Shown: in pieces, positions 1 through 64,000 of the stretch
Layout: each line of letters begins with the position of its first letter
Position numbering within the stretch: position 1 is the stretch's first letter
DNA from: Octopus vulgaris
Taxonomy: Eukaryota
NCBI GenBank assembly: GCA_951406725.2
Contig: OX597826.1
Span: forward strand, 53,940,001-54,004,000
Direction of reading: 5' to 3'
DNA length: 64,000 bases
Notes under the pieces: model-generated
Database searches by the model: none
Told to the model about the DNA's origin: nothing
Seen by the model: only the letters and a program-made list of their open reading frames with translations
Position numbers and translations under genes: made by a program

Positions 1-890
1 ATCATTGGATTACTAACAAAAATGTTTTAATCATTTTTACTTTTTTCACACTTATTCAAAATATCAAGACATTGATTAAAAATATGATCAGAAATGGGTT
101 TAACTTCAAAAATTTTAAATGAGAAACTAAGGGTATTTAAATTATGCAGGCTATATATTTAAAACTGAAATTTTCATTATACAATTTTCTTCAGTATTCT
201 TATGAACTGGGACATAAATTGAATTGCACACTTATACTATTATGTTATTTAAGCTACAATTATTATACTACAAGTGTTGTCAGTAATGACGTCATATCTG
301 TTTATCATAATTACATGTATTGAAAATTGGTCATAAAATACAACAAAAATATGCAAAATTTGTAAATGGTAATTGTAAACATCAGAATAACAGGAAATTG
401 ATGTTTGTACAAAATAAAAAGGAGAAGGATAAAACTGCATGCTAAATTTGATCACTGAATAAATACTCCTTTCTTTATTACTAACAATCAACATTTGTCC
501 ATGCACATTTAAGATTCTCCACTATACACACATATATGTGCATATGTACATATATACATAGAAATGTACATGTATAAAGCATACATACAAACAGTGGTGA
601 GGAGTTCAAAGAGCTGTTAGAGCATTTGATAGAATGCTTTGTGGGATAGCTTCTACTAAGTTCATAAAGTAACTGAGACATGCTAAGCTGGATCCATCAG
701 GACTTAAGGGTCCAAGGATCATCATCACCATTTTAATACCCACTTTTCCACGTTTCTACAGACGCCCTCCCTGTTGTCCACCTTTACCAGATAGAGAGCG
801 AAAGAGAGAGAGAGAGAGAGATTAAACATACATACAAACATAGCAAAATGCTCACATACATAAACAGAGGGAAAGAAAATGAAAGACACA

Positions 891-1120
891 TTAACCCTTT
901 CGTTACCAACCCGGCTGAAACCAGCTCTGGCTGTGTAGTATAAATGTCTTGTTTTCATTAGTTTTTCATTAAAATCTTCCACCAAACCTTAGTCACAATT
1001 TATGTTCCTAATACTAGCTTAATGATAACTAAGTTAATTTACTAAATTCTTTGTTATATTTAAAATAATTGAAAGAAATTTTTGAGCATCTCAAAATAAA
1101 TACAGTAACAAAAGGGTTAA
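891..1120. mobile_element. piggyBac-type MITE (family P1), complete
   Basis: TTAA at both ends; TIRs CCCTTTCGTTAC / GTAACAAAAGGG (11/12). Related copies at ~10660-10816, ~19906-20122 and ~38761-38982. Confidence 0.85.
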
Positions 1121-1742
1121 GACTTTCGATGTCAAATCAGTGTTGAAACAGTGACGCCAAAATAGGTGGTGCCAAAGTATTCCATATCCCAGAAATAGTG
1201 CCTTTTGGAAGCAATCTTGGACAACTGTATGTAGCTGCAGCAGCATCTTGTTAACCACTGGGCTACCGCAATTTTTTTCTAAATTTATTATTCATGAAAT
1301 TCTCTATAGAAAATTTAACGACATTAACGACACTAATTAATATAAACTTTTCTTTCATTGTTTTAATAGATATTTTTCAGTTTTTCTAAAGATTTCATTG
1401 TTATGCAAGTAATTCACCTACTCCAACTATCTTTCATGTATGGACAAAAATACATCAGAATAAAGAAAAATCAATTTGTTATATATTCATTGATCTCCCA
1501 CCTCAATTAGATATTTTTTTTAGCAAATATCTTTTTTTTTGTCGATCTTCACTTTTTTTTTTTTTTTACCAAACTATGAACAAAATTTTCTATCTTGAAA
1601 ATTAATTTTGTCTGCAATTTATAAATAAACTTAATGTTGTAATTTGCTTTGTTCAAAGCAACGTTTGAACTGAACTACACAAGAATATTATCATAAACTA
1701 GTAAAACATTATAAAAACAAAATATCAGATTTTGTTTCACAG

Positions 1743-1816
1743 ATAACAGATTCAAATTATCCCCAAATCGCAGTTTTGTATACTCAAACAAGAAATGCTA
1801 TTCAACTTACTAGAAG
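1743..1816 (+). other. candidate 74-nt exon (ITDSNYPQIAVLYTQTRNAIQLTR)
   Basis: Acceptor tttgtttcacAG, donor AAG|GTAAAT, one open frame. No homology recognised. Confidence 0.2.
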
Positions 1817-2419
1817 GTAAATACTAAACGCATTTTATAACATATAACCTGGCACCAGAATGATCATCCAACATCATTCAACATCAATATTTTACATCCA
1901 TTTCCTGTGTTGGCATGAGTTAGACTAGTAATCACAATTTGAGTCTATCTTTATTCAAAGCTACTGCCCCTTTAAATGGGTTAGAAGACAATGTGCTGTT
2001 TGTACATTCCATTTTGGGATGACTTTTTTGGCTGGATGCTCTTCCTATCTCCAACCATTTTATAGCATCATTGTACAAGCACTTGAGAGGTTATTTTTCC
2101 CATGCGTGTGGAATTAACTCATGGAAATTTATTTTGTGTAACAAATTTTTACTAAGCAACTAAATATTTTTAATTCTAAAAGGGTGAAGAAAAATAGTAT
2201 GTTGCCAAATTGTCAGTAGCTGATTCTTTGATGGCTGACAAAAATGGCCTGACATTGCTAGTGTGAACCGGCTATAATATGTGTGTGTCTTGACTCCTGC
2301 TAAACCCCTGAGACTGACTCAATGAACCCCTGGAGCCCAGGCTAGGAACCACTGGTCTATAGCATCTATAATGTATAATAGTGTACATAGTTTCCATATA
2401 AGAGCATAATGATACACTA

Positions 2420-2892
2420 CAGTTGCTGGATGTGTGGTAAGAAGCTTGCTTCTCAACCACATGGTTCTGGGTTTAGTCCCACAGCATGGCACCATGGGTA
2501 AGTGTTTCTAGTAGAGATTTGGGCCAACTAAAGATTTGTGAGCAGATTTGGAAGACAGAAATGGAAAGAAGCCCATCATATGCGTGTGTATGTGTGCATA
2601 CACATGTATGAGTGTATGTGTGTGTGCTTGTGTGTGTGTGTGTGTGTGTGTCTGTGTGCATGTGTGTGTGTGTGTGCGTGCGTGTGTGTGTGTTTGATCA
2701 GAACTACCGCTTGACAACCAGTACAGGTGTGTTTACATCCCTGTAACTTAGTGATCCTGTAAAACAGACCAATAGAACAAGTACCAGACTTAAAAATAAA
2801 GTACTGGGGGTCGATTCAGTTGACTAAATATTCTCGTAGGCAGTGCTGCAGCATGGCCACAGTCTAATAACTGAAACGAGTAGAAGATAAAA
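2420..2892 (+). mobile_element. tRNA-derived SINE family A (internal (TA)n/(TG)n microsatellite)
   Basis: Head with Pol III A/B-box-like motifs (tgtgtggtaag...gggtttagtccc), internal TG repeat, tail ...actgaaacgagtagaagataaaa. About 15 further copies or fragments in the window. Confidence 0.85.
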
Positions 2893-2959
2893 TATATATC
2901 GAAATACTGATCACACGCTGTATCCACACCTAGATTCACTTGTCTTAATTCTGTCTTAC

Positions 2960-2996
2960 CTTTGGATCTAACAGCCTCCTGTCTCATCTGGGAGGC
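2960..2996 (-). other. candidate short exon (ASQMRQEAVRSK, ends in phase 1)
   Basis: Minus strand: tctttgacattcAG acceptor and strong AAG|GTAAGA donor; ATG at 2987. Confidence 0.25.
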
Positions 2997-3184
2997 CTGA
3001 ATGTCAAAGACTGATGTTGCACAACTTATTTAAATCCAGTTCACATTCGTGTTATAACACCATAAAATTGTGATGTCAGGGGGAATATCCATATGCATGA
3101 ATGAACAAGAAGTAAGTGATTTTACAAAATGTTTCAGTAATTTGTCTGTCTATTAGTCTATCTATGTATATGTATGCACACACG

Positions 3185-3216
<32 letters not shown>

Positions 3217-3557
3217 CATACACTCTCACACACAAGTATTTCATGAAGTAAATATTTAATTGATTAGCTGATGATGAAATTAGTATTATACGTTTCTGAC
3301 TAAAATTCCCATGGTGAATTTGAATCAGGAATGTTACTATGTCTTGCTTCATACATAACTGAATTGAAAACAAAGCTAGCATGATCATTTCTACATGCTA
3401 CATTACAATCAAATACCAATTTAAATGTAGATGAAAAGCTAAGTAGAAAACAACTATAAAAAGTGTTTAAGAGAAATTTACAAATGGCTGCCAACTGAGA
3501 CAGATGATTGAGCAGAGAAAAGTTGAAAGTTAAGAAATAAGTAACAAATAATAATAT

Positions 3558-4303
3558 TCCTTTCCTTTCTACTGTAGGTATAAGGCCCAAAATCTTTGGG
3601 AGTGAGGGGGCAGTCGATTAGATCGACCCAGTATGTAACTGGTACTTAATTTATTGGTCCCAAAATGGATAAAAGGGGCAGAGTCGACCTTGGCAGAATT
3701 TGAACTCAGAATGTAAAGACAGATAAAATACCTATTTCTTTACTACCCACAAGGGGCTAAACATAGAGAGGACAGACAAACAGATTAAGTCGATTATATC
3801 GACCCCAGTGCGTAACTGGTACTTATTTAACCGACCCCGAAAGGATAAAAGGCAGAGTCGACCTTGGCAGAATTTGAACTCAGAATGTAAAGACAGATAA
3901 AATACCTATTTCTTTACTACCCACAAGGGGCTAAACACAGAGAGGACAGACAAACAGATTAAGTCGATTATAACCACCCCAGTGCGTAACTGGTACTTAT
4001 TTAACCAACCCCGAAAGGATAAAAGGCAGAGTCGACCTTGGCAGAATTTGAACTCAGAATGTAAAGACAGATAAAATACCTATTTCTTTACTACCCACAA
4101 GGGACTAAACACAGAGAGGACAGACAAACAGATTAAGTCGATTATATCGACCCCAGTGCGTAACTGGTACTTATTTAACCGACCCCGAAAGGATGAAAGG
4201 CAAAGTCGACCTCGGCGGAATTTGAACTCAGAACGTAGTAGCAGACGAAATACTGCTAAGCATTTCGCCCAGCGTGCTAACGATTCTGCCAGCTTGCCGC
4301 CTT
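3558..4303 (-). mobile_element. SINE family B with internal 174-bp tandem triplication
   Basis: Minus-strand head ggcggcaagctggcagaatcgttagc; body gaggtcgactttgcctttcatcctttcggggtcg...aagtaccag; unit cctatttcttt recurs at 3731, 3905 and 4079. Confidence 0.9.
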
Positions 4304-4414
4304 CACAAATACTAATATTACAGTGAATTTGATAGGGAAGTTGGTGGTAGTGGTGATGATGGAGATTATAGTTGTGGCGATGGTTAGTCATGATGGTGGC
4401 AGCATAATTATTGA

Positions 4415-4640
4415 TAATCCTTTCTACTATAAGCACAGGACCTGAAATTTGGAGGGGGGGGGCTGATTAGTCAATTACATTGACCCCAGTGTTTTACTGG
4501 TACTTAATTTATCAACCCTGAAAGGATGAAAGGCAAAGTCAATCTCAGTAGTAGAATTTGAACCCAGAATGTGAAGACAGATGAACCACTGCTAAGCATT
4601 TGACCCATTGTGCTAATGATTCTGCCAGCTCACCACCTTA
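4415..4640 (-). mobile_element. SINE family B
   Basis: Same head and body as 3558-4303, single unit. Confidence 0.85.
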
Positions 4641-4744
4641 TACCAAATACTAATATTACAGTGGATTTGATAGTGGTGCGATCTAATTGAGTCCCTCCCC
4701 CACCTCCCTCAAAATTTCAGGCCTTGTGCCTAGAGTAACAAAGA

Positions 4745-4963
4745 CTATTCTTTCTACTATAGGTACAAAAGCCTGAAATTTGGGAGAGGGGGATAGTCCA
4801 TTACATTGACCCCAGTATTCAACTGGTACTTATTTTATCGACCTTGAGAGGATGAAAAGTAAAGACTACCTCAGCAGAATTTAAACTCAGAATGAGAAGA
4901 TGGATGAAATGCTACAAAGCATTTTGCCCAGCAGGCTGGCAATTCTGCCAGCTCACTGCTTTC
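4745..4963 (-). mobile_element. SINE family B
   Basis: Same head and body; abuts a plus-strand tail fragment (~4678-4750). Confidence 0.8.
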
Positions 4964-5829
4964 TAACCTTTTCCATTTGTAATATCAATATTCAAACATA
5001 TTTACTTGTATATTTACTCCAAATCCTTGGTATAACTAGGACTTCAGTGTTGAAAAGATAAAAATATTACTAGTAGCTTAATTAAAAAATATGATTTTAT
5101 CATTTTCTTTATCAATCATGTATCCATTCAGCATGTGTATATTAGTTAAGATACTTAAGTCATCATCATCAGCATTTTATGCCAATTTTTCATGCTACTG
5201 TAAGTTGGACAGATCTTCACAATCCATGTCAGTTCTTATTCAGAGACACTGTCCTCTTAGATACATCTCACTTGTACATTCTAATTTGACATGGTTTACA
5301 CAGCTAGATGTCCATCCTAACACCAACCACTTCACAGTGTACTAGGTGCATTTTATTGTGGCACAAACACTAGAGAGGTAGTCATGTCCTTTACAAGACT
5401 TAAGAACACACTCCACCCTACATTTTCTCTATTCATCTGCTAATCACTTTACAGAATGTATTTTGTGTATTCTATTATGGTGCCAGCACTAGAGAGGTCA
5501 TCATGTCTTTGATTCATCTTCTCAATCCATGACCTCAACAAAATGAAGAATCTATCCCACCTTACATTATCTCTGTTCGTGTACCAACCACTTTGCAGAG
5601 TGTACTAGGTACATTTTATGATGATGCTAGCATTAGCGAGCTTTCCTTCTCTCTTGCAAGACTAAAATATTTTCTTTACATTATTTTGATTTATTCAAGG
5701 TAAACAAAGCAGAGAATGATGACCAAGTGGGTGACAAGAGAGAGCATGAATTATGGTAGAAACAGATTGATAGAAGCGAGAGGGTGGTAGGAGAAGAGAC
5801 AATGATAAGTAGCAAAATGATGGATATTG

Positions 5830-6145
5830 GAAGATGTGTAGCTCAAGGTATTCAACTCCTGATCATAAGGCTACAAGTTCATTTCCCAGCAGTGTATTAT
5901 ATCCTTGAGCAAGACACTTTATTTCTCGTTACTCTGGTCCACTCAACTGGCAAAAATTAACTGTACCTGTAATTTAAAAAGCCAGCCCTGTCCCACTCTG
6001 TGTCAAGCTCAATCTCCCTGAGAACTACATTAAATGTACATGTGTCTGTGGAGTACTCAGCCGTTTGCACATTTATTTCATGAGCAGCTGTTCCATTGAT
6101 TGGATTATCTGGAACACTCATTGTTGTAACCAATGGAGAGCTAGA
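5830..6145 (+). mobile_element. SINE family C2 (CORE/Meta-like central domain ccttgagcaagacacttt)
   Basis: tRNA-like head, central domain tccttgagcaagacactttatttc; homologous to 36958-37280; flanked by tggatattgg repeats. Confidence 0.75.
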
Positions 6146-7829
6146 ATTGGATATTGGTAAGGAAAAGCTAGAATTGGATATTGGTAAGGAAAACATGAAC
6201 AGCATGATGGGGGTAGAGCCGGCACAGACAACCATTACCAAGAAGTAAGTCACATAAAATAAAGCTCATCACCAAGAGGGCAGCACTACTAAAAGAATTC
6301 AAGGTAATTTTTCATTGGTATGTCATTCAGAAAGTACCACAGGCTACAGAAGATTGATTTGAAAGACAGCCAGAGTGGCATGATGGGAAAAAATAGAGTG
6401 GGTGTGGGGGTAGAGTGAAGTTTGGTGGTAGATAATGGAAGGTATTCATTTGAAAACTGAAAATTATTTTGGCAATTCAGTAGTTGGAAGATGTGTAGAA
6501 AAACAAAGGTTAGAGAAGTGTTGCAAATTAAGATAGTCTTTATAGACCAACTAAGATAAGAAATTTGATAAAACAACTGCAGTAGTGTTATTTTTTTTTC
6601 TCATATTTTTCTTTTTTGTCTGCACAGTCAGAACTGGAACTAATAGTTCCCATGACTATAAGGCATGTATACCTTTCCCATTTCATAATAGATAATAGAT
6701 TAGCTAACATTAAGTAGACATCAGCTATAAAGGTTGCACACAAATATCCATAGACATTAATCTACTCAATATATGCCATTAAAAACAAATATTAAAAATA
6801 AATAAATAAAATGGTAAACTTAGGTTAGCAGCTTAAAGAAAGAATGTCAAAAATCTTTTTTTTATTCAAAGGTTTTTGCAGCCATTTTTTTTTCTTTTAA
6901 TAATTCTAATCTAAACTTTAGAATAAATTAATGGAGTAATAATACTAGGAAGATCCTTTCTCAGTTCTTAGAATTTGTTTTTACTATTTAGCACTTTTTA
7001 CAGGAATTCCAAGACCTGTGGGTGGAATTTATCCTCAACCTAAACAGCTGACCCAAATGCTTGCAAAATTATGGGGGTCTCCTATGGTGGCAGGTAGTGG
7101 GTGTTAAATGGGGTGACAGTTTAAGCCTACTGCCCACATAGGCCATGGTGAAATGTGAGCTCAGAACACAAAGAGTTGAAATAAATACTACAAGTCATTG
7201 GTCTAATTTTTCTTAGAATTCCACCAGTCTGCCACTCCAGATTGGTACTTCTTTTATTGACTCAGAAAGTATGAAAGCCACCACTAAGTCTAGTCCTTGT
7301 TGTGGTGTGGAGGCTTACATTCCTCAATGACCTTCAGAGTAACCAAGCAAGCTCTTTGTAGGGTCTCCCATGCTGGCAAGAAATGAAAGGAATATATTTT
7401 AGCTGATCCCAGAAGGAATGGATTTTGGCTAATCTTGTAATCTGTCCCACCACAAAGTGCAGTTTCTGTTGCAGTGTGGTTACTTGAGTGCCTCAATGAT
7501 GTTGAGATCTATGCCCATGGAGTGCAAATTCCTGGTAGCCAGTGATATCTTTTATCTTTTACTTATTTCAGTCATTGGATTGCGGCCACGCTGGAGCACC
7601 ACCTCAAATGGTTTAGTCGAACAAATCAGCCCCAGTATATCTTTTAATATATATTTTACTTATTTCAGTCATTGGACTGTGTAACCTTTAAAGGTGTCAC
7701 CCATTTCTCTTCTCAGGTGTTTAATTTCTGTAGTTTCCTCTCAGTGAAAAGCTCATTTATTCTTATAGTTTCTTTCCAGAACTCATTACCATCAATTTGT
7801 TTTGCTCTGGTCAATGATATTCAGTCCTT

Positions 7830-8037
7830 TTAAACCTTTAGCATTTAAACCAGTCACATCTGGCCCAGATATTCCATCTGTTTTATGTTCAAACTGGCCA
7901 CATGTGGCCTCTCACACCTACTCTTCAATGTCATTCTAAAAATAAACAATCACATCATTGAAATCTCAAAGCTATGATAATATATGATTAATTCAAAATG
8001 ATGTAAATAGATAGGAATTGCATGCTAAAAGGGTTAA
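7830..8037. mobile_element. piggyBac-type MITE (family P2)
   Basis: TTAA...cctttagcat / atgctaaaagggTTAA termini; copies at ~36698-36922 and ~51749-51955. Confidence 0.75.
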
Positions 8038-8188
8038 GCTTTCTGTTAATTAATATCTTTCAAATTAGTAGGCCCTTTTTTTTTCCTTCTTTGTGGTCCC
8101 TAATGCTACAGTGGCCTCAAACCTTATTTGGGATAAAATAGTATAAAAAATTAATTAAAAAATTACTGAAAGTTAGAGACGAAGTTAC

Positions 8189-8275
8189 CCTTGTACAGAA
8201 AAGCTGGCTTGAATGCCTGCAACATGGTAGGCTCTGCTAAAGGGGACCAAGGACCTGGGGGTGCTGCTAAACCAG
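8189..8275 (-). other. candidate exon with start codon (MLQAFKPAFLYK, ends in phase 1)
   Basis: Unique sequence, higher GC than flanks; minus strand accATG at 8225, donor AAGG|GTAACT, pyrimidine tract ttaatctcttttctgtgaAG (alternative AGs nearby). Confidence 0.3.
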
Positions 8276-8757
8276 CTTCACAGAAAAGAGATTAAGTCTA
8301 CCACCGTTCAATAGTATTTGTTCTCATATAAACTAGGTTGAATGGCTTTATTACTTTGTAAGTTTAAAGCAATAAATATGAGTATCGAATGGAGACTAAT
8401 AACTTAGTGACAGCCAGATAAATTCTACAGAGACAGAACAAGAGAAAGAGATACTTATTAAATATTAAATATTCAAATTATATTAGAAAACTATCAAATA
8501 TGATAAATTACTTTTTGAGTCTAATTCTCTTTCTGACAGATTGTTAGTCCAAACGCAACAAACTATTCTTGTTTTCGTGCATAGGGTAATGAAGTAAATG
8601 TGAGCCACTTGAATAGTCGAAAGGGAGATAGGTTATTTGTAAGTCGTTATGTCTAAATGAAAGAAGAGGCAAACTATAGGAGATGAAAGATGATTTCTCC
8701 TTCATCGTAAATAACCCAATTAAAACTAGCCAATCCACCAACTTGCATTCAATGATA

Positions 8758-8791
<34 letters not shown>

Positions 8792-9030
8792 CTATGATGA
8801 TGATGATGATGATAGCTTCATCACTAGAGTAATAAAGGTTTAAATGAAGTTCATCAATCACAATGCACATTCAATAGGCAATTAATATGCTTGTAACAAG
8901 GCTATATCAATGTAGCCAAGAAATGAGTGGATGGGGGTCAATTCAACAGCATGCTATGGTAGGAAGTTAATCGCATTCATTAAGAGATACTCAGCATTAT
9001 TTATTACTTTATTAAACTGCTTGATACTTA

Positions 9031-9033
<3 letters not shown>

Positions 9034-9095
<62 letters not shown>
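9034..9095. repeat. (AAT)n microsatellite
   Basis: Read directly; further (AAT)n/(ATT)n tracts at ~9530, 9795-9883, 10010, 22225, 22855, 46800, 47400, 51955 and 52700. Confidence 0.95.
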
Positions 9096-9099
<4 letters not shown>

Positions 9100-9124
9100 C
9101 AAGAATAGCAATAATATTAATAAT

Positions 9125-9529
9125 TATGGTTTCAAATTTTGCCACAAGGGCAGCCATTTTGGGGGAGGGGATAAGTCGATTACATTGACCCCAGTGCGTA
9201 ACTGGTACTTATTTAATCAACCCCCGAAAGGATGAAAGGCAAAGTTGACCTCAGCAGAATTTGAACCCAGAATATAGTGGCAGATGAAATACTTATTTCT
9301 TTACTATCCACAAGGGGATAAACACAGAAAGGACAAACAAGGACAGACAAACAGATTAAGTCGATTATATCGACCCCAATGCGTAACTGGTACTTATTTA
9401 ATCAACCTCGAAAGGATGAAAAGCAAAGTTGACCTCAGCGGAATTTGAACTTAGAACGTAAAGACTGACGAAATTCCGCTAAGCATTTTGCCTGGCTTGC
9501 TAATGATTCTGCCAACTCACTGTCTTAAT

Positions 9530-9530
<1 letters not shown>
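9125..9530 (-). mobile_element. SINE family B (two internal units)
   Basis: Family B head and body between (AAT)n tracts; a second copy lies at ~9580-9792. Confidence 0.85.
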
Positions 9531-9583
<53 letters not shown>

Positions 9584-9791
9584 TTCTACTAAAGGCACAA
9601 GGCCATATATTTGTGGGGAGGTGACTAGTTGATTACATCGAGCCTGGTGTTTCACTATTACTTATTTTATTGACCTTGAGAGGGTGAAAGACAGTCAACT
9701 GTGGTGAAATTTGAACCAGAATGTAAAAATGGACAAAATGCTGCTAAGCATTTACCCAGTGTGCTAATGATTCTGCCTGCTTGCTGCCTTA

Positions 9792-9885
<94 letters not shown>

Positions 9886-10007
9886 ACGAACTAGTGAGTT
9901 TAGTTTAATGGCCTACCAATGTATACTATGAGTTTCTTTGCCCTAGGAGTCGGGAAGACACTCGGCAAGAAATGGAAGCAAATTTGAAAAAAGAAGAAAA
10001 ACCCATA

Positions 10008-10058
<51 letters not shown>

Positions 10059-10180
10059 TATAATACTGCTGAGACCCCCTTCAGTCATGACTGACCATGG
10101 GATTGCACCTAGAAAGCTACCCTCCGAGGCACAAGTCCGGGCAAGTTTGTTTATGGAAGACCAGCAGTTGCCCATGCATA

Positions 10181-10413
10181 ACTATTTCTTTATTACCCAC
10201 AAGGGTCTAAACACAGAGGGGACAAACAAGGACAGACATAGGTATTAAGTCGATTACATCGACCCCAGTGCGTAACTGGTACTTAATTTATCGAACCCGA
10301 AAGGATGAAAGGCAAAGTCGACCTCGGTGGAATTTGAACTCACAACGTAATGCAGATGAAATACCGCTAAGCATTTCGCCCGGTGTGCTAACGTTTCTGC
10401 CAGCTCGCCGCCT
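10181..10413 (-). mobile_element. SINE family B nested in a family C tail, with TSD
   Basis: ttgcccatgcata (10168-10180) / ttgctcatgcata (10414-10426), a 13-bp TSD with 1 mismatch. Confidence 0.85.
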
Positions 10414-11670
10414 TTGCTCATGCATACCAGTAAATAAGATGATAGGGGGCTGAAACTCCTGGTGGTTTACTGTGCTTGAAAAGACACATCAAGTTAAGTA
10501 AAAGCATGGTTGCCCTTGCATACAGGCTCATCCCCTGCAACCCTCTCCAGCTGAGCATCCTTAATCTTGAGTGCATGTAGGTGCTGCTGCCACTTAAAAA
10601 GCACCTGTACTGGTGCTGCATAAAAGCACCGAGTACACTCTGTAAAGTGGTTGGCGTAATTTTATGTTAATTGATGTTCCAGACACCAGCTGAACAATGA
10701 CTAAGTTATTTCTTCATTATCTTCAAAATCAACTGTGACAAATTCAGTGTTATATGGTGTATTTCAATAACATGTAAACACATCATACTATCACTACATA
10801 GTAACAAAAGGGTTAAGTTATAAAATTTAAAAGGCGTCCTTGACAGCCTGTCACCTATTTTGGCTTTTGTCAAGGACTCTCATCTATAAATCTTATACAT
10901 TCTCTGCTTTATTTACACATTGTAATTTGCTGTAATTTCCTGGTGAAAATAAACGAATTGAAAATGAGTGGTAAAACTGAAAAAATTCAAATATATTTTA
11001 GCTTTAAGCAAAAAAAAAATTAATAAATAAATAAAAGAAATCCAGCTTGTTTCATGTGGTGTTGTGTATGTGGAGAATGTAGGTGCCAATCAGAAACTGT
11101 AAAAGATTATATCCAGCAGGTATAGAGAAGAATACAATTAAAACTTTGTGCTGTACAAATGGTGTATTTAAAATATCCAGATGTGAAGTATATGTACTTC
11201 TGTACTGTTGGTTATGTTTGACAACAACACAAGAGGAATATATATGGAGTTAACAGGAAGTATTAAGATCATATGAAGCTGAAGTGAAAGGAGAGTTAAT
11301 GAGTAAATGATAACATCGTAAAAATACATTTATGTATTTGTTTTGCAAGATTCTTGATGTGGAAACATGAGTTGAAAAAAAAATAGCCATCTTTTGACAA
11401 TAGATACAGGTGCTATTTATTTGATCCTCACTTTAGTTTTAATATTGATTTTAGTTTATTCGTCTGTCAAAGTTCTATCGTCACACATTTTGTGACCTCT
11501 TCAACAACTCTCCGTCTCGTGTGTCTCCTCTTGTCCTGCCCATTCCATTTTGCCCTTCTGTGGTATGTGTCTCTCTTTGGCAGACAAATAAACTAAAAAT
11601 GATAGAGTGAAGAGCAAATAAATAGTCTGTGTGTTTAATTAGCAAAAGACGACCATCCCAAAGTATAGTC

Positions 11671-12057
11671 TCTCTTTTTACTCTTTTACTTGTTTCAGTC
11701 ATTTGACTGCAGCCATGCTGGAGCACTGCCTTTAGTCAAGAAAATCGACCCTAGGACTTATTCTTCGTAAGCCTAGTACTTATTCTATCGGTCTCTTTTG
11801 CCGAACCGCTAAGTTACAGGGACGTAAACACACCACCATCGGTTGTCAAGCGATGTTGGTGGGGACAAACACAGACACACAAATATATACATATATACGA
11901 CGGGCTTTCAGTTTCCGTCTACCAAATCTACTCTCAAGGCTTTTGTCAACTCGAGGCTATAATGGAAGACACTTACACAAGGTGCCATGCAGTGGGACTG
12001 AACCCAGAACCATGTGATTGGTAAACAAGCTACTTACCACACAGCCACTCCTGTGCC
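11671..12057 (-). mobile_element. SINE family A, full length
   Basis: Reverse complement of the family A head, body and tail. Confidence 0.9.
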
Positions 12058-12259
12058 TACAGCAACATTGTAAAAATATTTATGGTTTGACATGACAGAG
12101 CAAAAGTTGGTGATATAAAAAGGAACAGTTAATAGTTTCTCTCTACTTTTTATACAATTTTTATACAGCATATCATGTAGAAATTTTCTCATGACATGCA
12201 TCTGTTATATCTAATTACATCATGTTTTTGCCACAAATTATCTGCAACATGAAACCCTT

Positions 12260-12800
12260 TACTATATCACTACTACACACGTAAACAACAAATGGTATCA
12301 ATACCCCATACGATTACTACATGGTAACCACAAAAAGGTAACACTACTCCATGTAATCATTTGATAATATCAGTATTCCATGTAACTGCTATAAGACATT
12401 ACAATTCCTTCTGACTGCAACATGGAATCCCTGCACCATATAACTATTACAGCACTGTATTACAATAACATGTAAACACATCATACTATCACTACCTCCA
12501 TGTAATCACTACATGGTATCTCTACACCATATAAATACAACATGTATCACTGCCCCCATGTAACCCCAATATGTTGTCTCTACTCCATGGCTTCACTACA
12601 TGGTATCTCTACACCATATAAATATAACATGTATCACTGCCTCCATGTAACCCCAATATGTTATCTCAACTCCAAGGCACTACTGCATGGTGTCTCTACT
12701 CCATATAAAAAGCGAAGAGAGAGATCACTACCTCTATGTAATGACTACATGGTGCCACTACATCATGGTATCTCTACTCCATGTGACCCTTTTACAAATG
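12260..12800. repeat. degenerate 29-bp minisatellite (ccatgtaatcactacatggtatctctact) with 87-bp higher-order repeat
   Basis: Near-identical blocks start at 12507 and 12594 (period 87 = 3x29). Confidence 0.8.
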
Positions 12801-13756
12801 TTCCACCATGTTGCACACAACCAATGCCCTTTCTCTCATACCCCAACTTCAATTTCCATTGAAAGCATACAATGGACAAGTAATATCTGTCTATGCCCAA
12901 GGTCTTATTTCATATTTAGATTGTATTTTCGTGAACAATAGCATCATTGGTTCAAGGTTTCTAAAGAGCTAATCACGGCATTTACTGTGTTTACAAGAAT
13001 GGTAGTGGCAAGGGATTGTATGAGAGTCTGTGCAGCCTAGGAGAGAGAACCTATAAGTTTATGGGAGGGTAAAGAAACCAATTCTGATCATCAAGTGGTG
13101 GAGAAAAGCAAATACAAACACAAACACATAATCGGCTTTCACACAGTTTCTGTCAACTGAATTCATTCACAGGGGATATATATGCACATGTGTGTGGAGT
13201 GGTGTTTGTGTATTTGTGCAATGTGTGTGTTTGTGTGTGTTTGTAGTGTGTGTGTGTGTGTTTCCCTTGTCTTGTCATTGCCTGATGGTTGTAAGTGAGT
13301 ATGACTATCATACTAGTAATGTTTATTTTCAATCTTATGCAAAAAAATAAAACATGCTTGAAATCAAAGAGAATATTTAACTTGCTTGGAAACAAGTGAA
13401 GGTTTGCATCAGGAAGGGCATCCAGCCATAGAGCATTTGCATCAACAAATTTTATGCAACCCATGCAGGCATGGAAAAGTGGACATTAGAATGCTGTTGA
13501 TGATAATGATGATGATATCGGTGTAAGATGCACATGTCATCGTCAACACCACCGCCGTCACTGTCATCATCATCATCATCATCATCATCAACTTACATCT
13601 GCTTCACCATGTTGGCATGGGTTGAATGAATCTTAAAACAACTTGCTACTCATCTGAGTACTTTATTGTCATCTGTTAATGCACAGCAACTAAGTATATC
13701 TTCCTTGTATATCTCATTTCTTTCTTCCAGTGTTTTTTGATATGTCTATTTTTTTG

Positions 13757-13955
13757 TATCAGGACAATTACCCCCAATAGGACAACTCCCCTCCCGACAG
13801 TAACTACCACCTCAGACAAGGACAATTACCCCTCTTGGTTAATTACCCCCTCTCCAATATATTAAGAAGTTTTAAATCCTTATCTTTTGTCCACAGGGGT
13901 AATTGTCCTTGGTGGGGTGGTGATTGTGTATGGTGGGTAACTGTCCTAGACTCCT
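13757..13955. mobile_element. fold-back MITE with reiterated subterminal motif ggacaattacccc / ggggtaattgtcc
   Basis: Several direct motif copies on the left, inverted copies on the right. Confidence 0.6.
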
Positions 13956-13989
13956 ATTTTACCCATCCTCTACATTAGAACTGATACCC

Positions 13990-14225
13990 TAAAACCAAGG
14001 TGCCATGTAAAAAGCACTGGTGATGGTGCCACATAAAAAAGCACTCAGTACAACCAGTAAAGTGGCTGGCATTAGGAAGCACATCCAGTTGAAGAAACCA
14101 ACTCAGAAATAGACTAAGGAATCTGGAATGGCCCCCCCCCCTGGCTTTGTCAGCTCCTGTCAAGCCATCCAACTCATACCAGCATGGAACATAGACGTTA
14201 AATGATGATGACAATGATGATGATT
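13990..14225 (+). mobile_element. SINE-like family D (ggcattaggaagggcatccag body, (GAT)n tail)
   Basis: Shared body and tail; other copies at ~1860-2080, 5160-5400, 13190-13515, 20870-21236, 30745-30925, 31015-31137, 39180-39370, 43280-43530 and 60780-61045. Confidence 0.75.
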
Positions 14226-14879
14226 TTTACAACTGAATACTTTTTCTATCATTAACCACTTTAAAACATGAATGGACACATTTTATCAAGCGACCTGCAC
14301 TAGGGACCTTGCCTTTGAAAATGTTGAAAATGTATAAGAGTTTCCTCAACATTTCAATTTGTTCCTTCTTTTTGTTGTGCAGCATAGATTTTTTTCACAG
14401 CTTGAAACCCTTCTTAGCCCCAACCACTTTACGATATGGACTGGGTAGTTTTTATTGTACCACTGACATTACAGAGCTTATTTCTGATAATACTAAACAT
14501 TTCCCTTTACCATGTATTGCTTTTATTCAATGCAATTATTTTTCAGCATAATCTTTACAGATGAATGCTGTTGTTATCCATCAACCACCATAAAGCATGG
14601 ACTAGTCTGAATACATTTTACTATGTCACCAAGCACAAGAGAGGTTGTCCATGGAAGGACTAAAGAAAGAGTTCCATCTATCAAATAGCACACTCAAAAT
14701 ATTGGTCAAACAAAGGCTGTAGTAGCGGACAAAGACATTTGTTCAAAATATCAAGCAGTGGGACCACACATTGATGCCTGCTATACACTAACATAAACTT
14801 TTACTATCTACTCCAGCATTCTAATATTATTACTGCACACTGAAATCATATCTGCTATCATGAGCTCCATTATATTCTA

Positions 14880-14917
<38 letters not shown>

Positions 14918-14951
14918 ATGTGTATATATATATGTATGTGTATATATATAT

Positions 14952-15025
<74 letters not shown>

Positions 15026-15039
15026 GCATATATATATAT

Positions 15040-15071
<32 letters not shown>

Positions 15072-15123
15072 GTATATTTATATATATATGTGTATATATA
15101 TATATACACATACATACACACAC

Positions 15124-15180
<57 letters not shown>

Positions 15181-15219
15181 TTTCTTCTCATCTTCTTTCA
15201 TTATCCTTCTCATCTTCAT

Positions 15220-15257
<38 letters not shown>

Positions 15258-15270
15258 TCATCATCATACA
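14880..15270. repeat. compound (TA)n/(TG)n/(CAC)n(CAT)n microsatellite
   Basis: Read directly; explains the YI-rich ORFs here. Confidence 0.95.
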
Positions 15271-15957
15271 ATTATCCTCCACCCACCATTTGACATACAA
15301 TAAACATGTAATTTCCATCAAATCATTGAAAAATGCCTGGAATACATCAATTTAGAAAATAGCAATATATTTAGCAGTTAATATATTTACTGTGAACATG
15401 GTGGTGGTGGTGGTGGTAAGAGTGTTGGTGATAGTAGTGGTGGTGGTAGTGGTGGTGGTGGTGAAGATTATAATGGTGGCATAGATTATGATGGTAGATG
15501 TGGTTGTGATTATGATGCTGTGAATGATAATGAAAATGGTTGTAATAATAATGATATTGGTAGTAATAATGATAGAGACAGTTGTAATAATGATGATGAT
15601 AAGAATATTTGTAGTAATGATGTATTTGTCTAGCCCCAGGTCAGTCCAAATTGAGCAGATCTATGATCAAAAACATTCCAACCAGGACCATTTTGTCTCA
15701 TTTAGACTACATCAAATACATTATCTAACATTGATGCATGTGTGTCTGTGTGGTAAGAAGTTTGCTTCCCAACCACATGGTTCCAGGTTCAGTCTCACTG
15801 CTTGGTACCTTAGGCAAGTGATTTCTACTATAGCCTTGGGACAACCAAAACCTTTCATCCTGAGGGGTCAATAAAACAACTACTAGCTGAGTTTTGGGGG
15901 TTGATAATTGACTAGCCCCCATCACCCCCTCCCCAAATTTCAGGTTTACTCCATATG

Positions 15958-16170
15958 TTCTTTTATTCTTTTACTTGTTTCAGTCATTTGACTGCGACCA
16001 TGCTAGATCACTGCCTTTAGTCAAGCAAATCTACCCCAGGACTTATTCTTTGTAAGCCTAATACTTATTCTATTGGTCTCTTTTGCCAAACCGCTAAATT
16101 ACAGGGACGTAAACATACCAGCATCGCTTGTCAAGCGATGTTGGGGAGACAAACACACACACACACAAAC

Positions 16171-16205
<35 letters not shown>

Positions 16206-16375
16206 CATATGTATATGATGGGCTTCTTTCAGTTTCGATCTACCAAATCCACTGACAAGGTTTTGGCCAGCCCGAGGCTGTAGTAAAAGATACTTGCCCA
16301 ACATGCCATGCAGTGGGACTGAACCCGTAACCATGTGGTTGGTAATAAAGCTACTTACTTGGCCACTCCTGCGCT
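15958..16375 (-). mobile_element. SINE family A, full length
   Basis: Reverse complement of family A. Confidence 0.9.
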
Positions 16376-16776
16376 TATATAGCAAAAAGAATTATTATTT
16401 TTATTACTGATGAGAGCAGCACATGACATCATTGGGGTACAGATATATGAAGCCCAATATAACCATCATGACTACCTGTCTGATAACTGATGAGAGAATC
16501 CATCACTATTGTTATTAAGAAGAAGATGATGATGATAAGAAGGAGGAGGAGGAAAAGGAGGATGGGGAGGAATGATAGCTCCAACAGTTTCCTTGAACCA
16601 AATTCCACTCACAAGGTACTGGCCAACTAACGGTTATGCTTTTTTTATCTCTTAATCAAGACAAAAGGCAAATTCCCCATGGTCATTTTGAGATTATTTA
16701 AGACTAATGAAGAATACAAGGATGTTATCCTCAAACCAGAGACATGGAACTAAAAGACTTGCAAAAGTGTACATTA

Positions 16777-16955
16777 GGCACAGATGTGGCTGTGTGATAA
16801 GTAGTTTGCTTACCAACCACATGGTTCCAGGTTCAGTCCCCCTGCATGGCACCTTGGGCAAGTGTCTTCTACTATAGCCTCAGGCCGACCAAAGCCTTGT
16901 GAGTGGATTTGGAAAATGGAAACTGAAAGAAGACTGCCATGTGTGTGTGGGGGTT

Positions 16956-17009
<54 letters not shown>

Positions 17010-17213
17010 TGTGTCTGTGTTTGTCCCCACCACTATCGCTTGACAACCGATGTTGGTGTGTGTATATCCCCGTAACTTAGCAGTTCGGCAAAAGAGACTG
17101 ATAGAATATGTACTAGGCTTTCAAAGAATAAGTCCTGGGATCGATTTGTTCGACTAAAGGCAGTGCTCACGCATGGCCACAGTCAAATGACAGAAACAAA
17201 TAAAAGAATAAAA
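16777..17213 (+). mobile_element. SINE family A, full length
   Basis: Head ggcacagatgtggctgtgtg, internal (TG)n, A-rich tail. Confidence 0.9.
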
Positions 17214-17446
17214 CAATTTTTAAAATTGCTAAAAGTACAAAAAGCCATGGTGGTGAAATTAAACTATGTTTAGTCTAGGAAAATCCAGATTCTGATCTGT
17301 AAGTTGCTAAACTGTTCATCAATTATTCATTTGATATAAGGCACTCTACATATTAGATATTGCCTATTGCCAATTACAAAGATTTCAACAATGAAACAAA
17401 TACAAGGAAAATAATAGCAATACTAATATAGATGAAAAGATCTCTA

Positions 17447-17620
17447 GGCACAAGTGTGGCTGTGTGGTAAGAAGCTTGCTTCTCAACCACATGGTTCTGG
17501 GTTCAGTTCTATTGAGTGGTACCTTGAGCAAGTGGCTTCTACTAGCCTTGGGCCAACCAAAGCTTTGTTAGTGGATTTGGTAGACAGAAACTGAAAGAAG
17601 GCCATTGTATACATGTGTGT

Positions 17621-17658
<38 letters not shown>

Positions 17659-17890
17659 CTATGTCCGTGTGTCTTTCTGTCTCTGTTTGTCCCCCACACC
17701 ACCACCACTTGACAACTGCTGTTGGTGTGTTTGCATCCCCATAACTTCAGCAAAAGAGACCAATAGAATAAGTACCAGGCTCAGAAAACCAATTATTGGG
17801 TTCAAATCATTCGACTAAAAATTCAAGGTGGTGCTCCAGCATGGCCACAGTGTAATGACTGTAACAAGTAAAAAATAAAAGATAAAAAAG
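17447..17890 (+). mobile_element. SINE family A, full length
   Basis: Family A head, internal (TG)n and A-rich tail. Confidence 0.9.
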
Positions 17891-18477
17891 ATACTCTTAA
17901 AGACTAATTTAAGCCATTCTAGCTGAAACCATCCCAATTTTTTTCTAGAGTATATTATCAAATATGCCCTTTTTAAAGACAGTAGGTATGTTTGAGGGAG
18001 TTTTTTGAGGCTGTTTCTAGCAAGAAGAAAGAATAACCATGGAAACGTTCTCTGATTGATTCAAATATTCAGGGTTTTTAAATTGTGGGAACAAATCAGA
18101 TGTGATAGCATTTCAAGTAGAAGAAAATTCTGATATTTACTTATTTATTTGTGTGTACAACAACTAAAAAGATTTTGAAATAATTAAAAAAAATTTTTTT
18201 TTGAAACCAAAACATTCCTTCTAATTTTTATTTATCTTAAGGCAGTTCCTTTTAATAGTTTTGAATTGAAGAAAAGAATGATATTTTTTCCCAACACATC
18301 CTTATTAATTTACATTTAGTTGAAATGTATGCTTACGTATGTAAGTAACATAATTGAATATCATATAAGAAATGGCATGAAGGCTGATGCTTTAAATTGC
18401 TGTGCTGTGAGGTAGAGATCCAATTTCTTGAGATGTAACTAATTTTATTTTCTTTAGCTATTGTTGCTTGCTTTTGT

Positions 18478-18699
18478 TTAACTCCAGGTTATTCTTGATC
18501 AAGCAGATCTATGATCAAAGGTTTTCCAACTATGAACATCCTGTCTTTTTTTTTCTTTCTCTAGTTGCAGTGACAGAATAAGTAGGTGTCTAAGAGTAAA
18601 TTCTCTAATGCAAATCCTTCGCACTTTCAAAGTGGAGGAATGTGGCTCAGGTTGCTATTTCTAGCAAGTTGAGTGATCGTATTAGAGGCTCACAACTTG
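18478..18699 (+). repeat. unclassified ~200-bp interspersed repeat family E (aaccccaggt...cagacctatgatcaaagg)
   Basis: Similar copies at ~15630, 17905, 25600, 25800, 36385 (minus), 44700 and 49520. Confidence 0.6.
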
Positions 18700-19313
18700 G
18701 CGAACCCACTTGCCAAGCCTTCAACCGACTTAACGTACGACTCTTGTCAAGATTTGAGATCCGACGCACCACCAAAGTACGGATCTACCAAACACTAGTG
18801 CGAATGATTCTCGTTTACAGCAGCAAGTCATGGCCAATGACGGTGGAAGATATTAAGCGACTAGAATCCTTCACTCACCTCTGTCTACGCCACATCTTTC
18901 GTGTCCGATGACATCACTTTGTCTCCAATAATTTGGTGTGTGACACCAGTGCAAAATCACCTCCCTCCAACAGTCATCCAAACAAGATGTCTGCATTGGC
19001 TGGGTCATGCCCTCCGTCATCAACCAGGAGAATTCATCTATGAAGCAATTGCCCCAGCTCCCCTTAAGGGTTGGTGAGAGTGATGTGGTGGACAATGAAA
19101 AATCTGGTTGATGACCGTCAAGGCTGATCTGGAACCCAACCTAGGCCCCCATATCTACGGTGTTCGCCGCTGGAATAAGGAGTGGTTGGAGATCATGCGG
19201 TCGTTAGCCTCAAATCGCCAGGTCTGGTCAGCATTCGTGGGAGATGCAACATTGAGGATGAATGAAGCCAGCTCAACCCACCCCGGGTGAATGCTGTCTC
19301 AAGACAAGAAAGA
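18700..19313 (+). mobile_element. 5'-truncated RTE-clade LINE, decayed post-RT C-terminal region
   Basis: AFNRLNVRLLSRFEIRRTTKVRIYQTLVRMILVYSSKSWPMTVEDIKRLESFTHLCLRHIFRVR fits the RTE motif TKVRVY...LLYGCETW...LRRIL; (CAAGA)-type tail; perfect 16-bp TSD agaggctcacaacttg at 18684-18699 and 19314-19329. Confidence 0.92.
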
Positions 19314-20256
19314 AGAGGCTCACAACTTGAATGACAACATCATCAAACAAGAAATTATTAATTAGACTATAAACCTCAACCTGTGAGCACTTGTATATGA
19401 CTTCATTCCTGTAATGACTCGATCAGCAACATCACATCTCTACATTCTCAAAATATTACAGGAACCAGATGTATTTTGATAGTTTATGACCCCATTCTTT
19501 CAAGCTCACAAATATAGGGTATTTAAACAAAACATTGGTTATTTGTATTCTGCTGGAACCCCTATTTATAAATGGCCTCCCCACTGGCTGGTCACTCAAT
19601 GTTGTTAAGATAGAGCTGATTTATATCAGCTAGAAAGATTGAAGCATCCAGGGTAAATGCTTACAGACAAAAAATGATTGTGTATGAAAGAGAAAATTTC
19701 TGAACTTGAAATTCTAAATTTCCCATTACCTACACAGATACCGTCTTGTTCTATAATTTTGATCACTGGAATGACTTATCTGTAAAACATCTAAGAATAA
19801 ATACTGAACGAAGTATTTACCACCTATCCAAGCAGTTCAAAATCTAAAATGCCAAAACTATATTTAGAAAATTTACTTGAGGGAAACTTTAATTTTCTAT
19901 ATTTTGAACCCTTTTGACACCAAACTACCTGAGAACTTGACTGATTCTATTATAGAAACTTCCTAAAGTGATTTAAATTAAAAACTTTCCATCAAAATTA
20001 CATGCTAATTTAAGTTTCATGCACCAGCTTAATAATGACAAGGTTATTTTACTAAATTATTTGTCATTTTTAAAACTAATTGAAACAGAGACAATATAGA
20101 AATATGATAACAAAAGATTTAAGTGCTACTCAAAATCAAAGTAATTATATTTGAGTGTTTTGTGTTATCATTTTTCTTAAACTTTTATCCATAGGAAAAG
20201 GGAAACTGTATTCAAGTTTGGCTATGATATACATGTGAGTGCGTATGGGAATATAT

Positions 20257-20290
<34 letters not shown>

Positions 20291-21574
20291 TTCTGAGAAC
20301 TGTAGTATATTCTGAGTTACATTAGTAGCAACATGGACTTTTCCCCTCTTCTTTCTCTATTAGAGAATTTGAGTAAAATTATATCAATGTGTCCAACTGA
20401 TTAAAAATTCTATTTATTTATGCAGCTGAGGATAGCCCTGCATTTAAATTGATGTAATGATTGCATTGTTCAATTAAATGAAACCGCTGGAAATGGTCTA
20501 TTGCATCACCTCTTGATATCCTGTTGCTTATTTTGATATACATATGTATATATATTTATACTCTCTCTCTCTCACACACACATACAAGTATAGGTATGTA
20601 TATATTCTTTTTATTAGTTTTTATCATTGGGTTGAGGCTATATTGAGTGATGACTTTTGACATTGAATTATACTGACCTTAATATTTGTTTAACTGACTG
20701 AAATTTTATGGAACATGACATGGACATGGGCAGGATATGAACTCAAAACATAAAGCAAAAGAACCAAATTCTATCTGTTACATTTTCTGATGCTTAACCA
20801 AATCTGCTATTCACCCACTTGCATGATCTACCTAACCCCAGTTATTAACACCTGCTCTTCTATAATGACAGTAGCCATGTACCTCCTCAACAGTAAGAAA
20901 CCTGTTCTTTTCTAGCCCCTTCTGCCATATTTTGTGCTTCATATCCTAGCATAAGATCATCTCCCCCTCCTTTTTTAGAGTAGCCCCACTCTGTTAAAAA
21001 TAATCTTAGTCTTGCAACTTGTATGGTGACCTCAATAGTGCCAGTACTATGAAAAAAGCGTCCAGTACACTTTATAAAATAGTTGGCATTAGGAAAGGCA
21101 TCCAACTGTGGAAATGTTATCAAAACAAACACCAGAGCACTGTACAATACTCATACACTTTTAGCACCTGTCAAACAACCCAATCCGTGCCAGCATGGAA
21201 CATGAATGTTAAAAGATGATGATGATGATGATGATGAATACTATATATGTGTGTGAGTATATATGTGTGTGTGCATGTATGTATGTATATCCATCCATCT
21301 ATATATATATATATATATATACAGAGAAAAAAGTCATCAGAATTTTGGAAAAAATCTTTTTATTCCTTCATTATTATTAGCACTTTCATTTGTTTCTTGA
21401 ACTTGTCAAATAAAATTTTTTTAATGTACAAACAGCTTGTTCATTTATATAAAACAAATGTTTTATGGGGGTTTTGTTTAGAAGAAGAGAATGTTGTTTT
21501 TCTTTTGTTTTTGCTTTTGTTTTTTGGGGTGAGGGTCCATGACAATAGAGATGGATAGATAGAAGTATGGGTAG

Positions 21575-21626
21575 GTAGATGGATGGATGGATGGATTAGA
21601 TAGATTAGATAGACAGATTAGATCGA

Positions 21627-21658
<32 letters not shown>

Positions 21659-21685
21659 GAGACAGACAGACAGACAGACAGATAA

Positions 21686-21742
<57 letters not shown>

Positions 21743-21745
21743 CAG
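21575..21745. repeat. (GATG)n/(GATA)n/(GACA)n tetranucleotide microsatellite
   Basis: Read directly. Confidence 0.95.
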
Positions 21746-21919
21746 TCATATATAATATGTAATGGTAAGATCCAAGGATCAAGGATATGGGCTCCCTTGA
21801 CAACAATGTTAACTTCCTTTGATTAACGTATCTTTGGATAATTACTACTTCTAAGGCTCTGCTAGCTATGAAACATATATAGCCTGGATTTTATCTATTC
21901 CATTTCCTAATTATGGATG

Positions 21920-21966
<47 letters not shown>

Positions 21967-22221
21967 ATTACCCTCAACCAGAAACTTGTGGGATTTCTTT
22001 ATACTCCATTAAAATATGTTTCATGTAACACACACACACACACACACACATCAAAGAACATATCAATATTTTTAATATCCATTTCAACAATCCAGTTTGA
22101 CATGCAAAAGAAACAAGTTGATAAATGAACGAGAATAAATAAAACAAATGATGATGATGATGATGATGATCCTCATCATCATCATCATCATTTAACGTTC
22201 AACTTATTTGGTGGCATTGAC

Positions 22222-22283
<62 letters not shown>

Positions 22284-22294
22284 CAACAACAACA

Positions 22295-22854
22295 ACCTAT
22301 GCCCTGATGCAGTACCAGACAGTGGTTCTCATGGCTTCTGATGTTAAATAATTGGAAGTGTTATCATGTACATTGTTTTGTCTTGGTATAAAATATGGTC
22401 TACAAAAAATATTCTGCTCAATACCACAGATTTGCTTGTCATTTGTTTGACCTTAACCAGTTGAGCATGTCCCTTAGTGGCTGACAATATGTGCATCTCT
22501 GATCATGAGTAGATGTAGTGGGGCAGTATCACAGCCATGTGTTGAAAGGAATTCTTTGGGGTTTGGATAATCTACCTTTGGAAACATGGGTGTTTTGTTC
22601 AACATCCTTAAACAACCCTTATTCAGGAATCTTTTGAGTGGGCTGGGCTACTTGACCTGAAGAAAATTCTAACTGGGCCCCACCTGCAGGATCATGCACT
22701 ACTTATCTTGATATGATATCACCATATTGCACACCCAAGGTTGTGATGCATGTGCCTGGTGTACCCTAATTAGATGGGTAGTCATGATGGGTATACTGGG
22801 CTTCATATATTTTACCTCAGTGTCACTTTGATGGCATGCACTCCTCTCTCACTC
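22295..22854 (+). repeat. unclassified ~560-bp interspersed repeat family F between (AAT)n tracts
   Basis: Homologous blocks at 52041-52590 and a minus-strand fragment at ~16405-16490. Confidence 0.7.
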
Positions 22855-22935
<81 letters not shown>

Positions 22936-23274
22936 AAGAAGAAGAATGATAATGATAATGATGATGATGCATTGGAAGCTGTATGAAAACTGGGGGTAAG
23001 AGAGAGTCAAGATGTGGTATGAACACAAATCATACTCATACCTAGTGGCAAAGTCAGAGACCTGCTATATCTTGTGAAATTTCCCTATCCAAACTGACCA
23101 GGGGCTTGAACTCAACAAGCCATAGCTTATAGTGGTGGACAAGATGAATCACATGTGCTCTATAATTGATGCTGCATACCCATTTGATCCTTTAGAAGGA
23201 AGACAAAAATATAGATATACACAATCCTCTTAAATACGATGTAGTTTGACACGAAAAATGAAGGTGAAGTTAAA

Positions 23275-23606
23275 AGAGGATAAAGATCCCCTTCGGTCAT
23301 GTGATTGTACCTGGGAAGTTACCCTCCGAGGCACAAGTCCGGGCAAGGTTGTTTTATGGAAGACCAGTAGTCGCCCATGCATACCAGCCTCCTCTCTCCA
23401 TGCCACCAATGTTGTTTATGGCAAAGGCAAAGACTGATACAGCTTGGCACCAGTGATGTCGCAACTCATTTCTACAGCTGAGTGAACAAGAGCAACCTGA
23501 CATAAAGTGTCTTGCTCAAGAACATAACAAACAGCCCGGTCGGGTATTGAACTCACTACTCCATGATAGTGAGCCCAGTGCTCTAACCACTGAGCCATGC
23601 ACCTTC
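23275..23606 (-). mobile_element. SINE family C (tRNA head, CORE/Meta-like domain)
   Basis: Minus strand ggtgcatggctcagtggttagagc...gagttcaatacc (A/B boxes) and ttcttgagcaagacacttt domain; copies at 41345-41665, 45290-45622 and 10072-10180. Confidence 0.85.
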
Positions 23607-24192
23607 ATTGAGTTAAAAGAATGATAACAACTGTCACTACAACTAAGAATACAAATTTATTGTCAAGTTAAGCGGCCTAAAATTTATAAAAACTGCACAA
23701 CGTAAACTTGTTATTCATGCATTGAACATCAATCCTCATAGTTGGTGAGATGGTGAAATGGCTTCAGCTTGTAATCAAAACTGCATGACAAGCTGCAGTT
23801 CACTGAGAAAGACAACTCCAACAACATTAATAATGACTTGTGGATCATTCACAGGAATCTAAATTTCGGATGAAGAACCAAAATAAAGTGTTCTAATTTT
23901 CTTTATTTTGTAAAGAGGCCTGAGCTGAACATGGAAAGCTGCACAAATGAAGAACTGAAGCCGAATAATGGAAACTTTTCGCTCATAATTTACCAATCTT
24001 CTGCCATCCTTTATTTTTTATCATGTTATTTTGTTTCAGTCATCTGACTGCGGCCATGCTGGGGCATCGCCTTGAAGCATTTTTAGTCGAATGAATTGAC
24101 CCCAGTACTTAATTTTTTTAAAAGCATAGTACTTACTGTATTGGTTACTTTTGCTGAACCACTAAGTTACAGGGAGGTCAACAACAGTTATT

Positions 24193-24406
24193 AGGCATGG
24201 GAGTGGCTATGTGCAGGCGTGAGAGTGGCTGTGTGCAGGCGTGAGAGTGGCTGTGTGGTAAGTAGCTTGCTTATGAACCGCATGGTTCCGGGTTCAGTCC
24301 CACTGCGTGGCACCTTAGGCAAGTGTCTTCTACTATAGTCTCGGGCAAACCAAAGCCTTGTGAGTGGATTCAGTAGACAGAAACTGAAAGAAGCCCATCA
24401 TATATA

Positions 24407-24446
<40 letters not shown>

Positions 24447-24712
24447 TTTGTGTGTGTGTATATGTTTGTATGTCTGTGTTTGTCCCCACCCCAACATCGC
24501 TTGACAACTGATGCTTGTGTGTTTATGTCCCCGTAACTTAGTGGTTCAGCAAAAGAGACCGATATAATAAGTACTAGGCTTACAAAGAATAAGTCCTTGG
24601 GTCGATTTGCTCAACTAAAGGCGATGCTGCAGCATGGCCACAGTCAAATGACTGAAACAAGTTAAAGAGTAAAGAGAGAGAGGGAGAGAGAGAGATAGAA
24701 AGAGAGAGAGTA
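24193..24712 (+). mobile_element. SINE family A with triplicated 22-bp head
   Basis: aggcgtgagagtggctgtgtgc-type unit x3 (24193-24258), then full body; an inverted 3' fragment lies at ~24030-24190. Confidence 0.9.
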
Positions 24713-25019
24713 AAAATGGTGAAGCTAAAGAATATGTTAATTTTTAATTTATGGGTTCCCTTTCATATATTGTGCAGTTTATTTCATTTGTGATGCCAAA
24801 GAAGTTGGACAAAATGCTTAGCAGTGTTTCTTTCAACCCTTACATTCCGAGTTCAAATCCTGCTGAGACCAAGTTTGTCTTTCATCTTTTTGGGATCAAT
24901 GAAATTAAAGTACTAGATTGAAGTAACTGATTAACCCTACTTCAACTGAAAAAAAAAAAACAAAAATGATTGCCTTGTGCCAAAATCTGAAACAAATGAG
25001 TAAAATATAAAGGAGGAAT

Positions 25020-25440
25020 GGCGCAGGAATGGCTGTGTGGTAAGTAGCTTGTTTACCAACCACATGGTTTCGGGTTCAGTCCCACTGTGTGGTACCTTGG
25101 GCAAGTGTCTTCTACTATAGCCTCGGGCCGACCAAAGCCTTGTGAGTGGATTTGGTAGACGGAAACTGAAAGAAGCCCGTCGTATATATGTATATATATA
25201 TATATATATGTATGCGTGTGTGTGTGTGTGTGTCTGTGTTTGTCCCCCTAGCATTGCTTGACAACCGATGCTGGTGTGTTTATGTCCCCGTTACTTAGCG
25301 GTTCAGCAAAAGAGACCGATAGAATAAGTACTGGGCTTACAAAAGAATAAGTCCCGGGGTCGAGTTGCCGGATTAAATGCGGTGCTCCAGCATGGCCGCA
25401 GTCAAATGACTGAAACAAGTAAAAGAGAAAGAGAGAAAGA
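25020..25440 (+). mobile_element. SINE family A, young copy
   Basis: Retains many CpGs that have decayed in other copies. Confidence 0.92.
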
Positions 25441-26305
25441 GGAAAGATTGTTGCTTTATTACTAAGAAGTTTGCTGTAATTGTTTAACCTCAGGGGCACA
25501 CTATGATGTTCAAATTGCAATCATGAGGTCCTGGTTTCAATTCCATTGCATGGCATCATGGGTAATTTTTATGGTGAATTGGTAAAGTCGTTGAAGCACT
25601 GTTTAACCCCAGGTTAGCTCTGACTGATTAGACTGGTGATCAAAGGCTTTTGAACTGTGATCATTCTGTCTTTATACACCATGGAATATATTGCTCAATG
25701 TGTTCTGTAAGGTTTAATTTGAGAGAGGTTTGACTGCTAATTTTATAAAGTCAACTGAACCACATATAGATTCCTTGTTGGTTAATTTATTTCTGACAGA
25801 ACAAAACTAGGATCAAAGTTATTCCAACCATAACCAACCACACCTAATTATTTTATTTATTTATTCTCTGGTTATAAACTATCTCAAACATCATTATCTA
25901 ATGCACGCCCTATTTCTTTTATCTCTTTTTTTCTTTGAACTTGTAGGGAGTGATTTAAAGGAGATTTTACTGCTATTTTGCAGTAAATCACCACAAAGAA
26001 GTTCCCTTGTTGGGTAGAAATATATTTTTTGGCTAATGGGTATTTAAAAAGCATAAAGGCAACTGTTATTGCAACAAAATGATAAATCTGGTCAAACAGT
26101 ACAATTTTCTGTGAAAACAACAAAAAACTTGAAGTGCAAACAAATAAATAAGAATTTTGTTACATTTTTTCAAAGAATAACCTGAAAAGGTTATTAAGAT
26201 TCGGTAGACTCTTCCTTACAAAGGCTTAGAAAAATTACCACTTTTTTTTTCTAAAAAGTAAAATACTACTTATGAAAAATATTTCTTCTAAATATCAGTA
26301 CTCAC

Positions 26306-26465
26306 CGTTAAGAGTAACAAATAAAAATATTACAAAAAGCTTTCTTTTAACAATGCCGGCACAAGTCAATAATTTGGTGTGAATTAGTAGCTGCTAATAG
26401 AAAACTTTGTCCTAGTTGTTATGATAGAGAAATAGCAAGCGCAATCCCACAGCAGTTGAGGAGAA
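26306..26465 (-). other. candidate 160-nt non-coding (5'UTR or lncRNA) exon
   Basis: Minus strand gtttctattttatattcAG acceptor and ACG|GTGAGT donor; stops in all three frames, no ATG. Confidence 0.4.
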
Positions 26466-26762
26466 CTGAATATAAAATAGAAACTTGCTTTTTAGTAAGA
26501 CGAGAGAAGCTAAAATTATGACAAAAAAAAATATTCACCAGAATTTTATTATTTTCTTTTTGTTATTTTTGCATGGATTAATCACAAGGTGAGTGTGTTT
26601 GTATTCACAGTAAAGAAGTAGATTTATTTGACTGGTTTGAGCTAAGATATTTTTGTAATGTGACAGGTCTTGCCTATAGGTGGACAGGCTGGTAAACAAA
26701 AAAAATCTTAATTATAGTACATGCTTTTCCGACTAAGGGAAAAATTAAATAAAAACCGGTAT

Positions 26763-27180
26763 AGGTGCAGGTGTGGCTGTGTGATAAGAAATTTGCTTCC
26801 CAGCCTCATGGTCCTGGGTTCAGTCCTAATGCATAGCACCTTAGGTGAGTGTTTTCTACTATAGCCTTGTGTGCCAACCAAAGCCTTGTGAATGAATTTG
26901 GCAGATGGAAACTGAAAGAAGACCATCATGTGTGTGTATGTGTGTGTGTGTGTGTAGGTATGTATGTCTTTGATGTTTGTTCCTTACCACTGCTTCACAA
27001 ACAGTGTAGATGTATTTATGTTCCCACAACTTAGTGATTTAACAAAAAATGAGAACAATAAAATAAGTCCCAAGCTTTAAAAAGATAAGACCTGGGATCA
27101 ATTTGTTCAACTAAAATTATTTTCAAGGCAGTGCTCCAGCATGGCTGCAGGCTAATGACTGAAAGAAGTAAAAAATAAAA
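26763..27180 (+). mobile_element. SINE family A
   Basis: Head, internal TG repeat, tail. Confidence 0.85.
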
Positions 27181-27260
27181 TACCAAAAATTTAAGAACTA
27201 CAAGTAAAAGATGTTATCAACTTAACATATAAAAAACATACAAAGGATAGGTTAATGTTA

Positions 27261-27955
27261 ACAGGCATGGCTGTGTGGTAAGTAGCTTGCTTCCCAACCA
27301 CATGGTTCTGGGTTCAGTCCCACTGTGTGGCACCTTGGGCAAGTGTTTTCTACTATAGCCTCAGACCAACCAAAGCCTTGTGAGTGGATTTGGAAGATAG
27401 AAGCTGAAAGAAGCCCTCTGTATATACAATAATCTCTCGACTATTGTGGGTGTTATGTTCCCAAACCCCCATAATAGGTGAAAATCTGCGAAGTATAAAC
27501 AGTACTGTAGGTTATATTTTTTTATTATTATTATCATAATTTGTATATATTTATTTTATTATAAATGCAAAACAGCACCACAGAAGAATCAATGCCAGCT
27601 TAAATAATAAACCGCGATAGGTGAACCATGATATGGCGAGGGAATACTGCATATATATATATATATATGTGCTTGTGTGCATGTGTGTGTGTGTGTGTGC
27701 ATGTGTGTGTGCTTGCATGTGTGTGTGCATGTATGTGTGTGTGTGCATGTGTGTGTATGAGTGTGTGTGTGTATGTATGTGTCTCTCTCTCTTTGTGTCT
27801 GTGTTTGTTTCTCCATCACTACTTGACAACTGGTTTTGGTGTGTTTACATTGCCCGTAACTTAGCAGTTCAGCAAAAGAGACCAATAGAATAAGTGCCAG
27901 GCTTAAAATTATATTTGAAAAAATATGAAGCAAGTTCCGAGGTCGGTTCGTTCAA
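27261..27955 (+). mobile_element. SINE family A interrupted by a MITE
   Basis: 5' half 27261-27426; 3' half resumes at ~27650. Confidence 0.85.
27427..27649. mobile_element. Tc1/mariner (Tigger/pogo-like) MITE
   Basis: Decayed TIRs caataatctctcgactat / atatggcgagggaatactg; inserted in a TA run. Confidence 0.7.
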
Positions 27956-28007
27956 ATTAATAATTTATACTGGCTAACAATGGCAGTAGACAGGGAACAC
28001 ATGCTAT

Positions 28008-28368
28008 AACAATAACTCTGAGCACCTCTTCAAACTCCACCCATCTAACACCCGTGGACATATTTACAAAGTAAGAAAACAGCACAGCTCCCATGACTTC
28101 AGGAAACATTTTTTCATGCTGAGAGTTGCTGAAGCGTGGAACAAACTGCCGGCATCGGTTGTTAGTTGTCGGAGCACTGCATCCTTCAAGACTTCCATGC
28201 TTCCTGAGATTCGCCAACACTACACTTGATCTTCTCCCCTCCATACACACACAAGCATGTTCACTTTCCGGACATTTCTACATTACTGCATGTACTTTAT
28301 ATGCACTTTCTGACAAGTTGTGGTGCACCTGAGCACTGTATACAATAATTTCATTATTATTATTATTA
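28008..28368 (+). mobile_element. CR1-clade LINE 3' end
   Basis: Frame from 28008 reads NNNSEHLFKLHPSNTRGHIYKVRKQHSSHDFRKHFFMLRVAEAWNKLPASVVSCRSTASFKTSMLPEIRQHYT* (stop 28227-28229), the CR1 signature TRGH..K...FF..RV...WN.LP..VV....SFK; then 3'UTR and (ATT)n tail. Confidence 0.9.
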
Positions 28369-29170
28369 TAAACAGCAAACAACATATTGTTTTGTAATAA
28401 GGCATTCCTTAAATTAAAATACTTAAGTTTAGAGTTCTCTTGAAATTTTACTTCAAGTAATTAACAGTAGGTAGGACAAATCTTCTCAGTGAAAACAACT
28501 GATGTTACAATATATGAAAGATTAAATATATATATATATAATGTAAGAATGAATAAATTATTTTTTTTTTAAATGAGATGCTGTAACTAATGTCTTTGAC
28601 AATAAACCACCAGAGATAGATTCCAAGTAAAGAGAGAAATTGTACTCAGTATTAAACTAGCTGAAAACTGAAAAATACTCTTCAATTTAATGATAACATT
28701 TTCCCATGACTGCCGTGGTTTAAGTTGTAAAAGCATCAAAGACATTCTGGGAGGAATTTATGGATGATATAGTTAATGTTTATATTAAAGATGAAACTTT
28801 ATAGTTTTAACTATCAAATACTGCTTCCTCTTCTAATAATTAAATCAATAATTTGTATGAAATATCTCATCATTAATATCAATTCTATCATTTCTTTTAA
28901 TCTGTTTTAGCGATTAGTAAAACAACGGTGAAGTGGGTGTGTGGGAATAACATAGCTAGACATCTTTTATCTTCCTTCTAATAAAACCAAATACATCTAA
29001 ATTGCTTTGCTTCAGTGTATCACCTTATGTATAAACTATGATGAATAAGAAAAGAAAAGTTCAGTGTTTAGTGAATCAAACTTTAGACCTGTGAACAGAG
29101 AGAGAACAATGTAGTCACAAATATTCTCATTCAACATAAACATAAAAAGTAGGAATAAAACTATATTTAC

Positions 29171-29244
29171 CTAACTAAGTTTTCTTTCAATATATCAGAT
29201 TTTTCCTCGGTTAAACTGTCTTCAAAATATATACATATTTTACT
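29171..29244 (-). other. candidate 74-nt exon (one open frame, SKICIYFEDSLTEEKSDILKENLV)
   Basis: Minus strand ttttctttatgtattgcAG acceptor and TAG|GTAAAT donor. Confidence 0.35.
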
Positions 29245-29471
29245 CTGCAATACATAAAGAAAATATAATGTAAATATATTATGTTGGAGGATAAATGAAA
29301 AGATATGGATTTAAGTTGTCACACTTCTGTTCATTGAAAGAGACAGTTGGTGTTTATGTGTCTGGGTGGGGTATGTGAAAGTTATATAGAAATAATCAAT
29401 AAATGAGAGAATGTCTATATAATACATATATACAAATAAATATTCAAAGAGGGAAATATATGTTTATATAT

Positions 29472-29685
29472 TCTTTTCTGCTCTATGCACAAGGCCCGAA
29501 ATTTTAGGAGAGGGCGGGGCAGTCAATTTTGACTCTAGTACACAACTGGCACTTAATTCATCAACCCCAAAAGAATGAAAGGCAAAGTTGACCTCAGGGG
29601 AATTTGAACTCAGAACACAAAGACAGATGAAATACCGCTAAGTATTTCGCCTGGCATGCTAACATTTCTGCCAGTTAACCGCCTT
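29472..29685 (-). mobile_element. SINE family B
   Basis: Family B head and body. Confidence 0.85.
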
Positions 29686-29856
29686 ATATATATTTATATA
29701 TATTGAAACATGAATGTGTGAATAAAGCCATAAAGAAACGAAAAAATCTATAATAATGAATGGCCAAGAAGAAAAGGCATCGATAATTATAAGGTGTGGC
29801 ATGAGACTGCACACCCTATGATTAGTAATGGACTGCAGGCAAATTTCCTTTGATCA

Positions 29857-29890
29857 ACTTACCTGATAGGAGAGAAATAAATACTCAGTC
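29857..29890 (-). promoter_or_regulatory. juxtaposed 3'/5' splice motif (recursive-splice-like AG|GTAAGT)
   Basis: Minus strand ttgactgagtatttatttctctcctatCAG|GTAAGT, junction at 29863/29862. Confidence 0.45.
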
Positions 29891-29992
29891 AAGAGTTGAT
29901 TTAATTGGATGTTCATGTATAGAGTGATGGTGCTCAAAATGTACGGATCAAAACCTTAATACACAAACAAACATGCACAAACATGCACATAC

Positions 29993-30214
29993 ATGAGTGG
30001 GTGCTGAAAAGTTACTGGCTTTAAGGGTATCATGAAAGGCCTAGTTGGAGGCAGAACCTTCCTAGTTCCTTTTTACAGGGCTTAGAAAAACTAAAGGACT
30101 ACTGCAATAAGTGTGTGAATCAGAGAGAGGAATATGTTGAATGAAAGCATAATTAACTGATCCTTCTGTATTTTCTTTTACCCAAAACCAGGAACCTTTC
30201 AGGACCCCCTTATA
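29993..30214. mobile_element. mariner-type MITE
   Basis: TIRs gagtgggtgctgaaaagttactgg / ccaggaacctttcaggaccccctt; inverted homolog at 35761-35979. Confidence 0.8.
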
Positions 30215-33164
30215 TGTACTCTCTCTCTCACACACACATGTACATTCTTAAAGTTTTTAATTTGCAAACATATATATTTCTGGAGGAGTTTCTTACCAAA
30301 CTTTCTCAGAAAATACTTCAGTTCCAAACAGTTGTTAACTATCTAAAAAGCAAAAGTGAGACCCCTACTAGAATACTGTTCCCACATTTGGGACAGTGTT
30401 GCTAATCACATACAAACATGATACACACACACACATGCAAATCATACATCCAAAACAGCCATCCCTCACTGACTTGTATGGAGTAGCTCATCAACGTTCT
30501 AGTCACAGGCATTCTCTGTCGCTCTCTACTATTTCTCATCTACTGCTATTAATAGTGACCTCTGCTCTTCAAACTGGCAAGTTTCATTCCATTTCTACAG
30601 AGACCCACCAGTCTCACTCATCTCTCCTCCTCACATCACCCATATTATTTTTGCCCCACCCCTCCTCCAGGCCACTCACTAACCATTATGTCTAATCCTT
30701 CCTTCTTTTCTTCCTAAATAGTCTTTCTAAAGTTAACATATTGTCATCATCATCATCAACATTTTTCATGTTGGCATGGCTTGGACAGTTTAACAGGAGC
30801 TGGCCAGCCAGAGAGCTGTACCAGGCTCCAATGGCCTGTTCTAACCTGGTTTCTACCGCCGGGTGCTCTTCCTAATGCCAATTTACAGAGTGTGCTGGGT
30901 GTATTTTACATGGTACTAGCATACTGCTCATTATTTCCTGCAATTGTCAACTCGTAGTATTTCAAGAGGAACATCAACTGACTCACTCTTATGGTCTCAG
31001 AGAACCTGTAAAAATCCAGCTGTAGAAACACTGCCAGATCAGGTCTGGGAAGCCAGGAGGCTGCACCAGACTCCAGTCAAACCGTCCAACCCATGCTAGC
31101 ATGGAAAATGGACGTTAAACGACGATGATGATGATGACAGCTCTTTCCTCCACATGAAACCATCAATGCCATGTAAACAGATGAATTTAATTTCAGTATC
31201 ACACATTCATTTTCTCTTTCACTTGCCTTTTTTAATACCTTTTGTTCTCTTTGATAAAGGGTACCATCTAAAAAGTCAGACACTCTTCTGTTTCTGCCTT
31301 TGGTGTATTTATCTTCATTTTACACTCTTTTGATTGTTTTCTTGCTTTATGTTTCTATGCTTTCTCAGGTTCATGCTTGCACCAGTCTGACTCAATGTAT
31401 TAATTGCTTGGATGTCTCTACTTATCTCATAAGCATATTCATGCTGGATAATTTTCATCGCTTTCTTTCTTTTTTCCTTCTGCCTTTCTTTCTTCCCCCC
31501 ACCTCTCCCTTCATATATAATACTACAATAGATGAATGATAGTGTTCATTTGTTAAACTTACTGACTGGCTAATCAATTGTACACAGCAGGTCTGACAGC
31601 ACAGAGTAATGAGAGATTGTCTCTCCAGACAGAACAAATATCACACAATATTTCTATTGAGAAGTACTAGATAACAGATGTCTCTGTGTCTTTTGGAATT
31701 TAGGAGTTATCTCCTTTATCATTCTTGACCAGAATTAGTCAAGCTAATGATTGTTCTTTTCATTACACCTCTTTATTTTAATCAAACAATTTGTTAAGGT
31801 TTCACTACAGTAAGTATGTTAGCCCTACTTAACAATGGCATTTAAATATTTGCCTTATTTCATCACAGAAATAAATCTGTAGTAGTTTTATGTTTTATCT
31901 TGGAGTGTAACAGGTCTTGTAAGAAATTAGTTATAAGAACTGACTTAATTAATCATTCAGGTTCTTAAAAAGAAAAAAAAAATTCACTTATTCACTTTAA
32001 GCTAATTAACTCCAATTATAGTCAAGTCGTCTTTTTTTCTTTTCTTTTTTGAAATCAGACAATGGTGACTATACAGATGTCTTAGACATTAAACAAACTC
32101 CATTCTAGTTAATAATCTTTACATTTGTCTGAGCTTTTCTGTGAAAATTCATGTTTTCCAAAACAATACAGTTAAATAAAATAACATTTTAAACACCTAG
32201 CATATTTTAGCCAACATCTTTTTTTGATATTTATGCTAAATGGTTCACTTGATTCTAAAACATTCTTAAGAGTCTAGTTGCATTCAAATTTGGCCATTTT
32301 CTATTCTAAGGTAAAAATGGTCATTATTGCTGCATTTAGTTATTTATTTTTCTATCATTTCTAACTCCATTAATAATTTACATTCTTCATCCCAGCAGTC
32401 TATAACATTATTTACTTTAGATGTTAGTCTCTCAATTTAAAAATAATTGCTTTTTACTTAATTATTTTTTCCATTATTTGTTTATTCATCTTTATATTTC
32501 TTTTCTTTCATTATTATTACACTACTACAATGCAGTAATATATTCAAGAACACAGATTTCTCAAAAGCCATCTTGGAACTATCTTTGAAGAACAACAATA
32601 GCAAAAACATCTCATCTCTTTCTCAATTAGCATCATGCTACCAGCGATTAAATGTAAATATTTCTTTCTCCTTCAGTTTCATTCAATAACTTGATCCACT
32701 TGTAAACCTTTTAGACATTTGGAATCATCCAAGAATGGAATCAATAAATTCTACAACTTCTACCGTGTTATGTTATTTATATTCCTTAATGTATTCATGG
32801 ATACTAGAGACTAAAAATACAAAAAAAACAAAAAAAATGTTTTCAGATTGAGTGAGATTTACTCTAATGTCCTCCAAGGTTCTTTAAGATCTGCTCCTAC
32901 TCTAAAACTTCCCATTAACTTACAAATCTTTTTCAATCTCATTTCAAATCCCTTTCTGCATTTGTATTTCAGAAAACAATTTGCAAGTAATATTCATGAA
33001 CATTTTTTCAGTTAATTTCCATTTAGAATTCTTAGATTTAATTGAGAAATTTGATACAATAGATTTATTGGAGAAATATAACCAAGAAAGAACTGTGCAC
33101 AGTTTAATGGAAAAAGTAGGTGTGTCTCCTTCATGTTATTCACTTAAGGGTTTTTTTTCTTTTT

Positions 33165-34300
33165 TAACTTGCAGAGTCTGGAGGAAGGGGTAAGCAGTGC
33201 CCATAGCCTTCACAGCCCCTCCTAGATCAGTGAGGTGAATATTATTAATATTCCACTCGAACTATTGCAAATCAACAACTGCAGTAAAGACTTGAGCAGA
33301 GCTGAAATTCCAGAAGGCTAATGTCCTGAGGAGGAAGAACTAAGTGTTGTGGATAATGTGAGGTCTGGGAGATTGGACACAACAGGGGTGGTGAAAGGGC
33401 AAGAGATGAGTGGGTTAGGAATGCCTGAGTAGAGGTGGCACAAATCTCATCAGCTCCTAAAATCAGAGGCCATTATAGTTGTGGTAGAAAAAGCAGGAAG
33501 AGGAAACCACCAAAGAGGCTGGAGTATGTCTGTGAGTGACTTCATGTCAACCAGTCAGAGGTTCTTTTCTGGAAGTATTTAGGATGCCTGAATGTATAGA
33601 TGAAGCACTGGTCCAGAGGTAGGAGCAATACTTCATTGTGAGCCACATCCAAGTGTTGTAGAATATCAATAATTGTTGGGACTTGGAGTTCCTTCTTGTC
33701 TTGGAAAGAAGAACTGGTCATTGGGATGTGGTCCCAGGTATGACCAATATTTGAAGTAATTGTGCACTCTTCATAATCAAGGGTTAAATGGTGCAGTGAT
33801 ATTTATCTTATAGAATCAGTGTTTGTGTTTTCTTGTTGAAAGAGACAAAACCGACATAAACCCATTGGGGGATGCTTTTCAGGTTTTTAATCAAGGAGTC
33901 AGTGTATGTTTGACATGTGAAATAAAGGCTGCATGTGGACATGCATGGTTAGGGAAGCTTAGGGAAGAATGAAGGGTAGTACCATCATTATAAGAGTCAG
34001 CATTGTTAGTCATGGTCATAAGTAAGTCATTGATGTATAAAAAGAAGGGAGTAAGGATAGAACTGACTCTGTGGCATACAAGAATCACTAGAATGAGACA
34101 TAGAAAGAGCTCCTTCAATAAACACCACAATAGTGTAATCTAATAGGAAGTTCCTAAGAAGATTAGAAATAGATGAAGCTTATAGGCAAGCTACTTTGAT
34201 TTCAGACATAGTCAAAACTTGTTGAGAGCAACAACAACGCTTCACTGAATTCCTCTAAGACAAGAGCACATTAGCAGGTGAGATAGGAGGGTGGGTCATA
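33165..34300 (-). pseudogene. heavily decayed CR1/L2-group LINE reverse transcriptase fragment
   Basis: Ordered minus-strand peptides SSILTPFFLYINDL...SYNDGTTLH (cf. QGSxLxP..LYINDL..YADD), QLLIFYNTWMWLTMKYCSYLW (cf. LYKxxIRPxMEYCSxxW), LTDILQPL..CFFYHNYNG and ELMRFVPPLL; frameshifted. Confidence 0.8.
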
Positions 34301-34555
34301 AATGGATCTGGTATTTTTGCAGACAGTATTGATGGAAATTAAAAGGAAGGAGAATATGTTACCAGTGGATTTGACCCTACAGAACTTGTACTGGTGGTCA
34401 TTAAGAAAAGAAGAACAGGTCACCAAAAGATCTGGTTTTAAAGAACCCATAACAGTGTTTATTAAGGAAAGGAGAGAAGGTCACCAATGGATCTGGCTTT
34501 ATGGAAACCATACCGGTGGTCATTAAGAAAGAGAGTAGGTTACCAATGTGTCTTG
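34290..34555. repeat. ~61-bp degenerate tandem repeat, about 4.5 copies
   Basis: ggtcaccaatggatctgg...ggtcattaagaaa recurs at ~34293, 34358, 34417, 34479 and 34538. Confidence 0.75.
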
Positions 34556-34775
34556 TAAGATATTTTACAAATACCTTATAACTTTACTTCTTGAAACAAT
34601 TTACGATCATAGTTTCTTTAAATATCAAAGAAGCATTAATTTTGTTTGGCCATTTTATTGGTGATTTTTTTTTTACATTCCTTTCTCCATGTTACTTTGG
34701 TTTCGAAGATTCCAAGAATCTGAATGTTTATACATAAAATATTGAAGCCAATGACTTTACAGGTAACTGCATCAT

Positions 34776-34812
<37 letters not shown>

Positions 34813-35261
34813 ATGCAGCTACCTGTAAAATCATTGGCTTCCAACATTTTATATATATTTTGCCATCAATCAACTCAACTGTGATATGGTTTCAATATTT
34901 TAGCTAGACTGCCCAAGGATATAACATGTTATTTGCCTCAAAGCACAATTCAATCAGAAAAGCATACACCATGCTAGTTATGTGCGTATGTTTATATTAT
35001 GTTGAGGTGGGGAATGGAAAAATGTAGAAAGACATCAAAATCATGGCAGAGTTACGTGTAGGTCTTCTTTGCTTGTCTTCTATAAAAGTCATGAATCTAT
35101 TCCGTCACTATGCAGTATTACTAACAACTGAGTAATGTTAACAGTTACTAACCAAAACATTATTTTTTATCTTTTAACTTTAACTTGTTTCACATATTGG
35201 ACTGTGGCCATGCTGGCGCACCACCTTGAAGGATATTAGCTAAACAAATCACCTCCAATGC

Positions 35262-35630
35262 TTATTACCTCCACCTTAGCAAAGGCAGAGGTATTGTTTT
35301 CATTTGTGTTTGTTTGTTTGTTTGTCTGTGGACAAGATATCTTAAGAACCACTGGATAGATTTGGATGAAACTTTCAGGAATGTTTGGCCTCATGAATGG
35401 CACAAACTGATTAGATTTTGGGATCGATCCAGTACTTGACAAGGATTCTGGATTATTTTTCCTGTTTTTTTGCTTAATTTTTGAGAGTGGTCGGGTTCAT
35501 TTTTATTATTCTCGTTTGTGAGAGCAGTCAAGTTTATTTCAGATATTCTCATTTTAAAAATCATCTCTAGCTAATCGTTGAGAGGTTTTCCCTTGGTAGA
35601 AGTTTGTGCTCTCTGTGTGTGGCTCTTGTT
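35262..35630 (+). mobile_element. Helentron/DINE-1-like non-autonomous element
   Basis: 5' ttattacctcc with local inverted repeat acctccacct/aggcagaggt, (GTTT)n tract, 3' subterminal ggtagaagtttgtgctctc and T-rich ends; architecture typical of HINE/DINE elements. Confidence 0.65.
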
Positions 35631-35760
35631 ATTTTTAAGTTAGGTTCTTATTCTATTGGTGTCTTTTGCTGAACTGCTAATTTACAGGAACATAATCAAA
35701 CCAACACTAGTTGTCAAGTACTTGTAGGGGACAAACACAAATACACACACACACACACAT

Positions 35761-35979
35761 ATGAACGGGTGCTGAAAAGTTCCTGGTTTTGGGTAAAAGA
35801 AAATACAGAAGGATAAGTTAATTATGATTTTATTCAACATATTCCCCTCTCAGATTCACACACTTATCACAGTGGTCCTTCAGTTTTTCTAAATCCTGTA
35901 AAAGAACTCAGAAGTTTGGGCCTCCAACTAGGCCTTTCATGGTACCCTTAAAGCCAGGAACTTTTCAGCACACCCTCAT
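35761..35979. mobile_element. mariner-type MITE nested in SINE microsatellite
   Basis: TIRs gggtgctgaaaagttcctgg / ccaggaacttttcagcacaccc. Confidence 0.85.
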
Positions 35980-36957
35980 GAGCTACTTACAGTTTCTGCT
36001 CATTGAATCCACTCACAAGGCTTTGGTTAGCCCAAGGCTGTAGTAAAAGACACTTGCCTAAGGTGTCACACATCATACATTGGGACTGAACCTAAAACCA
36101 TGCGGTTGAGAACCAAACATTTTACCACACAGCCACACCTGTTTACCTATGAACAGCCATGCCTGCTCCCGTAAATGGCTAAGATTGTTAATTTTTTTTT
36201 TCCTTAAATAAGTTAGAGAAAAGAGTATGACCCACTGACTTTGAGGCTCTTCACCAATTCAACTAGGAAAGGTCAATGCAGTTGATATAATCTAAAATTT
36301 ATGTAACAAATCATAATGAACAATGGCAAACACAAAGCAGTGTGCTTAGCATCATCACTGGACACACACTAAAGTGACAAAAGAACTTTATGTGGTTGCC
36401 AGACTTCTAGGAAACAGCAGCCAAATCTACCTCAAATCATAGCCTACAATCTTGAAAATAAGACCCATTGAAGATAATGTAATCTGAGGTAAAAAAAAAA
36501 TACTTGAAAGAAGAAGGGACAGTCATGGCTGGAATGCATCTGACCATAGGTCTACGCAATCAGAATCAACTTGGAACAGAACAAAATCAACAGCAGGTTT
36601 TACAAGACAAAAGCCTTGTACAACAAAACAAAAATATAAAACTGAATGACCAGGCACAGTTTGTTTCAACCCTTGCAATTTATATACATAATCACCTTTA
36701 ATCCCTTAGCATTTGAACTGGCCATATCCAACCAAAACGTTCTACCTGTTTTATGATCAAACTGGCCAGATTTGGCCTTTCACACTAACCCAAAAATATC
36801 ATTCTGAAAATTAACACTTATCTCTGCAAAATCTCAAAGCTACAAAATGATTTATGATTGATACAAAATAATGAGAATAAATAATCATTACTCCTGAGAG
36901 AATGTGAATGCTAAAGGGCAAAACAAATAGGTATGTCTGCAACACTCCAAGAACACT

Positions 36958-37280
36958 GGTACTCCATTGGCTACAATGACGAGGGTTCCATTTGATCCAA
37001 TCAACGAAACAGCCTGCTCCTGAAATTAACATGCAAGTGGCTGAGCATTCCACAGACATGTGTACCCTTAACATAGTTCTCAGGGAGATTCAGCGTGACA
37101 CAGGGCGTGACAAGTCTAGTCCTTTGCAATACGGGTTCTATTCATTTTTGCCAGTTGAGAGAACTGGAGCAACATGAAATAAAGTGTCTTGCTCAAGGAT
37201 ACAATGTACCACCGGGAATTGAACTCACAACCTCACAATCATGACTTGAATACCCTAACCACTAAGTCACATGCCTTCAT
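36958..37280 (-). mobile_element. SINE family C2 with TSD
   Basis: 10-bp TSD caagaacact at 36948-36957 and 37281-37290. Confidence 0.85.
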
Positions 37281-38760
37281 CAAGAACACTACAACAACAG
37301 CATCCTAAGAACACTGTTTCTTCAGTTCGATAAAGGAAAATATCAAAACAACACATACACACAAAAATAGCAGCAACATCCATAGTGTTATTAGCCCTAA
37401 ATATGTATAAGGATGCTCCCCTCCTATAAAAAGTGCAGAAAAGCAACAGCTGTTATATTCAGACTGAGCTCACTTTGCCTGTATTCATTATCATCACAAT
37501 AATAATAATAATCTACAGACAAACACAAATAAACTGGACAATGAGGATAGTACAGCTCTCAGGCTGTTTACACTGCACAATATACAACCATCTACAGCAC
37601 ATCAGAGTGTGCAGTATTGTCTTTGACTAGACCTCCATATACACAACCTGAAGCTGTGCAGCTGTGGATGGGTTGCACTTAATCATTCTACTTAGAATCT
37701 ATAGATCAGCTTGATCAGAGATAGCTTCGAACTACAGATCAACAACAATCAATAAAAACAGCATTAAGAATAGTCAACAAAGCTTTGTATAATTTCTCTA
37801 GTAATCCTATGACCAGTTCTTCAGCATGTTCTTCTACAGAAAGAAGCTCTTACATTGAGAAAGACTATCTATTGATTGGTTATATGTAAACGCAATTTGT
37901 TTATATGAAAACAGGTTGTTTTCCTTTATATTTAATTCAGGCTCCAAATATTGAATTAATATATATATATATATGTGTGTATATATGTATACTACAGCCT
38001 GACGTCTCTATTAGATCAACACACTTTCCACTGTCTATATGTCTTGTATTTGTACTGAGATGCTACTGAACCATGTTTGTATGGCTGTGTATGTATTGAT
38101 ACTTGTCAGTGTATGTATCTGTTAGTATACAAATGTTTTTTCCTCTAAGTACATGAGAGTAATTATGTGTAAATAGAGTGTGTATAAATAGCAATCTATC
38201 TACGAGTGTATAGACATGTATCTATGTGACTATACGTATCAGTGTGTTAATGACTGTTTATTTTCTCAGCATCAGTTTGGACAGCTTTAATGAAGAGATT
38301 AAATATTTGCAGGTTGTCTGTCTTTTAAGACATTACAGCTGCTACATTTTACATATAGCTTACACTATGGGACATTCCCTCCACCCCCATCAACTGTCGA
38401 TTTAAGATCACAACAATTTTAGCACCTTCAACAATATTGATCACTCCAGCAATGCCAAACAGCACTGAGTCTACCAAGAAATGCCTGGATTGTTTTGGTC
38501 TACACTTTTAGATTTTGTTCCGTTTTCTTTTTTTTTGTTTACTCTGTTATTCATGAAGCCACCATGCAACACAGTTGGATACATACTACAACACTCTCAA
38601 AATATAGAAAGTAGCTGTCACTTTCCACAAAGCAATGAGGGAGTTAAAATAACAATACAGAATTACCCCACCCATTATTTTAGTAATTATCGTTTTTAAA
38701 CACTGTTTCAAATAACTTATCTTATATTCTTATGCCCCCCCCACACACACACACACACAC

Positions 38761-38982
38761 TTTCATTACTAACCCGGCCAAAACTGCCTCTGGCTCTGTA
38801 GTACAAATGTCTTGTTTTCTTAAGTTTCGAATTAAAATCTTGCACCAAACCTTAGTCACAATTTATGTTACTAACACTAGCTTAATGGTAACTGAGTTAT
38901 TTTACTAAATTCTTTGTTATATTTAAAATAATTGAAAGAAACACAGAGCATCTCAAAGTAAATACGGTAACGAAAGGGTTAA
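38761..38982. mobile_element. piggyBac-type MITE (family P1)
   Basis: Colinear with 891-1120; right end gtaacgaaagggTTAA intact. Confidence 0.85.
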
Positions 38983-41344
38983 ATCTTACACCAGTAACTG
39001 TTAAACAGAGAGATTGGTCTGAACATCATTGGCCACCTAGATCAATGATGCAGGTATGTTTATATGCTTAAGAAGTTAATTTTGGAGTCATATAGTTTCA
39101 GCTTTGTCTCACTGCATGGAACCTTAGGAAACTGTAATTATCCTCGTCATCGTTGTCATCATTATTTTCATCATCAATATCATCATCATTTCATGTCCAC
39201 TTTCTATGTTAGCATGGGTCATTAGCTATTTTCTTAGATGGGTTGGAGAACTTCATCTACTAAGTCTTGTTTTTAGTTTTGTATCTATGACCGTATGCCC
39301 TTCCTAACACCAACCACTTTGCAGAGGGTCTTGGGTGCATTGTTTGAGGCATCAGTACTGGAAAGGTGTAATGTGTTTGATAGAACTAAAGGAGTCTCTT
39401 GACCCTACACTTAACAGAGTCCACCGGGTACTTAATTTTATTATAACATCAGCACTAGAAAGGATAGGGGTGAAAGAATGATGGATGGCAAGTGGGGGTG
39501 AATGATAGAAATCAATATCAAATGATGAGGGAGCAAAAATACATGTGTATTGGTTGAAGTCTTTTAAGTAGTATGCCTCAATCCTGCGAGTGGAACCTGG
39601 TGGACAAAACCTGTGAAGAAGCCCAGTGTGCATGCATGTATGAGTGTGCATGCGCACATGTATGTGTGTAAGTGTTTGTGTGTGTGTACCTGTAATGTGT
39701 GCCTATATCTGGATGTACGAATGTATGTGCATGTATGCTTATACCTTTAGTTATTTGTTGGTGAAAGATGTAAACATCAGCAAAAGAATTGCTTTTTTAA
39801 ACTAAGTCCATTGAATTACAGAGACATTTTTGCCACTCTTGCCAATCGAAATGCAGTGAACCAGTGCCAGGCGATGCTATTGTTCATAAATCACATTGCC
39901 AAAAAAAAAAAAAAAACTACATGATAATCGATGATTCTGAGGAGAAAAGGAATGGTATTGGGAGAACATTATGAGAAATCACTGAGCAGGTGAAATTGCA
40001 TAGTTTGGACATCTTATGCATCGACAGATGCAGAAATTCCAAAAAGATGAATAACAAAGTCAATTCTAATAAGATTGAAAAAGGAAAACAGTTTGGTGCT
40101 CCACAATTTCTGCAACCCAGAAAAAAAAAAATGTTTTGTTACCTTGAGAAAACAATACAAACTTCAAGTCTGTTCTTTCTACTCTTTAATCTAAGATTTA
40201 AAAATCTTTTACAGTGATTTAGTCTAAATAAATATCAGAATTACTCTGAATCTGTTCCAGAGAATGTTTGAAGTTAAATCTTTACATTAGATTAAAATAA
40301 TGAAAGCAATATTACATTTGGGAAACTTATAAAATCTTGAGTAAAAATGACCAAAGAATGAAAAACAATCATTAATTAATCCAGTTAAATTCAAAACAAA
40401 TACATGTGTGCATATCTGTGTCTTTGCATATAAAGCGCCTAACTTGTCTATGTGTGAGTGAGTATGCTTGTATTCATATGAAACAGCAGTGAGGTGGAAT
40501 CTTACTAGAAGCTATAGTCTCTCTTGAAAGAAATACATGCAAAAATGTCACTAAATCAATTAAGTAAAACTTAATTAGTCAGAATCAGAAGCATGAAATG
40601 TAATTACAAATCAAAAGACTAGTTAACTACCACATATAGACAGACTCTGCAGAGCTATAACCACACAATAGTTAAACAATTAGAAAAAACATCAATTGGA
40701 CTTCATCAATGAAATTAAATTAAATATATTTCAAGCTAATCTGAATACTTTTGTTAGCTATATGGTTAATATGTCTATCTCCTGACATATATGAAGTCAA
40801 TTCATAGCCAGCAATAGTTCTAAGGCAATTTAGAACATCACTATTTAACCATAGTTATCAGTAAATGACATGTCAAAAACCAGGCTGTTTGATCTCCAAC
40901 TAATTGACAAGGTTGATGTTTTTTAGATTATAGTTTGTAGGTTTTCAGTTTTAATTTATTTTAAATATCTAATCAAATTTGTGATTTAATTGGCGATGCT
41001 GACTTATTAAATGCAATGGTGGTAGAGAAATGCCTACAGCCTCTTTTAGAATACAGAGACGAATGGTATATTTTGTTAAAGTACCTTAATAATTACAGAA
41101 ATATTTGAACTACTGACAGACCAGAGTCATTGAGTTTAGCGTTACTGGCCATAACCACAAAACAGGGCTGTTTTAGCAGCATTATAGGCCACCAGACAAA
41201 TTAATGCACTGGACCCTATATTTATTTATTGATAGCAAACCACAACATACATAGCTTAGAATCTGGCCTATAGGCTTGTGGGGCCCCTGGGCAACTTGTC
41301 CAGCATGCCCATGCCTTAAGATAGCACTGCTCATAAATTGTGTT

Positions 41345-41806
41345 AAGGGTAAAAGGGTAAAGATCCCCCTTGGTCATGAATGACCATGAGATTGCACCTA
41401 GAAAGTCACCTTCCAAGGCAGAAGTCTGGGCAAGGTTGTTTATGGAAGACCAGCAATCATCCATGCATACCAGTCTCCCCTCTCCATGCCACCGATGTGA
41501 TCCAAGGGAAAGGCAGAGGCCGATACAGCTTGGCACCAGTGACATCGCAATTCATTCCTACAGCTGAATGAACTGGAGCAGCCTGAAATAAAGTGTCTTG
41601 TTCAAGAACACAACACACAGCCTAGTCTGGCAATCAGACTCACCACCACATGATTGTATGCCTGTTCAAATTCTGCCGAGGTCAACTTTGCCTTTCATCC
41701 TTTCGGCGGTCGATAAATTAAGTACCAGTTGTGTAGTGGGATTGATCTAATCGACTGGCCCCCTCCCCAAAAATTTCGAGCCTCGTGCCTAGAAGAGAAA
41801 AGAATA
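41345..41806. mobile_element. SINE family C (minus) fused to a family B 3' fragment (plus)
   Basis: Family C 41345-41663; family B body 41663-41806. Confidence 0.8.
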
Positions 41807-42721
41807 AAATATTTGGTAATATATCACCCAGTGTTTTGCATGATCCCACATGAACTTATATACTGTGAAAGGAGGCAGAGTTTTTAGAGTGCTATAAGGA
41901 ATATTCTGATGTTCTGTATTCTAAGTTCAAACCCAGTCAACTTAGCCTTTCAAAAAAAAAAAAAAATACCATCCCAGGTCAGTTGGCAGTATTTCCTTCA
42001 GCTCTTTATGTTCTCTTAGTAATGTCTGCAATGTCACTGACAGCAAGTTATACTGGCGTCGACCTAAGTCAGCAGCCTTTACCTTTGAATAAACAACAGT
42101 GGCATGGAGAGAAGAGACTTGCATGCATAGGCAACTGTCAGTCTTCCTCAAAAAGAAAAAAAAAAGTTGAACCAGTTGAATCAAGCCTGTATATACATGT
42201 GCAAATGCAAAGTCAATGACCAACAGAGGCCCCTTATGAATGTATTATGCATCTCATACATACAATGTGTTTCTACACAGTTTCTATGTGACAAATGATG
42301 AAAGGACACTCCAGACAGAATGAATGGAAAATAAGTAAAATAGGCATGAAAAATTTGCATATTTTAGTTATGGAGATAGTGATGATGGTGTCTCTTAATT
42401 AACCTCAATGGTTTTGTGTTCCTAAATATGCTAATTTTCCATTAGTATTTCTAATTAGACTTTTGATGTTTGGCATTTATATGTTCAGCTCTACATAATA
42501 GCTGATTTTCATGAGTAAGGCACCTCTGATTAATTAACCTTAGTGTTTTATTTTCCTAAATATGCTAATTTTCCATGTTTTCTTAAATTACACAACTGTA
42601 ATTCTAATTATTGGTTCACTTATCACTGCTTCTATATGTACAGTGAAGTCTGTGTTTTTTACTGGGGAGGTTCAATAATACTTAAATATGTCCGGAATTG
42701 TCTCCCATACTTTCCAAAATA

Positions 42722-42942
42722 TTGGTTTCAGATTTCGGCACAAGGCCAAGAATTTTGATGGGAAGGTGTTAGTCAATGTCATTGACTTCAATACTTGACT
42801 GGTACTTTATTTCATCAACTCTGAAAGGATGAAATGCAAAGATGACCTCAGTGAGATTTGAACTTGGAATATAGCAAGTTGGAAGAAATATCACAAAGCA
42901 TTTTGTTCAATGCTCTAATGATTCTGCCAGTTCACCACCCTA
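42722..42942 (-). mobile_element. SINE family B, old copy
   Basis: Degenerate head and body. Confidence 0.75.
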
Positions 42943-45289
42943 ATAACACCCACCTCTGTTCATGACATTAGTATTTCTAATTTCTCTTACCTCCCCAACT
43001 TATGCATCATTGCTCACCTGTCACCTCTTAGTCACAATTCACTACATCCACCTATCAACTTAACAGTTACTGCCTACCCCCATTTCCTCCACCCATTTCC
43101 CCATCTCTTGCCTTGTCCCATATACTCATGCAGATCCCCTCCCACACACCCACAATCCAAGTTCATCTGTCTTCACTAACTTCTGCTCACCTCGTCCCTT
43201 GAGAAGCCATTCAGGCACCTCATCACCACTATACTATTTCTTGCCAGCTCCACCAGATCATTCTTGTCCTCTCTTTTAAATGAGAGTAGCCATGTAGCTC
43301 ATCTACCTCAAGAAACCTGCTCTGCCACTTTTCTCTCATACTTTAACCCCTAATCGCCTAGCATTAAGACATACACCTCCTCATGGTTTGTAGCCTTGCA
43401 AGCTGTATGGCAACCTGACTTGTGCTAATGACACAAAAAAGCACCCAGTACATGCAGTAAAATGGTTGATGTTAGGAAGGGCACTCAGCCATAGAATCCA
43501 TGCCAAAGTAGGTGATGTTGATAATGATGATGATCAACATATATCATTCTCAGTCATTTGAGGCGAGTTGTTTCACCTGCTCTGGGATATTTGGTGTTCT
43601 TTAAACACTTGGTGTTTTGTAGAGCACTTTCCCCAGATGCTGTCCTGTAGTAAAGGGCAATATAAACAGAATACATACACTATGTATGTACAACAAATAT
43701 ATATATATAGATATACATAAATATACACACACCACACACACACATGATTGGATGCATTCAGCATACACAATTATTCATTCAGGTTTTGGCCATTCTTCTT
43801 TGCTGCTCCACAGCCCAAAATATCTTAAGTGGCAGCATGTCCTTGTCAAGGGAACAGATCTGATGGTAAAAAAAAAAAACAGACACAAAAAAGCAGAGAT
43901 CAAATGTCAAAGACACAAAGAGCAGCTTGCACTTTCTTGTCTCCCACCAACTCTCCCCTATGATAAATGCCACACCCAGTTCTTCTATACAGCCCTTGGC
44001 ATGAACAGCCACCTAAGTACTGGCACCCTTCAAACCCATCAAGATGAAGAGTTTCAATCAATGGCTACAGATCTACTACTCAGATACGAGTAAATGCCAC
44101 TGCTGCTGAAAGATATATATATATATATAGGACAGATTTACAGAAAACAAAAGATGAAGACAGGTGTAAGAACAACAAGCAGGTGTATAAGTTTATCTCA
44201 ACAAATTCCGTTTGACCCATACAGGTATGAAAATGTGGACATTAAGTGACAATGATAATGATGATGATGATGATTTGGTGTGTATATGTATATATTGATC
44301 TTGATCATGTAAGTAGATGATAGACAATAGATTTGTCTATCATGACAGAAGATAAAGCATAGTAAGGTTTTTGAGCCTTGTAACATATACCCTAAGTATG
44401 AAAAGGGAGACATTTCACTGATATAGTGATAAGGGGTATCCACAACAAACATGATAGTGATCATGATGAAATCAACAAACTCCATCAACAATTATTTAGA
44501 ATTAAGATAAATATTACATTTCAAAAGAGGAAAAAAAAACACAAAGTTACAACCTCAATGGAAATATTGATAGAAATAGAAAGCATTAAAGAAGGTTTAG
44601 AAAATAGTGAAAAGCAATTAAATAAAATCAATGAAAGTAACAACAAAGCTGAGCAATATGTGAATAGCGCTGAGCATGTGATTGCTGTTAGAGATTTTTA
44701 AGTCCCAGGTTAGTTTTGATCGATCAGAAGGTATTCTAGCTGTGACCATCCCATATGCTTTATTTGTTGGTTACAGTGAATCTAGGACAACATTAGACAT
44801 TATTCGATGTCCTTTCTATTCTTTAAAGTGGTAGGTGCAGTTTGAAGATGGTCCAGTTGTCATTTCTAGCAGATCATAGGAACATAAAGTGGCTCCTTCA
44901 TTGGCTCATAGGTGGATGTAATCGGTGATGTAGAGAAAAGAAAAAGAAGGAAAAAAGGCAATGAAATATTTGATGATGTTCGAAGATTTCTAGCATATAC
45001 TGGCAATAAATTAATCCCAAAAGAATGAAAGGTAAAGATGACCTCGGGGAAATTTGAACTCAGAAAGTAAAGAACCAGAAATTGTAGTTTAGGATAATGA
45101 AAACCACAATCCTATAGTAAGTAAATAAGGGACAAGAGGAAAATGGGGAGTTAATGAATTTAATAATATATTTTACTGCATAAAAGATTTATCTACAAGG
45201 ATGGGAAATAAATTTAATAGAGAAGTTAGGTGAGAGATAAAAAGAAAGACCATTTAATGAAAAAGGGGAAAAAAAGTCAATTAGAACTA

Positions 45290-45622
45290 GGGTTAAAGGC
45301 CCCCCTTCCTTGGGTAATGAATGGTCATTGCACCTAGAAAGTTACCCTCTGAGACATAAGTCTGGGCAATGTTGTTTTATGGTAAACTAGCAGTCCTCGA
45401 AGCATACCAACCTCTCCACTCCATACCACTGATGTTGTCCAAGGGAAAGGCAAAGGCCGATACAGCTTGGCACCAGTGATGTCACAACTCATTTGTACAG
45501 CTGGGTAAACTGGAGTAATGTGAAATAAAGTGTCTTACTCAAGAATACAACACACAGCACGGTTCAGGAATCGAAATCAGTACCACATGGTTGTGAGCCC
45601 AACACTCCAACCACTGAGCTGT
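45290..45622 (-). mobile_element. SINE family C
   Basis: Colinear with 23275-23606. Confidence 0.85.
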
Positions 45623-46352
45623 ACAGTCAATAAAAAAATGTGACTATCATCATTATTTTTGATGTCCACACTTCCATGTTTGCACAAGTCAGATGAAATT
45701 CATTGAGGCAGATTTTTATAGCTAGGCATTCTTCCTGCCAGCAGTCCTCATCTGTTTCCTAGCAAGGTATCTTACTTCATGCCTGGATATCTTTCCACTG
45801 ACGACTGAAAATGAACACCATGATGTGAATACAAGGAAACACAAACATGTACCCACATGTATATATATGTGTGTGAGTGCATTATTTACTTTTAATCTAC
45901 ATGTTTGTTACAACCACTCACCAAAACACACCCAGCATCCTAAGGCGAGTGAAGGATAAGAGATGTTACAGTATGACTGAAAGCTTGGGGAGGGGAAGTG
46001 GCAGGGGCAGTAGCAAAATATTTTCATGTAATACAATACAGGCATTTAAATTGATAGGGTTTTTCTAAGGATGTGGACAGTACTTGTCAGCACAATCTTT
46101 TGGATTTCTCAGAGACATGGTCCTCTTGGGATATTATCTAGATGTTTCTAACATCCCCTTCTTATCATACCAAGGGCACTCACAATAACAGGAACAGTTC
46201 TCAATTTAAGATGCCTCACATTTTGTATTTCTATTCCCAGGTCCTTATATTTACTTAATTTGTCAAATTCTTTTACAGATATATTTCTATCAGTGAGGAC
46301 ATTTACATCTATTAGTCTACAAGTATTTTCTTCCCTCTCAATAATAATTATG

Positions 46353-46791
46353 TCTGGTCAATTAGCCTGGATAGTTCTGTTGTTGTCGTCGTCATCATCA
46401 TCATTATTATTACAGAAGGCGGTGAGCTGGCAGAATCGTTAGTATACACAAATTGCTTTTAGCCCCTTCCACAAGACTGCTGGCCTTGTGCCAGAATTTG
46501 AAAGTTTTAGTATCATCATTATTATTATTATTATTATTATTTCTGGTCAATTAGCCTGGATAGTTCTGTTGTTGTCGTCGTCATCATCATCATTATTATT
46601 ACAGAAGGCGGTGAGCTGGCAGAATCGTTAGTATGCAGGGCAAATTGCTTAGCACCATTTCATCTGTCTTTATGTTCTGAGTTCAAATTTCATGGAGGTC
46701 GACTTTGCCTTTCATCCTTTTGGGATCCATGTAACTGACTTAGCCCCTTCCCCAAGACTGCTGGCCTTGTGCCAGAATTTGAAAGTTTTAG
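46353..46791 (+). repeat. tandem duplication of flank plus SINE B (first SINE copy internally deleted)
   Basis: 46353-46445 matches 46542-46634. Confidence 0.85.
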
Positions 46792-46816
46792 AATCATTAT
46801 TATTATTATCATTATA

Positions 46817-46860
<44 letters not shown>

Positions 46861-47179
46861 TACTACTATTATTATCAATGGTCTACTGGCTAGGGTGTTG
46901 CACTCATGACTGCTAGATCATGGTTTCAGTTCCTTCAACTGGGTAGTGTATCATGTTCTTGAGCTAAACACTTCATCTCATGTTGCTTTGCGATCACTTC
47001 AAGACATGATGTGTGATACACCAAGCACCTGTTCAGGCAACACCAATTTGATGGACAGAGTGAGCTAATGTACAACATTGATCACAAATCATTTGTGCAG
47101 GTCATTCAACAAAAGCTGAACACCCTTATGTATTTTTTGATGGGACTGCCAGTTATTATTATCATTATTATTATTATTT

Positions 47180-47397
47180 AAGGTGGTGAGCTGGCAGAAT
47201 CATTAACACACCGAGCAAAATGCTTAGTGGTATATTACCTGTTACAAAGTTCTCAGTTCAAATTCTGCCAGGGTCAGCTTTTTCTTTCATCCTCTTGGGG
47301 TTGATAAAATAAGTACCTGTTGAACATGGGGGTCAATGTAATTGACTAGATGCCTCCCTCAAAATTTCTGACCTTGTGCCTTTAGAGGAAAGGATTA
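47180..47397 (+). mobile_element. SINE family B with (ATT)n tail
   Basis: Head aaggtggtgagctggcagaatc, body, tail. Confidence 0.85.
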
Positions 47398-47449
<52 letters not shown>

Positions 47450-48589
47450 TGTTATTATTATTATCATTATTATTTTTTGAAACAGTTTGATTCAGCTCTC
47501 GAATTTGGTTAAGTGAGCCTGAAAGCGCCAGGTTTCTATAAGAACCCTAGGAAACTTTAAGCTGCATGGAGCTGAATGAAACTGTTTTAAATAATGATAC
47601 ATGTGACTCCTGACGACAATGAAACTCACCCCCACATTTTTTTTTATTTTACTAGAAATGCAAGTAGAAACATAATGTAGATCTAGGTAGGTACAACGAA
47701 AATATGAAGGTCATGGCAGGCATACCTTTTTGGTCAGGGATGATCAAGGCGATAAACATCAACATCATTGGTACCTATTATATTGGCCCTTACGGAATGG
47801 CAGACAAAGACTTAATAACCACAGAGGTTTTTTGAAAATAATTATTTCTAGACAATCCTATTATACTAAAGAAAATGTATATACAGCTTCATTTGTTATT
47901 TGTTAATTTGTATGTTTATTTCATAATTTATTGTTAAAGGTGCTGTAGCGATATTGCTTGGATGCTGAACTGATAACTGAGAATCCTCTTAGACTGAAAC
48001 ACTATTTATCTCCCTATTATTTAAACAGCAGTCACATATATCTTACAGATGAGTAGTTAGAAAGAGAGTATCTTTCTATAAAGATATCCACTTCAGCAGT
48101 TTATGATAAAGTTTGAAAATGAAAAATAAAAAAAATTAATAACCAACACATGATAGCAGAGGAAAAAAATATATAAAATAATGTAAAAACATGAAAGAAA
48201 AAAGAAAGAAAAAAGCCAACATAAAAGAACTCAAAAACATAGACTTGAATTTATTTAGCTGTTATAATGAGAATGTTTGTTAGTTAAATGTCATCCTGAA
48301 AAATCTTTGAATCAAACACAACCAGAGCAATGCTGTGTTGATGCTATCTTTCACAACGTATATGGCTCGGAGATTCATAATCACTGGTTTAATGAGAAGA
48401 ATGGAAAAGAAGTGGTAGCAGGCGTGTTAGCATAACTTGCAAACACATGTCTGTAAGTGACCCTTTAAGAAAGAATTGCAGCTTCTGCCTGACATTTCAG
48501 GAGGACATGTGAAATGACGGTTTCTGACCTATTGCTCTGCCATCTTATGCAGCAGTGCAGCAGAAAGATAAAAGGGAAATACATAATAC

Positions 48590-49037
48590 ATACACACACA
48601 ACACACATATATGTGTATGTATATGTGTATATACATACACAAATACATTATTATATATATACAAATACACACACACACACATATATATATACACAAATAC
48701 ATATATATAAATATATATATATATACAAACACATATATATATATATATACAAACACATATATATATATAAATACATATATATATATATATGAATACATAC
48801 ATATATAAATACATATATATATTATATACAAATACATATATATAAATACACACACACACACATATATATACACAAATACATATATATAAATATATATATA
48901 TATACAAACACATATATATATATATATATAAATACATATATATATATATATGAATACATACATATATAAATACATATATATATTATATACAAATACATAT
49001 ATATATACATAAATATATATACAAATACATATACATA

Positions 49038-49075
<38 letters not shown>

Positions 49076-49236
49076 TATATACAAACAAATATATATATAA
49101 ATACATATATATATAAATACATATATATATATATACATACATACATATATATACATATATATACAAATACATATATACATATAAATACATATATAAATAA
49201 ATGCATATATATATAAATACACATATATATATATAC

Positions 49237-49269
<33 letters not shown>

Positions 49270-49290
49270 TGTATGTATGTATGTATGTGA
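48590..49290. repeat. ~700-bp compound AT/AC microsatellite
   Basis: Read directly; source of the 231-aa spurious ORF. Confidence 0.95.
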
Positions 49291-50299
49291 GTCTATAAGC
49301 TAAAAGAAAAGAAGGGGAAACTGCTTGCAAGAGAATTAGTCTGTGTTGCTAATGGTATTTTATATCAGTGTGAACTTTAAAAATCGATGACTCAGGGAAC
49401 TTAACAAGTAAAACAAATGATACGTCTATGTAGCATAAATAATTTTGTCATTGGTTTTAATGTTCATTTTTTTCTTTTTTAGCCATAGGAAATATATCAA
49501 CCCATGGGGAAATATCCTGTAGACATATGATTAAAAGTATTCTAGTCATGGCCATCCCATCTATTTAAGGATATATGTCTAGGATTACATCATGTAATTC
49601 TGTTCTTTTATCTAAGACGGTAGGGTGTGATAATGATGATGGTAATGATGATTATGATGGCTGCTGATGATGATACTAGCATAGATACAATGAATCATAA
49701 GATGTAAATCCCTTATTGACCCAATATATATTATTGTCATTGTTTTAATGTTCATTTTTTTTCTTTTTTACCAAGCTTCCATGGAAATATATCAACCCAT
49801 GGGGCAAATATCACTTTGCTGGGAAACAAGTGTTGGTAACAGGAAGGGCACCCATCCTAATAATATTACATCCGCAACAATAGTGACCAACAGTTATAAC
49901 CTATGCAAGCATGAAGGGGTGGAACATCCAAGCTAAACATGATGGTGGTGATAATGATGATGGTAATGATGATTATGATGATGATGATGATGATGATGAT
50001 ACACATAGATACACAATCTAAGATATAAATCACATTATAATGAAATTCTGTCAGGCCAAAATTACAACTATAATCTCCAATATAATATTGGAATCTTGTA
50101 ATGGGAACTAATGCACTATTGTCTACCTCTAGATTACTTGCATCTCACCTAGATGCAAAGACATGTTTCCAATTCTAATGTAATACAATGATTTACTGAT
50201 GAATTCTTTCTGAGGCCTTTCACCAAATTTTTCCTGAATAATATTACATCCGCAACAATTATGATTTGCACATCAACAGGAAACTCCAGAGTAACAGGT

Positions 50300-51320
50300 G
50301 ACTTAGTTAAGCCTTTCACTCCCTATGAAGCACAGGCCACTGACAGCTTTTCTCCACTGTTCCCTGAAGGAAAGCCATCCTGTCCCTTTTTGATTCTCAC
50401 TTGTCATCGATGTTTTGTTTTGTTTTCTGGTTAGGGGAGTTGGCCCGACACAAACCCATTTTAACCTCCGAGAAGAAGCGGTCCATACTAGTCTGGTCTC
50501 TAATCTTTGAACTGTCCAGCATGGAAAGCCCTAGTAAGAGCTTGCATTCTGCTGGTTCTTGGACATTTCTCAAGGTCATAGATTTAGAAGTTGACTAAAG
50601 TGTTTCTTCCCACCACTCTACTATTTCTGATTGGATTCTAATGTAATAAATGATTTACTGATGACTCTTTCCGAGTTTCACCAAATTTTTCCTGAATAAT
50701 ATTCACAGCATTATGATTTGCACATCAAAGGAAACTCCAGAGTAACAGGTGACTTAGTTCAACTGTGGGCTGCTTTTTCTGCTTCTCTCTAGTTGAATCC
50801 CACTGTTCAGCTCTTTTGAAATCCACTTCTCCAGCTGTTTTAGGGTATCCTTTCATCCACTTCCCTTGTGGGTTCCAGGACATGTCCTTCAGGGACCTTG
50901 TTAATTCTGAATTACCATTGATGCTTCTGTAACATCACTTTTATTCAGGAAGGGTGTTAAACCTACAAACCCATTTTAACCTCCGAGAAGAAGCGGTCCA
51001 TACTAGTCTGGTCTCTAATCTTTGAACTGTCCAGCATGGAAAGCCCTAGTAAGAGCTTGCATTCTGCTGGTTCTTGGACATTTCTCAAGGTCATAGATTT
51101 AGAAGTTGACTAAAATGTTTCTTCCCACCACTCTGCAACAAGGACTGGAACAGGTGGAACAGACTACTAGTCAGCCAAGATATATTCCTTACATCTCTGA
51201 CCAATATTAAACCCTTTACTCTCTACAGAGCTCAATGACTTTTTTCCCAATGTTTTCAACTGTGGGCTGTTTTTTCTGCTTCTCTCCAGTTAGATCCCTA
51301 TTTTTCAGCTCTCTTGAAAA
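50300..51320 (-). mobile_element. scrambled RTE-derived remnants
   Basis: Minus-strand peptides WRKAVSGLCFIGSERLN* (~50300-50360) and MSWNPQGKWMKGYP..SWR (~50820-50885) resemble the RTE C-terminus WNPQGKRKRGRP..TWRR...WR.LV.ALC. Confidence 0.6.
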
Positions 51321-51950
51321 TCTCAAAGCTACAAACTAATGCATGGTTAATTTAAATCAATCAGAATAAATAAGTATTACTTTTGATAGAATAATCATCA
51401 TCATTATTGTTTACATGTCCATGCTTTCCATGGACCTTGTTGATTCTGAATTACTGTTGATGTTTCTGTAACATCACTTTTATTTAGGAAGGGTGTTAAA
51501 CCTATGTAAACCCATTTTTACCTCTGGAAAGATAGATAATCAGATGGTACTGGAACGGCCACCTCATAATAATATGACCTGTCCAAAGGGGGTGACCTAT
51601 TAATCTAAATGCTCTCTGCTTGTATAGATTTAGGAACACTGAAGCACAGAAGCCACCACTCTGCAACAAGGACTGGAACAGGTAGAATAGACTCCTAGAT
51701 CAGCGAAGATATATTCCTTACATCTCTGACCAATATTAAATAGCTGTGTTAATCTTTTAGCATCTAAGCTGGCCATGTCTGGCCAAAATATTGTACCTGT
51801 TTTATGTTCAAAATGGCCAGATATGGTCTCTTACACCAACTGTACCAAATCATTCTAAAATTTAAAAGTTACCTCATCAAAATCTCAAAGCTACAAACTA
51901 ATGCATGGTTAATATAAATCAATCAGAATAAATAAGTATTACTTTTGATA

Positions 51951-52018
<68 letters not shown>

Positions 52019-52722
52019 GATGTCATGGGTTTGTGACCAGGCAGTGGCTCTCATGGCTTCTGATCTTAACTGATTGGAAGTGTTATCATGTACAGGTCAT
52101 GTTTTAGAGTAGATATGGCACTTGTTTGTGAAAGAAAGTCTAAAGTAGAGGGCAAAGAAAAAATTCTTCAGTGAGTGGTAAAACAAAATTGTTACTGAAT
52201 GGTTGGACCTAGTTTTACATGTTGATTTCATGTTTGGAGTGAACACAGCTACGTCCGGATTCCTGTGTTGGCTCCATGTTTGAAGGGAACATGGCAGCAT
52301 CCAGCTTCATGTGGTGGTGCATGATTGCAGTAAATACTTTGAGATCCAGTTTGAATAATTCACCTCTGGAAACATGTGGTAGCTGCATGTTTGGAATGAA
52401 TATGGCTGCACCCAACTTCAGAGCTACCTGTGATGACTGTAACGATGATGAGGGAGAAGGTACATTACAGTGTTAGCCCAAATAACCCAGACATTCCTTG
52501 AAGAAAATTTAACTGGGCCCCACCTGCAAGGTCATGTGCTGTTTATCTTGATATGAGATCACCATGTCGCGCACATATGGTTGTGATGCACCATGTATTG
52601 AAAGCTGCATCTAAAATATACCAACATATTTGTCTACAATTTATTTATATGAACAAGTCTTCTAGTTACTTCCATGAGGGCCCTTATAAATGTCTCATTC
52701 AATAATAATAATAATAATGATA

Positions 52723-52776
<54 letters not shown>

Positions 52777-53158
52777 GTCTTCGTCATCGTATGTATGTAT
52801 GTGTGTGTGTGTGTGTGTGTGTGTACGTGTGTGTGTGTGTGGCGTGCTAGATGTGTGTGTGTGTCAAAAAACTTATGCATGAACATGCATGTATGTGTCT
52901 ATGAAATGATCATCTGCAGGAATTAAATCTCTTATATATTTTAACATCCATTTCTTCTCCAATTTTCTAAATTGTTGACTTTTATGGGATTTCTTCCCAT
53001 AAATCTCACCATACATCATATACAAGTATATTTTCATATTCTCAAATTTACTGTTTCGAGTCAAAATATGACTGAATGGCAACATTAGAAATCTGGAAAC
53101 CTCCAAATTAAAGGATCAAGCACAATTGACACCTATAGGACTATATATATATATATGT

Positions 53159-53205
<47 letters not shown>

Positions 53206-53256
53206 GAAAAAAAGTCAAGGTAGAAAATGCTAAAATAATTTTAGAAAAAACAAACA

Positions 53257-53298
53257 TTTCAGTACCAGTTTCAGTCATTGAGACTTTTTCAACTGTAA
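53257..53298 (-). ncRNA. minimal type I hammerhead ribozyme-like motif (U3-A8 variant), probably Penelope-like-element derived
   Basis: Minus strand ttacag-TTGAAAA-agtc(tcaat)gact-GAAAC-tg-GTA-ctgaaa: stem I, core, 4-bp stem II and GUA cleavage triplet. Confidence 0.55.
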
Positions 53299-53327
53299 GT
53301 ATGGAAAACAAAAATATACACACATAC

Positions 53328-53374
<47 letters not shown>

Positions 53375-53379
<5 letters not shown>

Positions 53380-53541
53380 GAGGGGATTCTTTCAGTTTCC
53401 GTCTACCAAATCCACTCACAAGACTTTGGTCGGCCCGAGGCTATATTAGAAGACACTTGCCCAAGGTGCCACGCAGTGTGATTGAACCCGGAACCATGTG
53501 GTTCGTAAGCAAGGTACTTACCACACAACCACTCCAACACC
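53375..53541 (-). mobile_element. SINE family A 5' half
   Basis: Ends at the internal (TA)n; a similar half copy lies at 63262-63437. Confidence 0.85.
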
Positions 53542-54599
53542 TATATATATATATATATATATGGTGAAATCAAACATTGAAAATAACAAATAACAAAACA
53601 ACAAAAGGGTACACACACACACAAGCATACTTTAATTTGGAAAATCATAAATATCAAATACATAAAAATTAGCCATAGTTAGAAATTTTCAGTATATATG
53701 TGTATATGTATGAGTGTATGTTATAGTCTCTTTGCTTTGACAAAATGAGATAGCTGTAATTGAGTGTAACTGTCATGCAAGAGGGGGTCCTTTATTTCCA
53801 ATATTCTGTGCAAACATGTCTGGTCACGAGGAACTATTAACTTACTTAGAAAAAAGGAGAGAGTTGGTGACACAGAAAATCAGCCTGAACAAATTCCATC
53901 TGACCCGTAAAAGCATGGAAAAGAGGACATTAAAACAACAACAACGACAACGATAATGGTGGTGGTGGTGGTGGTGATGATGGTGGTGATGGTAGTGGTG
54001 GTGATGGTGTTGGTGGTGATTGTAGTGGTGGTGTTCCAACAATCTTAGCAATGCAAGCCACAACGTCTTCCCACCCAACCCCCACCCCGACACATACACA
54101 CTACTCACTGCAATTATCAATGTAGGCCCAGTCATCATTATACTATCCTAATTAATTTTCTTAGTAATGAAACAGTCCCTCCACATCCCAGCCACCTCAG
54201 AAAAACAACCAAAAACTACCAGGCAAGCAGATTAAAGCGTATAATTTCTTTCATTAAAATGGATTGAACTGACAATGAAGGAGATAGAGATAGGTTGCAG
54301 GGTGAGCTATATAAAGTCAAGAGACATTATGGCTATATCAATGATTAGTATTTATAACTAATGAGTATAAATTTATTATAAGTGATTTTGGTAAGATTGC
54401 CAATTATGAATATGATATATAATAGATTCAAGAAACGTGTCGTTAGCAGCAATTTTTTTTTATTCGTTTGATATAATGGCCGTTAATCTATGATGATCTT
54501 ATTATATTTCAGGATGGTCATTTTATTTATTTATTTTTTTTTTTTTCTTTTTGGCCAAATAACCACATGTACTCTATATTCGTTCTTCACTTGAGACTT

Positions 54600-54880
54600 A
54601 TTATTATTCTTATTTCAATGTCCCTTGTCTGAAATTTTTCATCACACATCCATTGACCTTTACGACGATTCTCCATCCTCTGCGTCTACCTCTGGTCCCA
54701 TTTAGTCCATTCTGTCTTTCCGTGGTGTGTATTGTTATCTGCTGAAAATGGACTAAACAAAACAGGAGGAAACATGTGGGATAAAGACTCACTGAAAAGG
54801 TCACAGGACATGTGGCGAGAGAATTCAGACATAGAACACCAAATTAAGAATTATTCTTAATTTGGTGTTCTATGTCGGAA
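54600..54880. repeat. unclassified interspersed repeat ending in a perfect palindrome
   Basis: 54640-54735 resembles 11480-11575; 24-bp perfect arms at 54828-54851 and 54853-54876. Confidence 0.6.
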
Positions 54881-55169
54881 ATGAAGAACAAGTATGTAGC
54901 ATGTGTGATTATTTGGCAAAAAAAAAAAAAAGAAAAGAAAAGAAGCTTGGTTCCCAACCACACGGCTCAGGGTTCAGTCCCACTGTGTGGTACCTTGGGC
55001 ACGAGCTTCAGAGACTGCAACACAACATGCAGATCGACTTACAAGAGATGCTGCAGCAACATGCTGCTGCACGTACTACAGAGGCTACAGGGGAAAGACA
55101 ACAACAGATGTTGCTCTATGCAGCAAACAGGAAAATATCAGGTAACCACACCCTTGTCATCCTCCTCCT

Positions 55170-55630
55170 CATCATCATCATCGTTTAACGTCCACTTTCC
55201 ATGCTAGCATGGGTTGGACAATTTGACTGAGGTCTGGCGAATCAGATGACAGCACCAGGTTCCAATCTGATCTGGTAGAGTTTCTACAGCTGGATGCCCT
55301 TCCTAACGCCAACCACTCTGAGAGTGTAGTGGGTGGTTTTACGTTCCACTGGCACGAGGGCCAGTCAGGCGGTACTGGCAACAGCCATGTTCAAATGGTG
55401 TTTTTTACATGCCACCTGCACAGGAGCCAGTCCAGCAGCACTGGCAACAACCTCACTTGAAGGATTTTTCATGTGCCAGTAAGGTGACGCAGTTAATGAT
55501 CACACTGAAATGGTGCTTTTTATGTGCCACTGGCACGGGAGCCAGTTTGTAGCTCTGGCAACGATCATGCTCAGAAGGTGCTCTTAGCGCTCCACTGGCA
55601 CGGATGCCAGTCATCGAATTTGATTTATTT
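55170..55630 (-). mobile_element. SINE-like family D with internal tandem units
   Basis: (CAT)n tail, ggatgcccttcctaacgccaacc body, repeated tggtg..ttttacgtgccac..gcac units. Confidence 0.8.
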
Positions 55631-56082
55631 CATTAGCATAATCTCCACAGTATGCTCTTTGTTAAATGTCCCCAATTGTGAGGTAGGCAACTGATACTAC
55701 ACATTTCATCTTTTTTGCACAGGCCACAAGTCAAATTTTTTGTTTAGATAATGTTGTATGTGCAACCCAGCAAAACAGCAGGTGAACATACTTTTCCTCT
55801 TTATGTCATATCTTTAGGCTCAACCTTTCCATCTGCTAAATAGCACATGTCAGCAGTTATGTGGTAAGGAAAATAAATTCAATTACTGCCAGTTTTTTAC
55901 AGATTGACCTACTGTCCCAATGGAAAACAATGACAATGATGTGGACATATGACTCTGCATGTTCACTATTGCACTAAATAACTCAAACAACACAGGAAAC
56001 ATCTGCCATAATGATTTCTTTCATTCAGTTCAGAGATGCATCCGTGAATGGTCTAATAACCAAACAGGCATACTTAACAAAC

Positions 56083-56330
56083 AGCCCTGGGCAACGCCGG
56101 GTATGCCTACTAGTATATATATATATATATATATAAAGATGAGAATGTGTGTCTGTCTGTCTGTGTGAATCCCTAAAACTCGAGAACTACACAACCAATT
56201 TCATTCAAGTTTTACACATGCCTTACTTTGGATCCATGCAATGTCATGGGCCAAAAAAGTATTCAACTTCTTGTCTAATGTGAGCCAAGAGCAATCTTTT
56301 ACCTCTTACATTATTTTAGTATACATATTA
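56083..56330 (+). mobile_element. Helitron 3' terminus followed head-to-tail by a Helitron 5' segment
   Basis: GC hairpin ccctgggcaacgccggg, then CTAG|T (56110-56113); followed by (TA)n-aaag...(GTCT)n...ccaatttcattcaagtttt, typical of a non-autonomous Helitron 5' end. Confidence 0.7.
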
Positions 56331-56809
56331 TGGTATACATATTATGTGTATATATATATATTACAATCATGAAATTAGCATTAGCTTATCTCAATCTTTC
56401 TCATGGAATCCCTAGGAACCTTTTGTGGAACCCTAGGGTTCCGGGGAACCCTGGTTGAGAAATGCTGGTTGAGAGGCTAAAGTATGACAGTGGGACATGC
56501 ACAGGTGTCCTGCTATAGAGGATATACATAGCTGTGAAGGTAATAAATACACACACATGCACAAATTTTGGTATATATATTTTGGTATACATATTATATG
56601 TATATATATATGTATGCATTTGCACATATGTGTATATATAGATGTATATGTATAAATGTATAGATATATGTATAAATATATGTATGCATGTATTTATGTG
56701 TATATATGTGTACATAATATATGTATGTATATATATAAATGCATATGTAATATATATACATGCATACATATATTTACACATATATACATATACATACAAT
56801 ACATACATT

Positions 56810-56860
<51 letters not shown>

Positions 56861-56864
<4 letters not shown>

Positions 56865-57245
56865 GTGTCGCTGTGTGGTAAGAAACTTGGTTCCAAAGCA
56901 TGTGGTCCTGGATTCCCACTGTGTGGTAACTTGGCATGTGTCTTCTGCTATAGCCTCAGACCAGCCAAAGCCTTGTGAATGAATTTGGTAGGCAGAAACT
57001 GAAAGAAATCAATCGTATGTATATATATATATGCATGTATGTATATATGAAAGTGTATGTGTGTGTCTTTGTATCTGTGTTTCTCCCTCATCACTGCCTG
57101 ACAACTGGTGTTGGTTTATTTACATCCCCATAACTTACTGGTTTGACAAGAAGAGACCGATAGAATAAGTACAAGGTTTATCAAAATATAAAAAAAAGCA
57201 CTGGGGTTGATTTATTCAACAAAAAATTCTTCAAGGCAGTGTCTC
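56861..57245 (+). mobile_element. SINE family A, 3' clipped
   Basis: Head, microsatellite, body. Confidence 0.85.
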
Positions 57246-57341
57246 ATATTTTTGGTTACCCATTCAATTGTATCTATCAATCTATCTTTCTGTGTATATA
57301 CATACATATATATATAATACGCACACATGCATGTATGTATA

Positions 57342-57379
<38 letters not shown>

Positions 57380-57394
<15 letters not shown>

Positions 57395-59167
57395 AATGTC
57401 TTTATGTGCGTTCGTGTGTTACTTATAGACTCGAAAGCTACTGCACTGATCCTAATGAAATTTGGAACACAAAATCCAAGCCTAGGGAGAAGGGTAATGC
57501 CATATGTTTCATACAATTTCATGGAACAAAATTACTGAATGGATCGTTATGATATTTGGAACTTAGATTCAATGCATAAGGACAGGTACAATGCAGTATG
57601 TTTGGCTTGAATTTGAGGTGGCTTAAAGGGGGAAGAACCCCACTCCCACCCATGAAAATTCATTAATTTCTGATGCTGATGAAATTTCAACAATAGGTAA
57701 TTGACACACATCAAGAAGTATTCCCAAAGTTTCCTCTTCTCATGAGGATTCTAAGACCCCCTAATGGGGGCCTTAACTCCCAAATTTTAGTCCTTCTTTA
57801 TGATCCAAAACTAGATCAAAAGTACTGAATGGATCTTTATGAAATTTGGAAATTATATTCTATGCATAAGAACAGATGTAATACAGTATATGTTTGAAAG
57901 TGAGGGGGCATAAATAAGACCATAACCCCCATGAAAATTCATATGTTTTTGCTGCTGATGAAATTTTAACCATAGATATTAGAAGTAATATTCCTAAAAT
58001 TTCAACTTCTTAGGAGTTAGTAAGACCCCTTATTGGGGGCTTAACCCCTATAATTTAGTCATTTTTTTCCTAAACCAAGACGAATACAATTGTAGTCTTG
58101 GAAGCTGTAGAATCACCCAGGCATACAAGATGAGTGCTATTTGTAATTCAATGTACAACAGTGTAAGAGTTTGCTTTGAGATATACTTAGATTATGATTT
58201 CTTGAATGTGGTGCATAAATTGTCAAGTAAAGGAGAGGCATCTTTGCACAAAATCCAAGCCTAGAGAGAAGGGTAATGCCATATGTTTCATATAATTTCA
58301 TAGAACAAAATTACTGAATGGATCGTTATGATATTTGGAACTTAGATTCAATGCATAAGGACAGGTACAATGCAGTTGCAAAGTGATATTTTGAGTAAAG
58401 TTATTTGGTTGCAGACCTCCTTTCAGTCTTTTTATTATCACTGGGTCAGAGATAGTCCCCAGATGGTAACATTGATTTCAAGGCCTTTCCAGATAAGTGA
58501 TTGGTCATTCAAAGAGATTTATAGATTGCAAATTTATTCTATTCAGTTACCCATCAGCATAATGACCATTGGCAAACTCCAGAGGTGACACTTTCATTTT
58601 CCCTTAGCCCTCACGTCACACAGTTGTTAATGTTTATTTGAGTTGGGCTATGCCCCTTCAATTACTATAGATACGTAATACATCTTACAGCTGTACAGGT
58701 CACCTGTATGGTGAAGAATCCTACATTGGGGAGTGCAAACCCAGTGAACATTCATATATTTCCGATTTCAAAGAAATTTGAACAACAGATATAAGACACA
58801 AATTAAAAAAGATTCCCAACAATTCAACTTCTCTGGCTGACTTTAAGATCCTACCCCTAATAGAGGCCTTAACTCCCACATTTTAGATCTCCATGCGTTC
58901 CATTTTTCAGGAGCAAAATCCTTTGAATAGGTTTTATAAGATTTGGATTTTGGAATCTGGGCATAAAGATGAGTAGTATGGGATAAATATGTCATGATTA
59001 GAATTTTTGTTTTGGTGTGTGAAGAAGGAAAGAACCCTTATTAAAATTCTTAATCTCCAATTTTGATGAAATTCGAATCATATGTATTCGAGTTCTAATG
59101 GGAAAATATAAAAGAAAAGTCTAATTCTTCAGTTCCATGTGACAAGCAACGCCGGGTATCTCTGCTA

Positions 59168-59168
<1 letters not shown>
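57380..59168 (+). mobile_element. non-autonomous Helitron with internal subrepeats and decayed PIF1 helicase remnant
   Basis: 3' end gcaacgccgggtatctctgCTAG|T; ~290-bp internal subrepeats; 57466-57596 duplicated at 58246-58377; 58499-58588 DWSFKEIYRLQIYSIQLPISIMTIGKLQR resembles PIF1 DLPF.FKRLQFP.RLAFAMTINKSQG. Confidence 0.7.
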
Positions 59169-59235
<67 letters not shown>

Positions 59236-59719
59236 TTATATATATATACATATATATATATATACACACACACACACATACACACACACAGATACATATA
59301 TATATGTATATATATATTAGTTGTAGGAGTTTCCATTCATTGAAAGAAGTGGTAATAGACAGTCAACATTTATATATTAGAATAGCCAGAGAACATAAGT
59401 AGTAGAGTTGAATTGGTTAGGAGGCAGTGAAAGAGAGATTAAGAAAAGAGAAAGAGAGAGAGAGAGTGAGTAAAAGAGGAATAATAGAGAGAGGGAGTAA
59501 TAGAGTGAGAGAGAGAGAGAGAGAAAGTGAGCTGCATGTAATTGTTGAGATGCATTTAATTGTCAGGCTCATTCATAAAAGATTAGTAAGTATGTCTTAT
59601 GATGCAGAAATTGCTAGCATTCAATAGTTTGTAGGTCTTTCATTATATATATAACCACTGAACAGAAAGACATATACTAGAACATGTGGAATGATGATGT
59701 GAACTTGCTAATAATACAT

Positions 59720-59810
59720 TACCGTATTTTCCGGCATATAAGTCAAATTTTTCACACCAAAATTAGCACCCCAAAAAAGGTAGGTTAACTTATGTACACC
59801 AAGATGACTT
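59720..59810 (+). mobile_element. Tigger/pogo-like DNA transposon end fragment
   Basis: TA-ccgtattttccggcatataag terminus typical of Tigger-type TIRs. Confidence 0.5.
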
Positions 59811-60519
59811 TGGAGGACCAAAACTTCCATGTAAAGTGTGGCAATATTTGGAAAGATAGTGATGATATTTGAATGTTTATATTGCACTTTTGAACTGTGC
59901 ATATTACACTAACTTGCATGCAGGAAAATATGGTACCTAATTATAACTTTCCTTTCAGACAAATACTTTTAACCTAAATTTTGGAGCCACTCAATTTAAA
60001 ATCAGAATCTCTAAAAGTATAGAGATACAGAGCAGCTAATCCCTCTTTCAGAAAATTATTTTCCATCTTAAATGCAAAGTGCATGTTCTTCCTTTGTTTT
60101 ATTTTATTAATTATTTAATCATATTTTTTTAGTATATTCCCCCCCCCCACCACCACCACCACTCTATCATATTTTATTAGTTATTTTATATAGAAACTTA
60201 TGACCAATAGCATCATTTGTTAGGAGTTTCTAACAGACTAATCAGTGGTTCACTTTCTGATGGTACAAATGATGAATGAATTTATTAACTGAAACTCCAT
60301 GCAATAGAGTTCACTTCTACCAAAAAACAAACCTGCTTCTTGCAAAAAAAACTTTGTTTGAAGAGCACATTTTTTTACTGACATGCACTGTTAAAGGTAG
60401 AAACATACATATATATGTGCATTTGTGCATGTGTGTGTATTTATTACCTTCACAACCATGTATATCCTCTATAGCAAGACACCTGTGCATGTCCCACTGT
60501 CATACTTTAGCCTCTCAAC

Positions 60520-60763
60520 CAGCATTTCTCAACCAGGGTTCCCCGGAACCTTAGGGTTCCACAAAAGGTTCCTAGGGATTCCATGAGAAAGAGTGAGATA
60601 AGCTAATGCTAATTTCATGATTGTAATATATATATATATATATTTACCACGTGAACTATGATGAGAAAGATATGGTATATAATTTTTTGTTTGGGCAGGG
60701 GTTCCTAGAGACATGTAATTTATGTTAAATGTTATGCAGGGGTAAAATGGTTGAGAAACACTG
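60520..60763. mobile_element. hAT-type MITE with 8-bp TSD
   Basis: TIRs cagcatttctcaacc / ggttgagaaacactg; TSD ctctcaac / ctttcaac (7/8). Confidence 0.85.
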
Positions 60764-61124
60764 CTTTCAACACCTGGCTCAAAGTCATCTCTCTCTCTAT
60801 TACAACCCTACCCAGTCAAGGGTTTTTTCCTTGGTCTTGAAATGTTACTTGGAAACTTCACTAGTGCTGGCATCACAACAGAAGCACCCAGTATGCTTTG
60901 TAAAGTGGTTGGTGTTAGGAAGAATAACCAGTTGTAGAAACCATGCCAAAACAGACACTGAAGTTCAATGCAATCCATCAGGTCATTGGATCCTGTCAAA
61001 CCAACCAATCCCAGTTAGGTGAATGATGGCCATTAAATGATAATGGTAAGAGAGAGAGAGAGAGTGAACTTTCATTCTAGAATTTCCAGTGTGAAGCCAT
61101 CTTCAGACAAGTCAGACTGATCAA

Positions 61125-61362
61125 TGGCCTTCACGCCACCCTTCATTCTCCGTTCGTCCACGCGCCACGGAGCCGCCAGCGGCAGGCCTGCGCCGGTCGC
61201 CCATTCCTCCGCTGCGCTACTGTGCCCGAAATTGAAAGAGCGAACCTAAGTGTGCGGTATCGCCCACGTACGCGTGGACGTGGACGTAGCCGCGACCGAT
61301 GTCGCGAGATGCACGCGCTCGATACGGCGACGTGGTCCGTCCCGTAAATTCCCGAAGCCACT
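61125..61362. other. GC/CpG-rich segment of unknown origin
   Basis: Hand count: about 142/220 G+C and about 35 CpG in 61141-61360, against an AT-rich, CpG-poor background; single copy in the window. Confidence 0.85.
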
Positions 61363-61635
61363 TGACTGGATTAAATAAATTAATGTGGCTTACTTATGTT
61401 CATATTGAGTACTTCTCTGAGCTGTTACCTAACAATGGCTATACATCTATATCTATACATTTATACACTTCTGCCACACACACAAGATGGGCTTTTATGC
61501 AGTTTCTCTCTACCGAATTTAACTCACATACAATTATTAGCCCTCATCTATTGCTTCAGGATGACTAACAATACCTTGTAAAGGGAATTCGTAAGTGGAA
61601 TGGTGAAAGACATTTACCAAAATTGCCAAGGCTAT

Positions 61636-62060
61636 TTCAAAGGTGGCAAGCTGGTAGAAACGTTAGCATGCCAAGGAAAATGCTTCGCTGTATTTCATCT
61701 GCCGCTACGTTCTGAGTTTAAATTCCACCGAGGTCGACTTTGCCTTTCATCCTTTCAGGGGTCGATAAATTAAGTACCAGTTACGCACTGGGGTCGATGT
61801 AATCGACTCAATCCCTTTGTCTGTGCTTGTTTGTCCCTTCTGTGTTTAGCCCCTTGTGGGTAGTAAAAAAATAGGTATTTCGTCTGCCGTTACATTCTGA
61901 GTTCAAATTCCACCGAGGTCGACTTTGCCTTTCATCCTTTCGGGGGTCGATAAATTAAGTACCAGTTACGCACTGGGGTCGATGTAATCGACTTAATCCC
62001 TTTGTCTGTCCTTGTTTGTCTCCTCTATGTTTAGCCTCTTGTGGGCAATAAAGAAATAAG
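61636..62060 (+). mobile_element. SINE family B (two internal units) with TSD, inserted in an old family A copy
   Basis: aaaattgccaaggctat (61619-61635) / aaaattgccatggctat (62061-62077). Confidence 0.9.
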
Positions 62061-62907
62061 AAAATTGCCATGGCTATGGGATCAAACACAGAACCATATG
62101 GTTGTGAAGCAGACATTGTAACCATATTGCTATGCTTTCACCCATGTCAGCGTGAACTAGCAAATCTAACCGAATATCTCCAATGCAAATTTCCAAAGCA
62201 TTATGACCCAGCATTAAAGGAAAAAAAAACTACAAAATGATGTCTAATAAAGCTTGTAAAATTCTATATTGAAATGCACAGCATTTCTCAACGGTGAAAA
62301 TCCTGTCAGTTCTAATGTTCAATACATATCGTCAACTTTTATGGAGGAAAAGAAAGGACAAAAGAAGGACTATCAGAAACCTTGGTGGAAAAGGTGGACG
62401 TTAATAAAGATTAGCAGCCTTGGGAAAGATATAACAAGTTAGACCAGTAGAAGCAGGGTAAATTAAAGAATGAAGAGAAAGATAGATTAAAAGGGAATGC
62501 ATCAGACGAAGAATAAGTTAACCAAAAATAATCCTGTCTACAATAGGTACAATGTCTGAAATTTTGTGGGGGGGTTCAAGTTAGTTTTGGATTTATGGTT
62601 TTTACAAATGATATATATATATATATATAGGGTCACTGACCTTAGATATCTAATTACACACTTTCAAGAACTACATTCTTAACTTAAACTGCCAACATAG
62701 TTGGTCATTCTCCCATTTCCTAGCTGGCCTCAACAGGCACATCCCTGCTGTATTCTTAGATATTCTTTTGTGTGGTAAAATTACTTCTCATCAGCTGTCA
62801 TTATTCATTTGATTACATATATATATATATATTATATGTGCGTGCATGTGTGTGTATGTATATATATATTTATTATATATACATGAGTATGCATGCATAT
62901 ATATATA

Positions 62908-63221
62908 TCATCATCATCATCATCATCGTTTAACGTCCGTTCTCCATGCTAGCATGGGTTGGACGGTTCGACCGGGGATCTGGGAAGCCAGAAGGCTGCA
63001 CCAGGCTCCGGTCTTATCTGACAATGTTTCTACAGCTGGATGCCCTTCCTAACGCCAACCACTCCGTGAGTGTAGTGGGTGCTTTTTACGTGCCACCTGC
63101 ACTGGTGCCAGGTGAGGCTGGCATCGGCCACGGTCGGATTGGTGCATTTTACATGCCACCAGCACGGAAGCCAGTCGAGGCAGGACTGGCTTCGGCCACG
63201 ATTCGGATGGTGCTTTTTACG

Positions 63222-63226
<5 letters not shown>
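62908..63226 (-). mobile_element. SINE-like family D, young copy
   Basis: CpG-retaining body, (CAT)n tail on the plus strand. Confidence 0.85.
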
Positions 63227-63263
<37 letters not shown>

Positions 63264-63578
63264 GAGACAGGCTTCTTAAGTTTCCAACCATCAAATCCAC
63301 TCGCAATGCTTTGGTCAACACAGGGCTATAGTAGAAGACACTTGTCCAAAGCGCCATGCAGTGAGACTGAACCAAAGACCATATGGTCAGGAACCAAGGA
63401 AGCAAGCCCCTTAACCACACCACCACACTTGCACCTATGTCTTCAAAAAAAAAAAAATAGAAGAAGAAGAAGAAGAAAGGCAAAAGAAAAGAAAAAAGTA
63501 TTGAACTTAAGCCATGGCTTGAAGATATTCCAGTATTTACTACCACTGCAGTTTCTAAACTTTAAGTTCTCACATTAC

Positions 63579-63641
63579 CTTTGGCAATAACTCACTAACT
63601 CTTTTACCAATAGCAGGCTTAATTTGATATATCAACAAAAA
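63579..63641 (-). other. candidate 63-nt symmetric exon (FLLIYQIKPAIGKRVSELLPK)
   Basis: Minus strand ttttctaagcctactacAG acceptor and AAG|GTAATG donor; open only in phase 0. Confidence 0.2.
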
Positions 63642-64000
63642 CTGTAGTAGGCTTAGAAAATAAGTTGAATGCTAGAGTGTGAAACAATAGCAAATAGAAA
63701 ATAATGGAAATCTTTTGTTTTTACAGTTTTTAGCTTCTGTTTATCCTTTTTTTTTTTTTTTACAATATTAATTTTGTTACTCTTAATTATAATTATTCTT
63801 AATTGAATTATTCAACTTGTTTAATGATGCTATTTAATTATTGTTTATTAATATTCCTATTATTATGATTCTTTAATCCATCCTAGCTAGAATAAATTTA
63901 ATGAAGTTATGTTAGAAAGAATCATTTAATAAACATTGTTCAATAATAATTATTGATATAATGAAAGAGATATTCATTTCTAGGATGGTGAGAGCAAATA

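Follow-up and report, generated by a model that had tools for sequence, protein, structure and literature searches.

A CpG-rich island in the Octopus vulgaris genome is a dispersed fragment of the host's own 45S rDNA intergenic spacer

The island at positions 61125-61362 of the analysed window, a stretch of 64,000 nucleotides of Octopus vulgaris DNA, is a fragment of an intergenic-spacer (IGS) subrepeat that belongs to the 45S rDNA of the host itself. There are good grounds for thinking that this spacer fragment, 230 bases long by its limits of homology (Table 1), was captured at a break by end-joining and is now a CpG-decaying and probably inert piece of DNA. The stretch contains 238 nt with a GC content of 0.647, 36 CpG and a CpG observed/expected ratio of 1.47, compared with 0.356 and 0.29, respectively, for the whole window, whose next-best 238-nt segment carries 15 CpG. 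The first-pass annotation had described an island of about 240 bp, rich in GC and CpG, sharp-edged and without kin among the window's repeats, and each of these points is borne out, as the borders are abrupt and no relative of the island occurs inside the window. The "alien" makeup that it had also claimed is real locally but does not hold genome-wide, since the host rDNA spacer is equally rich in GC and CpG (GC 0.64 and 36.6 CpG per 238 nt), and this composition accounts for the foreign look of the island.

The identity of the island was determined by a search of the host's own genome (2.8 Gb in 227 contigs, with the window at C13:53,940,001-54,004,000). The search returned at least 104 matches (40 of 257 candidates scored), many of them in tandem and adjoining rRNA sequence. 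A match to host rDNA had been named beforehand as the result that would speak against an unusual origin, and this is what was found. In 30 kb of contig C20, which carry full-length 18S, 5.8S and 28S genes followed by the next 18S (complete unit about 18 kb), all 42 island matches lie in the spacer and none in the rRNA genes; 18 of them precede the first 18S and 24 are placed between the end of 28S and the next 18S. The complete C20 spacer holds four full-length island homologues with 76-78% identity. Among the origins proposed in the first-pass annotation, the rDNA spacer fragment is therefore the one that stands, whereas an rRNA expansion segment is contradicted by the restriction of the matches to the spacer. 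The best non-self copies among the candidates scored are 92% (C10) and 91% (C16) identical, and both are dispersed spacer pieces. Because the island resembles the assembled array at 76-81% and other stray pieces at 91-92%, it may sample an older or unassembled variant of the spacer. It is located outside the rDNA array, in non-rDNA flanks, and it is decaying, which are the features of a dispersed rDNA fragment (orphon or pseudogene). The island is thus an ordinary dispersed rDNA spacer fragment, a known kind of sequence.

The same data provide a view of the host rDNA unit. Contig C20 contains seven 5.8S genes in tandem, spaced 18.3-23.3 kb apart according to a 5.8S search, and the rRNA genes of this array (L065-L067) are expanded, with an 18S of about 2.65 kb and a 28S of about 4.89 kb. 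The spacer consists, in order from the 28S end, of a tandem array of about 140 bp, four higher-order units, a gene-proximal promoter-like block and about 1.55 kb leading to 18S. At the head of every higher-order unit is a duplicate of the promoter-like block; one full-length island homologue begins about 100 bases after this duplicate, and several shorter ones come next. The four promoter-like duplicates of a spacer are 95% identical over 64 nt to the gene-proximal block and read TATATTGAGGG. A comparable layout was observed on C33 and C28. Just past the 28S gene, at C20:24026380-24026540 (L066), the spacer carries duplicated bits of its own 28S (39 nt at 90% and 51 nt at 88%), which derive from either side of the R2-type target site.

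The duplicated blocks are predicted to be spacer-promoter-like because TATATTGAGGG is close to the arthropod start consensus, given as TATA>TANGRRRR in the IGS account of PMC2590618, and to the motif of the stick insect Bacillus. In that account the Bacillus spacer Bag530 is composed, like the host spacer, of tandem units with a duplicated start-site motif, and both spacers contain palindromic motifs in their repeats. Unlike the Bag530 units, the higher-order units of the host measure about 0.85-1.4 kb and are built from subrepeats of about 200 bp, the island is a subrepeat lacking the promoter block, and the host promoter is a prediction from its motif. Counted from the predicted spacer start, the island spans about +98 to +321, and the promoter-like block is not included in it. 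An open-access literature search found no paper on the cephalopod IGS.

Table 1. Coordinates of the island, its internal features and its flanks (window positions).
Feature	Position	Strand	Remarks
Dispersed copy of the first ~225-bp subrepeat after the spacer-promoter-like block (predicted), 45S rDNA IGS	61127..61356	+ (= rRNA sense)	own-genome matches
Left arm, 10-bp inverted repeat	61155..61164	+	from the spacer subrepeat; motif also in sister copies
Right arm, 10-bp inverted repeat	61271..61280	+	arm of at least 10 reached in 15/500 shuffles
6-bp tandem duplication	61273..61278	+	only in the window copy among 44 aligned (pairwise and multiple alignments)
Left flank including GA microsatellite, no other genome match found	61049..61126	.	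39 non-self matches all end by query 169 (40 of 2111 candidates scored)
Right flank, no other match found	61357..61439	.	10/10 candidates scored; non-self matches from query 91 on
GAAGCCA	61093..61099, again 61354-61360	+	offset from the left junction; chance or repair filler

The island was also encountered in public DNA runs. In run X1, a single contig covers 60935-61243 at a depth of 22 (19-20 in the flank contigs) and bridges the left junction. At the right junction, contigs of X1 and X4, two runs from different studies and with different species labels, start at 61327 and run into the flank, so that they contain 30 letters of the island, one fewer than the bridging rule requires. The check by junction-spanning reads that had been proposed is thus answered for the left junction, and for the right one by 30 island letters only. 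Neither junction was found in two of the four runs (X3 and X6) among the pieces listed, and the joints listed from public runs include none that skips the island, as an empty allele would. As the X1 contig differs from the window by 6 letters and 9 gap positions, it probably comes from another individual. The right-flank contig of X6 starts at 61368, whereas those of X1 and X4 start within the island, and there may be a junction variant or a different allele at window positions 61357-61367 in this run.

The left junction in a public run argues against an artefact, and with the match to host rDNA it removes the contamination or artefact option raised in the first-pass annotation. The broader explanation by foreign (bacterial or viral) DNA, contamination or an assembly artefact has the local contrast in composition as the sole point on its side and can practically be dismissed: the match to host rDNA already refutes it, none of 72,556 plasmids or 50,697 phages matched the island, the four ORFs that overlap it gave no Pfam match, and the left junction lies within the X1 contig described above. 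Acquisition of the island from a prokaryote or a phage was likewise rejected as a candidate, the host being the closer match and the frames being free of Pfam matches. Pfam searches of 22 of the window's 66 ORFs of at least 90 aa, together with three shorter island frames, also gave no match, and a host gene was not located. The minus-strand peptide that had been reported does exist as a frame, and its "VHVH" part is explained by the 6-bp duplication private to the window copy (Table 1).

The substitutions of the island are those of a sequence in decay. Relative to the majority among 43 copies, eight substitutions are private to the window copy; six of them are CpG transitions, an excess with a binomial p between 9e-5 and 4e-3, according to the transition rate that is assumed. 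Compared with the closest donor, CpG transitions make up 7 of 12 substitutions, and in the X1 contig they are found at 61135, 61161 and 61168, that is at three of the four island differences that could be assigned. This spectrum is as expected for neutral decay, and the copy fits a sequence slowly mutating away. The loss of CpG may reflect methylation of the island, which by now is probably inert DNA.

The named pairings, including the 10-bp inverted pair at 61155 and 61271 and the palindrome at 61182, are all present, and the 10-bp arm is mildly unusual when compared with shuffled sequences (Table 1). The description of the island as highly self-complementary, however, does not survive comparison with dinucleotide shuffles. 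The minimum free energy has a z of -0.10 on the plus and -0.81 on the minus strand, and 86 of 200 and 40 of 200 shuffles, respectively, fold as well as the island. The caveat of the first-pass annotation that GC-rich DNA pairs by chance was therefore well placed, as the self-complementarity of the island is what its composition gives. An alignment of 18 copies showed no covariation (term +0.95; 2 of 47 pairs compensated), and within the island Rfam found nothing, even with E values up to 10 admitted; in a scan of 60500-62000, the four matches returned were weak, stayed below the gathering score and lay beyond the island. The suggestion of a structured ncRNA finds no support in these three results. 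A functional structured ncRNA or co-opted regulatory element at this locus could draw on the right-junction contigs of X1 and X4, which show the locus in no fewer than two public runs labelled as different species, on the 10-bp inverted repeat and on the proposal, in the discussion of spacer subrepeats in PMC2590618, that such subrepeats are Pol I enhancers in other animals. With folding no better than in shuffles, pairs that are rarely compensated, no Rfam match and CpG sites being lost, this explanation is very improbable.

The flanks of the island bear on the manner of its arrival. Its 3' junction has no retroelement tail or poly(A), and no adjacent target-site duplication (TSD) of more than 2 nt was detected. 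The GAAGCCA motif noted earlier does occur on both sides (61093 and 61354) but does not qualify as a TSD, because its left copy is found outside the island, 27 bp from the left junction. Three of the seven bases of the right-hand GAAGCCA belong to the donor sequence, the motif is found 10 times on the plus strand of the window, and a match of this type arises by chance in 4% of 3000 random left flanks. Read as templated filler, the GAAGCCA-CTT likeness between left and right has a chance of 2.7-4%, calculated post hoc. The left flank was also considered as a decayed extension of the donor, a candidate that was rejected as 12.6% of 3000 random flanks score equally. No paralogous empty site was found, the immediate flanks being without another match, and window positions 58001-64000 contain no further rDNA besides the island. 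High-copy dispersed repeats are located near the island at 61645-62000 and 60882-61048, the right-hand one being partly tandem-duplicated (61690-61873 against 61875-62000+).

Our best guess is that the piece was captured when a break was repaired, because there is no adjacent TSD and no tail, the flanks are without a repeat and no other rDNA lies nearby. The process would comprise a chromosome break away from the rDNA cluster, the capture of a piece of 45S rDNA spacer at this break by end-joining repair and the subsequent gain of CpG transitions in the inserted copy. Dispersed rDNA including the IGS has been documented in the human genome (Robicheau et al., 2017, PMC5381670). In the parts of that study on 45S and IGS pieces these are, as here, off-array and degraded, and their route of escape is undecided. 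In contrast to the human case, the island is a single subrepeat of 230 bp that is still recognisable at 92%, and its host is an invertebrate. Ectopic recombination and circular rDNA are routes discussed in passages of PMC10946416. For the template of the capture, a broken or circular piece of rDNA has a slightly better than even chance, and a reverse-transcribed spacer RNA would be a serious candidate below that level; the DNA template is weakened because sister fragments of the island show signs of an RNA route.

Another possibility is that a mobile element with spacer repeats (Pokey-like or R2-linked) brought or left the piece, or that a larger rDNA orphon was trimmed by deletion. Transposable elements with IGS-derived repeats exist, such as Pokey (in the passages of PMC10946416 on such elements), and multi-kilobase rDNA mosaics are present at several host loci. 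These histories are nevertheless improbable, given that positions 58001-64000 are devoid of other rDNA, that the immediate flanks match no repeat found and that the sister fragments do not have both ends or their flanks in common.

The alternative to a DNA template that has to be considered most carefully is that a short Pol I transcript from a spacer promoter gave rise to the island as a 5'-truncated retrocopy, made by template switching of a retroelement reverse transcriptase. The island lies wholly within the predicted spacer transcript, and the ends of sister fragments were analysed in this respect. Set A was collected by exact matching of a pattern that covers +8..+29 relative to the predicted start (31 matches, 30 loci fetched) and the control with a pattern at -50 (44 matches, 30 loci fetched). 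The 5' ends in set A fall at -3..+6 in 9 of 30 loci, compared with 0 of 30 controls within 12 nt (Fisher p 0.002), and, counted by cluster, 9 of 23 independent ones show such an end. Among the 30 control loci, a single one has its 3' end at the AT-rich start motif (-4..+6), which means that it is 5' ends that pile up. Moreover, in three of the eight start-site copies examined, and in L113, a repeat 3'-end motif follows directly downstream in sense, a motif with a background of 0.27% of 28,680 windows. The tail of these copies is the end of a dispersed repeat with short tandem units, a repeat that appears to be SINE-like. Five of the 20 rows of set B, a control with a pattern at +108 (21 matches, with L110 dropped as an 18-nt chance match), start at +1, +6, +9, +19 and -11; two of these loci belong to set A as well, and the starts are in line with the RNA route but suggestive only.

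Several chromosomes carry short spacer fragments starting at the predicted spacer start (L068-L071, L074-L076, L079, L092, L112 and L113). The far end of several of these fragments is near +105, +122 or +208, and in four cases the sequence runs into the SINE-like 3' end. Chimeras of small RNAs and of 28S with LINE-1 are known (in passages of bioRxiv 10.1101/2025.02.02.635956), and L070, L071, L074 and L113 are similar to the U6/L1 and 28S/L1 chimeric retrocopies described there, in that the 5' part of what looks like a short RNA continues in sense into the 3' end of a repeat. The island differs from these retrocopies in having no such tail, and the LINE-1 preprint does not contain the word "spacer". 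The pRNA transcribed from spacer promoters in the mouse is 150-300 nt long (in the relevant part of PMC6678565), and the spacer parts of the same four fragments come near this length with 100-125 nt. An open-access literature search found no paper on retro-copied spacer transcripts either.

The island itself agrees less well with a retrocopied transcript, as it starts at +98, not at +1, and has neither tail nor TSD. Inspection of the data preceded the choice of both the 12-nt cut-off and the tail motifs; five of the 30 controls stop 13-21 nt out, and at a cut-off of 21 nt the comparison becomes 9 against 5. The AT-rich start motif could draw microhomology joins to (TA)n host DNA (L074 and L076), one of the nine start-site copies (L075) adjoins another rDNA piece and not host DNA, and the start site is a prediction. 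No TSD was demonstrated around the sister copies, and an Rfam search of their tails found no hammerhead or other family, only microsatellite-driven miRNA matches below the gathering score. On balance, the sister fragments suggest that spacer RNA has been retro-copied into the genome, with a control that depends on the cut-off, and an origin of the island by this route is conceivable but doubtful. The wider proposition, that short Pol I RNAs from spacer promoters are reverse-transcribed in this genome and inserted into it, in some cases as chimeras with a SINE-like 3' end, and that the island (+98) is a downstream or truncated piece, a snapshot of an older variant, is more tentative still and on present evidence rather unlikely.

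The island belongs to a larger population. The dispersal of rDNA is frequent in the host genome, since 33 of the 40 scored 5.8S matches, on many chromosomes, lie off the C20 array. At C33:180001-234000 (L021-L026), a pure satellite of spacer subrepeats occupies at least 52 kb and flips its orientation near 232.5 kb; an rDNA unit that has undergone deletion and rearrangement comes after it. At C16:58562400-58572650 (L030-L031), a scrambled array of spacer subrepeats extends over 10 kb with several inversions and contains no rRNA gene at the gathering score. Fifteen loci were annotated by BLAST to rDNA only.

Summarizing, the island itself matters little, as its GC and CpG anomaly is explained as host rDNA debris. 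Before foreign DNA is proposed for islands of this type in the octopus genome, they should be compared with the rDNA spacer. A first-pass anatomy of the host rDNA spacer has been obtained as a by-product. If the RNA route were true, the dispersed fragments would constitute a fossil map of the spacer start (-3..+6) and of preferred RNA ends (+105, +122 and +208), and a Pol I start site could be located from genome sequence alone. It would also qualify the argument that dispersed IGS must move as DNA: in the part of PMC5381670 on IGS pieces these are taken to argue against reverse transcription, whereas the sister fragments of the host cluster at the predicted spacer start.
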